IMG/VR virus record: IMGVR_UViG_3300011754_000016
Span: 1 to 64,000 of that record
Length of the DNA: 64,000 bases
From: an uncultured virus (IMG/VR IMGVR_UViG_3300011754_000016)
Taxonomy: Duplodnaviria; Heunggongvirae; Uroviricota; Caudoviricetes
Direction: 5' to 3' (one strand)
Below are positions 1-64,000 of the stretch, piece by piece. The position numbers were made by a program, and so were the translations under genes. The notes below the pieces were generated by a model. It searched no databases and was not told the DNA's origin. It saw only the letters and a program-made list of their open reading frames with translations. Numbering within the stretch: position 1 is the stretch's first letter; each line of letters starts with the position of its first letter.

Positions 1-2121
1 TTAGCTGGCTGCATCAAATAGCTTTGGGTTTACCTCAATAATCTTTTTGCGCCCATCGACTGATTGCTTAATGTGTCCTTTGCTTTCCAAGTTATCAAGC
101 TCACACTGTAGCAACTTGTTATTTTTCCGCATAGGCTTAGGTGCGCCGTTGAAAACATCAGTACGGTTCAAAATGGCGGGCTTTTTGTCTTTTGCCTTAC
201 TGACAAGCCAGCTACTTAGCATCTCACTGTCGTTCTGCTCACCTGTGGGCGTGGCATCAAGGTAGCGCAAGCGCTCACTGGTGGAATACTCAACCAACAA
301 AAAGGCGCGGGTTATATCATCTTTATTGATGACTTTACGCCCATCGAAAAAGGCTATCAGCGCGGCTATTCGGCTTGCATTTTCTGCCATTCGTGACGCA
401 TAGGCTTTTAGGTATTCCAAAGCTTGCCCGCTGGCTTGGCGGTTCTCAATCGCTTGCATCTGCTCGTAAAAGGCTTGTTCGGTGGCATCGTCTGCCCAGC
501 GCATCTTAATGCGTTCAGGCTGCCCTTGCGCTGTTGTAGGCTCATTGGCTGGGGTTGGGTCAAGTAAGCTTTGACAGCGTGACCAATAGGCGATTAGGTC
601 AGGATTATCATTAGGGTCATCACGGCGGCGGCTGGCATCGTTCCAAACGCGCTGCCCTCGCAAATCAGGCGGGCAAGCAATCAAAGCCCTTGCTAAAAAG
701 CCTTGCCCATTCATTAAAGGGTCAGTTAAAGCGGGTTCTAAGACGACACGCTGACCTTGTAAAAGTAGCGTCATGCGAACGTCATAAGCATCAGTTTTTG
801 GGGTAGCGAACGCTGATTTTTGTGACCTTACCCGCGATACCTCGCCATCACTATAAAGCGTGGTCAGTGATGATAAGGCATTGCCAGCGGTATCACCTTT
901 CATCGTATGACCGTTGAAAAACTGCCCTGCTTCGTCTGTTGTCCATGATGCGCTATTAATTTGACCGCTGATAAACATATCTAAAATAGGCTCTATGGTG
1001 GCTTCTTTAAACATGGTTTTAGGGTTCAAGGGCATGGGGTTTGCTTCTTTAAAGTCTGCAAGCTCCTTACCTTTAAGCCCTGCCTTATCGCTTTCCCAAA
1101 CGTCTATATCATCTAAGTATTGTTTGTATTTTTGGCGCTCATGCTGCTCTATCTTAAAGTGGGTCAGGCTCATGGCTTGAGTTTTGCCGCTACCGCTTTC
1201 CCCCTCCGTGATTAAGATAAGGCTTGCTGGCATGAAGCCATGACCAAAGGGCGCATCAATAAAGCGCTGCCCCATGTGCGCTAGTGCCCCTAAAACGCAT
1301 TGCCCCGCCATTGCTTGCGGTACTTGAGCATAATAAGCCACCCATTCAATGACACGCCGTAGCAGCCCATTAAAGGCGTGAATAGGGTAATCAGTGGGTT
1401 TGCTTGGGTCATTGGCTAAAGGTTCGGGGTCTGCCCACCCTGTCGCTTGCAGCTCTACTATGTCAGCCTCATTTTGAATGTCATCAAAGGTATTGCCACC
1501 ATCAAGCATGGTCACAATATCAGCTACGGTTATCCAAGCTTGAGCGTTCACGCCTGCCAATAATTTTTTGGTTCTATGATCATCAAGGGTCATTGGCACA
1601 ATAACGCGGCGATCATTGCCCCAATGATCAATAGCATCTTTAAACTGTTGGCGGTTGCGCTTTATGGGGCTGACAATGATAGTCTGCTTTAAGTGTACCG
1701 TGTGGCTGTAATATTCAAGCGCATAATCTAGGTCATTAAAGGCGATAACTTCGCTATTTGGGTCGTTCTCACCAATGATGATTGCGGCGTGGTCTGCATA
1801 GGTAATGACGGTAGGCAGTTGATTGCTGTTTGGCTGATAGAATACCGCGCCTATCGTTTCATCATGCTTATCAGTCAAGGCAAGCGCAATGCTGCCCGCT
1901 GTCTGTTCTATCTTGCCAGCATTCGCGCCATCGGTTATAGTTAGGTTTGCTGTGATTGCTAGCAGTCGTTCAGGCTCAAGCAAGCCATCAGCTTTTAGTA
2001 ACAAAGCATCATTTGCCAGTTCTTGCCGTGTGGCTGGCTTGAAAGTATGAAGCAAGTCCGAAAAGCCCGCGCCGCCATCGCGGGCTTTTTTCTTGCCTTG
2101 ATTTTGTGGTGTGGTGGTCAT
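1..2121 (-). CDS. DUF3987/YfjI-family replication protein (primase/helicase-associated P-loop NTPase)
   Basis: 706 aa; Walker A GESGSGKT, Walker B-like WTTDEAG, GFLARAL motif, C-terminal winged-helix-like segment. Confidence 0.8.
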   Translation of the reverse strand: MTTTPQNQGKKKARDGGAGFSDLLHTFKPATRQELANDALLLKADGLLEPERLLAITANLTITDGANAGKIEQTAGSIALALTDKHDETIGAVFYQPNSNQLPTVITYADHAAIIIGENDPNSEVIAFNDLDYALEYYSHTVHLKQTIIVSPIKRNRQQFKDAIDHWGNDRRVIVPMTLDDHRTKKLLAGVNAQAWITVADIVTMLDGGNTFDDIQNEADIVELQATGWADPEPLANDPSKPTDYPIHAFNGLLRRVIEWVAYYAQVPQAMAGQCVLGALAHMGQRFIDAPFGHGFMPASLILITEGESGSGKTQAMSLTHFKIEQHERQKYKQYLDDIDVWESDKAGLKGKELADFKEANPMPLNPKTMFKEATIEPILDMFISGQINSASWTTDEAGQFFNGHTMKGDTAGNALSSLTTLYSDGEVSRVRSQKSAFATPKTDAYDVRMTLLLQGQRVVLEPALTDPLMNGQGFLARALIACPPDLRGQRVWNDASRRRDDPNDNPDLIAYWSRCQSLLDPTPANEPTTAQGQPERIKMRWADDATEQAFYEQMQAIENRQASGQALEYLKAYASRMAENASRIAALIAFFDGRKVINKDDITRAFLLVEYSTSERLRYLDATPTGEQNDSEMLSSWLVSKAKDKKPAILNRTDVFNGAPKPMRKNNKLLQCELDNLESKGHIKQSVDGRKKIIEVNPKLFDAAS

Positions 2122-2264
2122 CTATTCCCCCTTAGCTGATAATGTGGCTCGTTGCAGTCGCTATAGTGCGGCTGCTTATGCTTTGGCGCTCGATTGTCAC
2201 GGTACTGCTTAAAGTGACGTTTGCGTTTGGCATACTTACGGCTTGGCTTTGAATAAGTTTTCAT
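2118..2264 (-). CDS. Small basic hypothetical protein (48 aa)
   Basis: MKTYSKPSRKYAKRKRHF...; start overlaps the upstream stop and the stop overlaps the next ATG (translational coupling); too short for the ORF track. Confidence 0.45.
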   Translation of the reverse strand: MKTYSKPSRKYAKRKRHFKQYRDNRAPKHKQPHYSDCNEPHYQLRGNR

Positions 2265-2863
2265 TATTCACCTGCCTTGCCGTATGACGTTTTGGCCAAG
2301 GTTTCGTTGATGTTATCTAAGCTTAAATAAAATAGTTCTGACCAGGTATTGGCGCTTTCATGAGCAAGTCTTGCCAATGATTTAGCGGTAAAGCTTTCCA
2401 CCTTTTCATAATGAATAAGCCCTAATACTTGCGCTATATCGTCCAAGGTGTCAGCGGCATGTTTAATATCACAAGCAAAGCTTTTCATGTTAAAAGCTGA
2501 AAGCATGATGATCTCTTGATCATTATCATCTGTGGTATCAATCACCAAAGGAGCGGGCTTGCCAGCACCCAATAGCGTTGCAATCGCTTGACGGTTGGCG
2601 GGCGTGTTATGGAATAGCGAGGGCTGAAAGTCGTCCGTTTCTGTGGAATCGGAACGCACCAAATAGCCGTTTTTATCGTAGTAAAAATAACTGCCCTCAA
2701 AGCTGATTGCCAAAAGGTCGCGCAAGCCGTGAGGGTCATTTAGCAGCATAAAGGGCTTTGGGCTTAATGACGGCGCAAGCACAGAAATACCCGCTTTGAA
2801 TGGGGTAGGCGCGTTGGTAGCAGCGTTTTGGGTATTTGATGGGGTGTTGATTGACTTAGGCAT
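2264..2863 (-). CDS. Satellite hypothetical protein
   Basis: 199 aa ORF with a GGAGG RBS that overlaps the C4 target repeat. Confidence 0.7.
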   Translation of the reverse strand: MPKSINTPSNTQNAATNAPTPFKAGISVLAPSLSPKPFMLLNDPHGLRDLLAISFEGSYFYYDKNGYLVRSDSTETDDFQPSLFHNTPANRQAIATLLGAGKPAPLVIDTTDDNDQEIIMLSAFNMKSFACDIKHAADTLDDIAQVLGLIHYEKVESFTAKSLARLAHESANTWSELFYLSLDNINETLAKTSYGKAGE

Positions 2864-3362
2864 GATTATGCCCTCCTAACAAGTTTTGAGTGAAAGCCAC
2901 GCTATACAATGAAAGTATAGGGTGACGGGTCTTACTCTCGGTCTTGTTAGAAACCGCCCCGCATATTCGCCTTTCGGCTGTTCTATTTTGCAGCGTCAAC
3001 CCGTCATAATCGGCTGGCAAGTGATTTGCCATAGATATGATGGTTTGCCCCCTTGAGGCGTTTTTAAGCGCGTTTGGGGCTGTACTTGATGGCATAGTGA
3101 CAGCTTGAGAGGCTGCACCATTATCAGGCACAAAAAAAGCCAAAGGGTTACGGATTGGCTGTCCGCTAACAAGTTTTGAGAGGCGTTCATCATAACCGCT
3201 TGCGCCATCGGTTGCAATCGCTTTAAGTGCTTGCTGACAGCCTACAATTGAGCAAATCACGCTAAGCCCTGCCAGCCATGCAATAGCGATTATAAGCAAT
3301 CTGCCTTGATTGGCTGAATGGGTTTGCGCCTTGTCAGTGGTTTTAAGGTCTTGATTAATCAT
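2856..3362 (-). CDS. Ash/Icd-like immunity-region protein
   Basis: 168 aa; RNPLAFFVP motif; overlaps a C4-like RNA and its two targets, as in P4/P1-type immunity regions. Confidence 0.55.
   Translation of the reverse strand: MINQDLKTTDKAQTHSANQGRLLIIAIAWLAGLSVICSIVGCQQALKAIATDGASGYDERLSKLVSGQPIRNPLAFFVPDNGAASQAVTMPSSTAPNALKNASRGQTIISMANHLPADYDGLTLQNRTAERRICGAVSNKTESKTRHPILSLYSVAFTQNLLGGHNHA
2923..3006 (-). ncRNA. C4/CI-like antisense RNA
   Basis: Closing stem TGACGGGT/ACCCGTCA, a GCC-GAAA-GGC hairpin, and a CGGT..ACCG hairpin whose loop CTAACAAG is complementary to CTTGTTAG in the 15-bp direct repeats at 2876-2890 and 3166-3180. Confidence 0.7.
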
Positions 3363-3591
3363 TATTGCCCCCGTTTACTTCGCTTGCATCTATCCAATAG
3401 CGCTTAAATCGTTTGCCATTGTGTTTGATAAATTCATCTTGAATGGCAATACCATTAGCGCGTAACTCGCTGATACGCTGGGGTAAGCAAGTCATTTTGT
3501 ATAAGCTAAAAGCTTGCATACTGGTAATAGACTTGCCCGCCATCAAGTGCGCCATGATGATTTGATGATAACTTTGCCGTGTAGTGGTCAT
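3355..3591 (-). CDS. Winged helix-turn-helix DNA-binding protein
   Basis: 78 aa; GKSITSMQAF...RISELRANG motif. Confidence 0.75.
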   Translation of the reverse strand: MTTTRQSYHQIIMAHLMAGKSITSMQAFSLYKMTCLPQRISELRANGIAIQDEFIKHNGKRFKRYWIDASEVNGGNND

Positions 3592-3593
3592 CG

Positions 3594-3872
3594 CTAAGCC
3601 TCGCTTGCCGTGTGGCTCTCAAGCCATGCTAAAACGTCAGCGTTACGCCATGCGCTCATGGTAGGGCTCAACTTCACTGGGGCAGGAAAGCGCCCATCTT
3701 TTGACCATTTCCAAAGCGTGGTGCTGCCAAAGGGCAGAAAGGGCAAAAGCTGGCTTGCGCGGCTCATGCCTTGCGGTGGCAAGTAAGGCATATCGCCATG
3801 ATTTTCGGCGGGGCTGTCAGCGCTTGGCTGATTGAAAGCGATTACTTCGCTATTGGTGGTAGGCTGTGCCAT
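3594..3872 (-). CDS. alpA: AlpA-family regulator / excisionase
   Basis: STTLWKWSKDGRFPAPVKLS..SAWRNADVLAWL signature. Confidence 0.9.
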   Translation of the reverse strand: MAQPTTNSEVIAFNQPSADSPAENHGDMPYLPPQGMSRASQLLPFLPFGSTTLWKWSKDGRFPAPVKLSPTMSAWRNADVLAWLESHTASEA

Positions 3873-3950
3873 CTGTATAACTCCATGCTATGCCGTAACG
3901 GTCTGCTACGGCTTACATGGGCTATGTTATGTAGTAGGATATTATGCAGC

Positions 3951-3987
3951 ACCCTAAATGGGGTAAAGTCATACCCTAAATGGGGTA
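3951..3987. repeat. Two 15-bp direct repeats ACCCTAAATGGGGTA upstream of alpA (likely operator)
   Basis: Exact copies at 3951-3965 and 3973-3987 (22-bp period). Confidence 0.7.
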
Positions 3988-4009
3988 TAGGTTTGTTTTG
4001 GGGTGGTTA

Positions 4010-4573
4010 TTAATTAGGTTTAGGGCGCTTCTTTTTGGCATCGGCTAGCATTAGATTTGCATCTCTAAAGCGATTTTCTAAAGTGGTTTTGCGCTGTCCT
4101 TGAATGTCCTTATCTAATATATCTCCTATTATGGTGGCTTGGCTTTGAAATGGTGCCTTACCGTCTATACCCTTTGGCGTGGTCATTAACTCCAATAGCA
4201 AGCCTATAGTGGTTTGATAACTCTTTTCGGTATGGTCATTAAGCTGGCTGGTAGCATTTTCCTGTGATGGCGCTGGCTTGTTGTTATTACAGTCTATCAA
4301 TACTGCTTCATCTAAGCTGTCGTTAAACCTCTCGAGCGTATAGCCTTTATCCGCTAAGTATCTTTTAACTTCATCTACTAAAATTAATCCCTCATCATTA
4401 AAAACTTTAAGCTTGCCTGCCTTTATACTCGTTTCAATCATTTTGATAATCTGTTTATATCCTCTATTACCAATATTGAGTGAAATTGGGTCTAAGTCGC
4501 AAACTAAACAAGCTATTTCATTTGGAGTAAATAAATCTAAATCTACTAAATAGCTTTGATGCTCTCCTAACAT
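4010..4573 (-). CDS. Satellite hypothetical protein, possible regulator of alpA
   Basis: Likely ATG at 4573 (MLGEHQ...), directly after a structured leader; helical C-terminus. Confidence 0.65.
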   Translation of the reverse strand: MLGEHQSYLVDLDLFTPNEIACLVCDLDPISLNIGNRGYKQIIKMIETSIKAGKLKVFNDEGLILVDEVKRYLADKGYTLERFNDSLDEAVLIDCNNNKPAPSQENATSQLNDHTEKSYQTTIGLLLELMTTPKGIDGKAPFQSQATIIGDILDKDIQGQRKTTLENRFRDANLMLADAKKKRPKPN

Positions 4574-4672
4574 AATCCACACCCCTACACCCTTTAATAA
4601 AAATAGGTGCAAGGCGCTGACAGCATTAGGGTGTGGTTTGCTGTCGTTCGGGTAATTACTCCTAGCCTTGCA
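4571..4672 (-). ncRNA. Structured pseudoknotted 5'-leader RNA, copy 1
   Basis: P1 TGCAAGGC/GCCTTGCA; GGCTAGG..CCCGAAC; P3 GACAGCA/TGCTGTC with a CCACACCC loop complementary to two GGGTGT tracts beside the ATG. Confidence 0.6.
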
Positions 4673-4678
4673 AAGTTG

Positions 4679-5026
4679 TTACGCCATGCCCTCACTTTTG
4701 ACAGCATTGGCAAGCGTGTCGGTTATCCACTGATTAAGGCTCATGCCGTGGCTGGTAGCAATCGTGCTGACTTGCTCATGCAACTCGCTTGGCATACGGG
4801 TTACAAATTTACCTGAAAAGGATTTGTAAGGGGTAATACCTTGCTCTTGGCAAACGTCCAAAAAGGCTTGTAGTGACTGCCTGCCCTCATGTTCTAAAGC
4901 GGTGATGCTGTCACCATAAAAATCAGCGCCACCGTTTAAGCCAACAAATTCACCACGGAATAGGTCTATTTCAGGGTCGTATTGAATGATGGCTTTATGG
5001 TCATTAATCATCATAATATTTTGCAT
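4679..5026 (-). CDS. hicB: HicB antitoxin
   Basis: YDPEIDLFRGEFVGLNGGADFYG plus C-terminal RHH FSGKFVTRMPSELH...SLNQW. Confidence 0.92.
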   Translation of the reverse strand: MQNIMMINDHKAIIQYDPEIDLFRGEFVGLNGGADFYGDSITALEHEGRQSLQAFLDVCQEQGITPYKSFSGKFVTRMPSELHEQVSTIATSHGMSLNQWITDTLANAVKSEGMA

Positions 5027-5028
5027 GA

Positions 5029-5328
5029 TTACTCCTTATTATCCGTTGTGGGGGCAGTAGCGCGGGCGTCATCAATAGGGCTATACCCTAAGCTATCTAA
5101 CCATTTGCGAACACTGGCAACCGCGCCCTTATCCGTTGTCGGCTGGGGGTGGGGTCGGTGATAAACTTGAACTTCACCATCTAACACTACCGCCACTCTT
5201 GAGCCTGCCCTTTCGCTAACTTCTGCCCCTAATGCGATAAATAGGGCTTCAATATCTGCCCATTTTATATTTGCTGATATAGGCTTAGTAAATATAATAT
5301 TGAGTGTTTTTAAGTGCTTACGCTGCAT
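5029..5328 (-). CDS. hicA: HicA toxin (mRNase)
   Basis: IKWADIEALF..GSRVAV..HRPHP motif; lies upstream of hicB. Confidence 0.92.
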   Translation of the reverse strand: MQRKHLKTLNIIFTKPISANIKWADIEALFIALGAEVSERAGSRVAVVLDGEVQVYHRPHPQPTTDKGAVASVRKWLDSLGYSPIDDARATAPTTDNKE

Positions 5329-5351
5329 ATCTTATCCTTAGCTTATGTTTT

Positions 5352-5380
5352 ATTATAGTACCACTTATTGATACTAACAA
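5352..5380 (-). promoter_or_regulatory. hicAB sigma70 promoter with an internal inverted-repeat operator
   Basis: TTGTTA-N17-TATAAT on the minus strand; TAGTA-N11-TACTA overlaps the spacer. Confidence 0.6.
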
Positions 5381-5443
5381 TAGCTATTTAGTATCGCAAT
5401 TGGATTGACAGCATTTGCTATCAAAACTGGTGGTTTAAGCAAT

Positions 5444-5555
5444 TTAGGCAAATAAAGGCAACTTAGGCACGCTTAGGCATTGGGTCTTAATGACTTAATC
5501 CTTTGCCATATAAGGGCTAGACGCTATTTAGGCAGTTTAGGCACGTTTTTAGGTA
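5444..5555. repeat. TTAGGCA iteron-like repeat cluster (possible satellite ori)
   Basis: Exact copies at 5444, 5463, 5473, 5528, 5537; variants at 5454 and 5549; about 10-bp phasing beside AT-rich DNA. Confidence 0.65.
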
Positions 5556-5654
5556 AGTATAAATAAGCCTTATATTTATATTGATGCCGTAAACATAGCC
5601 CCTACCTGTATTTAAAAAGCTATAAAAATTAAATATAGGTCTGCCATTGGCGGC

Positions 5655-6893
5655 TTAGCCTTGCTTTTGTGCCTTTGGTTTAAAGTCTGCATGAATGACG
5701 TTATCCAGCTTGCCCGCATGGGCGCTATCAATAAAGTCTGCCCATTGGTTCATCATGTCAATGCGATAAGGCAAGTGCTGTGCCCCATTGTAAGCGGCGC
5801 TAATCTTATTCTCTCTATCGTGGGCTAATTGCAGCTCAATAGCTTCATGCTTAAAGCCTTGTTCATGCAGCGTGGTGCTGGCAAGCCCTCTAAAGCCGTG
5901 CCCTGTCATGCGCCCCTTATAGCCCATGCGCCATAGGGCAGTAATAAAAGCGTTTTGGCTGTATGGCTTGCGGGTCGATGGATTAAAGAAAACATACTTA
6001 TCCGAAAAGCCAAAGGCGCGTATCTGCTCAAGAATGGCAATCACTTGCGGCGCTAGCGGTACGATATGCACCCGCCCCGCTTTCATCTTATCGGCGGGTA
6101 TTGTCCAAAGGCGGCGCTTGTAGTCAATCTCGCACCATTCCATGAAGCGTAGCTCACTGGTTCGCACAAACGTGTAGCACATCACCCAAAAGCCCAGCCT
6201 TACCAAAATATCACCCTCATAGGCGTTAATGCTTTGTAGCAGCTTTGGCAGTTCTTGCACGTTGATGCGCTTATGGTTCACGGTCTTATGAGGCTTGATA
6301 GCGGCGGCAAGGTCAATGGCTGGGTTATTTATTGCCAAGCCGTTTCTAACGGCGTGTTTGAATATCTGCCCTATCTCTCTAATGGTACGCTTTGCCATTT
6401 CATTAGCGCCGCGCTGCTCTACTGCTTTGCCAATGGCAAGCACATCAGGGGCGGTTATATCGTCTATATTAAGATGACCAATAGCGGGCTTTACATCGCG
6501 CAAATAGGCGGAATAGTTGCGGCTAAAGGTACTTTCAGCAAGGTAGGTCTTGCGCTCGCTATACCACTGTTGAGCAATGGCATCAAAAGACTTTGTGCCA
6601 TCACTATCAGCCTTGCGCCGCTTCTTATCCTGCTTTGGGTCAATGCCTTGCGCTAGTAAATCTTTTATTTGTTGGTTGCGCTGGCGGGCATCAGCAAGCC
6701 CCATTGCGGGGTATTTGCCAATGGTCAGGCTTTGGCGCTTACCATTAAAGCTATAATCACTTACCCATGCCTTACTGCCACTATGACGCACCCAAAGGCG
6801 CAAGTTATCGCCATCGCTATATTTATCAGGATTATTAGGGGTGCAAGCGCTTGATGGCTTTAGGCGTTTGATTTGGCTATCAGTTAAGGGCAT
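5655..6893 (-). CDS. int: P4-like tyrosine integrase
   Basis: 412 aa; arm-binding N-terminus (DGDNLRLWV..LTIGKYP); catalytic R (VRTSELR), HGFR, QLAH, AYN. Confidence 0.95.
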   Translation of the reverse strand: MPLTDSQIKRLKPSSACTPNNPDKYSDGDNLRLWVRHSGSKAWVSDYSFNGKRQSLTIGKYPAMGLADARQRNQQIKDLLAQGIDPKQDKKRRKADSDGTKSFDAIAQQWYSERKTYLAESTFSRNYSAYLRDVKPAIGHLNIDDITAPDVLAIGKAVEQRGANEMAKRTIREIGQIFKHAVRNGLAINNPAIDLAAAIKPHKTVNHKRINVQELPKLLQSINAYEGDILVRLGFWVMCYTFVRTSELRFMEWCEIDYKRRLWTIPADKMKAGRVHIVPLAPQVIAILEQIRAFGFSDKYVFFNPSTRKPYSQNAFITALWRMGYKGRMTGHGFRGLASTTLHEQGFKHEAIELQLAHDRENKISAAYNGAQHLPYRIDMMNQWADFIDSAHAGKLDNVIHADFKPKAQKQG

Positions 6894-6940
6894 GACGGTA
6901 TATTTCCATGACGGTATAAAATATACCGTAAAATATACCG
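6891..6940. repeat. Integrase arm-type binding repeats
   Basis: CATGACGGTATA twice, then AAATATACCG twice in inverted orientation, at the integrase start. Confidence 0.6.
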
Positions 6941-7006
6941 CAATTTTGCAAGGTTTGCCACGTATTAGGGCGGCTTATGGTGTAGGCTGATTGCCTTACA
7001 AGCCGC

Positions 7007-7043
7007 AAAAATAAAGGGCTGACGGTCTATGACGGTCAGCCCT
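7007..7043 (-). terminator. Rho-independent terminator downstream of the att/ssrA 3' end
   Basis: AGGGCTGAC/GTCAGCCCT stem followed by TTATTTTT on the minus strand. Confidence 0.7.
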
Positions 7044-7054
7044 AAATTAGTGTT

Positions 7055-7072
7055 TGGTGGAGATGGCGGGAG
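7055..7072 (-). other. att core identical to a tmRNA (ssrA) 3' end, CTCCCGCCATCTCCACCA
   Basis: Resembles gammaproteobacterial tmRNA 3' ends with CCA; similarity stops at 7072, so this is a duplicated fragment and not the gene. Confidence 0.8.
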
Positions 7073-7192
7073 CATGGACTGTCTTTATAATTAACTGATA
7101 TTTATAATATTAAATTCATTTTATATATTTGGTGTACTATAAGAGTACGTGAACAACAAGAAAATTTATTTAAAACTAAAGAAAACTAAGAC

Positions 7193-7246
7193 GTGTAATT
7201 TAGACATTGCGGTGTAATTTTAGACCAACTGCGGTGTAATTTAGAC
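7193..7246. repeat. Three direct repeats GTGTAATTT(T)AGAC
   Basis: Copies at 7193, 7212 and 7234 near the prophage end. Confidence 0.7.
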
Positions 7247-7364
7247 ATTTGGTTTCTTGATTTAGAAGCAAGCAAAAATGAAAAATCCATATCAAACCCT
7301 TGCTATTATTGACTCTTGTTGCTTGACCGTTGCTTGATTGCTAAGTGTACTTTTAGACATTAAT

Positions 7365-7398
7365 AGCTAAACTTAGCTACAGATGGCTAAGTTTAGCT
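7365..7398. repeat. Perfect 13-8-13 inverted repeat (lox-like geometry or RNA hairpin)
   Basis: AGCTAAACTTAGC-TACAGATG-GCTAAGTTTAGCT. Confidence 0.75.
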
Positions 7399-7406
7399 GT
7401 ATTTAG

Positions 7407-9857
7407 CTACAGAACAACCTCATGGTTAGCGCCGAAAATAGAATCCATCATTGCTTGGTCCTTACTTGCATTTTCAAATATTCGCTCTTGCTTGATTGTT
7501 TCAAACAGCCGATCAAAGGCTGCATTAATCAGCTTTCGTTCCTCGCCTTCCGGATAGGCTTTGTGGTTGCTATAAAGCGCATTGTCCGCGCCAAAGCTTA
7601 AATAGTCGTTACGGCGCTCTTTATTTTTTAGACTATCTTCTAAAAACGCTTGAAAGGACCGTGCCGCCATTTCATGCAGACTGGACCAATAAGGTTTTGA
7701 CTTGCCAGCGTCCAGCTCCTTTGAGTTGGCATAAAATTGCGACACACGCTCACCGGTATTGAGGTAAATTGTTTGGTCAATAAACGCCACGCTATGATAA
7801 GCGGCGGCTATTTTTCGCCATGTGTTATGGTTTTTAGTGCGCCGGCTGGCAGGTCGATTGCCTTGTAATCGATCATCAACCGCTAAGACTGCCGATTGCG
7901 CGTCTTTCGCATCAAAAATAATCTGACTCATCGTGTTGCGAGTACCATCTTTGATATTAAGGATGGCAAGGTCCACATCCTTTTGAGTAATGGCAAATTT
8001 TTCAGGAGATCGCGTGACACCAAGCGTCATGACATCCTGCAACTCTTTGAACCGCGTTCCGACAATATTGTCACCGACCAAATCAGGCGTTTGGCTCAAG
8101 AAGTTCCCTGCGCCTGTTGCGCCGTCAACACCCATCACCTCACCTAAAATATTATCAATAGCATGGAACCATTCATGCCCCAGTGAGCCGCCACCTTTCA
8201 TTTTGGTGATGTTAATAACGCGTCGATCCGACTCATAGTGTGCAAGCGCACCTGAGCGACCACGCGCGCCAAAAGCTAACGCCAATCTGCCACCAAACGC
8301 CAATGATTGCGGATCAATCCCTACCACATCGGACAGATCAAGCATACTTGCTGCCGCGTTTTCTACATGAAATTTTGCGCTATCTTTATCGTTTAATACC
8401 CAACTGCCTGATTGAATGTCACGAAAGCCAAAGGTGTTTTTAAGCTCGCTGGTTGAGTTGATTGTGACCGGCTCGCCGCCGATTCGGGTGATATTATCAG
8501 CAACAATTAGCTCAAACGTTTTTTTCTTTTTGCCTTTGGATGCCGGCTTGCCTGCATCATCTTTTGGGATCACAAGCCCCCAATCATTGTACTTACCGCG
8601 CAATCCTGCGTTGGCGTGCTTCACAAAAGCGGCTGAGGTCAGCTCGATAATCGCCCAAAAGCGCTCACCTAAAGACACCCACGCAAGGCTTGTCATATCA
8701 TTTTTAAGTGCGTCAATGCTATTGGTTACGCGCATTTTATCTAGCATTTTGAATTGAGCGAGATATGGCTCGTAATCTTTACGGCTGACAATGGCGCTGT
8801 CGGTTCGTGTGATTTGATAATTCTGATGGTCCGCTGATTTATCCTGATCGTCAAGCCAATCTATCATCGCGCGAGTTTTGAAATAACCACTACCCACCCA
8901 ACCGGTATAAACTTCAAAATCACCTTTATTGTAATACACCAAATCAGCGTCTTTGTCGCTTATATTCATAGACTTGATGGCTTGCCGGCGCGCGCGGTCA
9001 TAATCTGCTTCCAGTTTTTTGGACTTGGCAAGCAGATCACTCGCCATATCATCTTTTATTTTTAACTGCCGTAAATACTCATCACTCTCGCCTGCGCTAA
9101 GTTGAAAACCGCCCATTTCACTGGCAATCAGCTTTAATTCAGCGACCAACGACTTAATGTCTTTAATGTTGGTAATTCGCGCCTTAAGAGAATTGATGCC
9201 GGTCACGTAGGCTTTTCGCGCCATTTTTTGCTGATCTGCAATGCTGTTTTGTTCAAGCTGATCAAACACGGCTGCTAAGTCGCTAGGTCGCAAACCTTTA
9301 ATTATTTTGCGACCGGTATTGCTGTTTTTGACAAAATAGGACAAATCCCAATGCGGTGATGGGGCAATAGACGCCAGGACTTTTTGGATCATGAAAGCAG
9401 TTGCGGCATCACCGTCGCTATCCTTCATTGCTTGGTAGTCGATTTTACCCATGATGTTTGATTTTTTAATCACATCTTCAGCCAGTAGCGGATCAGCTTC
9501 GATCTCGTCCCATTCAATATCAGTGGATTTTACCGTTTGACCTTCTTGCGCCAACTCTTTGATCCGGTTTCGCGCCTGCTCCTTGTGGCTGCCTGAAATG
9601 TAACCTGTATCGGCGTAACGGTAGTTTTCGTCATTTACATTGTCGCTAAAGCTGTCCTCTGAGTCATCATCAATCAGGTCATCGTCAGGTGGGCTGGCGG
9701 GTTTAGTGTTGCCCAAATAACCAAGTTTGGTCAAAATATCGGTCAAATATTTGGCAGCGTTGGCGCGGGCAAGAAATCCGCTTGCAGATTTTAGGTCGGT
9801 TAAGGCGTTTTGTAGCAGCTTGATGTTTTCAAGGCGCTGCATTGTGTTTGATGGCAT
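7407..9857 (-). CDS. LPD1-domain polyvalent protein with a zincin metallopeptidase motif
   Basis: 816 aa; LAFGARG, GGGSLGHEWFHAIDN (HExxH), YWSSLHEMAARSF, AYPEGEER. Confidence 0.8.
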   Translation of the reverse strand: MPSNTMQRLENIKLLQNALTDLKSASGFLARANAAKYLTDILTKLGYLGNTKPASPPDDDLIDDDSEDSFSDNVNDENYRYADTGYISGSHKEQARNRIKELAQEGQTVKSTDIEWDEIEADPLLAEDVIKKSNIMGKIDYQAMKDSDGDAATAFMIQKVLASIAPSPHWDLSYFVKNSNTGRKIIKGLRPSDLAAVFDQLEQNSIADQQKMARKAYVTGINSLKARITNIKDIKSLVAELKLIASEMGGFQLSAGESDEYLRQLKIKDDMASDLLAKSKKLEADYDRARRQAIKSMNISDKDADLVYYNKGDFEVYTGWVGSGYFKTRAMIDWLDDQDKSADHQNYQITRTDSAIVSRKDYEPYLAQFKMLDKMRVTNSIDALKNDMTSLAWVSLGERFWAIIELTSAAFVKHANAGLRGKYNDWGLVIPKDDAGKPASKGKKKKTFELIVADNITRIGGEPVTINSTSELKNTFGFRDIQSGSWVLNDKDSAKFHVENAAASMLDLSDVVGIDPQSLAFGGRLALAFGARGRSGALAHYESDRRVINITKMKGGGSLGHEWFHAIDNILGEVMGVDGATGAGNFLSQTPDLVGDNIVGTRFKELQDVMTLGVTRSPEKFAITQKDVDLAILNIKDGTRNTMSQIIFDAKDAQSAVLAVDDRLQGNRPASRRTKNHNTWRKIAAAYHSVAFIDQTIYLNTGERVSQFYANSKELDAGKSKPYWSSLHEMAARSFQAFLEDSLKNKERRNDYLSFGADNALYSNHKAYPEGEERKLINAAFDRLFETIKQERIFENASKDQAMMDSIFGANHEVVL

Positions 9858-9890
9858 TAAGTTGTCCTTTTACGGGGTGGCTAATGCCTT

Positions 9891-9932
9891 ATTATCACAT
9901 TGATTGACGCCTTGAGTTGTCAGGCGTTCCAA
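9891..9932 (-). promoter_or_regulatory. Late promoter motif (LPD1 gene)
   Basis: TTGGAACGC, then GATAAT 29 nt after GGAAC. Confidence 0.7.
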
Positions 9933-9977
9933 CAAAAAGCCCCGCTTGTGCAAGGCTTGATGAGATCTTCGTAGGTA

Positions 9978-10853
9978 TTATAAGTATCGTAAGCATTTCT
10001 CAAGCGTTTGGCAAAACTCATCATAACCATTTAAGCCGCCGTTGACGGTTTGGCGAATAATGCGAGCGCCGTAGTTCATTTTATAATCTTTAGTTTCAAC
10101 GCCCTTGCTGTTCAACGTGTTGAGCGTATAGCCATTAGCGTAAGTATTGATCTTTTCGGCTTTTTCATTACAACCATTGATATTCCAAAATGCCATTGCC
10201 GCTTGAACTGAGTTATCCAAATCTTCAATTAGCTTTGGATTGTCACCAAACTTGATCCCCGTCATGTTTTGCAAAATGTAATAATTACTGCGGAAGGTGT
10301 TTTGAATAATGCCGCCGCCGCGATAATCCCAGCCGTCATCCGTGCCGGCGCGGTTGCCAAATCGCCCGCCATATAAGTGATTCGCTAAAGCTACTTGACC
10401 TTGAGCTACTATATTCCGTGCAAAAGCTAGGTTCGGTATGCGCGACTTTGGAAACACTTCTAACAAGCGCTCAGGGCGGTAATTAAAGCTTTCGCGCTTA
10501 GCATTAAAGCCGTTCGATTCAATCAAGCAGGTTGCGATAAACGCGCACATCTGCTTTTTAGTAAGGATTTTATACTTAGGCGCATACTTTAAAATGATAT
10601 CAATCGCTTTTGGATTGACGCTCGGGTAAACCTTTTTTAAATTTTCTAAGGTCAAGTTGTACGGTCGCTTGCCAGCCACGGCGTCAGCTTCTTTGGCAAC
10701 CACTTCCAAGCGATCAATGATTTCATCACGAAATTTATCATCATTCATTGCTTTATTGGTGATATCAACAACCAATTGCGATAGCTTTGCTGGCTCCAAG
10801 TGCTCGCGCAGTTTTTTAAAAATATCGGTATCGGTAATCGCTTGATTGCTCAT
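9978..10853 (-). CDS. Endolysin, glycoside hydrolase family 19
   Basis: IESNGF, LANHLYGGRFGN, DGWDYRGGGIIQNT, VNGGLNG. Confidence 0.88.
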   Translation of the reverse strand: MSNQAITDTDIFKKLREHLEPAKLSQLVVDITNKAMNDDKFRDEIIDRLEVVAKEADAVAGKRPYNLTLENLKKVYPSVNPKAIDIILKYAPKYKILTKKQMCAFIATCLIESNGFNAKRESFNYRPERLLEVFPKSRIPNLAFARNIVAQGQVALANHLYGGRFGNRAGTDDGWDYRGGGIIQNTFRSNYYILQNMTGIKFGDNPKLIEDLDNSVQAAMAFWNINGCNEKAEKINTYANGYTLNTLNSKGVETKDYKMNYGARIIRQTVNGGLNGYDEFCQTLEKCLRYL

Positions 10854-10858
10854 GTCAA

Positions 10859-11254
10859 TTAGTCTCCTTTTTGGTTAAGCCTGCATTGTAAGCATTTCAT
10901 GGTATTTTTTAATTGTTGATTTTCGGCGGCTAAGCGCTTGTTTTTGGCTCTTAAAAAACTCATCACTCGCGCCAGCATTCGCAGGTGATGCACAATTAGT
11001 AGTGCTGCCATCAATAAAAAAACGCGGGACAGCATGGATTGGTAGGATGGCTGAAATGTCACGCTTCCCCAGTCCGCCCAAATCAGCATCAACCAAATAA
11101 TGACCGACAGCGCCAAAGCGGATGATATGGTCCATTGCCTTGTGCAAATTTTGCCGCTAAAAAATAGATACAAGCATGAGCCGATACCGATAAACGGTAT
11201 CGATAAATTCACCCAGCGCCAATGCAAAAGTTCACGTAATAGATCTGCAATCAC
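10859..11254 (-). CDS. Membrane protein, putative holin/antiholin
   Basis: Three hydrophobic segments and a coiled-coil tail; next to the endolysin. Confidence 0.6.
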   Translation of the reverse strand: MIADLLRELLHWRWVNLSIPFIGIGSCLYLFFSGKICTRQWTISSALALSVIIWLMLIWADWGSVTFQPSYQSMLSRVFLLMAALLIVHHLRMLARVMSFLRAKNKRLAAENQQLKNTMKCLQCRLNQKGD

Positions 11255-11784
11255 TTGTTGCGACCTCCGAAAAATAACGTAATAAAGATCTTAAAACGCT
11301 CAATTAAAATGTCTTTAACTTCTTTTAGCAGTTCTTTTGCCATCGATTGAACCGCCAGCCAAAGCTCAGGACTGCGAACGAAGTCGCCAATATTTTTAAC
11401 TAAAATTGCGCCGACAAACGACATGATAAGCGCCGTGATCATCAAAAGTTGGACAGGCGGCTTGGCGGTGATGGCAGGCAGGACCACAAAAGAGCTGATC
11501 ACACCAACTGCAAAACCAAGCGTCAGGTTGATAACCTTTTGCCCAAACGTTAATGAAGGGTCTTTCATTAAGTCAGTCAGTAAAGAAAAGAGCGAGCCGA
11601 CAAATGATAAAAACAGCGCCAAGACAAAAAATATCCAAATCGGTAAATCAAGATATAAAAAATTGTGCGTTTGGTTGAGCTGCTGATTAAGCCCAATTGC
11701 GCCCGCTGCTGCAATTACGCCGTGTACCCCGCTTTGCATGATACTAATGACTGCCAGCTTTGCCGCTTCAATGCGGTGCGTCAT
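11251..11784 (-). CDS. Membrane protein, putative holin
   Basis: Three to four hydrophobic segments; within the lysis cassette. Confidence 0.6.
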   Translation of the reverse strand: MTHRIEAAKLAVISIMQSGVHGVIAAAGAIGLNQQLNQTHNFLYLDLPIWIFFVLALFLSFVGSLFSLLTDLMKDPSLTFGQKVINLTLGFAVGVISSFVVLPAITAKPPVQLLMITALIMSFVGAILVKNIGDFVRSPELWLAVQSMAKELLKEVKDILIERFKIFITLFFGGRNK

Positions 11785-11819
11785 CGCAATCCCCTGCTTA
11801 TTGTTGATTTGGTAATGAG

Positions 11820-12419
11820 TTACTCAGCAAGCTGCTGCTTGAGCAGAAAGCCGTAAGGCATCCACATTTTGCTTTTTGCGTTTTCAAAAGCGATTTTTTG
11901 ACCAATGACCTCATCAAAATTTTCAGGGTCAGCGCAAGCGGATTCACCAGTAAAAACAAAGCCGTTTTTTACTTCGATTTGACAGTGGGTTAAGGTTTTG
12001 CCTAACTGGGTATAAGTCACGCTTACGATTTGGCTTTCTAAAAACTCAGGAGTGATAGGGTTTGGTAATTCGCTATCATCACTGTCTACAAACTCATGAC
12101 AGTCGCACAGTGAGCCAGTTTCGCGTATGCGCTTGATTTCGTCATCGGTCAATTCGCGATCATCTTTTGGTGCGGTGCAAGCTTGTTGTCTACTGACTTC
12201 ATGAAATTGACTTTCAAACATCGCTTTTGGCGTCCACGACACGTAGCCATCATATCCAGCAAGGTTTGGCTCGGCATTAATATCTACGGTTAGATAGCCA
12301 TCATCACTACCATCTTCATCAGCCGGCAAATCCCAACCGCGTAAGTCGTTATACTCTTGGCGATTCATTGGCTTGGCTTGCACTTTTTTTAATGCGTTAT
12401 AGCGTTTGAGTTCTGACAT
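11820..12419 (-). CDS. Two-domain protein with a C-terminal N4 gp49/Sf6 gp66-family (Acb4-type sponge) domain
   Basis: LTHCQIEVKNGFVFTGESACADPENFDEVIGQKIAFENA..W..YGFLLKQ; N-terminal AKPM..RGW..GY..GYVSWTPK domain. Confidence 0.75.
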   Translation of the reverse strand: MSELKRYNALKKVQAKPMNRQEYNDLRGWDLPADEDGSDDGYLTVDINAEPNLAGYDGYVSWTPKAMFESQFHEVSRQQACTAPKDDRELTDDEIKRIRETGSLCDCHEFVDSDDSELPNPITPEFLESQIVSVTYTQLGKTLTHCQIEVKNGFVFTGESACADPENFDEVIGQKIAFENAKSKMWMPYGFLLKQQLAE

Positions 12420-12442
12420 GATCTTTCCTTTTAAGTGTTGTT

Positions 12443-12763
12443 TTATCGACGACTACTTGTGACCTTGATAAGCGCATTTAGACAACCAATGACGCCCGTT
12501 TTATAAAGTCGCTCGCTTTCCATCTTTTGCGTTGTGCGATCAAACGCATTGGACTTTTGATATATTTTTGCAAAAGACAGTCCTATTTTAAGCGCTTCCG
12601 GCAAGCTCATTTTCCCGTGTTCCATCATTGTGAAAACGTCGTCCAGCAACGCATTCTGATAATCGCTCGATGACCCCGTGTAGGCACTCAAGGGCGCAAA
12701 ATCGCGCCGGCGAGTTATCACCAGCACCTCCTTGCGGGACAATAGTGATGCCGTCATTATCAA
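12443..12763 (-). CDS. Small tail/baseplate assembly protein (start uncertain; overlaps the upstream gene)
   Basis: Open frame LLDDVFTMMEHG...; +1 frame relative to 12588-13382. Confidence 0.5.
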   Translation of the reverse strand: MIMTASLLSRKEVLVITRRRDFAPLSAYTGSSSDYQNALLDDVFTMMEHGKMSLPEALKIGLSFAKIYQKSNAFDRTTQKMESERLYKTGVIGCLNALIKVTSSRR

Positions 12764-13382
12764 AGCCTATGTTCAAAAAGTGCTCCAAATCAATCAGTGC
12801 CATATTAAAAACATTTGCCAAATTATTGAATTTGCTGACTGATAGGCTGCTGATAAAAGCAAAGCGCTCTTGGATCTTCTCGTTGATCTCAGTATCACTC
12901 ATGAACGGTGTAACCGGCTCCCAAATCATCGCCTCGCCACCAGTAAAATAAGCGACATTGCCAGATATTTGACATGCCATTTGCGCGGCTACCCAGTCCG
13001 CTACGTTTTCCGCCAAACTCTCGATCACGCAGGCATGAGCGCCGTATAAATGCGAGACCACTAACTCCCCTACCGCAGTCGTGGCGGGTATTTCGCGCTC
13101 AATCGTGTTTTTGGTATAGTCTTTTAGGTAGCCTTGACCGACCTGACCGATAAACTCACTTTCGGTAATCGCATGGTGATTAAGTAAAATAAAATAGCGC
13201 TCTTGAACGGTTAAGCTTGCGGCAAGCTTAGCGTCACCGCTCAAGTGAGCAATCATGGCGCTAATACGTTTTTCATTAAATTCAGGCGGGATTTTGGAAA
13301 TATCAATCGCCTGCTCATAATTGAGTTCAGGAAGGGTGATTTCGCGATCATTAAGCAATCGTAAGGTTGTGGTGGCTATCAT
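12588..13382 (-). CDS. Putative tail/baseplate assembly chaperone
   Basis: 264 aa; position in the late operon; weak resemblance only. Confidence 0.5.
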   Translation of the reverse strand: MIATTTLRLLNDREITLPELNYEQAIDISKIPPEFNEKRISAMIAHLSGDAKLAASLTVQERYFILLNHHAITESEFIGQVGQGYLKDYTKNTIEREIPATTAVGELVVSHLYGAHACVIESLAENVADWVAAQMACQISGNVAYFTGGEAMIWEPVTPFMSDTEINEKIQERFAFISSLSVSKFNNLANVFNMALIDLEHFLNIGFDNDGITIVPQGGAGDNSPARFCALECLHGVIERLSECVAGRRFHNDGTRENELAGSA

Positions 13383-13386
13383 GTTT

Positions 13387-14274
13387 TTACCGTCTCATTT
13401 TTAAAATATCGTTAGAGTCCCACGCCATAAGTGACAGTAGGGTGATTTGTACTCTGACTAAGATGCGATTGCCTTGCTTGTTCATGGGCGCTGTGATGGG
13501 CGCCGATACGTTCTCAATAACCATTGGGTTATAGGTTTTGCCGCCATATCTCAATTGCACCAACGGCGGGATTAAAGAGGGGAACAACCCCTTTGATATG
13601 CCGCTTTCAAGCGTCGATACAAAAAGCGACTGGTCGGACAATTCAATAGGGGAAGCCCAGCTTTGCAAAAGCTCGATGGCATCCTCAACCTCTGCTTTAG
13701 CATCCGCCCACGCATGAAAAACCAAACTTCCGGAAATGCGAACTGAGTTGCTTGAAGTATAAATTTGGCGGCTGTTGAGTTTAGTAAAGTTGGAGCGACC
13801 CATGAGACCGCGTAGGGCAGTATCTGCTTCGCCAAACGCTGAGCTTGCTGCGTCACTGATTCCGGTTACCTCACCTACGGCGGAGGCAACATCGCCCACG
13901 CTTTCAGCTAACGCGCCCGCCATACCTGTTGGATCACCTGCCATTGCAAACACGTTATAAAGCGCTGCGCTTGCCTGCCCTGATTGGATCATCCCCATGA
14001 GGTTTGGCAATCGACTTTCAGGGTTTGAGGCTTCAAAGGGGGTGCTATATTGCGATTCAATAGTAAAGTCAGCATCCTCAAACAGCCCCTCAACAAATGG
14101 TTGAGTGGTATCCACGTTGTAAGTTTGCTTACCCTGCCCGCCCTCAATATTGCCTTCAGTAACTCGGCGTATTCGAGCAATCAAATGGGGGTTTAACCCC
14201 TTTTGTTGCCAAACCGTTCCTACTGACGGGCTTTGGGTAGTGGGTTTGCTTGCATTTTTGGGCGTCTTTTTCAT
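13387..14274 (-). CDS. Putative tail tube initiator / baseplate protein
   Basis: 295 aa; beta-rich tube-like C-terminus (PPLVQLRYGG..PMVIENVSAPI). Confidence 0.55.
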   Translation of the reverse strand: MKKTPKNASKPTTQSPSVGTVWQQKGLNPHLIARIRRVTEGNIEGGQGKQTYNVDTTQPFVEGLFEDADFTIESQYSTPFEASNPESRLPNLMGMIQSGQASAALYNVFAMAGDPTGMAGALAESVGDVASAVGEVTGISDAASSAFGEADTALRGLMGRSNFTKLNSRQIYTSSNSVRISGSLVFHAWADAKAEVEDAIELLQSWASPIELSDQSLFVSTLESGISKGLFPSLIPPLVQLRYGGKTYNPMVIENVSAPITAPMNKQGNRILVRVQITLLSLMAWDSNDILKMRR

Positions 14275-17200
14275 GATGTGCTTGCCATATCTTGCAGCGC
14301 TTTGATGCTAATTTCAGCAAGTCTTTTCTGATACGCTTCACTAATGGCATTTACTTTGATCATGAGCGCTTCATCACTTGCCACTTCATCAGCGATTTGG
14401 ATTAGCTCCTCAAGCAGTTCATTGTTTGGCTCAAAGTCGTCTGAATTAACCAGTTTTTCAATGTCATCTAAGCGGTTTTCAATGGTCATGTCAGGCTCGT
14501 TTTGTTGGGGCGCGTTTTCCTCTACGCCTTGCGGTTCGGGCGTGGGGGTAGTTTGTGCTTCGGGTTCGTTTTCAAGTTGGCTGAATAAATCATTGTCGGC
14601 AATAACTTGGTTGGCGTGACTAATAACATCGGCAAGTTTTAGCGGCTCAGGCTCGCCAAACATATCAAGCGTTTGGCGCTTGTTGGCATCACTGTCAATA
14701 AATCCTGCCATTGCTTTAAAATACTCTGCCATTTTTTTAGCGCTTCGGGCGTTTTGAGCAAGGAATACTGCAAGTTCGGCGGTGGCGTCATCAATATCAC
14801 CAAATAAGCCTTGCTGCTTAACATACTCGGCAACGTCTTGGTTGTTGCGCTTGGCGCTTAATAGCACGTTGCTTGCTTCCACAATCGCGCTTTTGACTTC
14901 ATCATCAATAGATTTTTCAATGCCGTTAACAAGACCATCTGCCACATCTTGAGCTTGAGCGCGGTTGCTGGCTTGCGCCTCGACAAACTTGCCAGCAGCA
15001 AGGCTTAGCGCGTTAATCATGTTTTGCAATTCAGGGTTGGTTTGATCCGCCATCATTTCAAGCAAGCGATCATCATCGTAAGCTTTGCTAAATACCGCCG
15101 CTTTCATTCGTGTGGCTAAAGCTTGCGTTGGCTGACCGTTACTGTCGGTATATTGCGCCGCTTCCGTTTCACCAAGGCTTGCTAAAAACGCTTTAACAAA
15201 CTGCTGATTACTTGCAGCAAGCAGGTCGCCGTTTTCGCTTGGTGTGAACAACTCAAGCATTCCACCAGTCAAGCGTTTGGCGTCACTTTTGGCGCGCTCT
15301 GACGCGGTAAAGCTCAGCTTGTCGTCTTGGTTGGCTTCAACAGTAAAGGCGGCGCGGTCAATGTTGGTGATGCGGATTCGTACCAAAATAGGGTGCTTGT
15401 ATTTTTCGACCTGCTCAGCACTAAAGCCAAACATATCAGCGTTATCAGCAAGCCAATTACGATACTCGCCAGCATCACCATTGGCGTACGCCATCTTGAT
15501 AGCAATGGTGCGACCGTTGCCGCTTTCCACGATTAAGTCATCACCAACGATAGGCGCGCCGGTATCAACGCGACTACTGCGACCCAAGCTTTCAGGATCA
15601 AGCTCTTTTGAGGTTTTTTGCACCCATGCAATTGAGGCGTCACGGCTTCGGTCACGCGGCTGTAATTCTTGCGGGTAATCAGGGTTTTCAGCGCCGCTTG
15701 CAGAATGCGAGGCGACCAACTTTTCGGCTTCAACCAAAGCAAATTTACTACTGATTTTTGTGCCTTTAGGGGTTTTGGCTTGGCTTGTTTTGCCGGTGGT
15801 AATACTGTTGCTTGGGGTTGCTGCTTGCTCGGTAGGCGCGGCTGATTCATCTTGAGCGCTTGCCAGCGTGTTTTCATCTTGAGTGGCGTTATCCTCAATA
15901 ACAGGCTCGGGTTTACGACCATCTTCAGGAATAGAGAAGTTGTAACTCTTGTCCTTATTAAATAAGTCGATTAATTCTTCTAAGTAATTGACGTTGTACT
16001 TATCAGCCATAGCTACGATGAACTTTGAGGTTCGTGCGGCATTCATTTGAGTATAAGGGTACTTAGTGCTTGGTGCTCTAACGTCCACAAGCTCGCTATC
16101 TTCAAGATAAAAGCGACCCATTTTGTCAAACATACCTTTGGGGTGTAGCTTTCTGTCTTTTAGCAAGGTATAAACAGTTTTAATATCAGCCTTGCTTAAA
16201 GTATGACCTCTTGACTTGATTGCGGCTACCAGTTGCTTTAGCCCATCATAGGCGTTTTTAGCATCTTCGTTTTCGGACAAATCTTTGGCGTAATCATCAT
16301 CCAAAAACTCAAGGAATCGTTCGAGATAGACGCTGTTCTTGGGGTTGAATTTAGTGTCTTTTTCGGAAAGCGATAATTCAAAAGCAAGGGTATCTATATA
16401 ACCCTCAGTATCATCGATTGTTTTATTGGTGATTTCTTGCGGTGAGATTGGTGTATCTTGAGTGCTTGCCGGCGCATTTTCTTCTACCGCTACGGTTTCC
16501 ACAGTTTTTTCGATTTTCGGCGCTTTCATTGCTGCGTCGATCTTTTTATTTAAGTCGTCAATGGTGCTATCTAAGTCGCTGATGGTTTTAGTTTTATCGC
16601 TAATGCGCTGCTCAGCATCGCTAATGTCTTGATCCATTTGCAGCTTGCGGGCTTGCGCGGATTTAAAGCGCTTACTGTTTTTAGCAGCCACACGCATGAT
16701 GCGATTCGCCAATACTGGCAATTGAACATTATCCCCATTTTTCGGTGACAGTACGGCGGTCACATCACGCTTGTTCAACATCCATTTCCAAGAAATCATA
16801 ATGTCGCTTGGTGCAAGCTTTAGCGGGGTGCTGTCAGGATTATGGAACCAAATAGAAACGCTTTGACCGTCGGATAAGTCAAAAACAAAGGCGATATTCG
16901 ACACGCCTTGACGCTTAAACGGCTTGGTTTGAGTGACGTTAACCACCGATAAACTGTCATTGCTGGCACGGCTCATGGCGGCAAAAAGGCGGTCTTTTAG
17001 TAGCGGCAACCGGTTTTTGGTTTCCATCAAAGCATCAAAGCTTTCTTCTTCAGCGCCCAAATCTTGCAATTCTGCGGTCAAATCAAGCGCGTTGATTAAC
17101 TCATGGCGGCTATCAGCGCGAACCATATCAAGATATAACGTGCTATCGCTGCCGCCGTGGCTGGCAAGCGCTAAGCTTTCGATAGAGTCCCATTGGACTT

Positions 17201-17717
17201 CATCAAAAGTGACGCGCCGGCGCTCCGCCTCAAGCTCGCTTGCGGTGATGATAGGTAAGTAGTTTTTATTCTGTGATGGGTTATCTAATAGCTTGCTGAT
17301 CGCGTCAATTGACCAGCCGTTATCGCAATCTGCGCTATCAAACTGGCTTGCTTCGGAACTGACCAGTACAAAGCTATAGCTGTCATCACTTGTTAAGCTA
17401 TCAAACTGACTGCGCGCCACTTGCAGGGCATGAGCAGCATCAAGCGCTCCGCCAATAGCAAAGCTGTCGATATAGGCACCGTTTTCATCAAAGCTGTTAA
17501 GCAGATACCAATTGTCATCATCACTGCCAACGCTTGCGTCAAACCCTAAGCCATCAAAGCCGGTCGTGTCTGCAATGACGGCGTTAAGGTTTCGGTAATT
17601 GCCGGTGATGACGCCGGACTCATAACGACTGTAACGCGGTTTGATTTCGCCATCTGCTTGCAAAATATTGCGCTTGGTATGAGCTTTATAAGTGGTTTGG
17701 TACGCCATGATTGCCAT
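14271..17717 (-). CDS. DarA-like / DdrB-ParB-like fusion, internal virion protein
   Basis: 1148 aa; acidic FD-rich N-terminus, PFKRQGV..LSDGQSVSIWFHNPD (P1 DarA-like), coiled coil, NPDYPQELQPRDR..GAPIV..VESGNGR (DdrB-like ParB domain). Confidence 0.75.
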   Translation of the reverse strand: MAIMAYQTTYKAHTKRNILQADGEIKPRYSRYESGVITGNYRNLNAVIADTTGFDGLGFDASVGSDDDNWYLLNSFDENGAYIDSFAIGGALDAAHALQVARSQFDSLTSDDSYSFVLVSSEASQFDSADCDNGWSIDAISKLLDNPSQNKNYLPIITASELEAERRRVTFDEVQWDSIESLALASHGGSDSTLYLDMVRADSRHELINALDLTAELQDLGAEEESFDALMETKNRLPLLKDRLFAAMSRASNDSLSVVNVTQTKPFKRQGVSNIAFVFDLSDGQSVSIWFHNPDSTPLKLAPSDIMISWKWMLNKRDVTAVLSPKNGDNVQLPVLANRIMRVAAKNSKRFKSAQARKLQMDQDISDAEQRISDKTKTISDLDSTIDDLNKKIDAAMKAPKIEKTVETVAVEENAPASTQDTPISPQEITNKTIDDTEGYIDTLAFELSLSEKDTKFNPKNSVYLERFLEFLDDDYAKDLSENEDAKNAYDGLKQLVAAIKSRGHTLSKADIKTVYTLLKDRKLHPKGMFDKMGRFYLEDSELVDVRAPSTKYPYTQMNAARTSKFIVAMADKYNVNYLEELIDLFNKDKSYNFSIPEDGRKPEPVIEDNATQDENTLASAQDESAAPTEQAATPSNSITTGKTSQAKTPKGTKISSKFALVEAEKLVASHSASGAENPDYPQELQPRDRSRDASIAWVQKTSKELDPESLGRSSRVDTGAPIVGDDLIVESGNGRTIAIKMAYANGDAGEYRNWLADNADMFGFSAEQVEKYKHPILVRIRITNIDRAAFTVEANQDDKLSFTASERAKSDAKRLTGGMLELFTPSENGDLLAASNQQFVKAFLASLGETEAAQYTDSNGQPTQALATRMKAAVFSKAYDDDRLLEMMADQTNPELQNMINALSLAAGKFVEAQASNRAQAQDVADGLVNGIEKSIDDEVKSAIVEASNVLLSAKRNNQDVAEYVKQQGLFGDIDDATAELAVFLAQNARSAKKMAEYFKAMAGFIDSDANKRQTLDMFGEPEPLKLADVISHANQVIADNDLFSQLENEPEAQTTPTPEPQGVEENAPQQNEPDMTIENRLDDIEKLVNSDDFEPNNELLEELIQIADEVASDEALMIKVNAISEAYQKRLAEISIKALQDMASTS

Positions 17718-17746
17718 GCCTTAATAAAAAATTGGTAGATGGTGTT

Positions 17747-17788
17747 ATTCTGCCAAAGATTTTAAGGTCGGCGTAGGCGCTGTTCCAA
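17747..17788 (-). promoter_or_regulatory. Late promoter motif (darA-like gene)
   Basis: TTGGAACAGC, then CAGAAT 29 nt after GGAAC. Confidence 0.75.
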
Positions 17789-17801
17789 AAGCGCTGGCAA
17801 G

Positions 17802-17827
17802 AAAAAAACCCCGCGAGGTGCGGGGTT
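17802..17827 (-). terminator. Rho-independent terminator
   Basis: AACCCCGC/GCGGGGTT stem plus a T run on the minus strand. Confidence 0.75.
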
Positions 17828-17844
17828 CGGTTGGTTTAAAAAGG

Positions 17845-18165
17845 TTAGCAAATCGTGCAGTCTATATCATCCTCACCCATGACAGCACTTAGCGTTACAT
17901 CGCCATCGCAGTCGTAATCTTTAAAATACTTTTTGCCGTCTGTGTCGATAATCGTGTAGCTATAGCCTTCCTTGTCCAGCTTATGCGCCATCTTAGCTGC
18001 CGCCCGCTCACTCATGTGAGTGGTGTAACCTTTTCCGCCGTAGTAGTCAGCAAGAACCACTGCGTAGATACATCCAGCGGCGAATTTAATTTCGCGCTCG
18101 CAATCCTTGCTATGGATTGAGTGAATAGACGCCATTGGCTTTTGATCCAAAATTAAAGTAGTCAT
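17845..18165 (-). CDS. Hypothetical protein, candidate anti-CRISPR/anti-defence
   Basis: 106 aa with an acidic C-terminus; GGAG RBS; own promoter carrying the shared operator. Confidence 0.65.
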   Translation of the reverse strand: MTTLILDQKPMASIHSIHSKDCEREIKFAAGCIYAVVLADYYGGKGYTTHMSERAAAKMAHKLDKEGYSYTIIDTDGKKYFKDYDCDGDVTLSAVMGEDDIDCTIC

Positions 18166-18222
18166 GATTTTTTACTCCGTATTAAGTCTTGCTATTTAAG
18201 TTATCTTGCTTGATATGGGTAC

Positions 18223-18251
18223 AATATAAGGGTAATTTTACCCCATGTCAA
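18223..18251 (-). promoter_or_regulatory. Sigma70 promoter with operator GGGTAATTTTACCC
   Basis: TTGACA-N17-TATATT; palindrome at 18230-18243 in the spacer. Confidence 0.8.
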
Positions 18252-18351
18252 CACCTATTTTAATTTACTTTTAAATATCTATTTTTAATAAATCCTTTTT
18301 ATATATGCCAAAAAAATTATAAAAAGGATTTAAATTATTTTATAATCGCGC

Positions 18352-18380
18352 TTGACTTAGGGTAATTTTACTCTTAATAT
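18352..18380 (+). promoter_or_regulatory. Sigma70 promoter with operator GGGTAATTTTACTC
   Basis: TTGACT-N17-TAATAT; near-identical palindrome at 18360-18373. Confidence 0.8.
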
Positions 18381-18488
18381 ATGAATCGTCAACTGGACGA
18401 CAGATGATACGGCAACAGATTATTTAACAGACGAAACAAACAGCAATCAAGCTGGCATGACTTGCCAGCAAACAAAAGGATTACGATC

Positions 18489-18986
18489 ATGACAAACTTA
18501 ACTTTATCAAACGGTCAATCAATTACTACTACTGATTTTGATCACAACTATCACAGCAGTCAAAAACACTCATCAAACTTTGTTTCTGAGTACGTGCTTC
18601 ATAATCTTGATGTTTATAACGAGGTTATGGGTATGTCAGCAGTTTACCAAGCAGGTCAATCTTACATTCACGGCGACTACTCAACGCCAAGCGCTAAACT
18701 TGAGCTTAGTGAGGACGGTGGCGCAGACGGACGACTTATTAAAATCAACAATCTATATGAGGCTGATTTTGATGATGAAACTTGCAGCGAATATTTGCAA
18801 GAAATGGTTGGTGACTTAGAAATCGAGGGCATTAACACTGTTAGCGACTTGAGAAACCTATACTTAGAACTTATGGATAATAACTCTCTCGCTCAGCAAT
18901 ACGCCGACAACCTTGACATTGAGCCGGTTTTTCTGAGCGACGAGCCAGATTTTACCGACGCTCCTGACCACTCTGATATTTATTAA
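18489..18986 (+). CDS. Highly acidic hypothetical protein, candidate anti-CRISPR
   Basis: 165 aa from ATG 18489 after an AAGGA RBS; D/E-rich; first gene of the aca2-acrVA2 operon. Confidence 0.75.
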   Translation: MTNLTLSNGQSITTTDFDHNYHSSQKHSSNFVSEYVLHNLDVYNEVMGMSAVYQAGQSYIHGDYSTPSAKLELSEDGGADGRLIKINNLYEADFDDETCSEYLQEMVGDLEIEGINTVSDLRNLYLELMDNNSLAQQYADNLDIEPVFLSDEPDFTDAPDHSDIY

Positions 18987-18995
18987 ACCAACCCT

Positions 18996-19021
18996 AAGCG
19001 CTCTAATCGGGGCGCTTTTTT
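18996..19021 (+). terminator. Internal terminator/attenuator before aca2
   Basis: AAGCGCTCT/GGGGCGCTT stem plus a T run. Confidence 0.6.
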
Positions 19022-19040
19022 GCTTTAAGGAAAAAAAATC

Positions 19041-19511
19041 ATGAACGATACAACATTAAAGCTTATTGCCATGCGCCGAGCGCTTGGCTTAAACGCTTCT
19101 GAGCTTGCTGAACTACCCGCTGTGCAACTTAACAAGCGCACCATTGCAACGTATGAGCGTTTTGAGCGTCTGCCTGCGCAATCCTACATTGAGTCAATGC
19201 ACGGCTTGAGCGTGTTTTATCAGCTGCTACTCTCAAATCTTAATGCAGACATTACGCTGCACAAATTGCAAGCTGGCAAGCCTGAACTGCCCTACTTTAA
19301 AGAGTTTGCCGACTTTGAGCGCGTAACGGGTAACGACTGCCAAACTTATTGGCGACTCTGGCAAGCAGTCATTGGTCATCTTGTGATGACCGGCGCTATT
19401 GATAGCATTAACGATGACGCGCCACTCCCTGCCAGCTTCAAGCAGTCCAAATTTTGGCTTGATAAGGGCTATGATGTGACCGATTTAGATAAGATGGAGG
19501 ACGCGCAATGA
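19041..19511 (+). CDS. aca2: Aca2/YdiL (DUF1870)-family anti-CRISPR-associated HTH repressor
   Basis: N-terminal HTH (AMRRALGLNASELA..RTIATYE) and LPYFKEFADFERVTG..YWRLWQAV, matching the Aca2 pattern. Confidence 0.8.
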   Translation: MNDTTLKLIAMRRALGLNASELAELPAVQLNKRTIATYERFERLPAQSYIESMHGLSVFYQLLLSNLNADITLHKLQAGKPELPYFKEFADFERVTGNDCQTYWRLWQAVIGHLVMTGAIDSINDDAPLPASFKQSKFWLDKGYDVTDLDKMEDAQ

Positions 19512-20548
19512 CGCCATTTGAGCAGATGCAAGCGTTTAACCGCGAGTTTGATGACGCCAAGCCGATTTACCGGCAGATGCAGGAGTGGCAAATCAAAAAT
19601 GCGCCGGACAATGGTGTATTTTACCCCTCAAGCCATATTTACAGCGCATCACCACGGCTAATGTCAGCCGTGATTGCTGGCAAGATCGGTAATACCACAG
19701 TTGACAGTATGAGCGCCGAGCAATTAACGCTGCTCAGGTATTTTTGGGGATTGCACTTGTTTGGCGCGTGGCGCAACACGCTTGGTGTTTACCGCATTGA
19801 CCCCGATATTTTTAGCCAAATCATCAAATCACCCATCCCGGATGATACACCGTCGATTGTTTTTGAGCGCTTGCCTGAGTGGTGTGTTTATATCGAGATG
19901 CCGCCAAAGGCGCTGACAGTGATTGCAGGCAGTGGCAGGCAAGCGGTTTGTAGTGGGTTTTGGGCGCTGTTTGATCTGCAGAACGTCAATGGCAAAATGC
20001 AGCCGGCGCTTAATTTAGTGCTTGATGTCGATGATGATGTTAAGACGACTCACGACGCTTATCAGCCGCTTATCCTGCCCATTGATAAAAATATGACCAT
20101 TCGTGAGGCGGTTTTAGCGATCTTTGATAGCGATTTGCACCGCGTCAACGATGCCCTACTGAGTCGCGCCAATGCCGAAACCGAAATGAAGATCATGTTT
20201 CACTTGCTATCATTGCTACTTTGGCTTTGCGCTGAAGAACCGGATATTAGCAATATCAAGGGCGAGCCAATTAGCGGCGATCAGCTTAGACTACCAAAAT
20301 ACCGGGTCAATAAAAAAACAGGCGTCTTTATTCCGCCAAGCCAGCCGATCATCTACAATATCGGTAAGCGACTTGGCGGTGAGGTCAGGCAGTTTAATGA
20401 AAAATGCGGCGCTGGTGACAGCCGCATATCAGCACGAAAGCGACCACATATCAGGCGCGGTCACTGGCATGGCGTTTGGTCGGGAATCGGTCAAGATAAA
20501 CAGTTTCGGGTTTATTGGCAGCCAGCGATTTTTGTTAATGCAAATTAA
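19508..20548 (+). CDS. acrVA2: AcrVA2-family anti-CRISPR protein
   Basis: GAWRNTLG, PDDTP..LPEWCVY, GFWA, LLWLC.EPDI, NKKTG.F, KRPHIRRGHWHG.W, WQPA.FVN, collinear with Moraxella AcrVA2 as recalled. Confidence 0.9.
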   Translation: MTPFEQMQAFNREFDDAKPIYRQMQEWQIKNAPDNGVFYPSSHIYSASPRLMSAVIAGKIGNTTVDSMSAEQLTLLRYFWGLHLFGAWRNTLGVYRIDPDIFSQIIKSPIPDDTPSIVFERLPEWCVYIEMPPKALTVIAGSGRQAVCSGFWALFDLQNVNGKMQPALNLVLDVDDDVKTTHDAYQPLILPIDKNMTIREAVLAIFDSDLHRVNDALLSRANAETEMKIMFHLLSLLLWLCAEEPDISNIKGEPISGDQLRLPKYRVNKKTGVFIPPSQPIIYNIGKRLGGEVRQFNEKCGAGDSRISARKRPHIRRGHWHGVWSGIGQDKQFRVYWQPAIFVNAN

Positions 20549-20570
20549 TTTAATTCTTTTAAAATATCAC

Positions 20571-20599
20571 TTGTAATCTAAGTCGGCTTAGATTACAAT
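20571..20599 (+). promoter_or_regulatory. Sigma70 promoter covered by a perfect 12-bp inverted repeat
   Basis: TTGTAA-N17-TACAAT; TTGTAATCTAAG-TCGG-CTTAGATTACAA. Confidence 0.8.
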
Positions 20600-20668
20600 A
20601 CAAACATCAAGACAAGATACGTGCAGGTATTTCTTGATAATTAAACACACCAAACCGGAGTAAACATT

Positions 20669-20890
20669 ATGAACACTACTAAAATCACCAAGCCTTTCGC
20701 CAAATCTTTTAATACCTTGCTCGGCGGCGAAACTGTCAGCTACAGCCCTCGCTACAACAAAGTAGCTATTGGTAATGATGCTGTTGAAGTCTCAGAAGAA
20801 ACGATGGACGAAATTCTTGATACAAGCGACGCTTACGGCGATAAATTCCGCTTGGTAGTCAGCGCTTTTGAACAAGCAGCATCAAACTAA
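20669..20890 (+). CDS. Small hypothetical protein, candidate anti-defence
   Basis: 73 aa, GGAG RBS, acidic C-terminal half. Confidence 0.7.
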   Translation: MNTTKITKPFAKSFNTLLGGETVSYSPRYNKVAIGNDAVEVSEETMDEILDTSDAYGDKFRLVVSAFEQAASN

Positions 20891-20905
20891 ATCGCCAAGA
20901 AAAGA

Positions 20906-20936
20906 AAAAGCCCTTGATGTGCAGTCAAGGGCTTTT
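20906..20936 (+). terminator. Rho-independent terminator
   Basis: AAAAGCCCTTGA/TCAAGGGCTTTT. Confidence 0.7.
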
Positions 20937-21022
20937 AGCCATCTAAGCGATGGTAAACACACCAACTCGGTAAACCGAATCAGTAAAGCGATTATGCAAT
21001 ATTTGGTCGCTAAAGACAAGGA

Positions 21023-21685
21023 GTGAAAATGGCAAAATTCAAAATGTGCGAACGATGCCAGCAGGAAAAAGAGATCGAGCTATTCCGCCTAAAAAATAGA
21101 AAGCTTGGAAAAATTTGCCTAGATTGCCGCAAAAAATGTGTAGTTTGCAACAATCCAATCGCCAATCAGACCAGTTTAGGAACCAAGTATTGCAGCGATA
21201 ATTGCCGCCGAACTTTTGACTATCAACAAAGAGCGCGGAAGCGAGCGGAGGCTATTTTTGAAGACCCTGATTACTACAAAAAGCAGTATGAAAAGGCAAA
21301 GGCGCGAGGCTGGAAAACGTACAATCCTGATAATAAGCGTGAGTATTATTACAGTGTCGCAAAGCAAAGACGGCAATCATCGCCTGAGTTGATGCAAAAG
21401 CAATGCGAAGCTGCAAAGGCGTATTACCGTCGAAATCGTGAAGAAATCCTTACAAAGAAACAAAATGTGACGCCCGAACAAAGAGAGATTTATAACCGTG
21501 GCGTGAGAAATTGGCGAAGAACCCGGCTTGAGAATATGACTGCTGAGCAGATTGCCGCTGACAAACGCCATGCAAATGCAATTAATAGGCAATCAAGAGC
21601 ACGATCAAGACTTGAGAAAATGCGGCTAGACTTCGCAAAAATTGAAAATTTAACCATACAAAATAAGGAACAGAATGATGAATGA
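21023..21685 (+). CDS. Basic zinc-finger protein
   Basis: Three CxxC and one CxxxC motif, then R/K-rich helices. Confidence 0.7.
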   Translation: MKMAKFKMCERCQQEKEIELFRLKNRKLGKICLDCRKKCVVCNNPIANQTSLGTKYCSDNCRRTFDYQQRARKRAEAIFEDPDYYKKQYEKAKARGWKTYNPDNKREYYYSVAKQRRQSSPELMQKQCEAAKAYYRRNREEILTKKQNVTPEQREIYNRGVRNWRRTRLENMTAEQIAADKRHANAINRQSRARSRLEKMRLDFAKIENLTIQNKEQNDE

Positions 21686-22307
21686 ATTAATCAACAAAGA
21701 CGATTTGCAACAATTAGATGATAACCAATTATTAAAAGAGTTTAAAAACTCCTTAAGCCTGACTGTTTTTCATTTGCAAAAAATGGCAGTTATTTGGGAT
21801 ATTTTGACCAATCGGGGTATAGATTTATCAGAATACAAAAAAGGTTTGATTGAGTTTGTACCGCTGATTGCTCAAAACAAGCTTATCCCTGAGTTTGTGA
21901 CCGACTTTGCAGGTCAGAGAAATCTCATTAACCATGTATCAAGAATCCCGGTTGAAGAACAGCGGCGACTATTAAAGGTTGGGAAAGTTGAAAAACTGAC
22001 CATTTTGGAAGATGGTGCTGAGGTCGTACAGAATTTAGACCTCAACGAAATTAAAAGCGGCGAACTTTATCAGATTTTTGGCTCAGATAAATTGCGAACA
22101 ATAGAGGATCAGCGATTACTGCTTATAAAGCAAATGCCAAAATCAAAACCTAAAAAGCAACCAAAGCTAAAAACTTATCGCAAAGTTAGTATTGATAATA
22201 ACCAAGAATATTTGGTGCTGGGTAGCGAGGCTAAAGTTAAATTATCGGAGGTTTTAGAATTGATTAAAGCAACTTACAACGTTGATATCCCCAAAGAGGT
22301 AAAATGA
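21675..22307 (+). CDS. Hypothetical protein
   Basis: 210 aa, translationally coupled to both neighbours. Confidence 0.7.
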   Translation: MMNELINKDDLQQLDDNQLLKEFKNSLSLTVFHLQKMAVIWDILTNRGIDLSEYKKGLIEFVPLIAQNKLIPEFVTDFAGQRNLINHVSRIPVEEQRRLLKVGKVEKLTILEDGAEVVQNLDLNEIKSGELYQIFGSDKLRTIEDQRLLLIKQMPKSKPKKQPKLKTYRKVSIDNNQEYLVLGSEAKVKLSEVLELIKATYNVDIPKEVK

Positions 22308-22495
22308 TGACAAGCAGAAAATCAGACAGTGAATACACGTCAAAATATAACAATAAGAGGCAAGCCGAACGCTTTGAAATCAAATTTTATCTTGATGACG
22401 ATAAGGAGCGGCGGATTTATGAGCAGCTATCAAAAGAGCCGAATCGCAAGCAGCTAATCTTGGAGTTGCTTAAAAATCATTATAGTGATGAATGA
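22304..22495 (+). CDS. Small ribbon-helix-helix-like protein, candidate Aca-type autorepressor
   Basis: 63 aa; helix, RFEIKFY strand, two helices; last gene of the operon. Confidence 0.55.
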   Translation: MMTSRKSDSEYTSKYNNKRQAERFEIKFYLDDDKERRIYEQLSKEPNRKQLILELLKNHYSDE

Positions 22496-22497
22496 CC

Positions 22498-22523
22498 AAA
22501 ACCCCGCCTAACCGCGGGGTTTT
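22498..22523. terminator. Bidirectional terminator
   Basis: AAAACCCCGC/GCGGGGTTTT between convergent genes. Confidence 0.8.
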
Positions 22524-23179
22524 TACTTTAAAAATATCGTTGGCATCAGCTTTTGAAAAGTAATGGTGCTTTTAATGATTTCACTTCGACCGGCTGATGA
22601 TACCTCCGTGCGCCCCTCTTTGACACCGACAATCCAAGCACGACCAACAGGGGCGATGTTGGTATGTTTCTTAGGATTAATAATAGCGATAGACAATTTA
22701 AACGCATATTTTCTAGGCTCGTTTACTGTCCCGTCTTCATTAAAAGCCCGCTTTCGACACGCTCGAAAAGATTTAAAAATATCACCGTTAATCGTTTCAA
22801 TAAACGTCATATCCATATCATCTGCGGTGCGTTTGGTTAACAGGCTAAATTCATACGATCCGGCATGACTATTCTCAGCTTCTGCGCCGCCAAACGACAC
22901 GTCCGACTCGGTCACCAAATAGCCGATGTTTTTGTTTTTAAACCACGGAATATCGCCACCAATCCCAAAGACATCCTCAATTTTTACTTGGTACATACAC
23001 TGACTGAGCACATCCATTGCGCGCATCGTGCCATACAGTTTTTTAAGCGTTTTTAGATCAATAGCCGCGGGTCCTGCGCCCGTGCTTGCACCGCCCTTGC
23101 TGCCGATCTTAATGCTGCCTTTCTTGCCGCTGGCTCGGATATTTAGTGCAAAATCGGGAAGCAATAATTCGTCTCTCAA
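22523..23179 (-). CDS. Tail tube-like / baseplate protein
   Basis: 218 aa; MDMTFIET..G and a final ITFQK strand typical of tube folds. Confidence 0.5.
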   Translation of the reverse strand: MRDELLLPDFALNIRASGKKGSIKIGSKGGASTGAGPAAIDLKTLKKLYGTMRAMDVLSQCMYQVKIEDVFGIGGDIPWFKNKNIGYLVTESDVSFGGAEAENSHAGSYEFSLLTKRTADDMDMTFIETINGDIFKSFRACRKRAFNEDGTVNEPRKYAFKLSIAIINPKKHTNIAPVGRAWIVGVKEGRTEVSSAGRSEIIKSTITFQKLMPTIFLK

Positions 23180-23190
23180 GATATACCGCC

Positions 23191-24831
23191 TTAATAGTTA
23201 TCATCGTCAAAATCATCATCAAAACCATCAAGGTCATCATCGACATCACCGTCAAGGCTGCCATCGGGATTTTCGCCACCGTTGCCTGTTGTTACGCCTT
23301 GGGCGTCCATAGACTGACCTTCGCCATCACCCTGAGTACCAATCACAATAGCCAAACGCTTAGCAAGTGTATTATCAAGCGCCATTTCATCCTCAAGCAA
23401 CAGTTGCGCGGTGGCACGGTCAACACCGAGTTCTTTTAACGTCATAAAGGCTTGAGTTTGAATGGTTAGAGTGTTGGCGCGGCTTTGTTTGTTATTGAGC
23501 GCTAAAGCTGCCGCCGCGCTTTGCTCGCTAAAAAAGTCAAACTGCCAAGGATATTCACCGTGATCAAATTTTTCACCGTACTTGATTCCCCAATGAATGG
23601 TCATTAAGTGGTTAAAGGTATCGATCAGGGCTTGGCGGATTAAAAACGAGCGGCGCATGATTTGCGCGGAGGTATAAAAAGACGCCCCATCACCCAAACC
23701 GCCTGCCAGCATTTCCGCCCAGCCAATTAAGGACAAATCAAGCCCCAAGCCGCCGGCAAGTCGCTTTAGCGCTAACATCAAAAGCCCTTCATTGAGTGGA
23801 GCATTGCGTTGTGACAAGTCACCGATAGATTGGATAATCTGTTTGTCACCCCATTGCGGCAAAATATGGTGAGTTGTGCCATAAAGCGCCTCGCCGCCGT
23901 TGAACGCATCTTCCACTTGATTGCGGTAATTGGTCAGCACCCCTTCAATCGCGGCTTTGTATTTTTTTTGCTGAGCGGGCGGCATACCTTCCATATTGAC
24001 GGTTAAAAACGCTTGGCGAACACTGTCTGCAATTTGTTGGTTGTTGAGTCCGGCGCGGGCAATGGTCACATCTTGCCATGGTTCCTCAACCGGATATAAA
24101 AACGAGCCGCCAACCTCACTTGGCAGCACCGGAACATCAAAGCGATTGTTGTAGCCTAAAATCTTTTCATCCTGCCAAATCTGTAGCGGCATTTGTGGTA
24201 CCAGCTCAATCCGCTGCATTTTTACCCGTAGCATTTGCATTGGTGTCAGTTTTTCGACCGTTCGCGTGAGGTTTTCCGACTCTAGCGCATGGTAGCCGAC
24301 CGTAATATCGCCTTGCTCAAATGGCATGATCAAGGTCGGTGAGGTATGGCGATTGTTCATCAGTCCCACCACACCTAAGCGCTTGTCGCTATAGATTCTT
24401 GCAAAGCTATCACCATAGCCGATCGCTTGTCTTGCCAGCGAAAACGCATGACGGTTGAGCAGTGGTGCGATGGTGCGGGCTTCACGCTCCACCTTATCGC
24501 GCAAGTCTTTAGCGCGGCGACCACCGCTTCGGATGCGGTCATGAGGTGTGATAAAAATCACCTCACCGGTCGTTTCGTGACCACCAAGGGCGGCGGTGAC
24601 ATGAAGGCTTAAGGCTTCTGCAATTTGCGGGTCTTTTTGCATCAGCTCCCACATTGACATGATTTGCTGGCGGGTTCGCATGGGTTTTGTTTGCGACTGA
24701 TACGTGCCAAGCCCGAACTGGTTGAGCATTTCATACTGATTATTGACATCATGAATGCTTGCCGGCGTGTTATTTTGTGCAATCTCACGCTTTGAAATCA
24801 GCATTCCAGCAAGTCGTTTTCCAAAATCCAT
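23191..24831 (-). CDS. Portal protein
   Basis: 546 aa; WELMQKDPQIAEALSLHVTAALG, YGDSFARIY, GGLGDG; acidic tail; P1 Prt-like. Confidence 0.75.
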   Translation of the reverse strand: MDFGKRLAGMLISKREIAQNNTPASIHDVNNQYEMLNQFGLGTYQSQTKPMRTRQQIMSMWELMQKDPQIAEALSLHVTAALGGHETTGEVIFITPHDRIRSGGRRAKDLRDKVEREARTIAPLLNRHAFSLARQAIGYGDSFARIYSDKRLGVVGLMNNRHTSPTLIMPFEQGDITVGYHALESENLTRTVEKLTPMQMLRVKMQRIELVPQMPLQIWQDEKILGYNNRFDVPVLPSEVGGSFLYPVEEPWQDVTIARAGLNNQQIADSVRQAFLTVNMEGMPPAQQKKYKAAIEGVLTNYRNQVEDAFNGGEALYGTTHHILPQWGDKQIIQSIGDLSQRNAPLNEGLLMLALKRLAGGLGLDLSLIGWAEMLAGGLGDGASFYTSAQIMRRSFLIRQALIDTFNHLMTIHWGIKYGEKFDHGEYPWQFDFFSEQSAAAALALNNKQSRANTLTIQTQAFMTLKELGVDRATAQLLLEDEMALDNTLAKRLAIVIGTQGDGEGQSMDAQGVTTGNGGENPDGSLDGDVDDDLDGFDDDFDDDNY

Positions 24832-24871
24832 AACTGCGCCTTATTTTTTAGATTATCGCTATACAGCGCTT

Positions 24872-24912
24872 ATTTTACCTTGGAGTGCTTGTGGTGCTGC
24901 CGCCCGATTCCA
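24872..24912 (-). promoter_or_regulatory. Late promoter motif variant (portal)
   Basis: TGGAAT variant, then TAAAAT at the same spacing; lies inside the end of the spike gene. Confidence 0.5.
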
Positions 24913-25486
24913 CGCCGCCATGTCTGTGACCTTTGAGCGATACCCCTGCCGCCTTAACATCTTGAGTGGCACTGATACTGCCGTTAATCGTCTGATTGCC
25001 GTAAGATACGCTGTCACCATTGATAGTTTGACCGCCGTTAATTGTTTGAGTGCCAGTGGTCACTTGGTCACCCGTTTGGGTAATATCGCCAATGACAGTT
25101 ACATCACCCTCAAGGCGAATTGACTTGGCTTTAATATCCACCAAATCATTTGCCTTGAGCGTGATATTGGCGCGGGCAAGCAGCTCAATATTCTTTTGAC
25201 GAATACGGCGGGTATCAACCACCGCAAGACCTTTGCCGTGACGCCGATAAAAGGCAATCACTGGCATGGATTTATCGCCTTGCTCAAAAAACACCCAAAC
25301 GTCCGCGCCGGCTTGTAGCTCAATTTCAGTATCGCGGTCATCATGACCAATGGGGTAAGCAAGCATTGCCTCGATACCCTCTTTTAGCCCATCGGTTAAA
25401 CCGGCAATCGCCACTTGCGCGGTGCGGTTTACCGCGTCATAACTGATTAAGGTTGCCGGCTGCAAGTAAGGTGACGTGTTGCTCAT
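24875..25486 (-). CDS. Baseplate central spike (gpV/gp5-like)
   Basis: OB-fold N-terminus, beta-helix repeats (QTINGGQTINGD), apex HRHGGV; likely start MSNTSP. Confidence 0.85.
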   Translation of the reverse strand: MSNTSPYLQPATLISYDAVNRTAQVAIAGLTDGLKEGIEAMLAYPIGHDDRDTEIELQAGADVWVFFEQGDKSMPVIAFYRRHGKGLAVVDTRRIRQKNIELLARANITLKANDLVDIKAKSIRLEGDVTVIGDITQTGDQVTTGTQTINGGQTINGDSVSYGNQTINGSISATQDVKAAGVSLKGHRHGGVESGGSTTSTPR

Positions 25487-26376
25487 TGGCGAGACTCCTC
25501 GATTTGAGCAAGCCAAGCTTTACTGGCGGTAATGGCTTGCCCGCCAAGCGCCCCTGAGTCATAGCGGTGGGCGGCGGTTAATATGGCAAGTTTTTTATCC
25601 TCAACTGTCACCAAGCGCCCGGCTTCAAGTCGGTCATCAAGGGGGCGGTTAATTGTGGCTTTGGTGATTAAGACGCGCCGCAAGTTTTGCAATTCTCGAT
25701 TGTCAGCGCGTGGAAAGTAGCGGACGGTTCGATTGGCGCGGGCACTGCCTAAAATATCCGTGCCGTTGTCGTCGATAGATAGATAATTGGTGTTGTCATG
25801 ATGAATAAGATTTGGGTTTTCGACCCATTGTACGGCGCTTTTGTCAAACAAGATGGTGTCACCGACAAATAATTCATTTAAACGAGTGACGTTTAAACCG
25901 CTGTTTTGATACACCATGACCGCCGCTTCTTTTTGTAGCGCCATAGCGATTGCCGCTGTTGGTGACTGACCTTTTAGGCAGACAAAGCGGGCAAGTTTAA
26001 TGTCGCGCTTGATGCGAATTTTTGCGCCCAAAGCACGGTAAACTTCGTTAAAACTTGTGCCTTTAAGCTCAATGGCGCGTGGTGCGACGCTAAGCAATGC
26101 CTCACAGCCGGCAAGCACCGCAATCACATGAATGGCGGCGATTCTGCGCCCCATCTTGATGGATTGCTCATTGATAACTTGTGATTTTACTACCGTGACC
26201 ACAGCACCACTTGGCAAGGTCAGCAGGGATGATACACTAAGCAGTTTTTGCAGACGATCATCGGCTTTGACGACCAATTCAAGGCTAATTGGTACGGGTA
26301 CCAAGTCACTGCGATAAATCACACTGATTAAACCACTTGCCGGAATGCCGCCGCCGTCTGATAGTAAGATATTCAT
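25483..26376 (-). CDS. Putative baseplate hub protein
   Basis: 297 aa directly upstream of the spike gene. Confidence 0.55.
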   Translation of the reverse strand: MNILLSDGGGIPASGLISVIYRSDLVPVPISLELVVKADDRLQKLLSVSSLLTLPSGAVVTVVKSQVINEQSIKMGRRIAAIHVIAVLAGCEALLSVAPRAIELKGTSFNEVYRALGAKIRIKRDIKLARFVCLKGQSPTAAIAMALQKEAAVMVYQNSGLNVTRLNELFVGDTILFDKSAVQWVENPNLIHHDNTNYLSIDDNGTDILGSARANRTVRYFPRADNRELQNLRRVLITKATINRPLDDRLEAGRLVTVEDKKLAILTAAHRYDSGALGGQAITASKAWLAQIEESRQ

Positions 26377-26384
26377 CTTTTACC

Positions 26385-26660
26385 CTAGCTGAACGCATGA
26401 AGCGGTGTTTTTGGATAAACACGGTAAGCATCAAGGGCGCTATTTTTCTCACGCAATCTTAAATCTACAAACCAACCATCATCTAAAATGGTAACGATAG
26501 GTGGTGCTTCTAAATCGTTTTCATCGTATTGAAAAGATTTAGGGATACCAATCACATAAATCACATATTGTGATGGGTGTAAGTCTTTAGTAGCTTCCGC
26601 AACAACTTGATTGGCTTCTGCTTCGTCTTTAAATTTAAGTTTATAATCAAGCACTACCAA
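26385..26660 (-). CDS. Fibre-associated small protein/chaperone
   Basis: 91 aa; LKFKDEAEA..IG..GWFVDLR..PKTPLHAF. Confidence 0.55.
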   Translation of the reverse strand: MVVLDYKLKFKDEAEANQVVAEATKDLHPSQYVIYVIGIPKSFQYDENDLEAPPIVTILDDGWFVDLRLREKNSALDAYRVYPKTPLHAFS

Positions 26661-27448
26661 ACCTCCATGCTGCGAATTTTACCGTAGCCGCTATGGTTTA
26701 ATTGGCCATTTACGATAGTTAATTTTAAAGTAGAATCCCAATCACCTGTTACTGATTTAGCATCTACAATATTCATTAAGGATAGGTAGTCAGCGGGACG
26801 AGTAACTGGAAGATTTATTGTGGGGATAGGTGAAGTTTGGTAACTTCCCTTTTCCAACTGGGGATTTCTTAAAAATAAATTTCCTTTTACTGCTTCAATC
26901 CCAATACCCTTACGCGGAACGTTAGCAGATACAAAATCGTAATTAACTCTAAGAAGCTCTTTTGAAACATTTACCGTTTTACCCTTTCCGTTATGACTCA
27001 AAAATATTGATTCTAAGCTATCGGTTTTAGTATAAACAGAAAAAACATAATCAGAATTGTTTTGATAATCAAAAAAACTAAACATGAGAGAGGCTTGGCT
27101 AAACTTAACGTTCCAATCTTTTTCTAACGGAATTACTTCTATACTACTTGGTATAGTCCAATAATTAATATTTGAAACAATATTTGTGGCTTGTTCTTCA
27201 ATCAATAAACCATTATCAAATCTTGGTGTGTCAACTAAATACTCTTGCAATCCTGTATCTAACACAAGCCAAGCTTTTCCTGCACGGTTAAACGTAAAAA
27301 CTTCCGCAAACGTGCTAGGTTTTCCGTCTTTTATAACATTACCTGTAACGAAGTCAGCGCTGATTCTAGGCATATTTTTAAGTAGTGGTTGACCATTAAG
27401 GTAAGCTTGCTTGATGGCTTGACCTTGGTAATAAACCTGCTTAATCAT
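26654..27448 (-). CDS. Accessory fibre / head-spike-like protein
   Basis: FTFNRAG, PRFDNGLLIEEQATN, QLEKGSYQTSPIPT..VTRPAD; AT-rich. Confidence 0.65.
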   Translation of the reverse strand: MIKQVYYQGQAIKQAYLNGQPLLKNMPRISADFVTGNVIKDGKPSTFAEVFTFNRAGKAWLVLDTGLQEYLVDTPRFDNGLLIEEQATNIVSNINYWTIPSSIEVIPLEKDWNVKFSQASLMFSFFDYQNNSDYVFSVYTKTDSLESIFLSHNGKGKTVNVSKELLRVNYDFVSANVPRKGIGIEAVKGNLFLRNPQLEKGSYQTSPIPTINLPVTRPADYLSLMNIVDAKSVTGDWDSTLKLTIVNGQLNHSGYGKIRSMEVW

Positions 27449-27717
27449 GACTGCACCATGTAAACAACATCAGCAGCTTTTGGTATGATAGCGTCATACT
27501 CTGCCTGTGTTCCCAGCCAAAGCTTTAATGGCATACCGCCTTTTTGGTTTACAACGGCGTTAGGTATGCTGCTTAAATTTGTAAGTTTTGATTTCTCGGC
27601 GTCGGTAAATGCGTTGGTATTGGTGTTTGATTCATACTTCTGCTTGATGCTTGCTGCAGTTTCAACCTCTATTGGCGCAACTGCTTTTGGTTTTGGACTG
27701 CCAAATTGCTGACTCAT
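27445..27717 (-). CDS. Short fibre-related protein
   Basis: IKQKYESN..AFTDAEKSKL and LWLGTQAEYDAI motifs. Confidence 0.55.
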   Translation of the reverse strand: MSQQFGSPKPKAVAPIEVETAASIKQKYESNTNTNAFTDAEKSKLTNLSSIPNAVVNQKGGMPLKLWLGTQAEYDAIIPKAADVVYMVQS

Positions 27718-27995
27718 GCGACCTCCTTCACGACGACCACAGGCTGATCTTTATCCGCGTTTTTGCGGTTAAGCCGCAACCAAACAGTCGCTTCAGGATA
27801 AAAATTAGCGTGCTCAAACAAGGTGATTCGTAAAAACGTAGTGGTGTCGCTGGCGGGTTTTGCGCCACCAATCACCAAATCAAAAAACAATTTATCAAAC
27901 GCTTCTCGATCATTGACTGATTGCACGATACACGCGCCGTCTGCCACTTTGACCCATTCCGGCGTGATGGTTACCTCAACTGTTTGTACTGCCAT
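27714..27995 (-). CDS. Small virion-associated hypothetical protein
   Basis: 93 aa, coupled within the operon. Confidence 0.6.
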   Translation of the reverse strand: MAVQTVEVTITPEWVKVADGACIVQSVNDREAFDKLFFDLVIGGAKPASDTTTFLRITLFEHANFYPEATVWLRLNRKNADKDQPVVVVKEVA

Positions 27996-27997
27996 AA

Positions 27998-28486
27998 CTA
28001 CCTCAACATCCCAAACCGCCCAAAGGGCAGCCGATTATTCTTATCATTGGTTTCAATGCTATATGGCTCACATTGGAACGCCTCTTTTTTCATGCGCTCA
28101 AGCGATTCTTTATAGTCCTGCTCAGCTTCACTTGATGACCTGCCAGCCGGCGCGCCGCCCAAAGCCTGAAAACCCTCCATCCGCCGAGCCTGAACGAGGT
28201 CGCAATGGGCGCGGATAACTGGCTCAAGAATTGCCCAGTCATCAACGCCCAAAACGGTATTGGCGGTTATCACTAAAAGCGGCGATTTGCAGCTTGCATC
28301 AGCCATAGGGCAGTGCTGAAGCTCCCCTGACCACGCGGCATACTTTTTCGTGTTGTCGATAAACACCTTAATCACTTCCTCAAAAGTTACCGAGGAGTTG
28401 GAGGTGACAAGCTCGTCATAAAGCGCTTGGGCGGCGTCATTGATGGTTCCGATAACGTGGTTGGCGTCTGTCGTGCTTGTACTCAT
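27998..28486 (-). CDS. Putative head-tail connector
   Basis: 162 aa helical protein following the tube gene (P1 tub-pmgC-like order). Confidence 0.5.
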   Translation of the reverse strand: MSTSTTDANHVIGTINDAAQALYDELVTSNSSVTFEEVIKVFIDNTKKYAAWSGELQHCPMADASCKSPLLVITANTVLGVDDWAILEPVIRAHCDLVQARRMEGFQALGGAPAGRSSSEAEQDYKESLERMKKEAFQCEPYSIETNDKNNRLPFGRFGMLR

Positions 28487-28491
28487 ATCGA

Positions 28492-29121
28492 TTAACCGTA
28501 AAAAATCACATCATCGGTGCCAAAGGTCGGGGTCATACCGCCTAACTTATTAAATGCGTCGATCAAGGTGTTGGCGAACAAGTCACCAGCACTGTTGCCG
28601 GTTGCCCCAATCTTGCCACTATTACCAAAGTAGTTGTATCGGCATGACGCTTGAACTTGCAGGATTTGGCTTCGGCTTGCAGAATCAATCTCACCGCCAC
28701 CATCGCCAAAGGTGATGGCACAATCAATTAAATCGTACTGGCGCAAACCTTTAATTGAACTGCCATCACCAACAAACCCATCATAAACGCGAGCAAGTGG
28801 CAAGATGCCGCCGTGCTTTACCACGATTTCTTCAGCAAATTTGCTGATCATACCGGATTCAGTTTCAATCAAGGTCCATTGCGATTCAAAGTTGGTTTTA
28901 GGCGTCCCCGCAACGTGGGCTTGCAAGCCGCCAGCATAATCAACGTCAGCGGCGTCATTATTTGATGTGATGGGGCGCTGAAAGTTTTGGATAAGAATAT
29001 GAAGGTCGTTATACCCTTCAGGCACCAGAAGCGCATTACACGCCAGCATTGCTGAGCCAAGCGACTTAGCAGTTTCATATCTTTTTCGGAGCGCTTGCAG
29101 CGTCGGGAGGTTGGTTTTCAT
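28492..29121 (-). CDS. Putative major tail tube protein
   Basis: 209 aa; TLIETESG..RVYDG..EIDSASRSQILQV..YNYFG; own late promoter. Confidence 0.65.
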   Translation of the reverse strand: MKTNLPTLQALRKRYETAKSLGSAMLACNALLVPEGYNDLHILIQNFQRPITSNNDAADVDYAGGLQAHVAGTPKTNFESQWTLIETESGMISKFAEEIVVKHGGILPLARVYDGFVGDGSSIKGLRQYDLIDCAITFGDGGGEIDSASRSQILQVQASCRYNYFGNSGKIGATGNSAGDLFANTLIDAFNKLGGMTPTFGTDDVIFYG

Positions 29122-29152
29122 GGATCAGCCTTATTCGGTAAGTAATAAGGCT

Positions 29153-29194
29153 ATTTTGCCAAAGATTTTTAAAGGGTCTTGAGTGCTGTTCCAA
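29153..29194 (-). promoter_or_regulatory. Late promoter motif (tube)
   Basis: TTGGAACAGC, then CAAAAT 29 nt after GGAAC. Confidence 0.75.
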
Positions 29195-29252
29195 GTGGTA
29201 GGTAAAGAAAAACCCCGCCATTTAATCGGCGGGGTTTTCTTTGTGCTTTATT

Positions 29253-29310
29253 AATGACATGGTAATTATGTCATTGACGCAATTATAAAATGACATTATT
29301 ATAGTGTCAT
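29253..29310 (+). promoter_or_regulatory. Two ATGACA-N9-TGTCAT operators upstream of the Arc-like gene
   Basis: Inverted repeats at 29253-29275 and 29290-29310, flanking TTGACG. Confidence 0.7.
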
Positions 29311-29333
29311 CTATATTTTTTTAAGGATTAGCA

Positions 29334-29819
29334 ATGACTGATAATATTGGACGAATTAGAAATCAAGATGATTGGAAACGCACTCAAGTAAGAATACCTC
29401 AAGAGCAATATGAGGCAATTGCTGAGCACGCCAGTGAGAATGATTTGTCACTAAATTCTGCAATGATTGAACTTATGGATAAGGGTTTAACAGTAGATGG
29501 TAGATACGCAACACCATCTAATATTAGAATCCACCGCTTAAAAAATGGCATCAAGCGCGTTGTTTTTGGCAAATTGGTGAATAGTTTTGATATTGATTAC
29601 ACCAATCCAAACTTAACAGAGCTTAAAGGTGATATAGAGTATTGTCTTGAGATTTTGGCGAATACTGGCTCTTTAAAAGATCGTTTTATGTTTTTTAATA
29701 AAAAAGTCGGTGTATTTCAAGGTGGGAGTCATCTTGATGTTATCGATGAGGGTGTCGGCAGTCTTAATTGGCTAATTGTAGAAGATCACCACACGCAGGA
29801 ATATATTGATCAGTTATAG
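29334..29819 (+). CDS. Arc-family (RHH) DNA-binding protein with an unknown C-terminal domain
   Basis: RTQVRIPQEQYEAIAEHA..SLNSAMIELM. Confidence 0.75.
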   Translation: MTDNIGRIRNQDDWKRTQVRIPQEQYEAIAEHASENDLSLNSAMIELMDKGLTVDGRYATPSNIRIHRLKNGIKRVVFGKLVNSFDIDYTNPNLTELKGDIEYCLEILANTGSLKDRFMFFNKKVGVFQGGSHLDVIDEGVGSLNWLIVEDHHTQEYIDQL

Positions 29820-29908
29820 TTCTAGCAACAAAAACCCCACTTGCTGGCGGGGCTTTGTTTTGATGCAGATGGGTTAAAAAAATAAACTACCGAGGATTGC
29901 TAGGCAGT

Positions 29909-30388
29909 TTAAGCTACTTTTGGGTCACCATTAACCCAAGCTTCCTGAAATTTGCATTCAGCTGGCGGCTTCCTTTCTGCAATAAATGTTCTATCCTTCA
30001 CATCCGCCCAATTCATGTTATTTTGCGCCCAATCAACAATTTCAAAATCGCTATTCAAAAACAGAGGTATGGTGTCATTTGTTAAACTATCGGAAAAACT
30101 ATTGTTAAACTTACTACCTGCATAATGATTTGCTCTATGCCGCGCAATCACCTCAACAGGTAGGACATAAGTACGACCATCAGGCATGTCAAGGTAAAGC
30201 ATTTTTTCAAACAAAGGCGTATCGTAAACTTCTTCGCAATCCCAAATATCAGAAGTATTTACGTAAGGCTTAATATCACGTTCCCAAATATCGCAAGCAG
30301 CATCTTCGCTTTCGGCTTCGACAACCTTTGTTGCAAAAGCATGGTCGCCATCATGATTCTCTAACCATTTAATTCTATATTTCTTCAT
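29909..30388 (-). CDS. Acidic hypothetical protein (moron)
   Basis: 159 aa; own promoter and structured leader. Confidence 0.7.
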   Translation of the reverse strand: MKKYRIKWLENHDGDHAFATKVVEAESEDAACDIWERDIKPYVNTSDIWDCEEVYDTPLFEKMLYLDMPDGRTYVLPVEVIARHRANHYAGSKFNNSFSDSLTNDTIPLFLNSDFEIVDWAQNNMNWADVKDRTFIAERKPPAECKFQEAWVNGDPKVA

Positions 30389-30484
30389 ATCCTCAACACC
30401 TATTCAGATAGACACCCTAAGATGTTGGCAATCGGGGGTGTAATCCGACTTTCGGGAGCGACCCTAGCCAACCCTCAAATTATA
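30386..30484 (-). ncRNA. Structured pseudoknotted 5'-leader RNA, copy 2, with an extended -10 promoter
   Basis: TGCTATAAT; P1 GTTGGC/GCCAAC; GGCTAGGGTCGCTCCCGAAAG; P3 AGTCGG/CCGATT with an ACACCC loop; downstream GGGTGT and GGTGT next to the RBS. Confidence 0.6.
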
Positions 30485-30530
30485 GCACAATCAAGCGGTT
30501 ACAAGGTCGATAAACGTAGTGGTATGGCAA

Positions 30531-31157
30531 TCAATAAGGCGAAAAATCCGCCACCGCAAACAACTGCCCTGCCACGGCAACCGCCACGCCCATATCTTCG
30601 GTTTCAACGCCAACGGCAACTTCAGGAACGATATTCCAAGGCACAAGGCGCGAAAGCGTTGGTGTTAGCTCTGACAATTCCGCAACGTCAATGTCTGAAC
30701 TGAGCTTGATGCGAATGCGGCTGGTCAAAAACCGACTACTGGCTGCGCTTTCGCTAAGATAATTTGGGTAATCCGCTGAGCGCGCTTTTGAGTGCCAAAG
30801 CCTGATAATTTGATTTTGATTGGGGTATAGCATATCAAGCACAAATTGCAAAAACGCCAGTCCGCGAGCGCTTGCCATCGCCTCCCAGTTGGCGTAAATC
30901 ACCGCCATAAGAGTATCGGCTAAACTGTCCTCACGCCGCAATACCGCCAAGCCGTTGAGCTTGGTGAAGCGTTCAACCACCGTTCGGCTGCCCTGCCACG
31001 GCGCACCGTAGTTATAGATGTCGTTTAGCGCATTGATTTGCTGCTCTTGAATGACCTTGATAAACACGCCTGCCATCGCGCGCTCAAGCTCACCCGCTTT
31101 ATGCGTATGAGCGATGGGCGCTAAAAAATCAGCTGCACTTAATACTGGATAATCCAT
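30531..31157 (-). CDS. Baseplate wedge protein (gpI-like)
   Basis: 208 aa; RGLAFLQFVLDMLY, FLTSRIRI; follows the J-like gene. Confidence 0.55.
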   Translation of the reverse strand: MDYPVLSAADFLAPIAHTHKAGELERAMAGVFIKVIQEQQINALNDIYNYGAPWQGSRTVVERFTKLNGLAVLRREDSLADTLMAVIYANWEAMASARGLAFLQFVLDMLYPNQNQIIRLWHSKARSADYPNYLSESAASSRFLTSRIRIKLSSDIDVAELSELTPTLSRLVPWNIVPEVAVGVETEDMGVAVAVAGQLFAVADFSPY

Positions 31158-31180
31158 ACCATCTTTTCCATAATGCTAGC

Positions 31181-32644
31181 CTACATCGTCCAAACTGCAT
31201 TGCCACTGTCAGCGGTTCGCGTGAGATTTACCGTAATACTGGCTTCGTTTAAAAACGCCCATTCATGTGGCTTGACCGGATTGTCTGCCACGTTCTCGCC
31301 ATCTACCGTAAAGTCACTAATGCGGTCTTGAAACGCTGAGATATTGCCGCGAAGCCGTGTGGCAATCTCTTGCAAGTTAAAGCCGTCGGGGTTGTGATGG
31401 TTGGCAGTTAATGAGCCTTTGCCGTAATCCGCAAGTAGCAGCTCTTTGATTTGCAACCGTACCGCGTCCATATCGTGAACGGGCGCTAAACGACCATTGA
31501 TGACAATTTGATAAGGGCGCTCAACCACATTAACCACATGGACGCGACCATCAAGCAAGCTGTCCGCCCTTGCGATAAGCTGCTTAATATCGTTGATTAA
31601 CTGGCTTTGCTCGCCGCCTGTATTGTTTTTGGCGCGAACGGCTAGGTTTAGATGATTGATGTTATCAAGGCTTGCGCCATAGTAGCGATCATGGATTGTT
31701 TCATTCCAAACCGCCATATAGTCTAAGCGGCTCATGAAATGCTGCATCACCAAAAAGGTAAAGTTGCCCATAAATACGGCGCTTTTGTCATACATTGAGG
31801 GAAAGCTTGCCAAAAGCCGCAACTGATTGATGGTCAGTGGATTTGCGCCGGCGCGAACCATGTCACCGGCTTTAAAGTAAATATTCAGCTTGCTTTCATC
31901 AACTGTGAATATTTCACCAAGCGCGGCTGCACCAAGGCTTGAGGGGTCAACCTCGCCGTAGCATTGCGTGATGGCAAACTCATAAACCTCACCGGCTTGA
32001 ACGGTCTTGCCGGCGCGGTCGGTCGCCCCAAATATCACGTTAATATCGGTTAAATTATCACTTTGCAACGTATAAACGGGCGCATTAATGGGCGCGTTCA
32101 TAAACTTTGGCGCATGGGTGAATATCTCGCCACTGGTTTTATTGGTCACGCCAAGCGCTGCAAAATAAGCGTCCTCAGTCGTTGATAGGGTCACCATATA
32201 AAACGGCTCATTTATCGGAATAGTGAGCCTTTCAAGCTGAATGATGCTTTGTTCTGCCAGTACGGTTTTGGTCTCGCCGGCAAGTACCGTGACCGATGAC
32301 AGTAGCCGCCATTGTCTACCCGTGCCATCCTCAACCAACCGACCTTGTGACAGCGTGACCGTGCTTGCGGCATCGTTTTCAATGGTAAGTAAGTGCTGGC
32401 AAGGGGTCGCGCTTGGTAAAATACCTTTATTGATGGCATCGGCAATGATAGTGCGGTTTTTAGACTTGATAAAAGGCTCAACGGCGTTCACGTCATTATC
32501 GCGCTTTAGATAAATCACCGCCTCAACAATTGACGTTAGCATGGCGCGAACGGTTGGGTCACCCACGCGCCAGCGCTCTGCAATCTCCGGATAATCATTA
32601 ATTTGGCTATTGATTGCCGCTAAAATACTATTGCGCTCTGACAT
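31181..32644 (-). CDS. Baseplate wedge protein (gpJ-like)
   Basis: 487 aa; EPFIKSKNRTIIADA; follows the gp25-like gene. Confidence 0.65.
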   Translation of the reverse strand: MSERNSILAAINSQINDYPEIAERWRVGDPTVRAMLTSIVEAVIYLKRDNDVNAVEPFIKSKNRTIIADAINKGILPSATPCQHLLTIENDAASTVTLSQGRLVEDGTGRQWRLLSSVTVLAGETKTVLAEQSIIQLERLTIPINEPFYMVTLSTTEDAYFAALGVTNKTSGEIFTHAPKFMNAPINAPVYTLQSDNLTDINVIFGATDRAGKTVQAGEVYEFAITQCYGEVDPSSLGAAALGEIFTVDESKLNIYFKAGDMVRAGANPLTINQLRLLASFPSMYDKSAVFMGNFTFLVMQHFMSRLDYMAVWNETIHDRYYGASLDNINHLNLAVRAKNNTGGEQSQLINDIKQLIARADSLLDGRVHVVNVVERPYQIVINGRLAPVHDMDAVRLQIKELLLADYGKGSLTANHHNPDGFNLQEIATRLRGNISAFQDRISDFTVDGENVADNPVKPHEWAFLNEASITVNLTRTADSGNAVWTM

Positions 32645-32957
32645 CGTAATAATCCTGATTGGTGGTGTCTGTTTGCGGCTCGCTAAGCATGATTTCGATA
32701 CTGCCGACCCTTAAATAAACCAGTAGCGTATCAAAGCCTTGGGTGGCAGTCTCAATGCGTAATTGGCTGTCATTGAGTCCTGCGAGCAATGGAATGTCTT
32801 GGCGTAATTTTTCAAGCAGCGCGTCGGCATTATCCGCCGACAGCTCACGAAGCAGCATAGCTTTAACGTCCGAGCCGTAGCCTTGGGCGAAATAACCGTT
32901 TGGTGGGGTATTAAGCCAATGCACGATCATGCGCCGAATGTCGTTTGAGTCAATCAT
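32628..32957 (-). CDS. gp25/gpW-like sheath initiator
   Basis: HWLNTPPNGYFAQGYGSD motif. Confidence 0.65.
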   Translation of the reverse strand: MIDSNDIRRMIVHWLNTPPNGYFAQGYGSDVKAMLLRELSADNADALLEKLRQDIPLLAGLNDSQLRIETATQGFDTLLVYLRVGSIEIMLSEPQTDTTNQDYYDVRAQ

Positions 32958-33447
32958 AGCGCCCTCGTCCGCCTAAATCACTGCGGTCTTGGTTTAAGGC
33001 TTTTTGCAGCAAGCTTTGGGCAGGCGTGACTTGGCTTGCACCTTGTCCTATACCTTGCTTTAGCCTTTCTTGGCGCTGATGATCAAGCTCAAACTCGTAT
33101 TGGCATTGGTGCTTAACACCTCTTAGCAACACGTCAAGCCAAATCAATATAACCCCTGCAACTGACAGCATCGCAAGCAGTCCTGCGCCGCCCACGCCCA
33201 TGCTGTCAAAATGCACCATCACCGCCCAAAATCGGTTGAGCAAAAACCCCCAAACCATCATTAACGGAAGGCAAATTATAAAAACTACCTTCATCACGCT
33301 ACCGGTGATGACGCTTAGCTTATCAACATCACCGGCAAACACGCGGTTGGTTTGTCCAAGCCTTGCCCGAACATCAACCACCAAAAACAGCACAAACGAC
33401 CAAAGCGCTGCGGTTAAAAGTATGTCAATGATATAGCTATTTTGCAT
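32950..33447 (-). CDS. Membrane protein
   Basis: Three hydrophobic segments. Confidence 0.65.
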   Translation of the reverse strand: MQNSYIIDILLTAALWSFVLFLVVDVRARLGQTNRVFAGDVDKLSVITGSVMKVVFIICLPLMMVWGFLLNRFWAVMVHFDSMGVGGAGLLAMLSVAGVILIWLDVLLRGVKHQCQYEFELDHQRQERLKQGIGQGASQVTPAQSLLQKALNQDRSDLGGRGRYD

Positions 33448-33496
33448 GGTATCGCCCTATGTATATCGCTTTGCGTAGTGCTACCTTGTGATGTTT

Positions 33497-34054
33497 TTAT
33501 ACTGATGCGCTGGCAAGATCAGCTTGCAGCTCTATTTGCTCAAGTTGCTGCTCAAGCTCGCTGATTTGCGTCTGCTTTTGCTCAATCGTGACATCAAGCT
33601 CTTTTTCTTGAGCCAGTAGCGCATTTCGCTGTTGTGATTTATTTTGTGGGGCGCGACCTGTGGTTTTATTGTTGCTTGGCGGCTTGACGCGCTTCATGGC
33701 TAGCTTTTTGGTAAATGCCGCCTGACCTGTCTTGATGGTATTGGCAACCATATCAACCGAAGCGTTAAACACCGGCTTATAGCTGTTGTCAAAATCGCCT
33801 GATAGCGGTTGTGATTTGCCGTTAATGTCAATGCGAAAAATATCGAAATGGTCATCGGTCACGCGCAAATAGATCATCACGACCTGACCATTTTCAAGCA
33901 TGATTCGCACCGGTCTTGCTGATGCGCCTGATACGCGCTTGATCTTTTCAACCTCGACAATCGGAATGGCTTGTTTGGCAGATCGCTTGAGCCTTGCTAC
34001 AAAATCTTTGACCAGTGGGGTTTTTTCGGTAATGTCGGATAACTTTACGCTCAT
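33497..34054 (-). CDS. Hdf / DarA-N-terminal-like head protein
   Basis: KRVSG..LENGQVVMIYLR..DIFRIDINGK plus a C-terminal coiled coil. Confidence 0.65.
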   Translation of the reverse strand: MSVKLSDITEKTPLVKDFVARLKRSAKQAIPIVEVEKIKRVSGASARPVRIMLENGQVVMIYLRVTDDHFDIFRIDINGKSQPLSGDFDNSYKPVFNASVDMVANTIKTGQAAFTKKLAMKRVKPPSNNKTTGRAPQNKSQQRNALLAQEKELDVTIEQKQTQISELEQQLEQIELQADLASASV

Positions 34055-34083
34055 GGCTTTTCCTAAATTCGTTAATATTTCTT

Positions 34084-34125
34084 ATTGTAAGCCACGATAA
34101 AGCGCTTGCCGGCTTGCTGTTCCAA
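34084..34125 (-). promoter_or_regulatory. Late promoter motif (hdf-like/baseplate operon)
   Basis: TTGGAACAGC, then TACAAT 29 nt after GGAAC. Confidence 0.75.
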
Positions 34126-34182
34126 ACGCTAGATAAAGAAAAACCGCCTAAGATAGACGGTTTTTCAATCCTAACTCAACCT

Positions 34183-34341
34183 TCATTTGAAAACACTTAA
34201 AGCGAAAATAGCGCCAAAGGTAGCAAAAAACCCAAATACCATAGAAACCAAAGCGGTAGTAATTACTAGGTTTGCTACGGTATTAACTGCTTTTGACCAA
34301 CTATCTTTTTCTTTCGGCTTGTCACCGCCTTCATCAACCAT
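34183..34341 (-). CDS. Small membrane protein (52 aa)
   Basis: MVDEGGDKPK... with a hydrophobic C-terminal half; not in the ORF track. Confidence 0.45.
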   Translation of the reverse strand: MVDEGGDKPKEKDSWSKAVNTVANLVITTALVSMVFGFFATFGAIFALSVFK

Positions 34342-34358
34342 AGTTATTTACCCAAATA

Positions 34359-34730
34359 TTAAATTGAATGTTTTTTGATAATATCCACGATAAAAACCTC
34401 GCCTTCAAAAAGCGTTCCTTTTTCAAAAACACCACCATCCGGTTCGCGCTCACACCACGCCAAAAACTCCTCATAGTGCTCGACAGGTATGTAATAGTTA
34501 TTACCTTCGCAATCCGTGGTGATGATCACATTTTTAGCGATGGGCGTCTCTTCAAGCAACGCATTTGCTATTTCTCTATAGCTGTTTCGAGTGTGGATTT
34601 TTTGACGCTTTTCACCCCAAAGCTCGATAATCGCTAGACCATTATCATCTTGAGATACCTTTTTCACTTGGCTTTTATTTAAAATATTGCTAACACCTTC
34701 CCAAGTGCTTATGTTTATAAAATCGCTCAT
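34359..34730 (-). CDS. Hypothetical protein (moron)
   Basis: 123 aa from MSDFINIS; AT-rich. Confidence 0.6.
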   Translation of the reverse strand: MSDFINISTWEGVSNILNKSQVKKVSQDDNGLAIIELWGEKRQKIHTRNSYREIANALLEETPIAKNVIITTDCEGNNYYIPVEHYEEFLAWCEREPDGGVFEKGTLFEGEVFIVDIIKKHSI

Positions 34731-34795
34731 AAACCCATACCTTTTGTTAAAAAAACCGCCCAAACAGACGGTTTTTATATGACAAACTTAATCGC

Positions 34796-34939
34796 TTAAG
34801 TCTTAGTCTTATCGCTTGATACAAAAAGCGACTTAATATCATAACGGCAGATGAAGTATGCTACTGCCGCGCCAATAAGCAGCGCTTCAAGCGGTGGTGT
34901 GCTGGCAAGCTCACTTGCAATCATTGCGCATTGATTCAT
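34796..34939 (-). CDS. Small membrane protein (47 aa)
   Basis: AAGGA RBS; one hydrophobic segment. Confidence 0.45.
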   Translation of the reverse strand: MNQCAMIASELASTPPLEALLIGAAVAYFICRYDIKSLFVSSDKTKT

Positions 34940-34949
34940 GATTTTATCC

Positions 34950-35879
34950 TTAAATTCCCAGTGATTTTGAATGGCGCTTTAAGGAGGCTTGCTGTAAGCC
35001 TTTTAGGTTGCCGCCACGACCTTTATATAGATTCATCTTGATACCACGACCAAGCGACTTCATTTGCTTACGAATAGCTGATGACATACCGGACTTACGT
35101 TGCGCCTTACGAAGCGCCGCTTTTTGCTTGGCGTTAAGTCGGATATTGCCGCTAATGCGCTTATTGATCGTGACCTTTTTGCCATTACGGATTGCTTTAA
35201 CTGCTTTATAGACAAGCGTTTTACCGTTTACTTTCTTAACGGTTTTCTTGCCGGCGCGAAGTTTGGTTTTCTTAGCGGCGTCAAATTGCGGTTCGCCTAG
35301 TTCGTCGTGACCATCTAAGCCATCAAATCCCGATTCATCAAGATCATCTTCATAGTCGCTGTAAACAAAGGTGGCAACAAAGTTTTCAAAGTCCTCGCCA
35401 TCGTCCGGCATACCCTCAAGCACCGATTCAGCAGCGCCAAGGCTTGCCGCGTCCGCAATCTCAACGTCCGTATCGAACATATCTTCGATGACATCATCGC
35501 TCACGCCAAAGGTGGATAAAGCGTCGGCAACGTGGGCGGATAGCGTAGTTTTAACCCCATCGTCAATATCGCTATCGTCTTCATCATCGTCATCATCAAA
35601 CGCCTCAAGCATGAGCGTATCAAGTACTTCAGATGGCAATAAATCTTCATCATCGAAATCATCTTCGGTCAAGATGGCAGCAAAGCTAAACACAATAGAC
35701 AAAGCAGCAAGGCGCATTTGCTCATTGCTTGCCTGCGCCATGCGCTTACTGATCAACTCGGCGCCAATCAATTCAGCGGCTTCTTGTGGTGACATTCCAT
35801 CAAACGCGCTTTCTTGGGCTTGCTGGGTTCGCGCGTAGTTGCGATCAATGCGGCGCTGGGTCATTTGTGAGCTAAACAT
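34950..35879 (-). CDS. Charge-bipartite putative internal head protein
   Basis: 309 aa; very acidic N-terminal two-thirds, very basic C-terminal third after PQFDA. Confidence 0.65.
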   Translation of the reverse strand: MFSSQMTQRRIDRNYARTQQAQESAFDGMSPQEAAELIGAELISKRMAQASNEQMRLAALSIVFSFAAILTEDDFDDEDLLPSEVLDTLMLEAFDDDDDEDDSDIDDGVKTTLSAHVADALSTFGVSDDVIEDMFDTDVEIADAASLGAAESVLEGMPDDGEDFENFVATFVYSDYEDDLDESGFDGLDGHDELGEPQFDAAKKTKLRAGKKTVKKVNGKTLVYKAVKAIRNGKKVTINKRISGNIRLNAKQKAALRKAQRKSGMSSAIRKQMKSLGRGIKMNLYKGRGGNLKGLQQASLKRHSKSLGI

Positions 35880-35941
35880 AATATATCCTTAATTTTAAAA
35901 TGGATGGAATCGCGCCAATTTGAGCGCGACGAGGTTAAAAA

Positions 35942-37318
35942 TTAGCGAACAACGGTAGTATCAAGGAATACTTGGCGCGCACAGCCTTCGGGTCGGCGGC
36001 TAAATTTCACGTCGGCTTTTTCAAACGGGTTATCTTGCCGGCGCGTGATCTGCAAGCCATAGTACAATCCGCCAAGCTCGCTTGATGGCATCAAAAGCCC
36101 AGCATCAACACAAGCGTTCAAAAAGCGCTCACAATCGGCGGTGGCATCTTCGATAAAGCTGCTCATGGCTTTAAGTAAGTGCTTTTTAATAATTGAGATA
36201 ATGCCGTTGGTGGTGTAGGTTTCAATCTCTGAGCTATTAATTAAGCGCAAAGCCGACGTTTGGCTGTCATATTGCGTCAAGGCATCGCCAAAAACCCAGC
36301 GATCCCCACCTTCAAAACGCTCATTCATCACCACGTTAATTCCGGCTTTGGCTAAGGCGTTTTGGGCTTCTTCATCAAGATTCACGCCTGCCAATTTTTC
36401 CATATCGCGGAAGTTTAGCGGGAAGTCGTAACCGGCAACAGGGCGAGCAATCGGCGGGATTCCTGATGCGTTGGTGTTGGCATTGCGTAGTAGCAATTGC
36501 GCTAATAAATCCCCAACGCAAGGTCGCCATTTTTTACGGGCAAGCACACTGGCGCTGCCGGCAGGTCGTGATTTGTTTGGGTTCCAAAACACCCAAAAGC
36601 GGTGATCGTTGATGCTGATTGACTCAACCAACGCTACCGCCGCCGTCCAATCAGTGATTGCACCAATATCAAGCAAAACATGACAATTAAGCTTACTCAT
36701 CACCTCAGCGGTCGCTTCGATAATTGGCAAGCTATCCACTTCACAAAGCGCGATATAACGTGGGCGCTCCTTCATATCCACAAGCTTTGCGCGAACCTCA
36801 AGCGGGGTTAAATCGGTCACCTCGCTTGCCGGCACGTCAACCGTGGCAGACTTGATGCGGTAGTCGCCAATGACGTTATAAGCACCAATAGTTTCAAGCG
36901 CAGTCTTGATCGCAGCGGCACTTGATGCGCTGTATTTTGTTTCTACCGCTTCAAAGAAATCATTCTCGCCATCAAGCGCGCCGCTAAAATCAAGCTTTTG
37001 CGTGATATAGCCAAAGTTTCCGGCATGGTTTTCTTCCAAAGCCTCAACGCCGCCGCCGGTGTAAAGCCGACCGCGAAGCTCAGTGATGATGCCGCCGTCA
37101 ATCTTGTCAATAAAACTGATACTAAATAGCAGGCTGTTTAGCGGGTCGGTTGGCGTTGCGCCGGATTTTTCATCGGTGACCACAAGTTTAACCTGAGCGT
37201 TATTGTCAAAGCCGTAATGCGTGGCAAGCTTGATGCTGGCAAGTGCATCAAGTGCTTCAATGTCGGTGAGCGTCAGGGATGACGCCGTGATGTTAAGATA
37301 AAGGGTTTGAGCGTCCAT
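35942..37318 (-). CDS. Tail sheath protein
   Basis: Sheath C-terminus (LAKAGINVV..FGDALT..LRLIN..FLNACVDAGLL..RRPEG); likely start MDAQTL downstream of the late promoter. Confidence 0.8.
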   Translation of the reverse strand: MDAQTLYLNITASSLTLTDIEALDALASIKLATHYGFDNNAQVKLVVTDEKSGATPTDPLNSLLFSISFIDKIDGGIITELRGRLYTGGGVEALEENHAGNFGYITQKLDFSGALDGENDFFEAVETKYSASSAAAIKTALETIGAYNVIGDYRIKSATVDVPASEVTDLTPLEVRAKLVDMKERPRYIALCEVDSLPIIEATAEVMSKLNCHVLLDIGAITDWTAAVALVESISINDHRFWVFWNPNKSRPAGSASVLARKKWRPCVGDLLAQLLLRNANTNASGIPPIARPVAGYDFPLNFRDMEKLAGVNLDEEAQNALAKAGINVVMNERFEGGDRWVFGDALTQYDSQTSALRLINSSEIETYTTNGIISIIKKHLLKAMSSFIEDATADCERFLNACVDAGLLMPSSELGGLYYGLQITRRQDNPFEKADVKFSRRPEGCARQVFLDTTVVR

Positions 37319-37352
37319 AATAAAAAAGCCTATACGATTGAAGTATAGGCTT

Positions 37353-37392
37353 AGTATAGGGCTAGTTTTGGTGATGGCTTTTGTGCTGTTCC
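37353..37392 (-). promoter_or_regulatory. Late promoter motif (sheath)
   Basis: GGAACAGC, then TATACT 29 nt after GGAAC. Confidence 0.75.
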
Positions 37393-37751
37393 GAGTTTTA
37401 ATAGCACATACCATACCTATATTGGCTTTAGCCTAACTTATACTGCCGTGCTGCTACCAAACCAAGCTTTATAACCACTTTGAGTTTTCAAGCTAATAAA
37501 TCTTAATTAAAAAATCAAAAAATAGTAAAACTTCTCAGGTTAGTCTTTAAATAGTTGTAAAGGCTGTAGAGAAGCTGATTAATAGCAATCCATTAAGAAG
37601 CCTAATCTTTTTGTAGAGTACTGCATGTAAAAATACACAAAAGTCTTTTATAAGTGTTTTCATAAATTTTTAATTTCTCAGTGGACACTGGTTGGATTAA
37701 AGAGCATGGTTCAATTAACAGGTTAAAACATTCATAAAAATTAAATTTTTG

Positions 37752-38228
37752 TTAACTATCATTAGATGTATCACGTACACTAGTTTGTTTTATATAGCTG
37801 CATCCTTTCATACTTCTAGTACCTTGTTGATGAAACATAATAGTAGACACATCAAAAATATCCGCCCACCATGCCGATTCTTCAAAATTCAGAGTTATCC
37901 TTTCATTGATGGCTTCAATGCTGTGAACAGGTAATAAAGGATCTTCTAAAATATCCATTGCATTTGTTAATTCGTTTATATATCCATTTTTACCAAAGGT
38001 ATAAAAAGACACGGTGAAAAATGGTGCTTCATCAATTTTATTAATCTTAAAAGCACCAAAAGTATATTGTTCAATTGTCTCTATAGGTGATCCAACATTA
38101 AGAGACATAGCTACTGCCCTTATTGGAATAAATGTATCATATATTAGTTCATCTTCATTTATAGAAGTGATGTCATCTAATATAATTCCTGAAGCTAGAT
38201 TAACTACAGCATGAAAATTTAATTGCAT
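37752..38228 (-). CDS. AT-rich hypothetical protein
   Basis: 158 aa, acidic. Confidence 0.6.
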   Translation of the reverse strand: MQLNFHAVVNLASGIILDDITSINEDELIYDTFIPIRAVAMSLNVGSPIETIEQYTFGAFKINKIDEAPFFTVSFYTFGKNGYINELTNAMDILEDPLLPVHSIEAINERITLNFEESAWWADIFDVSTIMFHQQGTRSMKGCSYIKQTSVRDTSNDS

Positions 38229-38232
38229 AGGT

Positions 38233-39573
38233 TTATCCTAGTAGATTTAAAGTATTATCTATTTTGTATTCATATATTGTGTAACTCATATTAGGATAAT
38301 AATCAAAGTTACATACTTGAGTAAATTTAATGCAAGGATATATGTGAGTGGACTTACCTGCCGTTGAGACATTTTCTAATACCTCAGCAGGGTCGTAACT
38401 TAAATCCTCAATTAAACTTATGAAATAAGATTCTGCAAAACCTCTGAAGTTACCATTAGAAGTACTATTCGTATTTATAAAAGCAGCGCCAGTATAATAA
38501 GTAATGCTTGTAGATATTGTAATGCTACCAAATTTATTGGCTAAGGTAATTACACCATCCCCATACCCTACATCTTCAAGATAAGTTTTATATTCTTTTA
38601 TTTTTTCTTCACTTAGGCTCAGGGTGGATGTTGATATATTGGTTAAGTTAGTTATATTCGTAACACCCAAACCTAAAGGGGTATAAATTACCTTGTTTAA
38701 ATAATCTTCAAATAACTTTAAAATATATGAAGTATTTGATGTAATAAAATCATCAAATTTAATTATTCCAACATCCACTTTTAATGAAGATGCTTTAGCA
38801 GATTCTGTCGCAGTTTCTTCAGTAGCTGGGATATAAGTAATAGTATAGTTTTTATATTCCCTAACTTCATTATTACAGGCAATTTCAATACTTACTAATA
38901 TATCCCAAGTGTCTAAATCTTCTTTTGAAACTACCCCTGCATCAAAGATATACTGGGGTTTGTGATGCGTTTGTAACTTAACCGTGGAGTCTAATAAGCT
39001 GTTATATTCACCTTGACACACTTCATCAAAAGAAGTTTTAGCAATCGTCAAAATAGCTTCTTCTATAGAAATCTCTTTATGGAGTACACTATTAGAAATA
39101 ATAGGATACTCTGTGGGCATTCCCCAACCTAACTGTAAGTTTTGAATAATTACTGCTGGAATAATACTTAAAGATTCTCCTAGGCAAACATCTTCAGGAA
39201 AACTTAAGACGAAATAACTACAAGAATTTAATGTTTTTTCACCATTAAATTCAAAGATATGGCTCATATCTGTTTCATGGTTCACAGAAAGCAATTTAAA
39301 TTCACAACTCTCTTTCCTAACTGATATCTCAGCGTTCAGAAAAGAAGCTAATAATTCACCTTTTAATTGCTCAAATGTTAGCTGTTTAAATGACAAATCT
39401 GATTCAAACCCTCCAATACTTATATTACTTTCTTCAAGATACGCCAAACCATAAATATGCATTAAAGAATCTGATACTCTTTCCCCAATAAATAATATGG
39501 GATTGTCATCATTTAGCGTAGAGCTATTTAACATTTCATATGGTAATGGTACAGTTATTAAAGCTGCTCTCAT
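38233..39573 (-). CDS. AT-rich hypothetical protein
   Basis: 446 aa, acidic, GGAG RBS. Confidence 0.7.
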   Translation of the reverse strand: MRAALITVPLPYEMLNSSTLNDDNPILFIGERVSDSLMHIYGLAYLEESNISIGGFESDLSFKQLTFEQLKGELLASFLNAEISVRKESCEFKLLSVNHETDMSHIFEFNGEKTLNSCSYFVLSFPEDVCLGESLSIIPAVIIQNLQLGWGMPTEYPIISNSVLHKEISIEEAILTIAKTSFDEVCQGEYNSLLDSTVKLQTHHKPQYIFDAGVVSKEDLDTWDILVSIEIACNNEVREYKNYTITYIPATEETATESAKASSLKVDVGIIKFDDFITSNTSYILKLFEDYLNKVIYTPLGLGVTNITNLTNISTSTLSLSEEKIKEYKTYLEDVGYGDGVITLANKFGSITISTSITYYTGAAFINTNSTSNGNFRGFAESYFISLIEDLSYDPAEVLENVSTAGKSTHIYPCIKFTQVCNFDYYPNMSYTIYEYKIDNTLNLLG

Positions 39574-39590
39574 TTAATTGTCCTCCCCAC

Positions 39591-40610
39591 TTAGTAAAAT
39601 AAAATAAAATGCTCCGTTGAAATAACAACAGAGTCTTGAGTAACGTAATTTCCTAAGTCATCTACTAAATAATCTAAAATGTTTTTAGAAGTATCGTTAA
39701 CAGGGTCACGATAAAGAGTTGTTATCATATTAGATTCCTGAAACCATTTAGGGGTCATAATTTGACCTGAATCATCAAATACCCAACCGTTTTCTAATGA
39801 ATAACTAACACCGTCAATGACCACATCTCTAGCTCCAATGGCGTAAAAATCTATATATAAAAACTCTTCATCAACTTTGTTTATACCAACCATTTGCCCA
39901 AATGCCATAACTATTGATGGTGCTCCACCTGCTGTTGCAATAAACCGCATTACTGATTCAAGGTCTGAGGTAAGATTGCCATACCACAAATCTTCTTCAA
40001 GTCCTACTTCATATGCTTTAAGACTAATTGATACAGAGCTGTCAGAAACAACTTCTGCTATAGGAATCTTAAATGAAAAGTTTTTAACTATTTCCTGAAC
40101 TACAGGCTCTACATCTTTAACAATACCAGTAATACAATCAGGTATGCATGCTATAGAAGGTAATACTCCTGTAACTCTCACATAACTACAAACATTAAAT
40201 CTCTTGGTTTTTATAGTACTGTATGCATCATCTCTTAAATCATTAATAAATCCTTTCTGGTCTTCAGCAGGGCTTGGAACAATATTAAAGAAAGCTTCTT
40301 CTTTAATATGCTCAACCTTTAGAGAATCACCATAAGTATTTCTCAGTGAGTCATACATACTATCCAAAATATTTGTAGGGTTAAACCTACCGTTAAATGC
40401 CGTTCCTTCAGAATCTAAACCATCAATAGAATATAAATCCCCTGTATCCTTTTTTATAAACCCAAATATATACATATCTAAGACAGGTACAGGAGGTTTT
40501 TCAATAACTTCAGCGAATACCCAAGAAGAGTTGTCAAAATTTCCCCCTACGCTGTTGGTAGTTATTAATTCTTTTTTTGAATCTGTTAGATACTTAATAG
40601 TAAATATCAT
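39591..40610 (-). CDS. AT-rich hypothetical protein
   Basis: 339 aa, acidic; ATGA overlap with the upstream gene. Confidence 0.7.
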   Translation of the reverse strand: MIFTIKYLTDSKKELITTNSVGGNFDNSSWVFAEVIEKPPVPVLDMYIFGFIKKDTGDLYSIDGLDSEGTAFNGRFNPTNILDSMYDSLRNTYGDSLKVEHIKEEAFFNIVPSPAEDQKGFINDLRDDAYSTIKTKRFNVCSYVRVTGVLPSIACIPDCITGIVKDVEPVVQEIVKNFSFKIPIAEVVSDSSVSISLKAYEVGLEEDLWYGNLTSDLESVMRFIATAGGAPSIVMAFGQMVGINKVDEEFLYIDFYAIGARDVVIDGVSYSLENGWVFDDSGQIMTPKWFQESNMITTLYRDPVNDTSKNILDYLVDDLGNYVTQDSVVISTEHFILFY

Positions 40611-40939
40611 CTTAGATCGCCTTTAAAACTAAAAACTTCTTTTGTAGGCAAGCATCTAACCTTGGACTTAGGTGTAGCTAACCGCATCACTTTAAGCTCA
40701 CTGATCCCGCGACTAAAGGCATCTTCAACTGCCAAATAACTTGCATTGGTCGGATCATAGCCCAGTAGTGCCCGATAGTTGTTTTTAGTGACCGTAAACG
40801 GCTTATCAGTGCGACCACGCTTAAACTTGCCGACGATCACACCGTTATTGAGCGATGGCAGCACCACGCCTTCAGTTTTATCACTGACGCCTTGATACTG
40901 GATGCCAACTGCTAAGCCTAATGTTTTGCTTTCAATCAT
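40607..40939 (-). CDS. Sheath N-terminal-domain-like small protein
   Basis: GVIVGKFKRGRTDKPFTV..YRALLG..VMRL resembles sheath N-termini. Confidence 0.55.
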   Translation of the reverse strand: MIESKTLGLAVGIQYQGVSDKTEGVVLPSLNNGVIVGKFKRGRTDKPFTVTKNNYRALLGYDPTNASYLAVEDAFSRGISELKVMRLATPKSKVRCLPTKEVFSFKGDLR

Positions 40940-41010
40940 GATGATTTTTCCTAAATAAATTTTATTGAATGCTAAATCGGCTGAAAGCTTGTCCGCTCAC
41001 AGCCTTTGGG

Positions 41011-41964
41011 TTAATTTATCACTTTTAAAATATTGCCGCGAGTTCGATTAAACTGCTCAATATTACCCATCACTTTAGCCTTGCTAACATTGCGCTTAAT
41101 GGTGATTTTGGTCACCTCACGCGCCTTAAGCAAAGTCATACTGGCAGGCTCTAGCATATTAAACGCGCCGGTATTTTCGACCGAGATTACTTCATTATCT
41201 GATACCACGTTTGGCGCTTTTGGCGCGTCATCTTGTACGGTCTTAGCATCATCTTTTGGCGCTTGCGACTGAGCATCACCGTCTTGATTGGCTTTGCCAT
41301 TCTTATCATCACTTGCCGGCGTGCTGGTTTCGGTAGCGTCTGCTTTAGCGTCGGTGTCAGTGCTATCAGCGACAGTTGGCGTGCTCGTGCCGCCTTCCAT
41401 AGCTTCGCTTGCGCTAGTATCGTTTGCAGTGCTTTTGTCTTGAGTTGAAGCACTTGCATCAATTGAGCTGCCAGCATCTTTTTTATTAGACTGATCATTA
41501 GCATCACCTGATTGCATCGTTTGATTTTCGACTGGCTTGTCGGCTTGATTTTGGTCAGTTACACTACCGACTTTGCCGCCATCCGGTGTGTCTTGGGTGC
41601 TGTGATCAACAACGGTGTCGTCGCTATTGGCGTCCGGCGCATTGGTTGCCGGCGAGTTTTCGGTTGTGCTTTCAGTTGCGCCTTGGTTGGCATCATCAGC
41701 GGTGCTTTCGGTAGCAGTTTGCGTATCTTGCGGCGCATCAGTCGTTGTTTGACTGGTGGCATCAAGATAACGCCAAACAAGCATTGCTTTGTTGTCTGAG
41801 CTTAAATAAGTCACGCCAGCGTCGCGCAATTTAGCTTCAAGCTGCTTGACCGTGTTTGCCTTATCGATGGCTTTAAAATCATCTTGCAATTCAATTTCGC
41901 TTAAATTGCTTGGAATGGCTTTTGCTTTGGTGGGCGTTGCCGCGTCATTTTGAGTGGTCATCAC
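41011..41964 (-). CDS. Low-complexity acidic protein with a HeH/LEM-like motif
   Basis: TVKQLEAKLRDAGVTY..NKAMLV; long D/T/A/S-rich linker; follows the capsid gene. Confidence 0.65.
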   Translation of the reverse strand: MMTTQNDAATPTKAKAIPSNLSEIELQDDFKAIDKANTVKQLEAKLRDAGVTYLSSDNKAMLVWRYLDATSQTTTDAPQDTQTATESTADDANQGATESTTENSPATNAPDANSDDTVVDHSTQDTPDGGKVGSVTDQNQADKPVENQTMQSGDANDQSNKKDAGSSIDASASTQDKSTANDTSASEAMEGGTSTPTVADSTDTDAKADATETSTPASDDKNGKANQDGDAQSQAPKDDAKTVQDDAPKAPNVVSDNEVISVENTGAFNMLEPASMTLLKAREVTKITIKRNVSKAKVMGNIEQFNRTRGNILKVIN

Positions 41965-41986
41965 AATATCCTTGTTGTTATCGGTT

Positions 41987-42022
41987 AAAAAGCCCTGCCG
42001 CCATTGGCAGACAAGGCTTTTT
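41987..42022 (-). terminator. Terminator after the capsid gene
   Basis: AAAAAGCC..CTGCC/GGCAG..GGCTTTTT. Confidence 0.65.
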
Positions 42023-42039
42023 GGGTTATCGCGGCAAGC

Positions 42040-43851
42040 TTATAGCGCCGGCAAGTTAATCATTTCGATCAAGATAAATTGACCTGCAAACTTATCGATT
42101 GGGTTCACATCCGCCGCCATTCGTGAGTACGTGGCAACGTCTTTGGTGAACGCATCTTTGTTTGAAGTTAAAACGATTGGCGGAACGGCAACCATACCCA
42201 CAAACGGCGCTTGCATTGGCTGCAAGCTGCGAGCAACCATCAGCGCGTGAGCTGTGGTGTCGCTTGCACTTTCATGGAATACGCCCATCGATTCAGGAAC
42301 GAAATAAACATTTGCGCCGGTATTCTTCAAGCGACCGATGCGGTAAACGCTGTATTGGTCGCCATAAGGCTCATTGGTCGGCTCATAGTTTTCACCGCCA
42401 AGCGCTGAGAAGAACGCGGCGCCGCGAGCTGACACGTACAAGTCGTAACCGGCAATCGCAAGGTTGATTTCGCGTGACAAGCGAGTTCGACCATTGCCAA
42501 GCGTGATGTTAATTTTTGATACTGCATCAGCAATGTTGGTTGGCGACACGCCAGCGGTGGTAAAATCAAAAGTAACTACGCGGGTGTCTTGGTTGGCTTG
42601 GCAGTAGTTCACCGCATCACGAAGCAAGCGTGAAGTTTGCTCAAAAAAGTAGCGCTGCATTGAAATGGTTTGCGCCGCGGCGAACCAGTTAAGACCAAGT
42701 TCATTTTCCATCTGAGTGATGGCATCGATGGTCGCTTTTGAACGTGAACGGCTTGGGTAAGCGTAAAGCGAGCGGTGCATAAAACGCATATCAACACCAG
42801 GGGCGCGCAAGATCGGATTGCCTTGGGCGTCTTCACGCTCATAGTCAAAGATTAGATCAACGGTCACATCATCAGCTGCCGGATCAGCGTTACCGCCCGT
42901 CAAGTCAAACTGAACATCAACCTTATGAGTGTCAAGGTTGGCAGTTGCGGACTTCACTTTAAACTTATCCGCGCCAATTTCGATTGCATTACGGGCTTGC
43001 AAGGTGCTAATACCGCTAAAGGTTGCGTGGTCGTAGTGCTTATCGTTGGCAACTTCAACACCTTTGACTTTGACAACAACGCGCCCGCCTAAGAATGGGG
43101 CAGCAAGCGAGGATTTATCAACAACAAATTTAACTGTACCGTTTGCACGAGTTTCAGCGTCATAAGCAACGTGTGATTCAAGGCTGAACGCGCCGGAGAG
43201 CCCTTTTTCCATTGTCAAAGTATGGCGGTTTTCAAGGTATGGCATCCCTGCGTGAGCGCCATCAATCAGTTCACCACGGCGCATCACGCCCATATCGATG
43301 TCAGCAACGGCTTCACCAAATACGATAGGCAGCTCATTGCTTCCGGTTGGGTTTGGTAGCATAACCACAAGCGGTAAATTGGTTGCGATACCATAAGAGA
43401 TCAGAACCTGAACCGCGCCGGGAACAACAGACAATGCTTCATGATGGCTAAAGCTTAAGCTGTCGAACGTGTACTCTCGTTCGCTTGAGCTTTGGTTTTC
43501 AAGGTTGCCCAACGCACAAGCCGCCATCGACAAGCCAGCTGCAATTGCGTGGGCTGGTGGCTCATCACCGCCGTTACGACGTTTGTATTCAGCAATGCCA
43601 TCTTCAATACCATCAAAAATTGGCTGTTTGTTATCGCCAATGTTTGGGTTTTTAAAAATATGCTGCAATGAGCTTGGTAATTCAGTCATTCCCGACTCAC
43701 GGTTGCCATTGCCGATCGCCACAAGCATTGAGTCAAAAGCCGCAATATCATTTCCAGTCTTTTGCTCGTTAAAGTGGCGGATAAATCGACGAGTTGCCGC
43801 GATTTCTTTTTCGGCGGCTGCATTCAAACTGGCAGCTTGTTTGGTATCCAT
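42040..43851 (-). CDS. Major capsid protein (P1 gp23-like)
   Basis: 603 aa; own late promoter and terminator; size and N-terminal prodomain like P1 gp23; YRIGRL, APFVG motifs. Confidence 0.75.
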   Translation of the reverse strand: MDTKQAASLNAAAEKEIAATRRFIRHFNEQKTGNDIAAFDSMLVAIGNGNRESGMTELPSSLQHIFKNPNIGDNKQPIFDGIEDGIAEYKRRNGGDEPPAHAIAAGLSMAACALGNLENQSSSEREYTFDSLSFSHHEALSVVPGAVQVLISYGIATNLPLVVMLPNPTGSNELPIVFGEAVADIDMGVMRRGELIDGAHAGMPYLENRHTLTMEKGLSGAFSLESHVAYDAETRANGTVKFVVDKSSLAAPFLGGRVVVKVKGVEVANDKHYDHATFSGISTLQARNAIEIGADKFKVKSATANLDTHKVDVQFDLTGGNADPAADDVTVDLIFDYEREDAQGNPILRAPGVDMRFMHRSLYAYPSRSRSKATIDAITQMENELGLNWFAAAQTISMQRYFFEQTSRLLRDAVNYCQANQDTRVVTFDFTTAGVSPTNIADAVSKINITLGNGRTRLSREINLAIAGYDLYVSARGAAFFSALGGENYEPTNEPYGDQYSVYRIGRLKNTGANVYFVPESMGVFHESASDTTAHALMVARSLQPMQAPFVGMVAVPPIVLTSNKDAFTKDVATYSRMAADVNPIDKFAGQFILIEMINLPAL

Positions 43852-43899
43852 AAGATAGTCCTATTGGTGGTGGATGGATAAGTAGTAACGTATAGGGCT

Positions 43900-43941
43900 A
43901 TCTTAATATCGTTTCAAAAAGCCGATTTAGTGCTGTTCCAA
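43900..43941 (-). promoter_or_regulatory. Late promoter motif (capsid)
   Basis: TTGGAACAGC, then TAAGAT 29 nt after GGAAC. Confidence 0.75.
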
Positions 43942-44036
43942 AATGCAAAAACCGCCGATTAAGGCGGTCTTGATAAGATAAGTTGTTGTTGCTATTGGTA
44001 ATGCAAAATTGCATCGGCTTCACTTATATGTCAATG

Positions 44037-44603
44037 CTACTCATAAGGCACAGCCACATCACCTACCGCATTGGCACCAAACGCATCTAAGAAATCAAGG
44101 TTAAAGCGCTGCGCTAGTGCATAGCGATTTGTGCCACTTGCCAGCATCGACGTTCCCATGATTCCGGTAACTTCGTGATATTCCTTATGACCATTTAGCA
44201 GCAAGCAAAGCAAGTCATCTTTTTGCGGCTCCCAATCCGGTTTTAGCTTTAATCTATCATCACCTTGCAGGGTAATATCGTAAGGCTCGATCAAAGCAAG
44301 TGAGGTTAACTCCTCCGGCAATACCACCATGCCGCTGTCGTGCATCGCCCCGCCTAAGCTGTCTAAAATAAGCACCATGGCATGACCTAACGGCTCATAA
44401 TCGATGGCGTGTTCATCGGTGTCTGATACCGCGCCCAGCCCCGACCAAGTATCGCGTTCGCGCTTGTTGTTGCTTGCGCCTACTGGCAATACCACACGCC
44501 GAAAGGCAAACGCCGGAATGACCGCTTGGCTTCGCAAAGTGATAATGCGATTGCTTAGCCTTTGACCCAAAGCAACCTGAGTGTTCTCTATTCTCAAACT
44601 CAC
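44037..44603 (-). CDS. Putative head closure/neck protein
   Basis: 188 aa beta-rich protein in the late operon. Confidence 0.45.
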   Translation of the reverse strand: MSLRIENTQVALGQRLSNRIITLRSQAVIPAFAFRRVVLPVGASNNKRERDTWSGLGAVSDTDEHAIDYEPLGHAMVLILDSLGGAMHDSGMVVLPEELTSLALIEPYDITLQGDDRLKLKPDWEPQKDDLLCLLLNGHKEYHEVTGIMGTSMLASGTNRYALAQRFNLDFLDAFGANAVGDVAVPYE

Positions 44604-45799
44604 GATTTACCGCCCCATTTTTTCTGATAGTTGTTAATCTCAGCTTGATACAGCGCTTTAAAATTATCCGGAACGCCTTTTCGCTTGATTTGCGTTCGCG
44701 CATATTGGTAGCTTGCGCTTTCCGCTTGCGTTGGTATGTTTTTAGGCTGGCTTGCCGCTTGGCGTTTTTGCTCCGCCTTGACCTCTTTTGCCGCCTGATT
44801 TGCCGCCTGCTTAATCTTTTTCGACCAATGCAACCGACCTTTCCAGTTGTTTAGAGCTTCGGTTTGCTGCTTGATTTCACGCTCAAGCTGTTTTGGTGTT
44901 CGTCTGTGCGGCTTAATTTGGTTATTGGCGCGTGCAATATCATCGCGGCTATAACCTTGGATAACCGCGATCATGTGGGCACTGGTCAGGTACTTCATCA
45001 CGCGCAAAGCGTGCTTGCAAGCCACCCCGGTTACTTGTGGGTTGCGTGTCGATGGGTAGCGGTTTTCGTCAATGCCAAAGTTATACTTGCCAATGGTGGC
45101 AACATAACGATACCAATAGCGGTGCCGACCGCAATCACAATCAAAACGGATTTTACCCTCAATCACCGCTTTTTTGACATCTTGCAGGCTTGGTGCCTTT
45201 GTTCGACCCAAGAGCAATTGCGGATAATCAAGCAATTGCACCGTGACATAGTGGTGAGTGTCGCGACTCCCCACGCCGGCATTGGTCATAAACTTAATCA
45301 CATTGCCTTGGCGCTTAAAGACGCTGGCAAGGTGAATTTGGGTATTGGCGCGCTTGATGTCCTCAAGCCTTGAGTGGTTAATGACTTCTTGCGGGGTGAT
45401 GCCGCCTAAGAACTTAACAGAAGCCTTTTTGACGTTATCAAGATACGCCCTAAGCACCGCTGCGTTAAGCGTTTTTTTAAGCTCACGGTTGCGCTTGGTG
45501 TCGCCTAAGGTAAACTCAAGCAGCTCACTTGCGCTAATTCCTGCCTTGTTTTTGGCAGACTGTATCAGCGACTCAAGCTTTTTTGTGGTAAGCCTTTGAC
45601 CACTTTCGATATCGTCAAGCGTATCTTTAACGTATTGATTGTGGCGGCTGGCATGACGGCGTTGATCAGCAAGCATTTTGCCGGTTTTAATGCGCCACGC
45701 CCGCAACTCATCAAGCGTCATGTTATCCATGCGCCGGTCTTGATAACTTGGCTTATCTTTGGTTTCCGGCTGCAAAAAAGACTTGGGGTTAATCGCCAT
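44600..45799 (-). CDS. SWIM-type zinc-finger morphogenesis protein (P1 gp7-like)
   Basis: FDCDCGRHRYWYRY...RNP..GVACKH. Confidence 0.6.
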   Translation of the reverse strand: MAINPKSFLQPETKDKPSYQDRRMDNMTLDELRAWRIKTGKMLADQRRHASRHNQYVKDTLDDIESGQRLTTKKLESLIQSAKNKAGISASELLEFTLGDTKRNRELKKTLNAAVLRAYLDNVKKASVKFLGGITPQEVINHSRLEDIKRANTQIHLASVFKRQGNVIKFMTNAGVGSRDTHHYVTVQLLDYPQLLLGRTKAPSLQDVKKAVIEGKIRFDCDCGRHRYWYRYVATIGKYNFGIDENRYPSTRNPQVTGVACKHALRVMKYLTSAHMIAVIQGYSRDDIARANNQIKPHRRTPKQLEREIKQQTEALNNWKGRLHWSKKIKQAANQAAKEVKAEQKRQAASQPKNIPTQAESASYQYARTQIKRKGVPDNFKALYQAEINNYQKKWGGKS

Positions 45800-46088
45800 A
45801 GCTTAGCCGCCCTTGTCTATTGTGACTGTTTTTGATTTGCATCAAGCTGATCGGCAATGGCAAGTAAATATCGCGCTTTGGTATTGCCTCGCCAATGCGG
45901 TTCGTGCCAGCGCAAAGCATGACCACATCAACATCATCACGATTGCCATAAATGCGATTGGCAATCAAGGTTGGGTCATAAACTTCATCGTTTGTAACCT
46001 CCCAAATTACAAGCTTGTCCGTGCGACCACGCCGCTTTAAAACATCGACGTGGTTTCTAATGGCGTTTAGGTAACTGTTGGTTAGCAT
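45789..46088 (-). CDS. LysM-like baseplate protein (gpX/gp53-like)
   Basis: DPTLIANRIYG..IYLP. Confidence 0.65.
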   Translation of the reverse strand: MLTNSYLNAIRNHVDVLKRRGRTDKLVIWEVTNDEVYDPTLIANRIYGNRDDVDVVMLCAGTNRIGEAIPKRDIYLPLPISLMQIKNSHNRQGRLSYGD

Positions 46089-46089
46089 A

Positions 46090-48492
46090 TCAACGCCCCT
46101 TGGTTATACCATTGCCAAGATTTCGGATAGTCACATCACCTTCTTTGACGAAGCCGGCAAGACCACCGGGGGCGCTTTGGGCGGCAATATGAACGGTTGA
46201 TGCGGATGCTTTTTGTATGCCAGTCACACTGCCACTGCTGTTATGAACTGGCTTGAATAGTGTTTGCATCTGACCTTGTTGACCATTTTCACCAAAACTA
46301 CCACCGTCCCCGCCATGATTATCATAAACACTGATACTAGGGTTTTGTATTGAAGGGAATAATTGCCACTGAAATATACCTAGACCATATTGCGCGCCAC
46401 CTAACCCCTTATCTAATTTGGTAGCATCGGTTGACATGCGAAACGGCAGTGTTTTATTCTGCGATGAAGTTCCTAAATATAAATAATATTCGTTATATGA
46501 AGAGGTATACGGCTCAATAGGTTTAAGGTTCTTATCAAGTGGTATAACAAACCAACGCGTATTATCTTGATTGTCTGCCTTATCCGACAAAGGGAAGTCG
46601 TAATCGTCAAGACCAGCACTACTTTTGCCTAATACATTCGCCAAAGCCTTATCAGCATTTTGTTGAATGTCAAAGTAAGGTGGATCTCTAAATGGTGGTT
46701 TGTTTCTAACCTTGTTCAAAACCGTGGGATCAGATAAATGAGATTTTACTGTATGCTCATTTGGCGAACTTAATCCGAAAGGCGCGCCGCCACCTGTGCC
46801 GCCACCGCCGCAAATTAATTCTTCATGCGAGGCATCAAGGTTGAAAAACATCCCCATACCGCCACCACCACCACCACCGCCAGCAACGACGCCATAGTTA
46901 TCGACGTTAAAATCACCCTTTAAACATATACCGCCATCTTTTCCGGCTTCAGCGGGTACAACCTGCTTGGTTTGGGCGACAGTGTTGATATATCCATCAG
47001 TGCCAAATGGCGCAATAAATGCTTTTTTAATGTAAGCGCTTCGCCCGCCATCACCACCGCGACCTAAAATACGACCTCGGTTCTCGACCGTTGGTGGCGA
47101 CTCCGCCGACCAATTCACGCCCGCTTGAATGGCAGGTGTTTGCGTGTCCGGCGCAACAATATCTACGCCATTATCCACGATAAAGCGAATGTTATCGCTT
47201 GCCAGCGGATAAGCGCCGAACTGCGCTTTGTAGTATTCATCAAGAACAATGCCGTCATTGGTAGACTGGCTGATATGAACCACGGTTTCGTTGTGACCAG
47301 CATCAGCAATGGGCACGTTGATCGATAGATTGGCTGGCGCGCCGACCGTCAGTCGAACGTATTTTTGCGGATCGACTTCGTTATTATCTGCAACGGTTTG
47401 AAAGTCAATGACCGCTTGAGCATTTTTGATAATCACGGTTCCGCTATCTGTTTTTTCAGGCGTCGTGATGTCGTCATTGGTTGGATTAAGCTCACCCTCT
47501 TTCACCGTCCAGTCTAGAATCTGACCATCAGGCAAGTTATTAACCGTAATCGTAAATCGTACCGCCTCACCTTCACCAATCGCCACTTTGTTTGATGCCA
47601 CATTCCAAACGGTTTCAATCGGCGCTGATGGGTCGTAACGCTCAAAAACATTGCTCGTTTGCACTGGATAAACGTGTGGGCGGTTAGCTTCGGCTTCCGT
47701 AGTCAAGCCGCGCTGACCAAGTACCAAACTATGCGTTCTAATAAACGGATCGTTTGGGTCACTTGCCAGCATGATTTTGCCAGTGATACGCCGCCAAGCG
47801 GTATCAAGCCCCATCAATTCATCAAATAAGGGTTTTGGATTGGCAGTTTCGTGGGTGTAGTGCAAATAACCAAGCGGAATCATGGTTTGCAAGAGTAATT
47901 GAAAGCGGCTTTTGTCTAAATACTGTGGATGCGGATCAGCGGCGCTTAAATGATTGTCTTGCCACTGTTCAATCGCGCCAATCTTATCATCCACCAAAGT
48001 TTTTGAGGCGTATTGTGGATGCGGATTGGCAGCGGCTAGGTGCTGCTGCATTAGTACGATAGACAAAGCCCCGTTTGGATCAATGCTAACCGTGATATTA
48101 CGGGCATCAATCTCACCAAAAGATAAACCAAATCCCGTCACAAAAGTAACATCGGGATGCAAAGTTATCAGGGGCGCGGTGGCGGAAGCTGCGACCGCAA
48201 ATAAAACGTTGTTATCGGTCATTAAACCGATTTCATACACCTCGGTCACCGTATCAGCCGTTAAGCTACCAGTAAATCTAAGTGTATTGCTGGCAAGCTC
48301 AACGCCGCCACTAACAATCGCTTCACGCTTGATCTCGGTCTTAAGCGTGGTTTCATTGCCATCTGGCGTGTATTTTTCCGAACCAATAGCGACTTGGGTA
48401 AGGTTGACTTTGATTTGCGCCGAATCAGCATTGGCATTGAGCGCGGCTTGCTTGCCAGCTTCCGTGATTTTAAAAATAATAGGTTGACTCAT
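46090..48492 (-). CDS. Tail fibre with a glycine-rich gp38-like adhesin C-terminus
   Basis: ITEAGK..EIGL..LFAV collar domain, HLAAANPHPQY/HLSAADPHPQY repeats, NRGRILGRGGDGG, AGGGGGGGG, GGGAPFG. Confidence 0.85.
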   Translation of the reverse strand: MSQPIIFKITEAGKQAALNANADSAQIKVNLTQVAIGSEKYTPDGNETTLKTEIKREAIVSGGVELASNTLRFTGSLTADTVTEVYEIGLMTDNNVLFAVAASATAPLITLHPDVTFVTGFGLSFGEIDARNITVSIDPNGALSIVLMQQHLAAANPHPQYASKTLVDDKIGAIEQWQDNHLSAADPHPQYLDKSRFQLLLQTMIPLGYLHYTHETANPKPLFDELMGLDTAWRRITGKIMLASDPNDPFIRTHSLVLGQRGLTTEAEANRPHVYPVQTSNVFERYDPSAPIETVWNVASNKVAIGEGEAVRFTITVNNLPDGQILDWTVKEGELNPTNDDITTPEKTDSGTVIIKNAQAVIDFQTVADNNEVDPQKYVRLTVGAPANLSINVPIADAGHNETVVHISQSTNDGIVLDEYYKAQFGAYPLASDNIRFIVDNGVDIVAPDTQTPAIQAGVNWSAESPPTVENRGRILGRGGDGGRSAYIKKAFIAPFGTDGYINTVAQTKQVVPAEAGKDGGICLKGDFNVDNYGVVAGGGGGGGGMGMFFNLDASHEELICGGGGTGGGAPFGLSSPNEHTVKSHLSDPTVLNKVRNKPPFRDPPYFDIQQNADKALANVLGKSSAGLDDYDFPLSDKADNQDNTRWFVIPLDKNLKPIEPYTSSYNEYYLYLGTSSQNKTLPFRMSTDATKLDKGLGGAQYGLGIFQWQLFPSIQNPSISVYDNHGGDGGSFGENGQQGQMQTLFKPVHNSSGSVTGIQKASASTVHIAAQSAPGGLAGFVKEGDVTIRNLGNGITKGR

Positions 48493-48540
48493 GAAATCGT
48501 CCGGTAGTCCAATTCAGTGATGCAGTATTGCCTTAGTTTT

Positions 48541-48581
48541 ATTCTACCGTGACTTTTTACTGCTACTTTCTGCCGTTCCAA
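48541..48581 (-). promoter_or_regulatory. Late promoter motif (tail fibre)
   Basis: TTGGAACGGC, then TAGAAT 28 nt after GGAAC. Confidence 0.7.
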
Positions 48582-50546
48582 TCAAAGCGCATCGGCAATC
48601 GCATCTAACTCATTCCAATCATCAGCCGTTGCGCTGGTACCGCTAAACTCAACCGCGCGAACCGGTGAATAGCTAATGCCTTCCAAGTTGCCAAAGGCGA
48701 AGGTATCGGCAATATCCGGTGACTCAATACCTTGCTTTTCCATGTCTTTTTTACTGACCAAGCCCCACCGTGATTGATCGTCAAAATAATACGGCAATCG
48801 GCTAAGCTGAGTTTCAAGATTGCTTATCAGGTTAAACTTGCGCTTCACTTTTTTATCAATACTAAAAATACCGCGTTCAATATTTCGCGCGGTGGTGACA
48901 TAGGCGTGACTGCGCTTATTCACGTACTCACGCTTTAAGCTGTTATTAAAACAAGGCACGCCCCAATGCACTTCATGAAAATGCAAACCTTCAGCCTTGA
49001 GTGATTGGCAAAGCCCAAGCCCCGCCCCAATGGGATCAATGACTACGGTTGCGCCAGGGTATTCAGCAACGGCGGCATAAATCTTGGCTTTAATTTCAGT
49101 GATGATGGCGCGGCTGTCAAACAGCGGAATATCCACCACGTGAATATGACGCTCAATTCGCCCTTTGTATTTCTTATCAACGACTTTAAGCACCGTAATC
49201 ACGCTGCTATCGCGCCCAACGCCGCCGCCAACGTCGCAAGTGATGATATAGCCGTAATCATCGTCATCGGTCACTACCGGCGCGCGCGCCAGCATAGCAC
49301 TGACTTCTGAACGCGTGAGTAGATACTTGCCCTTTAACTCAGGGAATTTGCCGCGGATGCGGATCAGGTAGCCGGGATGATCGCGGCTACCATACTGATA
49401 CAGCGCCTCAACAAGCTTTTTCTCGCTGACCAGTGGCGACATTTCGCCGTTAAACTCAAGCGCAATCCAAACGCCGCCGTTTTTGTAGCTTAACTTGTGG
49501 TGAGTATCATAAAAAAAGCCAGTTTCAAGCGCGGGCTGGCTGGTTAATACGGCGCGGTTATTTTCATGCGTCAACGCGCCAATAGCAACTTCCATCACCG
49601 CGTCATCAATACCGCAAGCTTCATCTGCCCAAACCATGTAATGATCGCCATGCTGACCGGCAATGTTGGTTGGTTGGTGCTTTGGTGCGGTTTTAGCAAA
49701 GACAAACCACGTATCTTTAAACCCCTTGATGTAGATTTTTTCAGCTTGGTTGACCACAAAGTCTGCAAGCCAGCCCAAATCTTTATTATTTTTCAATCGC
49801 TGCAAACAGATATTAATCTCTTTCCAAACGACCGTTTTTAGCTGACCGATTTGAGGCGCGGTAAACAGCATGACCGATTCGGGATAAAAAAGCAGATGCC
49901 AAAGCGCGATGATTCCAGCGGAGCGTGATTTTCCGGTATTGTGCAAAACCGTGCCATCAGCACCTAAAAACTGACCGTTGCCATCTAAAGCAAAGCCGTA
50001 ATAATCACCCTCGCCAAGCGCTTCAACGCGGCAAACTGGCAAGTCAATATAGATGCCATTGATAAAGCGATAGCAATAAAACCCAATGCCGCCACCATCT
50101 TGCAGATACTCTCGAACCGAAAGCGTTTTAACCTTGCCGGCGCGTCGCAAGCATAGAATATGACTTTCGTTAAATACATGGCTTGAGCCGTCGCTATAAG
50201 TGAAGCGATATAGATTTTCACGCCCCCTTACCAAATCAATCACATCACGCGGCGTTACCCCGTCATCACCCATGATTGCATCATCAACGGTGATGTCTTG
50301 AATAGCTTTATTGCTACCATCAGCAAGCTTGATTAAAGTACCATAACCAAAGCAGCCATGACCTGACGCCACCGACGTTCGACTGCCGGGAATAGCGATT
50401 GAGTCAAACAGCAATTCTTGCTGCCAAGTCACCGCCTGACCTTGCTCAGCGGTCATCCCTAAAGCTTCTACCGCAAAGCGCGTGATGTCGTAGCGATAGC
50501 GCTCGCAAGCCTCAAACCACTCGGGCAACTCAAGCAAGTTATTCAT
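48582..50546 (-). CDS. terL: Terminase large subunit (PacB-like) containing an intein
   Basis: Walker A SGHG|TGKS, Walker B VWADEA, nuclease DVGGGVGRD..SPDIAD. Confidence 0.92.
   Translation of the reverse strand: MNNLLELPEWFEACERYRYDITRFAVEALGMTAEQGQAVTWQQELLFDSIAIPGSRTSVASGHGCFGYGTLIKLADGSNKAIQDITVDDAIMGDDGVTPRDVIDLVRGRENLYRFTYSDGSSHVFNESHILCLRRAGKVKTLSVREYLQDGGGIGFYCYRFINGIYIDLPVCRVEALGEGDYYGFALDGNGQFLGADGTVLHNTGKSRSAGIIALWHLLFYPESVMLFTAPQIGQLKTVVWKEINICLQRLKNNKDLGWLADFVVNQAEKIYIKGFKDTWFVFAKTAPKHQPTNIAGQHGDHYMVWADEACGIDDAVMEVAIGALTHENNRAVLTSQPALETGFFYDTHHKLSYKNGGVWIALEFNGEMSPLVSEKKLVEALYQYGSRDHPGYLIRIRGKFPELKGKYLLTRSEVSAMLARAPVVTDDDDYGYIITCDVGGGVGRDSSVITVLKVVDKKYKGRIERHIHVVDIPLFDSRAIITEIKAKIYAAVAEYPGATVVIDPIGAGLGLCQSLKAEGLHFHEVHWGVPCFNNSLKREYVNKRSHAYVTTARNIERGIFSIDKKVKRKFNLISNLETQLSRLPYYFDDQSRWGLVSKKDMEKQGIESPDIADTFAFGNLEGISYSPVRAVEFSGTSATADDWNELDAIADAL
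49938..50354 (-). other. Mini-intein (139 aa) in the TerL P-loop
   Basis: Starts CFGYGT, block B FNESHIL, block F YYGFALDG, ends VLHN before +1 Thr; no endonuclease domain. Confidence 0.92.
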
Positions 50547-50564
50547 AATTAAAACCGCTAAACG

Positions 50565-51098
50565 CTAAACGCTAAACGGCAATATCCCGCCGTCAAAATC
50601 ATCATCGCCATCATCAACCGCATCGTCAGGCAAGGTAATGATGTAACCGCCATGCGCCATCCTTGCCGCCCAAACTGCAAGCAAAATGGCAATATGACCG
50701 TTATTCATTCCCATTGAGTCAAACTCTAATGCGCGCCCGCGCTCATCAACCTTTCGCGTTTGAATGACGTTTGACGGCTCATAATGGCGCAGTGAATCAT
50801 CAATCTTAAGCGTTTTGGCACTGACCGCTGCCTTATAAGCCGCCATCACCGCCTGCATATTGTCTTTTTCAGAAAAAGACAACCCCCAATGCTTAAACAC
50901 CGCTGGCGTGTCGGTCACCACCATGGTGTCGTCCTTTGGCTTGGGCTGCTCGCTCCAATCTGCAGTGCGCCGAATGTTTATCAAGCTGCTATTGCTCAGC
51001 GTCACACCAAGAACGCGCACCGGCTCACCATCGTAACCGGCAGCGCGTGAATCAATGATGATGATGTTTGGGTTTTTTTCTGCTGCCGGCGCTGTCAT
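50565..51098 (-). CDS. Hypothetical late protein
   Basis: 177 aa, coupled to the upstream gene. Confidence 0.65.
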   Translation of the reverse strand: MTAPAAEKNPNIIIIDSRAAGYDGEPVRVLGVTLSNSSLINIRRTADWSEQPKPKDDTMVVTDTPAVFKHWGLSFSEKDNMQAVMAAYKAAVSAKTLKIDDSLRHYEPSNVIQTRKVDERGRALEFDSMGMNNGHIAILLAVWAARMAHGGYIITLPDDAVDDGDDDFDGGILPFSV

Positions 51099-51985
51099 CG
51101 GGTCATGTCCGTTTCGGTGATAATTCGGGTTTCAGGGTCAATGGTGACGCGCGTATGGCGTCCAGCCTCCTCCTCGATGGCGTCCGCCTCGATCACGTAC
51201 TTGCCCAAAACATCCGGCGGCGTGATATTACCTTCAATCGGCGGCAATCCCGGTGGAATACTACCGTCCGGCTCGCCAGTGTCGGTAATGTCATCACCAT
51301 AAGCGCCCAGACCTACAATAATTGGCTCAGTACCTGCAATCACGCAATCAATTGTCACCGCAAAGACGTTTTTAATGCCGGTATCGGCTTTGTCCGGATA
51401 AAGCGTGTTCTCGATCACCCGAAAATCCCAAATATCGCGGATAACGCTTGTTCCGGCGTAGCCCACCTCATAAGCCACTTTGACGGCGCGTTTGCCTTCA
51501 TGTTTCCAAAAGTTAACAAACTGATTGGCGATGGCAGCGCAGGCATGCTCACTTGGCGCAAAAAACGCCACCTGACAGCGGTAACTTGCTGGCGTGGTTC
51601 GCATTTGAACGGCGCGCTGCAAAGGGTCGCTAGGTACAACAACGTCCTGCCAGTTTGGAAAGCCAATCACCACATCACGCTCAGGTGGATTTTCAAGAGC
51701 GCTGATGGCGGTGATCATGACCGGCAAGCTGACCGACGCGCCGGCATGACTCTTGCCAGCATTGGCAGCGTTATCGGTTTGCTGAACGCTTTTAAGCAGC
51801 GCCTCAACATCATCCATCATGTTGGTTCGTGACACGATAATGGCTTGCTCGATGCGCCGGCGCTTCCAATTAGTGATGGCGGTTTGGCTGGATGGCGAGC
51901 ACCATTGGCGAAAATCACGAAGCTTTAAGCCCCACGCCATTTGAATCGACTCACGCGGCGATAGTAAGCGGCTAATATTACTCAT
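51095..51985 (-). CDS. Putative tail terminator/completion protein
   Basis: 296 aa; LPVMIT..YRCQVAFF pattern. Confidence 0.5.
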   Translation of the reverse strand: MSNISRLLSPRESIQMAWGLKLRDFRQWCSPSSQTAITNWKRRRIEQAIIVSRTNMMDDVEALLKSVQQTDNAANAGKSHAGASVSLPVMITAISALENPPERDVVIGFPNWQDVVVPSDPLQRAVQMRTTPASYRCQVAFFAPSEHACAAIANQFVNFWKHEGKRAVKVAYEVGYAGTSVIRDIWDFRVIENTLYPDKADTGIKNVFAVTIDCVIAGTEPIIVGLGAYGDDITDTGEPDGSIPPGLPPIEGNITPPDVLGKYVIEADAIEEEAGRHTRVTIDPETRIITETDMTR

Positions 51986-51994
51986 AACGCCTCC

Positions 51995-52912
51995 TTAGCG
52001 GTGTCTAAACACGCGTGGGCGTTCGCGTTGGGCAGTTGTTGTTTCTTGCTTGGCTTGCTGGCTTGTTTTGAGATCATTATCACTGGTGCCTTGACTCATA
52101 AAGCCGTCCCAATCTGCCACAAGTTCGCTAAACGGCTGGCTTGGACAAATTAAGCTGTCAAACACTTCAAGCTCACGCGCCGCGCGTTTTTGGCGCAATT
52201 GCTCAAGCTTTTGATCACGATTAATCAAGGCATTTTGAGCAGCCATTGCCTCGTTTTGGTAGTGATTAACTATCGTTTGCGAGGATAGGGCGGTACTGAT
52301 GCTGTCAAACTGGCTTAAGATTGCCGTTTCAAGGGCGCTAAGCAGGGCGGCGCGCTCAGGCGTGATGTTATCTGTGCTATCAAACGCCATTTCGCCATCG
52401 GCATTTTCGACAAATAAAGCGTCAAACATACCGCCACCACGATTGGTATTGTAGTTGGGGCGGTTGACGTAATCGTAACCATGAAATCCGGTCACATCAT
52501 AAAGACCAGTATTATTTTTACGGCGGATAATAGCGCTGCTAAAGCCGCCGGCATTGCTACTATAAAGTCCTAGTGAGTACTTGCCGGCGTCCGTTTCTAA
52601 AAACTCATGCTGAGTGGTGACCGTACCATCACTGCTAGCCGATAGTTTGATGGTACGAAAAGCAGGCTCAATGCGGATATTCTCACCAGTTTGTGGATTA
52701 ACCCAAACGTCCGGCGGATTCATGCCAAATCGCGCCCGCGTTTCGTGACCGTAATAGCCAAACATATCGCCATTTTTAACCAATTCTTGCGTATCAGGCG
52801 CGTTAATACGCTCAATCATTGACGCAATATCTAAATCCGACCTATCCGTTCCCGTGTGAGCGCGGTCACGGTCAGCTAGATTGTAGCTAATAACCCGTGT
52901 TTTTTTTAACAT
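51995..52912 (-). CDS. Putative prohead protease (P1 Pro-like)
   Basis: GYYGH, HEFLET..G, GGFSSA, GYDYVNRPNY; likely start MLKKTR downstream of the late promoter. Confidence 0.75.
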   Translation of the reverse strand: MLKKTRVISYNLADRDRAHTGTDRSDLDIASMIERINAPDTQELVKNGDMFGYYGHETRARFGMNPPDVWVNPQTGENIRIEPAFRTIKLSASSDGTVTTQHEFLETDAGKYSLGLYSSNAGGFSSAIIRRKNNTGLYDVTGFHGYDYVNRPNYNTNRGGGMFDALFVENADGEMAFDSTDNITPERAALLSALETAILSQFDSISTALSSQTIVNHYQNEAMAAQNALINRDQKLEQLRQKRAARELEVFDSLICPSQPFSELVADWDGFMSQGTSDNDLKTSQQAKQETTTAQRERPRVFRHR

Positions 52913-52947
52913 GAAAAAACCCCTTAAAACTATGATGATTGCCATCT

Positions 52948-52989
52948 ATTTTAAGGGGTGATTAAGGAGTGGCTGGCTTGCTGTTCCAA
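52948..52989 (-). promoter_or_regulatory. Late promoter motif (protease-terL operon)
   Basis: TTGGAACAGC, then TAAAAT 29 nt after GGAAC. Confidence 0.75.
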
Positions 52990-52995
52990 GCTTAG

Positions 52996-53871
52996 TTATT
53001 CATACTCCGGCGCATCAACAGTCACTTGGTCGGCAGCGTCAGCACTTGCGGAGTCAACTTCGTAATCATCATAATTGTTATTCGTATCATCCGCTTGCCG
53101 GCGCGCCTCGTTGTCTGCCACCATATCGCGGAAATGCTGATCAACCTCTGCAATATGTTTTTTAGTTTCAATATCGCGCTGTTCTTGCGCCGCCATTGCC
53201 TCTTGCTTCTTGGTGGCATTGCGCTCAAATAATTGCCTCTGAAATACATCCGCGCCAGCAACCGTTGCAAGCATCTTGGTCAAGCCGTTATCCCAATAAC
53301 GGTAGCTTTGTTGTTGATCACCATTTTCAGTAAAACTTGATGCGATCTTATAGCGGATCTGCGTGCTAATTGTATTATCTTGGACGCTCATTTCGGTCAC
53401 ATTGTAAGGGTTTAGCCCCAATCCCAAATATGAGCCGTTATACCTGTGGTTTTCGATGGAATTGGCGGTTTTAGTGACGATTTTAGGGTCAGTTTCATTG
53501 TCACCATAGTAGCTGATAGTTGTCTGGGCGGTGCAGTCCACGCTGTCATCAACCTGATAGTTAGGCGCACTGATATAGTCAAACTCAATAGCGATATTAT
53601 CAATCAGGCTTACAAATTCCGGCTGAGCACCGCGCTTGTTGCTTAGCAGCTCAAACGCCCTTGATTTAAAGTTATCACGAATACCATCAAGCACCCAAGA
53701 TTGCAGGCATGGATTGTCGCTTTTCGCTTTTTCATCTGCCGAAAAAGGCAAGCCGGCAGCATCATCTGCCACCGGCTCAACTTCATCGTCAATATTTTTC
53801 TGAGCACAAGCACTTAATAATAACGCCAAACTAACCCCACCGATCTTGCCCCAAACCGCCGGTAATTGCAT
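52996..53871 (-). CDS. Lipoprotein
   Basis: Signal peptide with lipobox LLLSAC; the ORF-track extension to 54216 overlaps the tape-measure gene and is unlikely. Confidence 0.7.
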   Translation of the reverse strand: MQLPAVWGKIGGVSLALLLSACAQKNIDDEVEPVADDAAGLPFSADEKAKSDNPCLQSWVLDGIRDNFKSRAFELLSNKRGAQPEFVSLIDNIAIEFDYISAPNYQVDDSVDCTAQTTISYYGDNETDPKIVTKTANSIENHRYNGSYLGLGLNPYNVTEMSVQDNTISTQIRYKIASSFTENGDQQQSYRYWDNGLTKMLATVAGADVFQRQLFERNATKKQEAMAAQEQRDIETKKHIAEVDQHFRDMVADNEARRQADDTNNNYDDYEVDSASADAADQVTVDAPEYE

Positions 53872-56413
53872 GAGCCAATCCTCTATCTGATATGTTTTGC
53901 GAGATTGTATCACTACTTGCCTGCAACACGATAGGCTTATTGCTGCCACCGCTGTCGAGTCTTTCAGTAATCTTTGGCATGCTTGGGATGACAATATTGG
54001 GGATAATAGGTAGACGTGATGGCGTTGCGCCAAAATTTTGGCTTGCCGGCATAAAGCTTGAGGCAGCTTTGATGTTACTGCCTTTGGGTGCGGCAGTTTT
54101 TGGCGGGGCAGTGGTTGCAGTAGTAGCGTGACTGCGATAAATACCCTCAGCCAACTTTGCTCGCTCTCGCTTTTCCGCCTCAACGGCAGCTGGGCGCTCA
54201 TAGTATTGCGACACAATTGCGCCGGCTTGAGCGGCTGAAGTTGCCCGTTTAAGCTTATTGCCCGCGCCTTGCTCAGTGCCGCGAGTCAGCTCGTAGTTAA
54301 CGAACTTAAGCTGATCCTGAAAAGTTGATTGCGAAATGCTTTTACCAAACGCTTTTTTAAAATTAGCTTGACGATCCGGATGCCACTGCGCCAAACCATA
54401 CGCTTTGCCGCCATCGCCCTTTTTGCGTCCTGAAATTACATCGTTTGAAAACTGACTTTCTTTTTGCAAGTTGCCAACAATGCCAGCTGCTTGCGCTTTC
54501 GTCCAGCCCTGACTCATAAAATAGTCCATGGCTTGTTTTGCCTTGCCGCTTGATGTTGCTGATGCAGGCGCACTAGATCCGCTAGATCCCGCATTAGGGT
54601 TTACCATTCTTGCGATAACTGGCTTAATCCGCCCTGATTTAATATCTTCATAATAAGTTTTGCTTGGCGCACCGGTATTGCCATATTTATTGCCTTGTTT
54701 AAAATCTGAAACCCAACCGTCGCGAGTATAAATTGCCGCATGACCTGCGCCATTTTTTGAGTTACTGCTTGGCGTCATGCTCATAACATCACCAATTTGC
54801 GGAACGTAATTATCGCTGTATTGAACCTGCTTAAATTTACCCTTGTTAAGCGCAATTAGGTTGCCAGCAACGTCTTTACCATTTCCTTGTGCTTGCAAGC
54901 CTTGTGATCTAAAAGCGTTGTTTACATACTCTGCGCACTTACCAAGCGATACCATAGCTGCTTTTTGAATAGCATGATCCGACGCTTTCATAGCAGCGTC
55001 AGCCGGCGTTCCATCCGCTGAAAAACCAGCATTACCACCAAAACCCATTGTCGCCTTGATGCGGTCCCATAGGCTGCCGCCGCCATCACCGCCGGCGCTA
55101 CCCTCGTCATAGCCGACCATGTTTGACAGCTTGCCTTTAAACCAACCCCAAACCGTTTTTGAGCCAAGAAAAAAAGGATTCAACCCACCCAAAAAACCTT
55201 TAAGCATAGCTTTTGGCAGATCAGCGCGGTTAAGATTTGTGGTCCATCTTGAAATATAAGGCGAAACGGTGGTTGCTAAAACCTCACCACCTTTGCTGCC
55301 AATCCAGCCGCCAATAGTCGCGCCGGCAATTGTCCCAATAGGACCACCTAATGATCCTACCACACCGCCAATGACCGCACCCGCGCCACCGCCTGCAACC
55401 GAACCAACTTGTTCGGTTTTTTCTTGCTTGCTCAAGCCTCCCCAATCCATTGCAAGGCTACCTGCGCCGGCAAGCGCTGCTAATGCCCCCAATCCTTTGA
55501 CGCTGCCAAGCGCACCAAGACCACGACCACCAAGTTCACCCAATCGTCCCAAGGTCCCACGCCAGCCACCTCGACCGCGACCACGCCGGCGGCGGTTTCT
55601 ATCACGACCGCCGCGACCGCCCAGCAAGCCACCACCAAAGCCGCTGGAATTACGATTACTTTTTAGTATTGCCTTCCAAATCTTATCAAGCAACTTCTCA
55701 TTTTCACGATTGTGCCGATCTTGATCTTGTGGCAATGGCTCACGGCGCTTCATTGAGCGAAACTTTGACACGCTAAACTTAGCGCCACGACCAATCATTT
55801 TTGCACCGCGTCCAAGCGGGCTGAGTAATGTCTTGGCTTCATTAAGACTGTCAAGCACCGGATCGACGCCGCCAGCATTGACTCCGGTTTGACCTAGATT
55901 TTTAATACTTTCATTTAGCTTGCTGGCAAGTCTATCATCCGCACCGCTACTTCCTGACGTAAATCGTCCGTTACTGTCACGTTCGCGCCGGCGCGGCGTT
56001 TGGCTATCCGTTCCAGTATCAGCAAGATCGGCGCTGTTTTCTCCACCTTGTGAGTCACGCTGCAACCGCTCACGCTGTTCAGCGCGTTCGCGAGCGCTTA
56101 CAGACCCGGCGCTTATCCGTGATGGCGGTTGTGGATTGCGGTTTAAGGGCGCATTACTTGGCGGACGTGGATTGTTATTTCCCGCTGATTGCCTTTGACG
56201 CTCAGCGCGATTGCTTGCCGCTTGCTGATTGTTTGATTGGATTAAGCGGTTCTCAAGCGTTCGTGTCAGTTTTGCCATGCGCGTATTGGCGATTTGCATC
56301 TGACTTTTTAAGACTTGGATAATCTCTTGCGTGTCATCATGAACGCGGTCAATCCCCTCGCGCATTTTATTGATGCCGACAATGAAGCCGGCGTCATCAT
56401 ACTGAATAGCCAT
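53831..56413 (-). CDS. Tape-measure-like protein with CHAP/NlpC-like and phage-tail-lysozyme domains
   Basis: Gly-rich hydrophobic core; GKCAEYV..GHAAIY..WVSDFKQ; QAAGIVGNLQKES..AYGLAQW..YYERP. Confidence 0.8.
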   Translation of the reverse strand: MAIQYDDAGFIVGINKMREGIDRVHDDTQEIIQVLKSQMQIANTRMAKLTRTLENRLIQSNNQQAASNRAERQRQSAGNNNPRPPSNAPLNRNPQPPSRISAGSVSARERAEQRERLQRDSQGGENSADLADTGTDSQTPRRRERDSNGRFTSGSSGADDRLASKLNESIKNLGQTGVNAGGVDPVLDSLNEAKTLLSPLGRGAKMIGRGAKFSVSKFRSMKRREPLPQDQDRHNRENEKLLDKIWKAILKSNRNSSGFGGGLLGGRGGRDRNRRRRGRGRGGWRGTLGRLGELGGRGLGALGSVKGLGALAALAGAGSLAMDWGGLSKQEKTEQVGSVAGGGAGAVIGGVVGSLGGPIGTIAGATIGGWIGSKGGEVLATTVSPYISRWTTNLNRADLPKAMLKGFLGGLNPFFLGSKTVWGWFKGKLSNMVGYDEGSAGGDGGGSLWDRIKATMGFGGNAGFSADGTPADAAMKASDHAIQKAAMVSLGKCAEYVNNAFRSQGLQAQGNGKDVAGNLIALNKGKFKQVQYSDNYVPQIGDVMSMTPSSNSKNGAGHAAIYTRDGWVSDFKQGNKYGNTGAPSKTYYEDIKSGRIKPVIARMVNPNAGSSGSSAPASATSSGKAKQAMDYFMSQGWTKAQAAGIVGNLQKESQFSNDVISGRKKGDGGKAYGLAQWHPDRQANFKKAFGKSISQSTFQDQLKFVNYELTRGTEQGAGNKLKRATSAAQAGAIVSQYYERPAAVEAEKRERAKLAEGIYRSHATTATTAPPKTAAPKGSNIKAASSFMPASQNFGATPSRLPIIPNIVIPSMPKITERLDSGGSNKPIVLQASSDTISQNISDRGLAHAITGGLGQDRWG

Positions 56414-56446
56414 AATTGTGCCTTTTTAATCTAAGATTGTTCTTAG

Positions 56447-56486
56447 ATTATGGCACTTGCAAGCGTGAAAGCCGCGCCAGTGTTCC
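56447..56486 (-). promoter_or_regulatory. Late promoter motif (tape measure)
   Basis: GGAACAC, then CATAAT 29 nt after GGAAC. Confidence 0.65.
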
Positions 56487-56499
56487 TTTGGCGTGCCAG

Positions 56500-57354
56500 C
56501 TAGTCATCAACTGCCGTATAGTCAATCTCATCAATCTCGCTGTCCATTTCAGCGTCTAAGTCGTCAAGGGCTACGCCTGATTCGTCCATCTGCTCCATTC
56601 GGCGCAAACGCTCTTTGAGTTCAGGAAGCATTTTGTCGCGCGCGGCACGTTCTGCAATATCAATACCCTTAAGTTTATCAAGCGCTCCTAGGCGGCGGTC
56701 TTGCTCGGACTCTTTAAAGTCTTCAGGTGCAATACCGCAAAGCGGCATTTCAACTTCGGCGATCATTTTCATTGATCGTGAAAACTTATCAAGTGTGGTG
56801 GCGATACTGTCCGTCAAGACAAGCGCTTTTTGGATTTCTTCGCCATCGCCCCCAAACTCAACATCGTGGATCATTTGCTCAGTTATCTCTATACCTTTGT
56901 CGGCAAGATGACCAAGACGAGCAAAGCGCCGGCGCGTCTTTTGGATGATGGCGGCACGAGCCTTGCTGTCCATCACCACCTTGTCGTAAATTTCCACTAT
57001 TTTTTGCTGCATTGGTTCCAAACTGGTTCTTGGTTCCACCGCTTCGACATTATTAGTTTTTGATGGAACCACTTCGCTTCTTGGTTCCAACTGGTTCCGT
57101 TTTTTCGCCTGTTTTGATGGTTTTGGTTCCACTGGTTCCGCCACTGGTTCCACTTTTCTAACTGTTTTGACCTTTTCCCACCCCTCTTTATTTCTTTTCT
57201 TACTGATGGTTCCATTCGACTTTGGTGCATCATCACCAAAGTGAATCGTTAGTTCCTCAACCATTTCACGGTCGCTGATGTTTGGTGTATTCTCCCAAAT
57301 AAACCTAGCAGCTGCCCAAACATCATCAAGCGGCATATCCTTATACTTCATCAA
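56500..57354 (-). CDS. Putative terminase small subunit (PacA-like)
   Basis: N-terminal HTH (WAAARFIWE..TISKKRNKEGW), helical core, internal DNA repeat cluster. Confidence 0.6.
   Translation of the reverse strand: MMKYKDMPLDDVWAAARFIWENTPNISDREMVEELTIHFGDDAPKSNGTISKKRNKEGWEKVKTVRKVEPVAEPVEPKPSKQAKKRNQLEPRSEVVPSKTNNVEAVEPRTSLEPMQQKIVEIYDKVVMDSKARAAIIQKTRRRFARLGHLADKGIEITEQMIHDVEFGGDGEEIQKALVLTDSIATTLDKFSRSMKMIAEVEMPLCGIAPEDFKESEQDRRLGALDKLKGIDIAERAARDKMLPELKERLRRMEQMDESGVALDDLDAEMDSEIDEIDYTAVDD
57013..57214. repeat. TGGTTCC repeat cluster (candidate pac site)
   Basis: Copies at 57013, 57031, 57082, 57092, 57124, 57133, 57145, 57207; variant at 57024; inverted copy at 57064. Confidence 0.75.
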
Positions 57355-58093
57355 TCACTCCATCATCAATCACCTGTGGGCGTGGTAGTGGCAAAGAAAA
57401 CTGATAACCTCTACGCCGATCCAGCATCATGTGGTGTTTGTCTTCTAAATCGACACGCTCCATTCGCTGCGACAATTGAGTTTGCACCGCCATTTGCTGC
57501 TTTAATATTTCATCTTCGATAATTCGGATCGTATCTTGAGCATCACGCAAAGCCTTTGCCATTTGAATTGATGGGATTTGACCTGCCGGCAAGTCGCTTT
57601 TGATTTGATTGCAAAGCGCCTTAGCGTTTTCAAGCAGCGCACCTAAATTGTCCTGCGATACGCTTTTAACATGACCGATCAAAACCTCTGCCATCTGATT
57701 GGTCAAAAAATCCACCATATCACGCGATTGGTTGACCACATGATTAACCGTCCCTGCCAGCGCATCAAGCTCAGGCTCAACCGACAAGCCGCATAAGTAA
57801 TCAAGTGAGCAGCCGTAAAGCTCCTGAAACTTTAAAATCTCAATCACGGTTAAGCTTTTGCGCCCCTTTTCAATCTCGCAAATGCGGTTACGGTTGTCAG
57901 TCACACCCCAAATTGCTTTCATAACATCCGATTGACTAAGCCCTGCATTGTTTCGCGCGGCTCTTAAATTCGCTCCCAAAACCTCGTTAACGTCTTTAAT
58001 ATCACGATTTGTATAAATTATCCTTTTTGTCACAACGTCCCCCAGCTTGCCCGCCAATCCCAAACCCTCTATAATCTCGTTGTGACTCACCAT
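57341..58093 (-). CDS. XRE-family HTH protein
   Basis: NLRAARNNAGLSQ..ICEIEKG..YGCSLDYLCGL. Confidence 0.8.
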   Translation of the reverse strand: MVSHNEIIEGLGLAGKLGDVVTKRIIYTNRDIKDVNEVLGANLRAARNNAGLSQSDVMKAIWGVTDNRNRICEIEKGRKSLTVIEILKFQELYGCSLDYLCGLSVEPELDALAGTVNHVVNQSRDMVDFLTNQMAEVLIGHVKSVSQDNLGALLENAKALCNQIKSDLPAGQIPSIQMAKALRDAQDTIRIIEDEILKQQMAVQTQLSQRMERVDLEDKHHMMLDRRRGYQFSLPLPRPQVIDDGVIDEV

Positions 58094-58147
58094 CGCACCA
58101 AAGCCACGCCCGCCAGCGTGGGTTTTTGCTTTTTTAATGCCTACAAA

Positions 58148-58363
58148 TCAAACCCTATCAATCGCGCTGTTTTGCCAATCACTCCCATCGTATTCATCGC
58201 CCAGATGGCACACCCCTCTAGGGCTGCCGAAAAACTCCTCAAGACCCTGCATGAGTTCGGACTTGCTTTTGTCATAACCCCAGACCCAACCGTCAGCGTC
58301 AATAGCCGCACTTTTAACCCAATCCGGCGCACCATTAAAAACATCTTGCGTTAACTTTTTCAT
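58148..58363 (-). CDS. Small phage hypothetical protein
   Basis: 71 aa; APDWVKSAAIDADG motif. Confidence 0.65.
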   Translation of the reverse strand: MKKLTQDVFNGAPDWVKSAAIDADGWVWGYDKSKSELMQGLEEFFGSPRGVCHLGDEYDGSDWQNSAIDRV

Positions 58364-58370
58364 AATTCCC

Positions 58371-58676
58371 TCAACACTTATAAATTGAGTCGCTAACCGA
58401 CCCCAAATTCAAATCAGCACAATCCGTCAATGCGCCACCTTCAGCATCCCAGCGGTGGCTATCGCCTTCGGTATCGATCTTGCCATCCTCACCGATTAGG
58501 TAGGTGCAGCTATAGCGCTGCAAATCATGGTTGTAGCTCATACCAACACAAAGCACACCATCAACCGTAAGCGCGATATTTTTAAAGTATGCCCAAGCAT
58601 TTGGCTTGTTGGCTCGCGCAGCATCACGCCGTTTGAGCCACTCTTTTTGACCAGCCGTAAAAGCTTTATCGCTCAT
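58371..58676 (-). CDS. Hypothetical protein
   Basis: 101 aa in a coupled early-gene run. Confidence 0.6.
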   Translation of the reverse strand: MSDKAFTAGQKEWLKRRDAARANKPNAWAYFKNIALTVDGVLCVGMSYNHDLQRYSCTYLIGEDGKIDTEGDSHRWDAEGGALTDCADLNLGSVSDSIYKC

Positions 58677-58860
58677 TTGCCATCACCGCAATCAAGCTTG
58701 CCAGCGCAGAACCGCCCAAAACGCAAACTACGCCACCGTAAAAGCAGCTCATGCTACCGCTGAAATACCACTGCCAAAGCATTAATGCGGCGGCAAGCGC
58801 TTGAAATAAGCTGCTAAAAGTTAGGATTGGTCGGCGTGCGAACTTGTCAATCAGTTTCAT
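58666..58860 (-). CDS. Small membrane protein
   Basis: 64 aa, two hydrophobic segments. Confidence 0.55.
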   Translation of the reverse strand: MKLIDKFARRPILTFSSLFQALAAALMLWQWYFSGSMSCFYGGVVCVLGGSALASLIAVMANER

Positions 58861-59033
58861 TTCGCACCCGCCTTTGCCTTACTATCGCGCACCAAATACC
58901 ATGCGCTAAATAATGCACAAACCACTCCGCAAAACAGGCTCAGCCAATTGCCGTCAGCCACGCCTGCCAGCGCCAGTCCGACCGCAGCAATAGCCGCGAT
59001 CAACGCTATGACTTGATTAAAGCTGAGATTCAT
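58857..59033 (-). CDS. Small membrane protein
   Basis: Two hydrophobic segments; start MNLSF after a GGAG RBS. Confidence 0.55.
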   Translation of the reverse strand: MNLSFNQVIALIAAIAAVGLALAGVADGNWLSLFCGVVCALFSAWYLVRDSKAKAGAK

Positions 59034-59205
59034 GATGTGCTCCTTGTGCCTCATAGTCGTTTACCGCCTCCACCAGTAAATCCACCGATTCCACCATCAT
59101 TTCAGCGTAAAAAATTTCACCAGTTGCGGTCTTATCGCTTTCATACTCCTTAAGCGAATCCCTTACTTTTTTCGCCGCCTCAATAACCGCTTGTGATCTA
59201 TCCAT
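59017..59205 (-). CDS. Hypothetical protein
   Basis: 62 aa, coupled. Confidence 0.55.
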   Translation of the reverse strand: MDRSQAVIEAAKKVRDSLKEYESDKTATGEIFYAEMMVESVDLLVEAVNDYEAQGAHHESQL

Positions 59206-59818
59206 GGGTCACACTCTCCATTGCCGCTTCACCTGCCAGCGCCATATAAGCCGCCCCATCAATGTAATTGTCCGGCTTGTCCTCGCCTTGCTCTGAGCGC
59301 ACCAATTTGACGATGACCATAAACTTATTGCCCTGCTCAGGCGTGAGCTTAATGCCCGTTACTGCCTCAAAAGCAGCTACAATTTGCGGCATTGAGCGTT
59401 CTTTATCGTTGCCGTTTTTATCGTAAGACTTGCCACGTTCAACCATGATGGCAATGGCGTCTTTTAGGATTTGGTCGGCGGTTGATCTCTTAGAAAAAGT
59501 TTTTAAAAAATCCGAAATCGGTAGCGCCATAAAGCCCGGTCCACCAGTATATTGATACTCAATAACCGTTGATGTGATCCGCGTTACTTCACACTCATAC
59601 CCGCTTTCGTTAAACCATCCACGACCAAGCTCTATCTGCTTCATAGGCGCGGTATCTTCTATACCGTCAATATCCGCGCTATCGTCTGAGCAGTTTTTAA
59701 TGAACTGGCACATTTGGCAGACACCACCATTTTTAATAGCGATAGCATCAATGCTTTGCGGCGCTTGGATCTTGCCGCAACTTGGGCAATAATCTTTCCA
59801 TTCTTTAACATCACTCAC
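59198..59818 (-). CDS. DUF6378-domain protein with an N-terminal zinc ribbon
   Basis: ERGKSYD..ERSM..FMVIVKLVR..DNYIDGAAYMALAGE; two CxxC motifs. Confidence 0.7.
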   Translation of the reverse strand: MSDVKEWKDYCPSCGKIQAPQSIDAIAIKNGGVCQMCQFIKNCSDDSADIDGIEDTAPMKQIELGRGWFNESGYECEVTRITSTVIEYQYTGGPGFMALPISDFLKTFSKRSTADQILKDAIAIMVERGKSYDKNGNDKERSMPQIVAAFEAVTGIKLTPEQGNKFMVIVKLVRSEQGEDKPDNYIDGAAYMALAGEAAMESVTHG

Positions 59819-60162
59819 AGCCCTGCTCCTTGTTTGATCGCTTCTGATAATTCATTAAGTTTTTCGCTACGGTCGCTCAAATAACCTACCTGAGACAACA
59901 CTTCGGGACGCGCCGGCAAGTCGTAGCCCTTTGATCTGCAAAAACTGCTAATCGCATTGGCGTCATCAAGACACGTTAATGCGCCGATTTTATTTTCAAT
60001 TTTTGATAGCTTTGATACTTGCCAGCCCATCACGTCAGCCATACTTAGCAGCGTTAAGCCGCATTTTTGGCGCATTTTTCTGATCTCAACACCCAAAGCG
60101 CAGGCAAGGTTTACATCATCAGGACTTTTAATCATTAAGTCGTACTCATTCACAACTTCCAC
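59815..60162 (-). CDS. XRE-family HTH protein
   Basis: IRKMRQKCGLTL..SKLSKIEN. Confidence 0.7.
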   Translation of the reverse strand: MEVVNEYDLMIKSPDDVNLACALGVEIRKMRQKCGLTLLSMADVMGWQVSKLSKIENKIGALTCLDDANAISSFCRSKGYDLPARPEVLSQVGYLSDRSEKLNELSEAIKQGAGL

Positions 60163-60620
60163 TCCTTCAGATTTTTATTGTTTGTTTCGTAAATCTCGAT
60201 GCCGTACTTATCAAGCATATTTTTTGCTTTATTGATATAGGTTTGCGTTCGGCGACCTTTGAAATCCTCAACCACCTCGCGCCCTGTTTGGTTATTGAAA
60301 TAAACAAAGTCGGCGATATAAAACATAGCGCGAACGGTCACGCCGCTGTCTGTTTTGGTTTTTGGTGTCAGCTTGTACTTGACCTGCAAGCGCAAATCTT
60401 TAACCAAACCCTTGCGCTCAAAATCTCGCAATTGCTTGTAACGCTCACCTTCGCCAATTGAGTCAAATTTAATGCCGTCAATAACTACCGGCTCATTGTT
60501 ATATTTGCGCTTGGCTGGCTTGTCGGTAGCAAACGCGGCAAGTTTGGCTTTGTTTTTAAGACCCACCTTGCTTGCCGCAATATCCGACCAAGACAGCTTT
60601 GATTTTGGTCGCTTAGCCAT
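60150..60620 (-). CDS. DUF1064 PD-(D/E)xK nuclease-like protein
   Basis: KYNN..DGIKFDS..YIADFVY..VVEDFKG. Confidence 0.85.
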   Translation of the reverse strand: MAKRPKSKLSWSDIAASKVGLKNKAKLAAFATDKPAKRKYNNEPVVIDGIKFDSIGEGERYKQLRDFERKGLVKDLRLQVKYKLTPKTKTDSGVTVRAMFYIADFVYFNNQTGREVVEDFKGRRTQTYINKAKNMLDKYGIEIYETNNKNLKEWKL

Positions 60621-61329
60621 GCTGCTTGCCCGCCTTAACGATCTGCGCAACTGTGGTGGCGTTCGCCTTGGCGATCACCTCAAACTGAGAATAAGCTTCG
60701 CTCAACGTCGCTTTTTTGATGCTGTTAATTTCTGCCACCAAAGCATCAAGGTCCATGCCGCCAAGCTTGAATTTCAACCAAGCACGTTCAAGCAATAGCC
60801 CTTGTTTTTCTTTCGCACTTAAACCCTTAGCGATAACCGGCTCAGGTTGAGCCATAATCTTGCGCTCAGGCGCTTTTGGAAGGTCTTTTGGCGCATTGGT
60901 CGCTTTTACACTTTTAAGCGGCTTATATGGCGTTTTTGGCTTATCTAGGATTTCAGCTTTTGGCTTTTCGGATTCTTGAACTGTCCGGATTTTCCGGATA
61001 GTTGGTTTTGTCTCGCCTGCCGGCAAGTCGAAATTTTGGTTGATAACATCTGCCCTAGTCCGTCTCACTGCCCTTACTTGGTTGTAAGTCAAAGCAAGTG
61101 GAGCGCTGCCAGTTTCGAGGTTTTGCTTAGCCTTGTTGTAATTCGTTTTGGCTTTGGCATGGGCTTCATCGTTTGCTTTGTAGCCATTAAATTTAGGTTT
61201 GTACTCACCAAACTTGCGCTTTTGCTCAGGATCGTCTAGGTCCGTATAGCCTTTTTCAGCCATGTGCCGCTCGATCTTCTGCTCCCAAGTTTCTTCTTCG
61301 ACCTCGGGATTTTGGGGTTTAGTAGTCAT
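60613..61329 (-). CDS. Hypothetical protein
   Basis: 238 aa from MTTKPQ after a GGAGG RBS. Confidence 0.65.
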   Translation of the reverse strand: MTTKPQNPEVEEETWEQKIERHMAEKGYTDLDDPEQKRKFGEYKPKFNGYKANDEAHAKAKTNYNKAKQNLETGSAPLALTYNQVRAVRRTRADVINQNFDLPAGETKPTIRKIRTVQESEKPKAEILDKPKTPYKPLKSVKATNAPKDLPKAPERKIMAQPEPVIAKGLSAKEKQGLLLERAWLKFKLGGMDLDALVAEINSIKKATLSEAYSQFEVIAKANATTVAQIVKAGKQHG

Positions 61330-62753
61330 GCAACCTCCTTGAGGTAAACTTTGATTGCTACTGCTTGCTGAATCCGCTGACCGATCCATGCCATCACATT
61401 AACCGCCATTGAGTTGCCAAGCGCTTTGTAACGTGGACTATCAGGACAATCGCTTGCCGGCTTGCCGCGATAAGGAATTTTGGTAAATCCATCGGGAAAT
61501 CCTTGTAATCGCTCACACTCCATCGGCGTAAGCCTACGGACAACGCTTGGCGGTTGGAAAACCGATTGCGGCTGCTTGGCGTTGTGTGCGCACAGTGTTG
61601 CTGCAACCTCTTCATTCAAGCTAAGGCTCATATTTGCACTGTCAAAAGAATGAACGTTGGCTTTCTGCGGAATCAAAACTAATGGCTTGGTTTCTAAATC
61701 TGCGCCGCCCTGACCATAGGAGGCGGTGATAGCATTAACCTTAGCTGCATCCAAGGCGGTAGGCGAACAGCCGTAAGCCACGCCATGACGATCAGTTGCT
61801 GTCAATGTGTAGCAAGCGCCTGAAGCATCAAAGCCATTACCATTGCCACCATTACCTTCTGAGCGACCAATGATGTTGCCAGCGATAGCAATGACATTTT
61901 CCTGACCGCTATTGCGACCAAGCGCGTTAGCTACATGAGAGTTGCAAATCGGGTCTTGCGAGCCATGGCAGACGATCAGGTCTGTGGCATCTTTATAGTC
62001 ACGAGCGGCGCAAGTTGATGCGATCTCGCCGTCCTTGTATTCGCCTACTCTTTGCTTTGCAAAGCCCTTAACTCCAAGGCGTCCTTAAGCATTGGTGGTA
62101 GCACTTTGCCGCGTTTCTCGGCTCGGCGCAGAATCCCCGCGCAAGCTTTCGCGCTCAAGTAATATCGGTGGTCGACTTGCCCACTCTCCAAAGTCGATGA
62201 CAGCAAACACACGCTTGCGCCGCTGCGCCAATCCGAAGAATTGTGCGTCCAAAACTGCCCATTCGAGCAATCCATGATCGCCCAACGCCGCGCCTTCGCG
62301 TCCCCAACCGTGTTTGGGTGTTTCAATGTCGCTGAGTCCTGCCATGTGGCTAACCACTGCTGCAAAGTCTGCGCCCTTGTTTGAGCTGAATGCGCCCGGT
62401 ACGTTTTCCCAAAGTGCAAATCTTGTGTTGCAGTGTTTTCTTGCATGCTTAATAACTTCCATTGCTGCGTAAAATAGTGAGGAGTGCTTGCCGGCAAGCC
62501 CCATACGGTTTCCGGCGACCGATAAATTTTGGCAAGGCGAACCAAAGACCACCAAGTCAATCTGCCCTAAATCCTTGATTTGCTGCTCAGTGATTTTGGT
62601 CACGTCACCTAAATTTGGAACGCTTGGGTAATGATGCTCAAGCACGGCGCAAGGGAACGGCTCAATTTCGCTGACTGCGACACATTCCCAACCAAGTGGC
62701 GCCCATGCCTGCGTTGCTGCTTCGATTCCGCTGAACAAACTTAGATACCTCAC
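61326..62753 (-). pseudogene. C5-cytosine DNA methyltransferase interrupted by one in-frame TAA (62085-62087)
   Basis: Motifs I (LFSGI), IV (GSPCQ), VI (ENVPG) and VIII (QRRKR) come before the stop; the same frame stays open to RRLTPMECERLQGFPD and YKALGNS. Confidence 0.75.
62045..62446 (-). CDS. Nested alternative-frame MTase beta-subunit-like protein
   Basis: GQFWTHNSSDW..CLLSSTLE..YYLSAKACAGILRRAEKRGKVLP resembles the M.EcoHK31I beta polypeptide. Confidence 0.6.
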   Translation of the reverse strand: MQENTATQDLHFGKTYRAHSAQTRAQTLQQWLATWQDSATLKHPNTVGDAKARRWAIMDCSNGQFWTHNSSDWRSGASVCLLSSTLESGQVDHRYYLSAKACAGILRRAEKRGKVLPPMLKDALELRALQSKE

Positions 62754-62917
62754 GCGCTCACCTCCTCAAATCCCTGCATTAATGTCTTGAGCGACACGAT
62801 GCCATTAAAGCAGCCGTTTAGATGTTTGTACTCAAAGCGACCATGCTCAAGTTTTTCGACAATCTCAATTCTCATACCACCATCCGCGATCCACTGACTA
62901 CCGATCTTGATTTTCAT
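62750..62917 (-). CDS. Small hypothetical protein (55 aa)
   Basis: MKIKIGSQW.. after an AAGGAG RBS. Confidence 0.55.
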   Translation of the reverse strand: MKIKIGSQWIADGGMRIEIVEKLEHGRFEYKHLNGCFNGIVSLKTLMQGFEEVSA

Positions 62918-62927
62918 GCCTAGCTCC

Positions 62928-63281
62928 TTAAAACTCTTTCGTTGCCATTTCAGCGTGAACTTCCCAAAGTGTCGGTTGCTTGATTCTGACTTCCGTGACT
63001 TGGTTGCAGTGGTGGCACTTGGTTTTTCTCTTACCATCAAGCCGGCGCTCAATAATTTTATTCTTAGCTGCTTCGCGCTTAGTGTCTTCAGAATATCGCT
63101 CAAGTCTTTTAGCCCAATCATCTAACGCATCTGAGTAACTCATGATGGCGTCAAAAGGGTCTAACGCTGTTTTGCAATCCTTGCAAGTGATGGATTTATT
63201 GGCTCTATCGATCACAAGGTTGTCATGCTCGCAAGAGTTAACGACCTGAAATTCTTTTTGCTCAAACTTGATAACACTCAT
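62928..63281 (-). CDS. Zinc-binding hypothetical protein
   Basis: CEH, CKDC and CHHC motifs. Confidence 0.65.
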   Translation of the reverse strand: MSVIKFEQKEFQVVNSCEHDNLVIDRANKSITCKDCKTALDPFDAIMSYSDALDDWAKRLERYSEDTKREAAKNKIIERRLDGKRKTKCHHCNQVTEVRIKQPTLWEVHAEMATKEF

Positions 63282-63283
63282 GC

Positions 63284-63451
63284 CTAGCCCTCCACTAATT
63301 CACCAATCAAAACAGAGGTCATTACACCCAAGCCAAACGCCCAGCTATTAAGCCCCGTGACAACAAGCGCAAAAAGATTCACTAAGAACCAAAACACCAA
63401 GAACGGTTGCCAATAGCGCGAGTTACTAAAATTATTTAATAGATTCATCAT
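63284..63451 (-). CDS. Small membrane protein (55 aa)
   Basis: Hydrophobic ORF filling the gap, coupled to the upstream gene. Confidence 0.45.
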   Translation of the reverse strand: MMNLLNNFSNSRYWQPFLVFWFLVNLFALVVTGLNSWAFGLGVMTSVLIGELVEG

Positions 63452-63987
63452 TGCACCGCCGCCTTACCTTTACTGCCAAACTGCTCAAAAAAGGCGTCAA
63501 TCTTGGCGTTAAATGGGCTGTTTGGTTGGACTGGCGTGTGTGAGTAGCTCAGTTGGCGCTCTTTCGGTAGTGCAAACTGAGCGCCGCTGGCGTGCTCACT
63601 ACAGACCTTGGGGTAATGCTGTTGCCAAGACTTGTAAGTCACGCTTTCCGATTTGGATTTCAAATCCCAAAACCCAACGCGGCGGGCAGTCTCATAAATC
63701 ACCGCATGGGCGCTGTAGTTGCTGTTGGCAGCGTCAAGGTAGGCTTGGCGCATATCAGGGTAGTTGTTAATTAATTCGCCTCTGATCACGTTGATAAAAT
63801 CCGTTGCGGTCGTCGGTGGCCAGCCGTTTAACTCTCTTGCAAAGCAAGCTTTAGTTGTTCCCTCAATCAGCTCTTTTTCTGTGATGGCAAATTCATTCAA
63901 TACTGACGTCCAAAGCAAGATATTGGTCAGCCCCCATTCCTCATCTTTCATTTTTGATTTAAAGTAAATCTTCCACTTAGCGAACAT
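63448..63987 (-). CDS. Lambda P-like replication protein (helicase loader); N-terminus may lie outside the window
   Basis: WPPT..DF, PDMRQAY..A..YSAHAVIYETARRVGFWDL. Confidence 0.6.
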   Translation of the reverse strand: MFAKWKIYFKSKMKDEEWGLTNILLWTSVLNEFAITEKELIEGTTKACFARELNGWPPTTATDFINVIRGELINNYPDMRQAYLDAANSNYSAHAVIYETARRVGFWDLKSKSESVTYKSWQQHYPKVCSEHASGAQFALPKERQLSYSHTPVQPNSPFNAKIDAFFEQFGSKGKAAVQ

Positions 63988-64000
63988 TTCAGCGACCTGG

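Follow-up and report, generated by a model that had tools for sequence, protein, structure and literature searches.

Riboswitch platforms of the pseudoknot type, such as preQ1-II and SAM-II, hide or free a Shine-Dalgarno (SD) sequence. In these platforms, a loop pairs with the 3' tail in a pseudoknot that adjoins the ribosome-binding site (RBS), and unpaired letters of the junction are highly conserved. The c4 RNA of phage P1 acts in trans on ant. In phages P1 and P7, c4 lies in the leader of the operon that it controls and its loops are complementary to two sets of sites, one at the RBS and one upstream; the RNA is cut out and works as a free repressor. T4-type phages keep accessory and selfish genes under tight translational control, and their homing endonuclease genes I-TevI, I-TevII, I-TevIII, segB and mobE carry hairpins that sequester the RBS (PMC2988022, section 12). 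As that section describes them, these hairpins are simple and local, with no conserved junction, decoy or pseudoknot, and they are relieved by a late promoter that starts inside the hairpin.

Two further RNA families are relevant here. The int-alpA RNA motif (Rfam RF02996) was introduced by Weinberg et al. (2017, NAR 45:10811, PMC5737381) in a comparative screen. The main text of that paper does not mention int-alpA, and its supplement may describe a pseudoknot or the gene context. In the literature that we searched, the accession 'RF02996' was not found and no function is stated for the motif; the name int-alpA appeared only in an annotation table and as a satellite gene-order label. The second family, sRNA-Xcc1 (RF02221), is treated in the excerpts of the literature available to us as a trans-acting integron sRNA.

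Here we compare these systems to a leader RNA of an uncultured virus of the Caudoviricetes. The DNA analysed, hereafter the window, comprises 64,000 nt (positions 1 to 64,000 of the IMG/VR record IMGVR_UViG_3300011754_000016). The initial annotation had placed a pseudoknotted leader at 30386-30484, and its motif coordinates were all correct on the minus strand when read against the sequence. The features of the leader and its surroundings are as follows.

30531-31157, ORF of the upstream tail-module gene
30538-30552, minus strand, terminator-like hairpin at the end of that gene (6-pair stem and T-rich tail; consensus match only)
30479-30487, minus strand, extended -10 promoter TGCTATAAT without a -35 (read from the sequence)
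30467-30472, minus strand, 5' strand of stem P1, GUUGGC (covariation in the outer P1 pairs; predicted +1 at 30473-30472)
30466-30465, minus strand, junction UA preceding hairpin 1
30454-30464, minus strand, hairpin 1, GGG-UCGCU-CCC (GGG/CCC nearly invariant)
30449-30453, minus strand, junction GAAAG, kept in the Rfam consensus (CGAAAA)
30432-30448, minus strand, hairpin 2, UCGG-AUUACACCC-CCGA (compensatory changes at 4/4 stem pairs in 54 sequences)
30441-30436, minus strand, ACACCC in the loop of hairpin 2
30431-30430, minus strand, junction UU preceding the 3' strand of P1
30424-30429, minus strand, 3' strand of P1, GCCAAC (model alignment and covariation)
30412-30417, minus strand, site 1, GGGUGU, putative decoy partner of the hairpin-2 loop in a pseudoknot (duplex -10.0 kcal/mol)
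30400-30411, minus strand, small hairpin CUAU-CUGA-AUAG between site 1 and site 2 (weak; no covariation in the sister copies)
30410-30407, minus strand, UAUC, which can alternatively pair with GAUA at 30391-30388
30396-30401, minus strand, site 2, AGGUGU, likely SD, 7 nt before the AUG (GGUGU with loop ACACC, duplex -6.7 kcal/mol)
30400-30396, minus strand, GGTGT, the core of site 2
30394-30390, minus strand, GAGGA, 1 nt before the AUG
30388-30386, minus strand, start ATG of a 159-aa ORF

From 30490 on the minus strand, the order is thus TGCTATAAT, 6 nt, GUUGGC, UA, hairpin 1, GAAAG, hairpin 2, UU and GCCAAC. The 3' strand of P1 is followed by AUCUUA, GGGUGU (site 1), CUAUCUGAAUA, GGUGU (site 2), U, GAGGA, U and AUG. 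The leader RNA of about 90 bases is predicted to form a three-way junction, with 6 bp in P1, 3 bp in hairpin 1 and 4 bp in hairpin 2.

The leader has a predicted loop-to-tail pseudoknot next to the RBS and the conserved unpaired junction letters in common with preQ1-II and SAM-II; the partner in this pseudoknot is, however, a decoy, with the SD as a second and competing partner, and its cargo genes lack a common metabolic theme. With c4 it shares the position in a leader and a loop complementary to two sites, one of them at the RBS, whereas the cut-out, free repressor and the upstream site set are particular to c4; the Rfam C4 family did not match the leader in searches of 30300-30600 and of the whole window. 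As in the T4-type genes described in section 12 of PMC2988022, mobile phage genes are involved, an RNA structure would mask the SD and the position of the promoter would pick the structure, and HNH genes are frequent cargo. In contrast to the late promoter of T4 inside the hairpin, the predicted promoter of the leader lies at the base of the whole structure.

The closest described family is int-alpA. A permissive Rfam search of 30300-30600 aligned 30474-30415 end to end with this motif (model positions 1-71) at 21.9 bits (E 0.019 in the 301-nt search), under the gathering cut-off of 35.8. The match was absent from Rfam searches of the whole window and of the virus's own record, and no Rfam family reached its cut-off in the window. 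In the alignment, CUAG, CGAAAG and UUG of the leader are in register with the conserved consensus CUAG / CGAAA / UG, and UUAGGG aligns to the consensus uaAgGG, with GGGUGU complementary to the loop ACACCC. The full-length alignment and the covariation in P1 and hairpin 2 show that the leader has a closing stem around two hairpins, as int-alpA does. Both furthermore have CUAG, a short hairpin 1, the CGAAA junction, a hairpin 2 whose loop is 9 nt long, UG and a loop-matching 3' tail that ends in AGGG, and both are hosted by phages and mobile elements. They differ in that the sub-family of the window has GGCUAGGG...UUGCC where the Rfam consensus reads GcCUAGccC...CUGgC. The gene context differs as well: the family name implies an integrase or alpA gene downstream, but the leader lies in a tail-gene cluster, precedes a 159-aa ORF and is followed by neither gene. 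Near the window's own int (5655-6893) and alpA (3597-3872), model searches found no int-alpA-type RNA.

Relatives were collected with a gapped pattern (TGGCTAGGG..GAAAG..TTGCCA), which matched 87 IMG/VR stretches; 44 distinct instances were left after dropping duplicates and unstructured matches, including the window and the loci L007-L010. When 20 of the pattern-collected relatives were searched with Rfam, int-alpA was reported in eight, three of them above the cut-off (L012, 47.8; L043, 41.8; L027, 39.4 bits) and five below it, and the other 12 were unreported at E <= 1. The Rfam cut-off misses the sub-family as a whole, as only these three of the 20 clear members tested pass. We built one covariance model from 7 sequences (R1) and one from 54 sequences (R2). 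The window leader scores 69 bits with R1 and 64.1 bits with R2, values that are high by construction because the window belongs to the training set. R1 matches every Rfam-positive relative among the pattern-collected loci and gives the three that pass Rfam 59.8, 45.7 and 60.1 bits. With a looser pattern, at least 120 stretches were found in bacterial genomes; among those listed, 80 came with DNA, and R1 matches 23 of these at E <= 0.01, with scores of at least 34 bits for 21 of the 23. The matches listed come from Alpha- and Gammaproteobacteria, Desulfobacterota-type lineages, Planctomycetota, a Clostridia MAG, Acidobacteriota, NC10, Myxococcota and Poribacteria. The remaining 57 of the 80 listed stretches, including every archaeal one, were rejected as chance matches of the pattern.

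An independent sample taken with the Rfam model contained int-alpA over the cut-off in 12 of 151 Gammaproteobacteria genomes, and of 22 int-alpA loci derived with Rfam, R2 recognised 8 at E < 1e-4 and 10 at E <= 1. For other sub-types of the leader, no match was found in cultured phages and E. coli genomes. We thus classify the window element as a diverged sub-family member of int-alpA, since it fell short of the Rfam score and is nevertheless linked to accepted members from both sides.

The case for the structure rests on comparison, because folding of the single sequence was no better than folding of shuffles (MFE about -23.3 kcal/mol, z = 0.55, 143 of 200 shuffles equally good). The MFE fold of the leader differs from the consensus; the three-way junction has -15.1 kcal/mol alone and -22.6 kcal/mol when enforced. 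In the alignment of 54 sequences, standard pairs occupy 95.9% of the cells compared to 71.7% in shuffles, and the covariation score of 0.624 (0.145 in shuffles) was reached by none of 500 shuffles. Sliding the partner columns by 1-3 positions lowers the pairing to 38-49%. Compensatory changes are present at all four pairs of hairpin 2 and at four of seven pairs of P1, whereas hairpin 1 is neither supported nor contradicted by covariation because GGG/CCC hardly varies. The search patterns prescribed the junction letters and the inner three P1 pairs, and the alignments A3 and A6 were fitted to the model. The alignments show a conserved and covarying three-way junction at the predicted 5' end of the message, and we regard the leader as a real and conserved RNA that adds a diverged member to an orphan family already described.

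The initial annotation had derived the transcript start from an extended -10, and our reading agrees with it: TGCTATAAT at 30487-30479 puts the start 6-7 nt further on, at 30473-30472, and P1 begins at 30472. A usable -35 hexamer was not found on the minus strand of the promoter region. The promoter call therefore consists of the extended -10 alone, and a two-hexamer promoter scan does not list this promoter. The terminator-like hairpin at 30552-30538 closes the upstream gene and thus fits a separate transcript start for the leader. Across the family, a hexamer with at least five of six matches to TATAAT lies 6-16 nt before GGCUAG in 29 of 53 instances, compared to 4.2% of 1050 control positions from the same loci. 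The modal gap between this hexamer and GGCUAG is 8 nt, which is about 5-6 nt before the first P1 pair, and TG occupies the extended -10 position in 15 of the 37 instances whose hexamer has at least four of six matches with A2 and T6. Judged by these predicted starts, a transcript start at the base of P1 appears to be a family trait.

The RBS had been assigned to GAGGA; this motif leaves just 1 nt to the AUG, too short a distance, and is lacking in the sister copies of the leader described below. In the four sister copies AGGUG is retained, and AAUGA or AAUAA replaces GAGGA. Because GAGGA is too near to the AUG and AGGUG is kept in the sisters, site 2 itself is the likely SD sequence, with AGGUG at a canonical distance of 7 nt upstream of the AUG. 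In a strict test for a local hairpin, site 2 lay wholly in an apical loop in 12 of 45 cases, compared to 12.7% in a flank-shuffled control. For the last 26 nt together with the AUG, folding has only a small advantage over shuffles (mean z = -1.11; z < -1 in 23 of 45), which modestly suggests that the SD often sits in a local hairpin.

We then asked how the loop of hairpin 2 relates to the two sites. The proposed pairing of ACACCC with GGGTGT or with GGTGT is possible, and the two-site complementarity is family-wide rather than a quirk of this one leader. For each distinct hairpin-2 loop, contiguous complementarity was sought in the tail before the SD window (site 1) and in a stretch of 18 nt whose end lies 2 nt upstream of the start codon (site 2). 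Both sites match their own loop in 38 of 47 distinct loops, compared to 12.1% of swapped-loop controls (n = 2162), and this count was reached by none of 2000 permutations; the patterns used to collect this main sample fix the junction letters. In an earlier run with 29 loops, none of 1000 permutations reached the count for either site separately. In an independent Rfam-derived set, where 17 of 23 matches were parsed automatically and yielded 15 distinct loops, both sites were present in 11 of the 15 (control 22.1% of 208 pairs, 0 of 2000 permutations). The loop and its two sites co-vary between members. For instance, UCCUAA occurs with UUAGGA and UAGGAG, UUCCGCAG with UGCGGAGC and UGCGGAG, and CGCUUA with UAAGCG and AAGCG. 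The loops are generally anti-SD-like, as 41% of swapped loops match an SD window too.

In 32 of the 38 cases, the two pairings share loop bases (at least 80% overlap), and since the same bases are used, the pairings are mutually exclusive. Site 1 starts at a median of 7 nt after P1, and site 2 ends at a median of 6 nt before the start codon. In the window, the duplex of loop and site 1 (-10.0 kcal/mol) is more stable than that of loop and site 2 (-6.7 kcal/mol), which spans only 5 bp; for the pseudoknot, these values are duplex estimates only. A segment of the P1 3' strand and tail, CAACAUCU, can also pair with AGGUGUUG (-9.7 kcal/mol). Of the 38 cases, site 1 is the stronger of the two in 19 and the weaker in 11, with equal strength in the other 8. 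Thus, there is no uniform default state.

The leader is also found apart from its neighbouring genes. In blastn searches of cultured phages, 30487-30384 of the window aligns with MT836429 at 87.8% identity (E 6e-24), and 30470-30385 aligns with Psychrobacter phage vB_PmaS_Y8A at 88.6% identity (E 1e-20); the leader alone matches, and the genes flanking it have no blastn match in either phage. A fourth copy is present in L010 and a fifth, 5'-truncated copy in L007. The homology of the sister copies runs from the -10 to the ATG. The five copies are about 88% identical and lie upstream of four unrelated ORFs, one of which is shared by vB_PmaS_Y8A and L010. This suggests that the leader module is mobile between unrelated genes. 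In the window, it forms part of the following insert.

29122-30530, accessory insert of 1,409 nt between two conserved tail genes (PHROG/Pfam and relatives)
29909-30388, minus strand, downstream ORF of 159 aa with start ATG at 30388-30386
29334-29819, plus strand, convergent Arc-like ORF
29209-29238, terminator-like hairpin

PHROG and Pfam scans place the leader within a myovirus tail/baseplate module, whose gene upstream of the leader is common to seven related IMG/VR phages. In L002, the tail-tube gene follows about 80 nt after this upstream gene, whereas 1,409 nt separate the two in the window (30530 to 29122). The same spot holds other cargo in L001, L006 and L007 and is thus a hot spot for accessory inserts. 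By its gene context, the leader heads a small, putatively accessory ('moron') cassette in the tail-gene cluster of a myovirus-like prophage. The 159-aa protein has no Pfam family, matches only unknown-function families in PHROG, has 12 unnamed homologues, and its AlphaFold model, although confident (pLDDT 85), gave no Foldseek match in the PDB at E <= 0.001. The closest cultured phage by baseplate protein is Acinetobacter phage vB_AbaM_ABMM1 (43% identity); together with the leader copy in a Psychrobacter phage, this points to a host among the Moraxellaceae.

To characterize the cargo of the family, we analysed the ORFs downstream of the leaders. Of the 53 instances parsed, 52 have a same-strand ORF call of at least 40 codons no further than about 115 nt downstream. 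The start codons assigned for the 47 distinct loops lie 23-83 nt after the core; they come from a heuristic procedure that erred in a few cases. Among 50 downstream ORF fragments, HNH-type proteins were the most common recognised cargo (seven, five of them over the Pfam cut-off), followed by Resolvase and KilA-N (two each) and by Prim-Pol, a PAPS reductase-like protein, HTH_36 and an NrdD fragment (one each); 35 had no recognised family. The cargo thus appears to consist of accessory or selfish genes, and it is too diverse to suggest a trigger, with no metabolic theme in common among the 50 fragments. In L007, an HNH-like cassette with its own leader lies directly upstream of a window-type leader, and this second leader is intact only from AAAGUCGG onward. 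The nested arrangement hints that endonuclease cassettes may home into the leader DNA itself. Beyond L007, no further half-leader was found after an endonuclease gene in all loci collected.

The leader had been described as the second copy of an element shared with a satellite, which could allow co-regulation of the two. A satellite-like island (int/AlpA/DUF3987) is present at the left end of the window (1-7 kb), with the following features.

4-2121, DUF3987 protein
2916-3005, minus strand, sRNA-Xcc1-like element (RF02221; 42.5 bits, cut-off 53)
3597-3872, AlpA
4679-5328, HicAB-like pair
5655-6893, integrase
within the same island, HTH_39 gene

We found only one copy of the leader in the window and in the whole record of 76.7 kb. 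In the window, blastn with short words detected no second copy, an exact or 3-mismatch pattern matched the element itself only, and the next-best matches of R1 and R2 with filters off (13.4 and 13.5 bits) were both plain hairpins; the whole record likewise gave a single match. A pattern match at 58218-58232 was rejected as a copy, as was a collinear likeness at 58358-58424, whose local alignment score of 34 compares to a 99th percentile of 32 among 2130 window tiles, where chance tiles reach 35-40. Since no copy is shared with the satellite, co-regulation through a common element has no basis.

The only structured-RNA candidate of the island is the sRNA-Xcc1-like element (E 4.6e-5 in 7.5 kb), and it differs in sequence from the leader. 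By eye, its hairpin-2 loop UUCUAACAAG is complementary to CUUGUUAGGA, which lies at the SD of an ORF starting at 2863, over 10 positions with one G-U. RF02221 had no match at 30300-30600, the match at 2916-3005 being the sole one in the window. Like the leader, this element has a closing stem with two hairpins and a loop complementary to an SD. It belongs to a different family, however, as R1 and R2 do not match it and it shares no sequence with the leader. In their predicted structures, the two RNAs have a design in common, not a sequence.

Taken together, we propose that the leader is a cis-acting translational switch, in which a loop of the three-way junction chooses between a decoy and the gene's own SD; we give this reading about an even chance. 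The hairpin-2 loop ACACCC would act as an anti-SD sequence. It could pair with GGGUGU 3' of P1 to form a decoy pseudoknot or, alternatively, with the AGGUGU SD region of the cassette gene. The decoy pseudoknot would form first and free the RBS, an ON state that is expected because the decoy is transcribed first and is more stable. If the pseudoknot were weakened or the conserved junction remodelled, the loop could capture the RBS and block initiation, resulting in an OFF state. The balance of both pairings would thereby set or switch the translation of the cassette gene. As for the 5'-UTR switch of the initial annotation, a structured leader at a predicted promoter with two alternative loop partners is borne out, whereas the switching itself is a proposal. 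That the pairing alters translation, which way the switch would turn and that it has a trigger are inferences. Because the order of strength of the two sites varies among members, the family may set differing levels of translation, as a rheostat, rather than one default.

A simpler reading is that the leader is static: the three-way junction and the site-1 pseudoknot would be one fixed fold that stabilises the 5' end of the mRNA or insulates the RBS from the sequence beside which the cassette has landed, and the likeness of site 2 to site 1 would be a by-product of both being SD-like. A transcript start at the first P1 pair is what a 5'-terminal protective stem would have, pairing with site 1 is the stronger one in the window and in 19 of the 38 cases, the module moves between unrelated genes and the diverse cargo makes no trigger evident. 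However, the complementarity to the own SD exceeds that of swapped loops (0/1000 and 0/2000 permutations), and this complementarity tracks the individual letters beside each SD, a pattern unexpected of a by-product. Furthermore, site 2 is equal or stronger in the other 19 of the 38 cases. We consider a static leader unlikely.

The junction domain might instead be released or terminated as a free-standing sRNA that acts in trans through its hairpin-2 loop, on the message it came from or on others, in the manner of c4. This would agree with the Rfam type label of int-alpA ('Gene; sRNA'), with two target-like sites per loop and with a sub-family (L024, L073, L093) that has a terminator-like hairpin between site 1 and site 2. 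We regard it as very unlikely because the pairing sites are leader-specific and in cis, a same-strand downstream ORF is called in 52 of 53 instances with starts 23-83 nt after the core for the 47 loops, no terminator follows the element in the window, and the C4 family gave no match in either search. A role at the level of DNA, with GGCTAGGG, GAAAG and TTGCC conserved because cassettes are exchanged at this joint or because the endonucleases often encoded behind the leader home to it, and any RNA role secondary, seems equally improbable to us. The sister homology does begin exactly at the -10 and stop at the ATG, the second of the nested leaders in L007 is intact only from AAAGUCGG, and HNH-type genes lead the recognised cargo (7 of 50, five over the Pfam cut-off). 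Yet the compensatory changes in hairpin 2, in P1 and between loops and sites are constraints at the level of RNA, just one half-leader exists among all loci collected, 35 of the 50 cargo fragments lack a recognised family, and most recognised ones are not nucleases.

Returning to the cis-acting switch, that the junction letters do not vary across phyla points to a fixed tertiary fold or to a universal binding partner. A more far-reaching version, which we think quite unlikely, is that int-alpA leaders are a portable sensor-switch, in which a cellular ligand or factor common to all hosts is bound by the junction CUAG / GAAAG / UUG, stabilises the decoy pseudoknot and thereby licenses translation. 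If true, the leaders would form a riboswitch-like class of a new kind that combines decoy, anti-SD and SD in a three-part logic, and whose cargo would comprise homing endonucleases, recombinases, primases and morons across many bacterial phyla.

With the two pairings, the orphan motif int-alpA gains a testable mechanism, in which one loop has two exclusive partners and the RBS is among them. The member in the window lies directly at a predicted promoter, and the recurring setting of the family is that of accessory and selfish phage genes. If the mechanism holds, mobile cassettes would bring their own translational control, independent of the context in which they land, and the leader would be a compact natural part for setting translation levels.

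The phrog_4620 gene and the tail-tube gene flank a gap that serves as a hot spot for differing accessory inserts. It is occupied at 29122-30530 of the window, and the homologous gap is occupied in three related IMG/VR phages (L001, L006 and L007). In L006, the insert consists solely of a promoter (TGGTATAAT), a mini-ORF and a terminator. In L007, the same insertion site (3141-3912) holds two tandem cassettes. The first is composed of a promoter, a leader of another sub-type whose loop reads CGCUUA, and a gene for a 198-aa protein; a Pfam search found no match for this protein, which appears HNH-like only when inspected by eye. The second cassette carries a leader of the window type, of which just the part starting at AAAGUCGG is intact, and a further gene follows this leader; the stop codon of the first cassette's gene overlaps the broken junction of this second leader.

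In the window, the following features lie between the Arc-like ORF of the insert and the tail-tube gene:

29209-29238, listed on the plus strand: terminator-like hairpin
29274-29319: facing promoter-like sites, adjoining the hairpin

By eye, 29209-29238 can also be read on the minus strand as a hairpin followed by a U-run. This hairpin and promoter-like region (29201-29330) gave rise to spurious Rfam matches to Thr_leader, MicC and rnk.

The 159-aa cargo protein encoded in the insert (29909-30388, minus strand) is a member of a small unnamed family of 12 sequences. Over its last 100 residues it matches the C-terminal end of PHROG 17928 (511 positions). The predicted structural model is confident (pLDDT 85), and a fold search with this model against the PDB returned no match at E <= 0.001.

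The minus strand of window positions 1-7000 contains a satellite-like island, which is adjoined by prophage lysis and head genes. The island includes:

5655-6893, minus strand: integrase
4679-5328, minus strand: HicAB-like toxin-antitoxin pair
3597-3872, minus strand: AlpA
3358-3591, minus strand: HTH_39 protein
4-2121, minus strand: DUF3987 protein

An sRNA-Xcc1-like RNA at 2916-3005 (minus strand) scored 42.5 bits, below the cut-off of 53. By eye, the loop of its hairpin 2, UUCUAACAAG, shows complementarity to CUUGUUAGGA, which lies at the Shine-Dalgarno sequence of the ORF that comes next:

start at 2863: ORF following the sRNA-Xcc1-like RNA

Although the int-alpA-like leader of the insert has the same layout, the two belong to distinct RNA families.

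Among the int-alpA loci collected with the Rfam model from Gammaproteobacteria genomes (L219-L244), the 5-12 nt before P1 show a recurring pattern in many loci: (A/G)GTTT stands directly before P1, and a hexamer resembling CATAAC or TGATCA stands ahead of it. Together, these elements may be a promoter variant or a part of the motif. Within the leader family, three loci (L024, L073 and L093) form a sub-family in which the decoy partner of the hairpin-2 loop (site 1) is separated from the Shine-Dalgarno partner (site 2) by a strong terminator-like hairpin with a U-run, located approximately 40-85 nt after the core. In L093, an ATG after site 1 could start a short upstream ORF. This sub-family may represent a transcription-attenuating variant of the leader.
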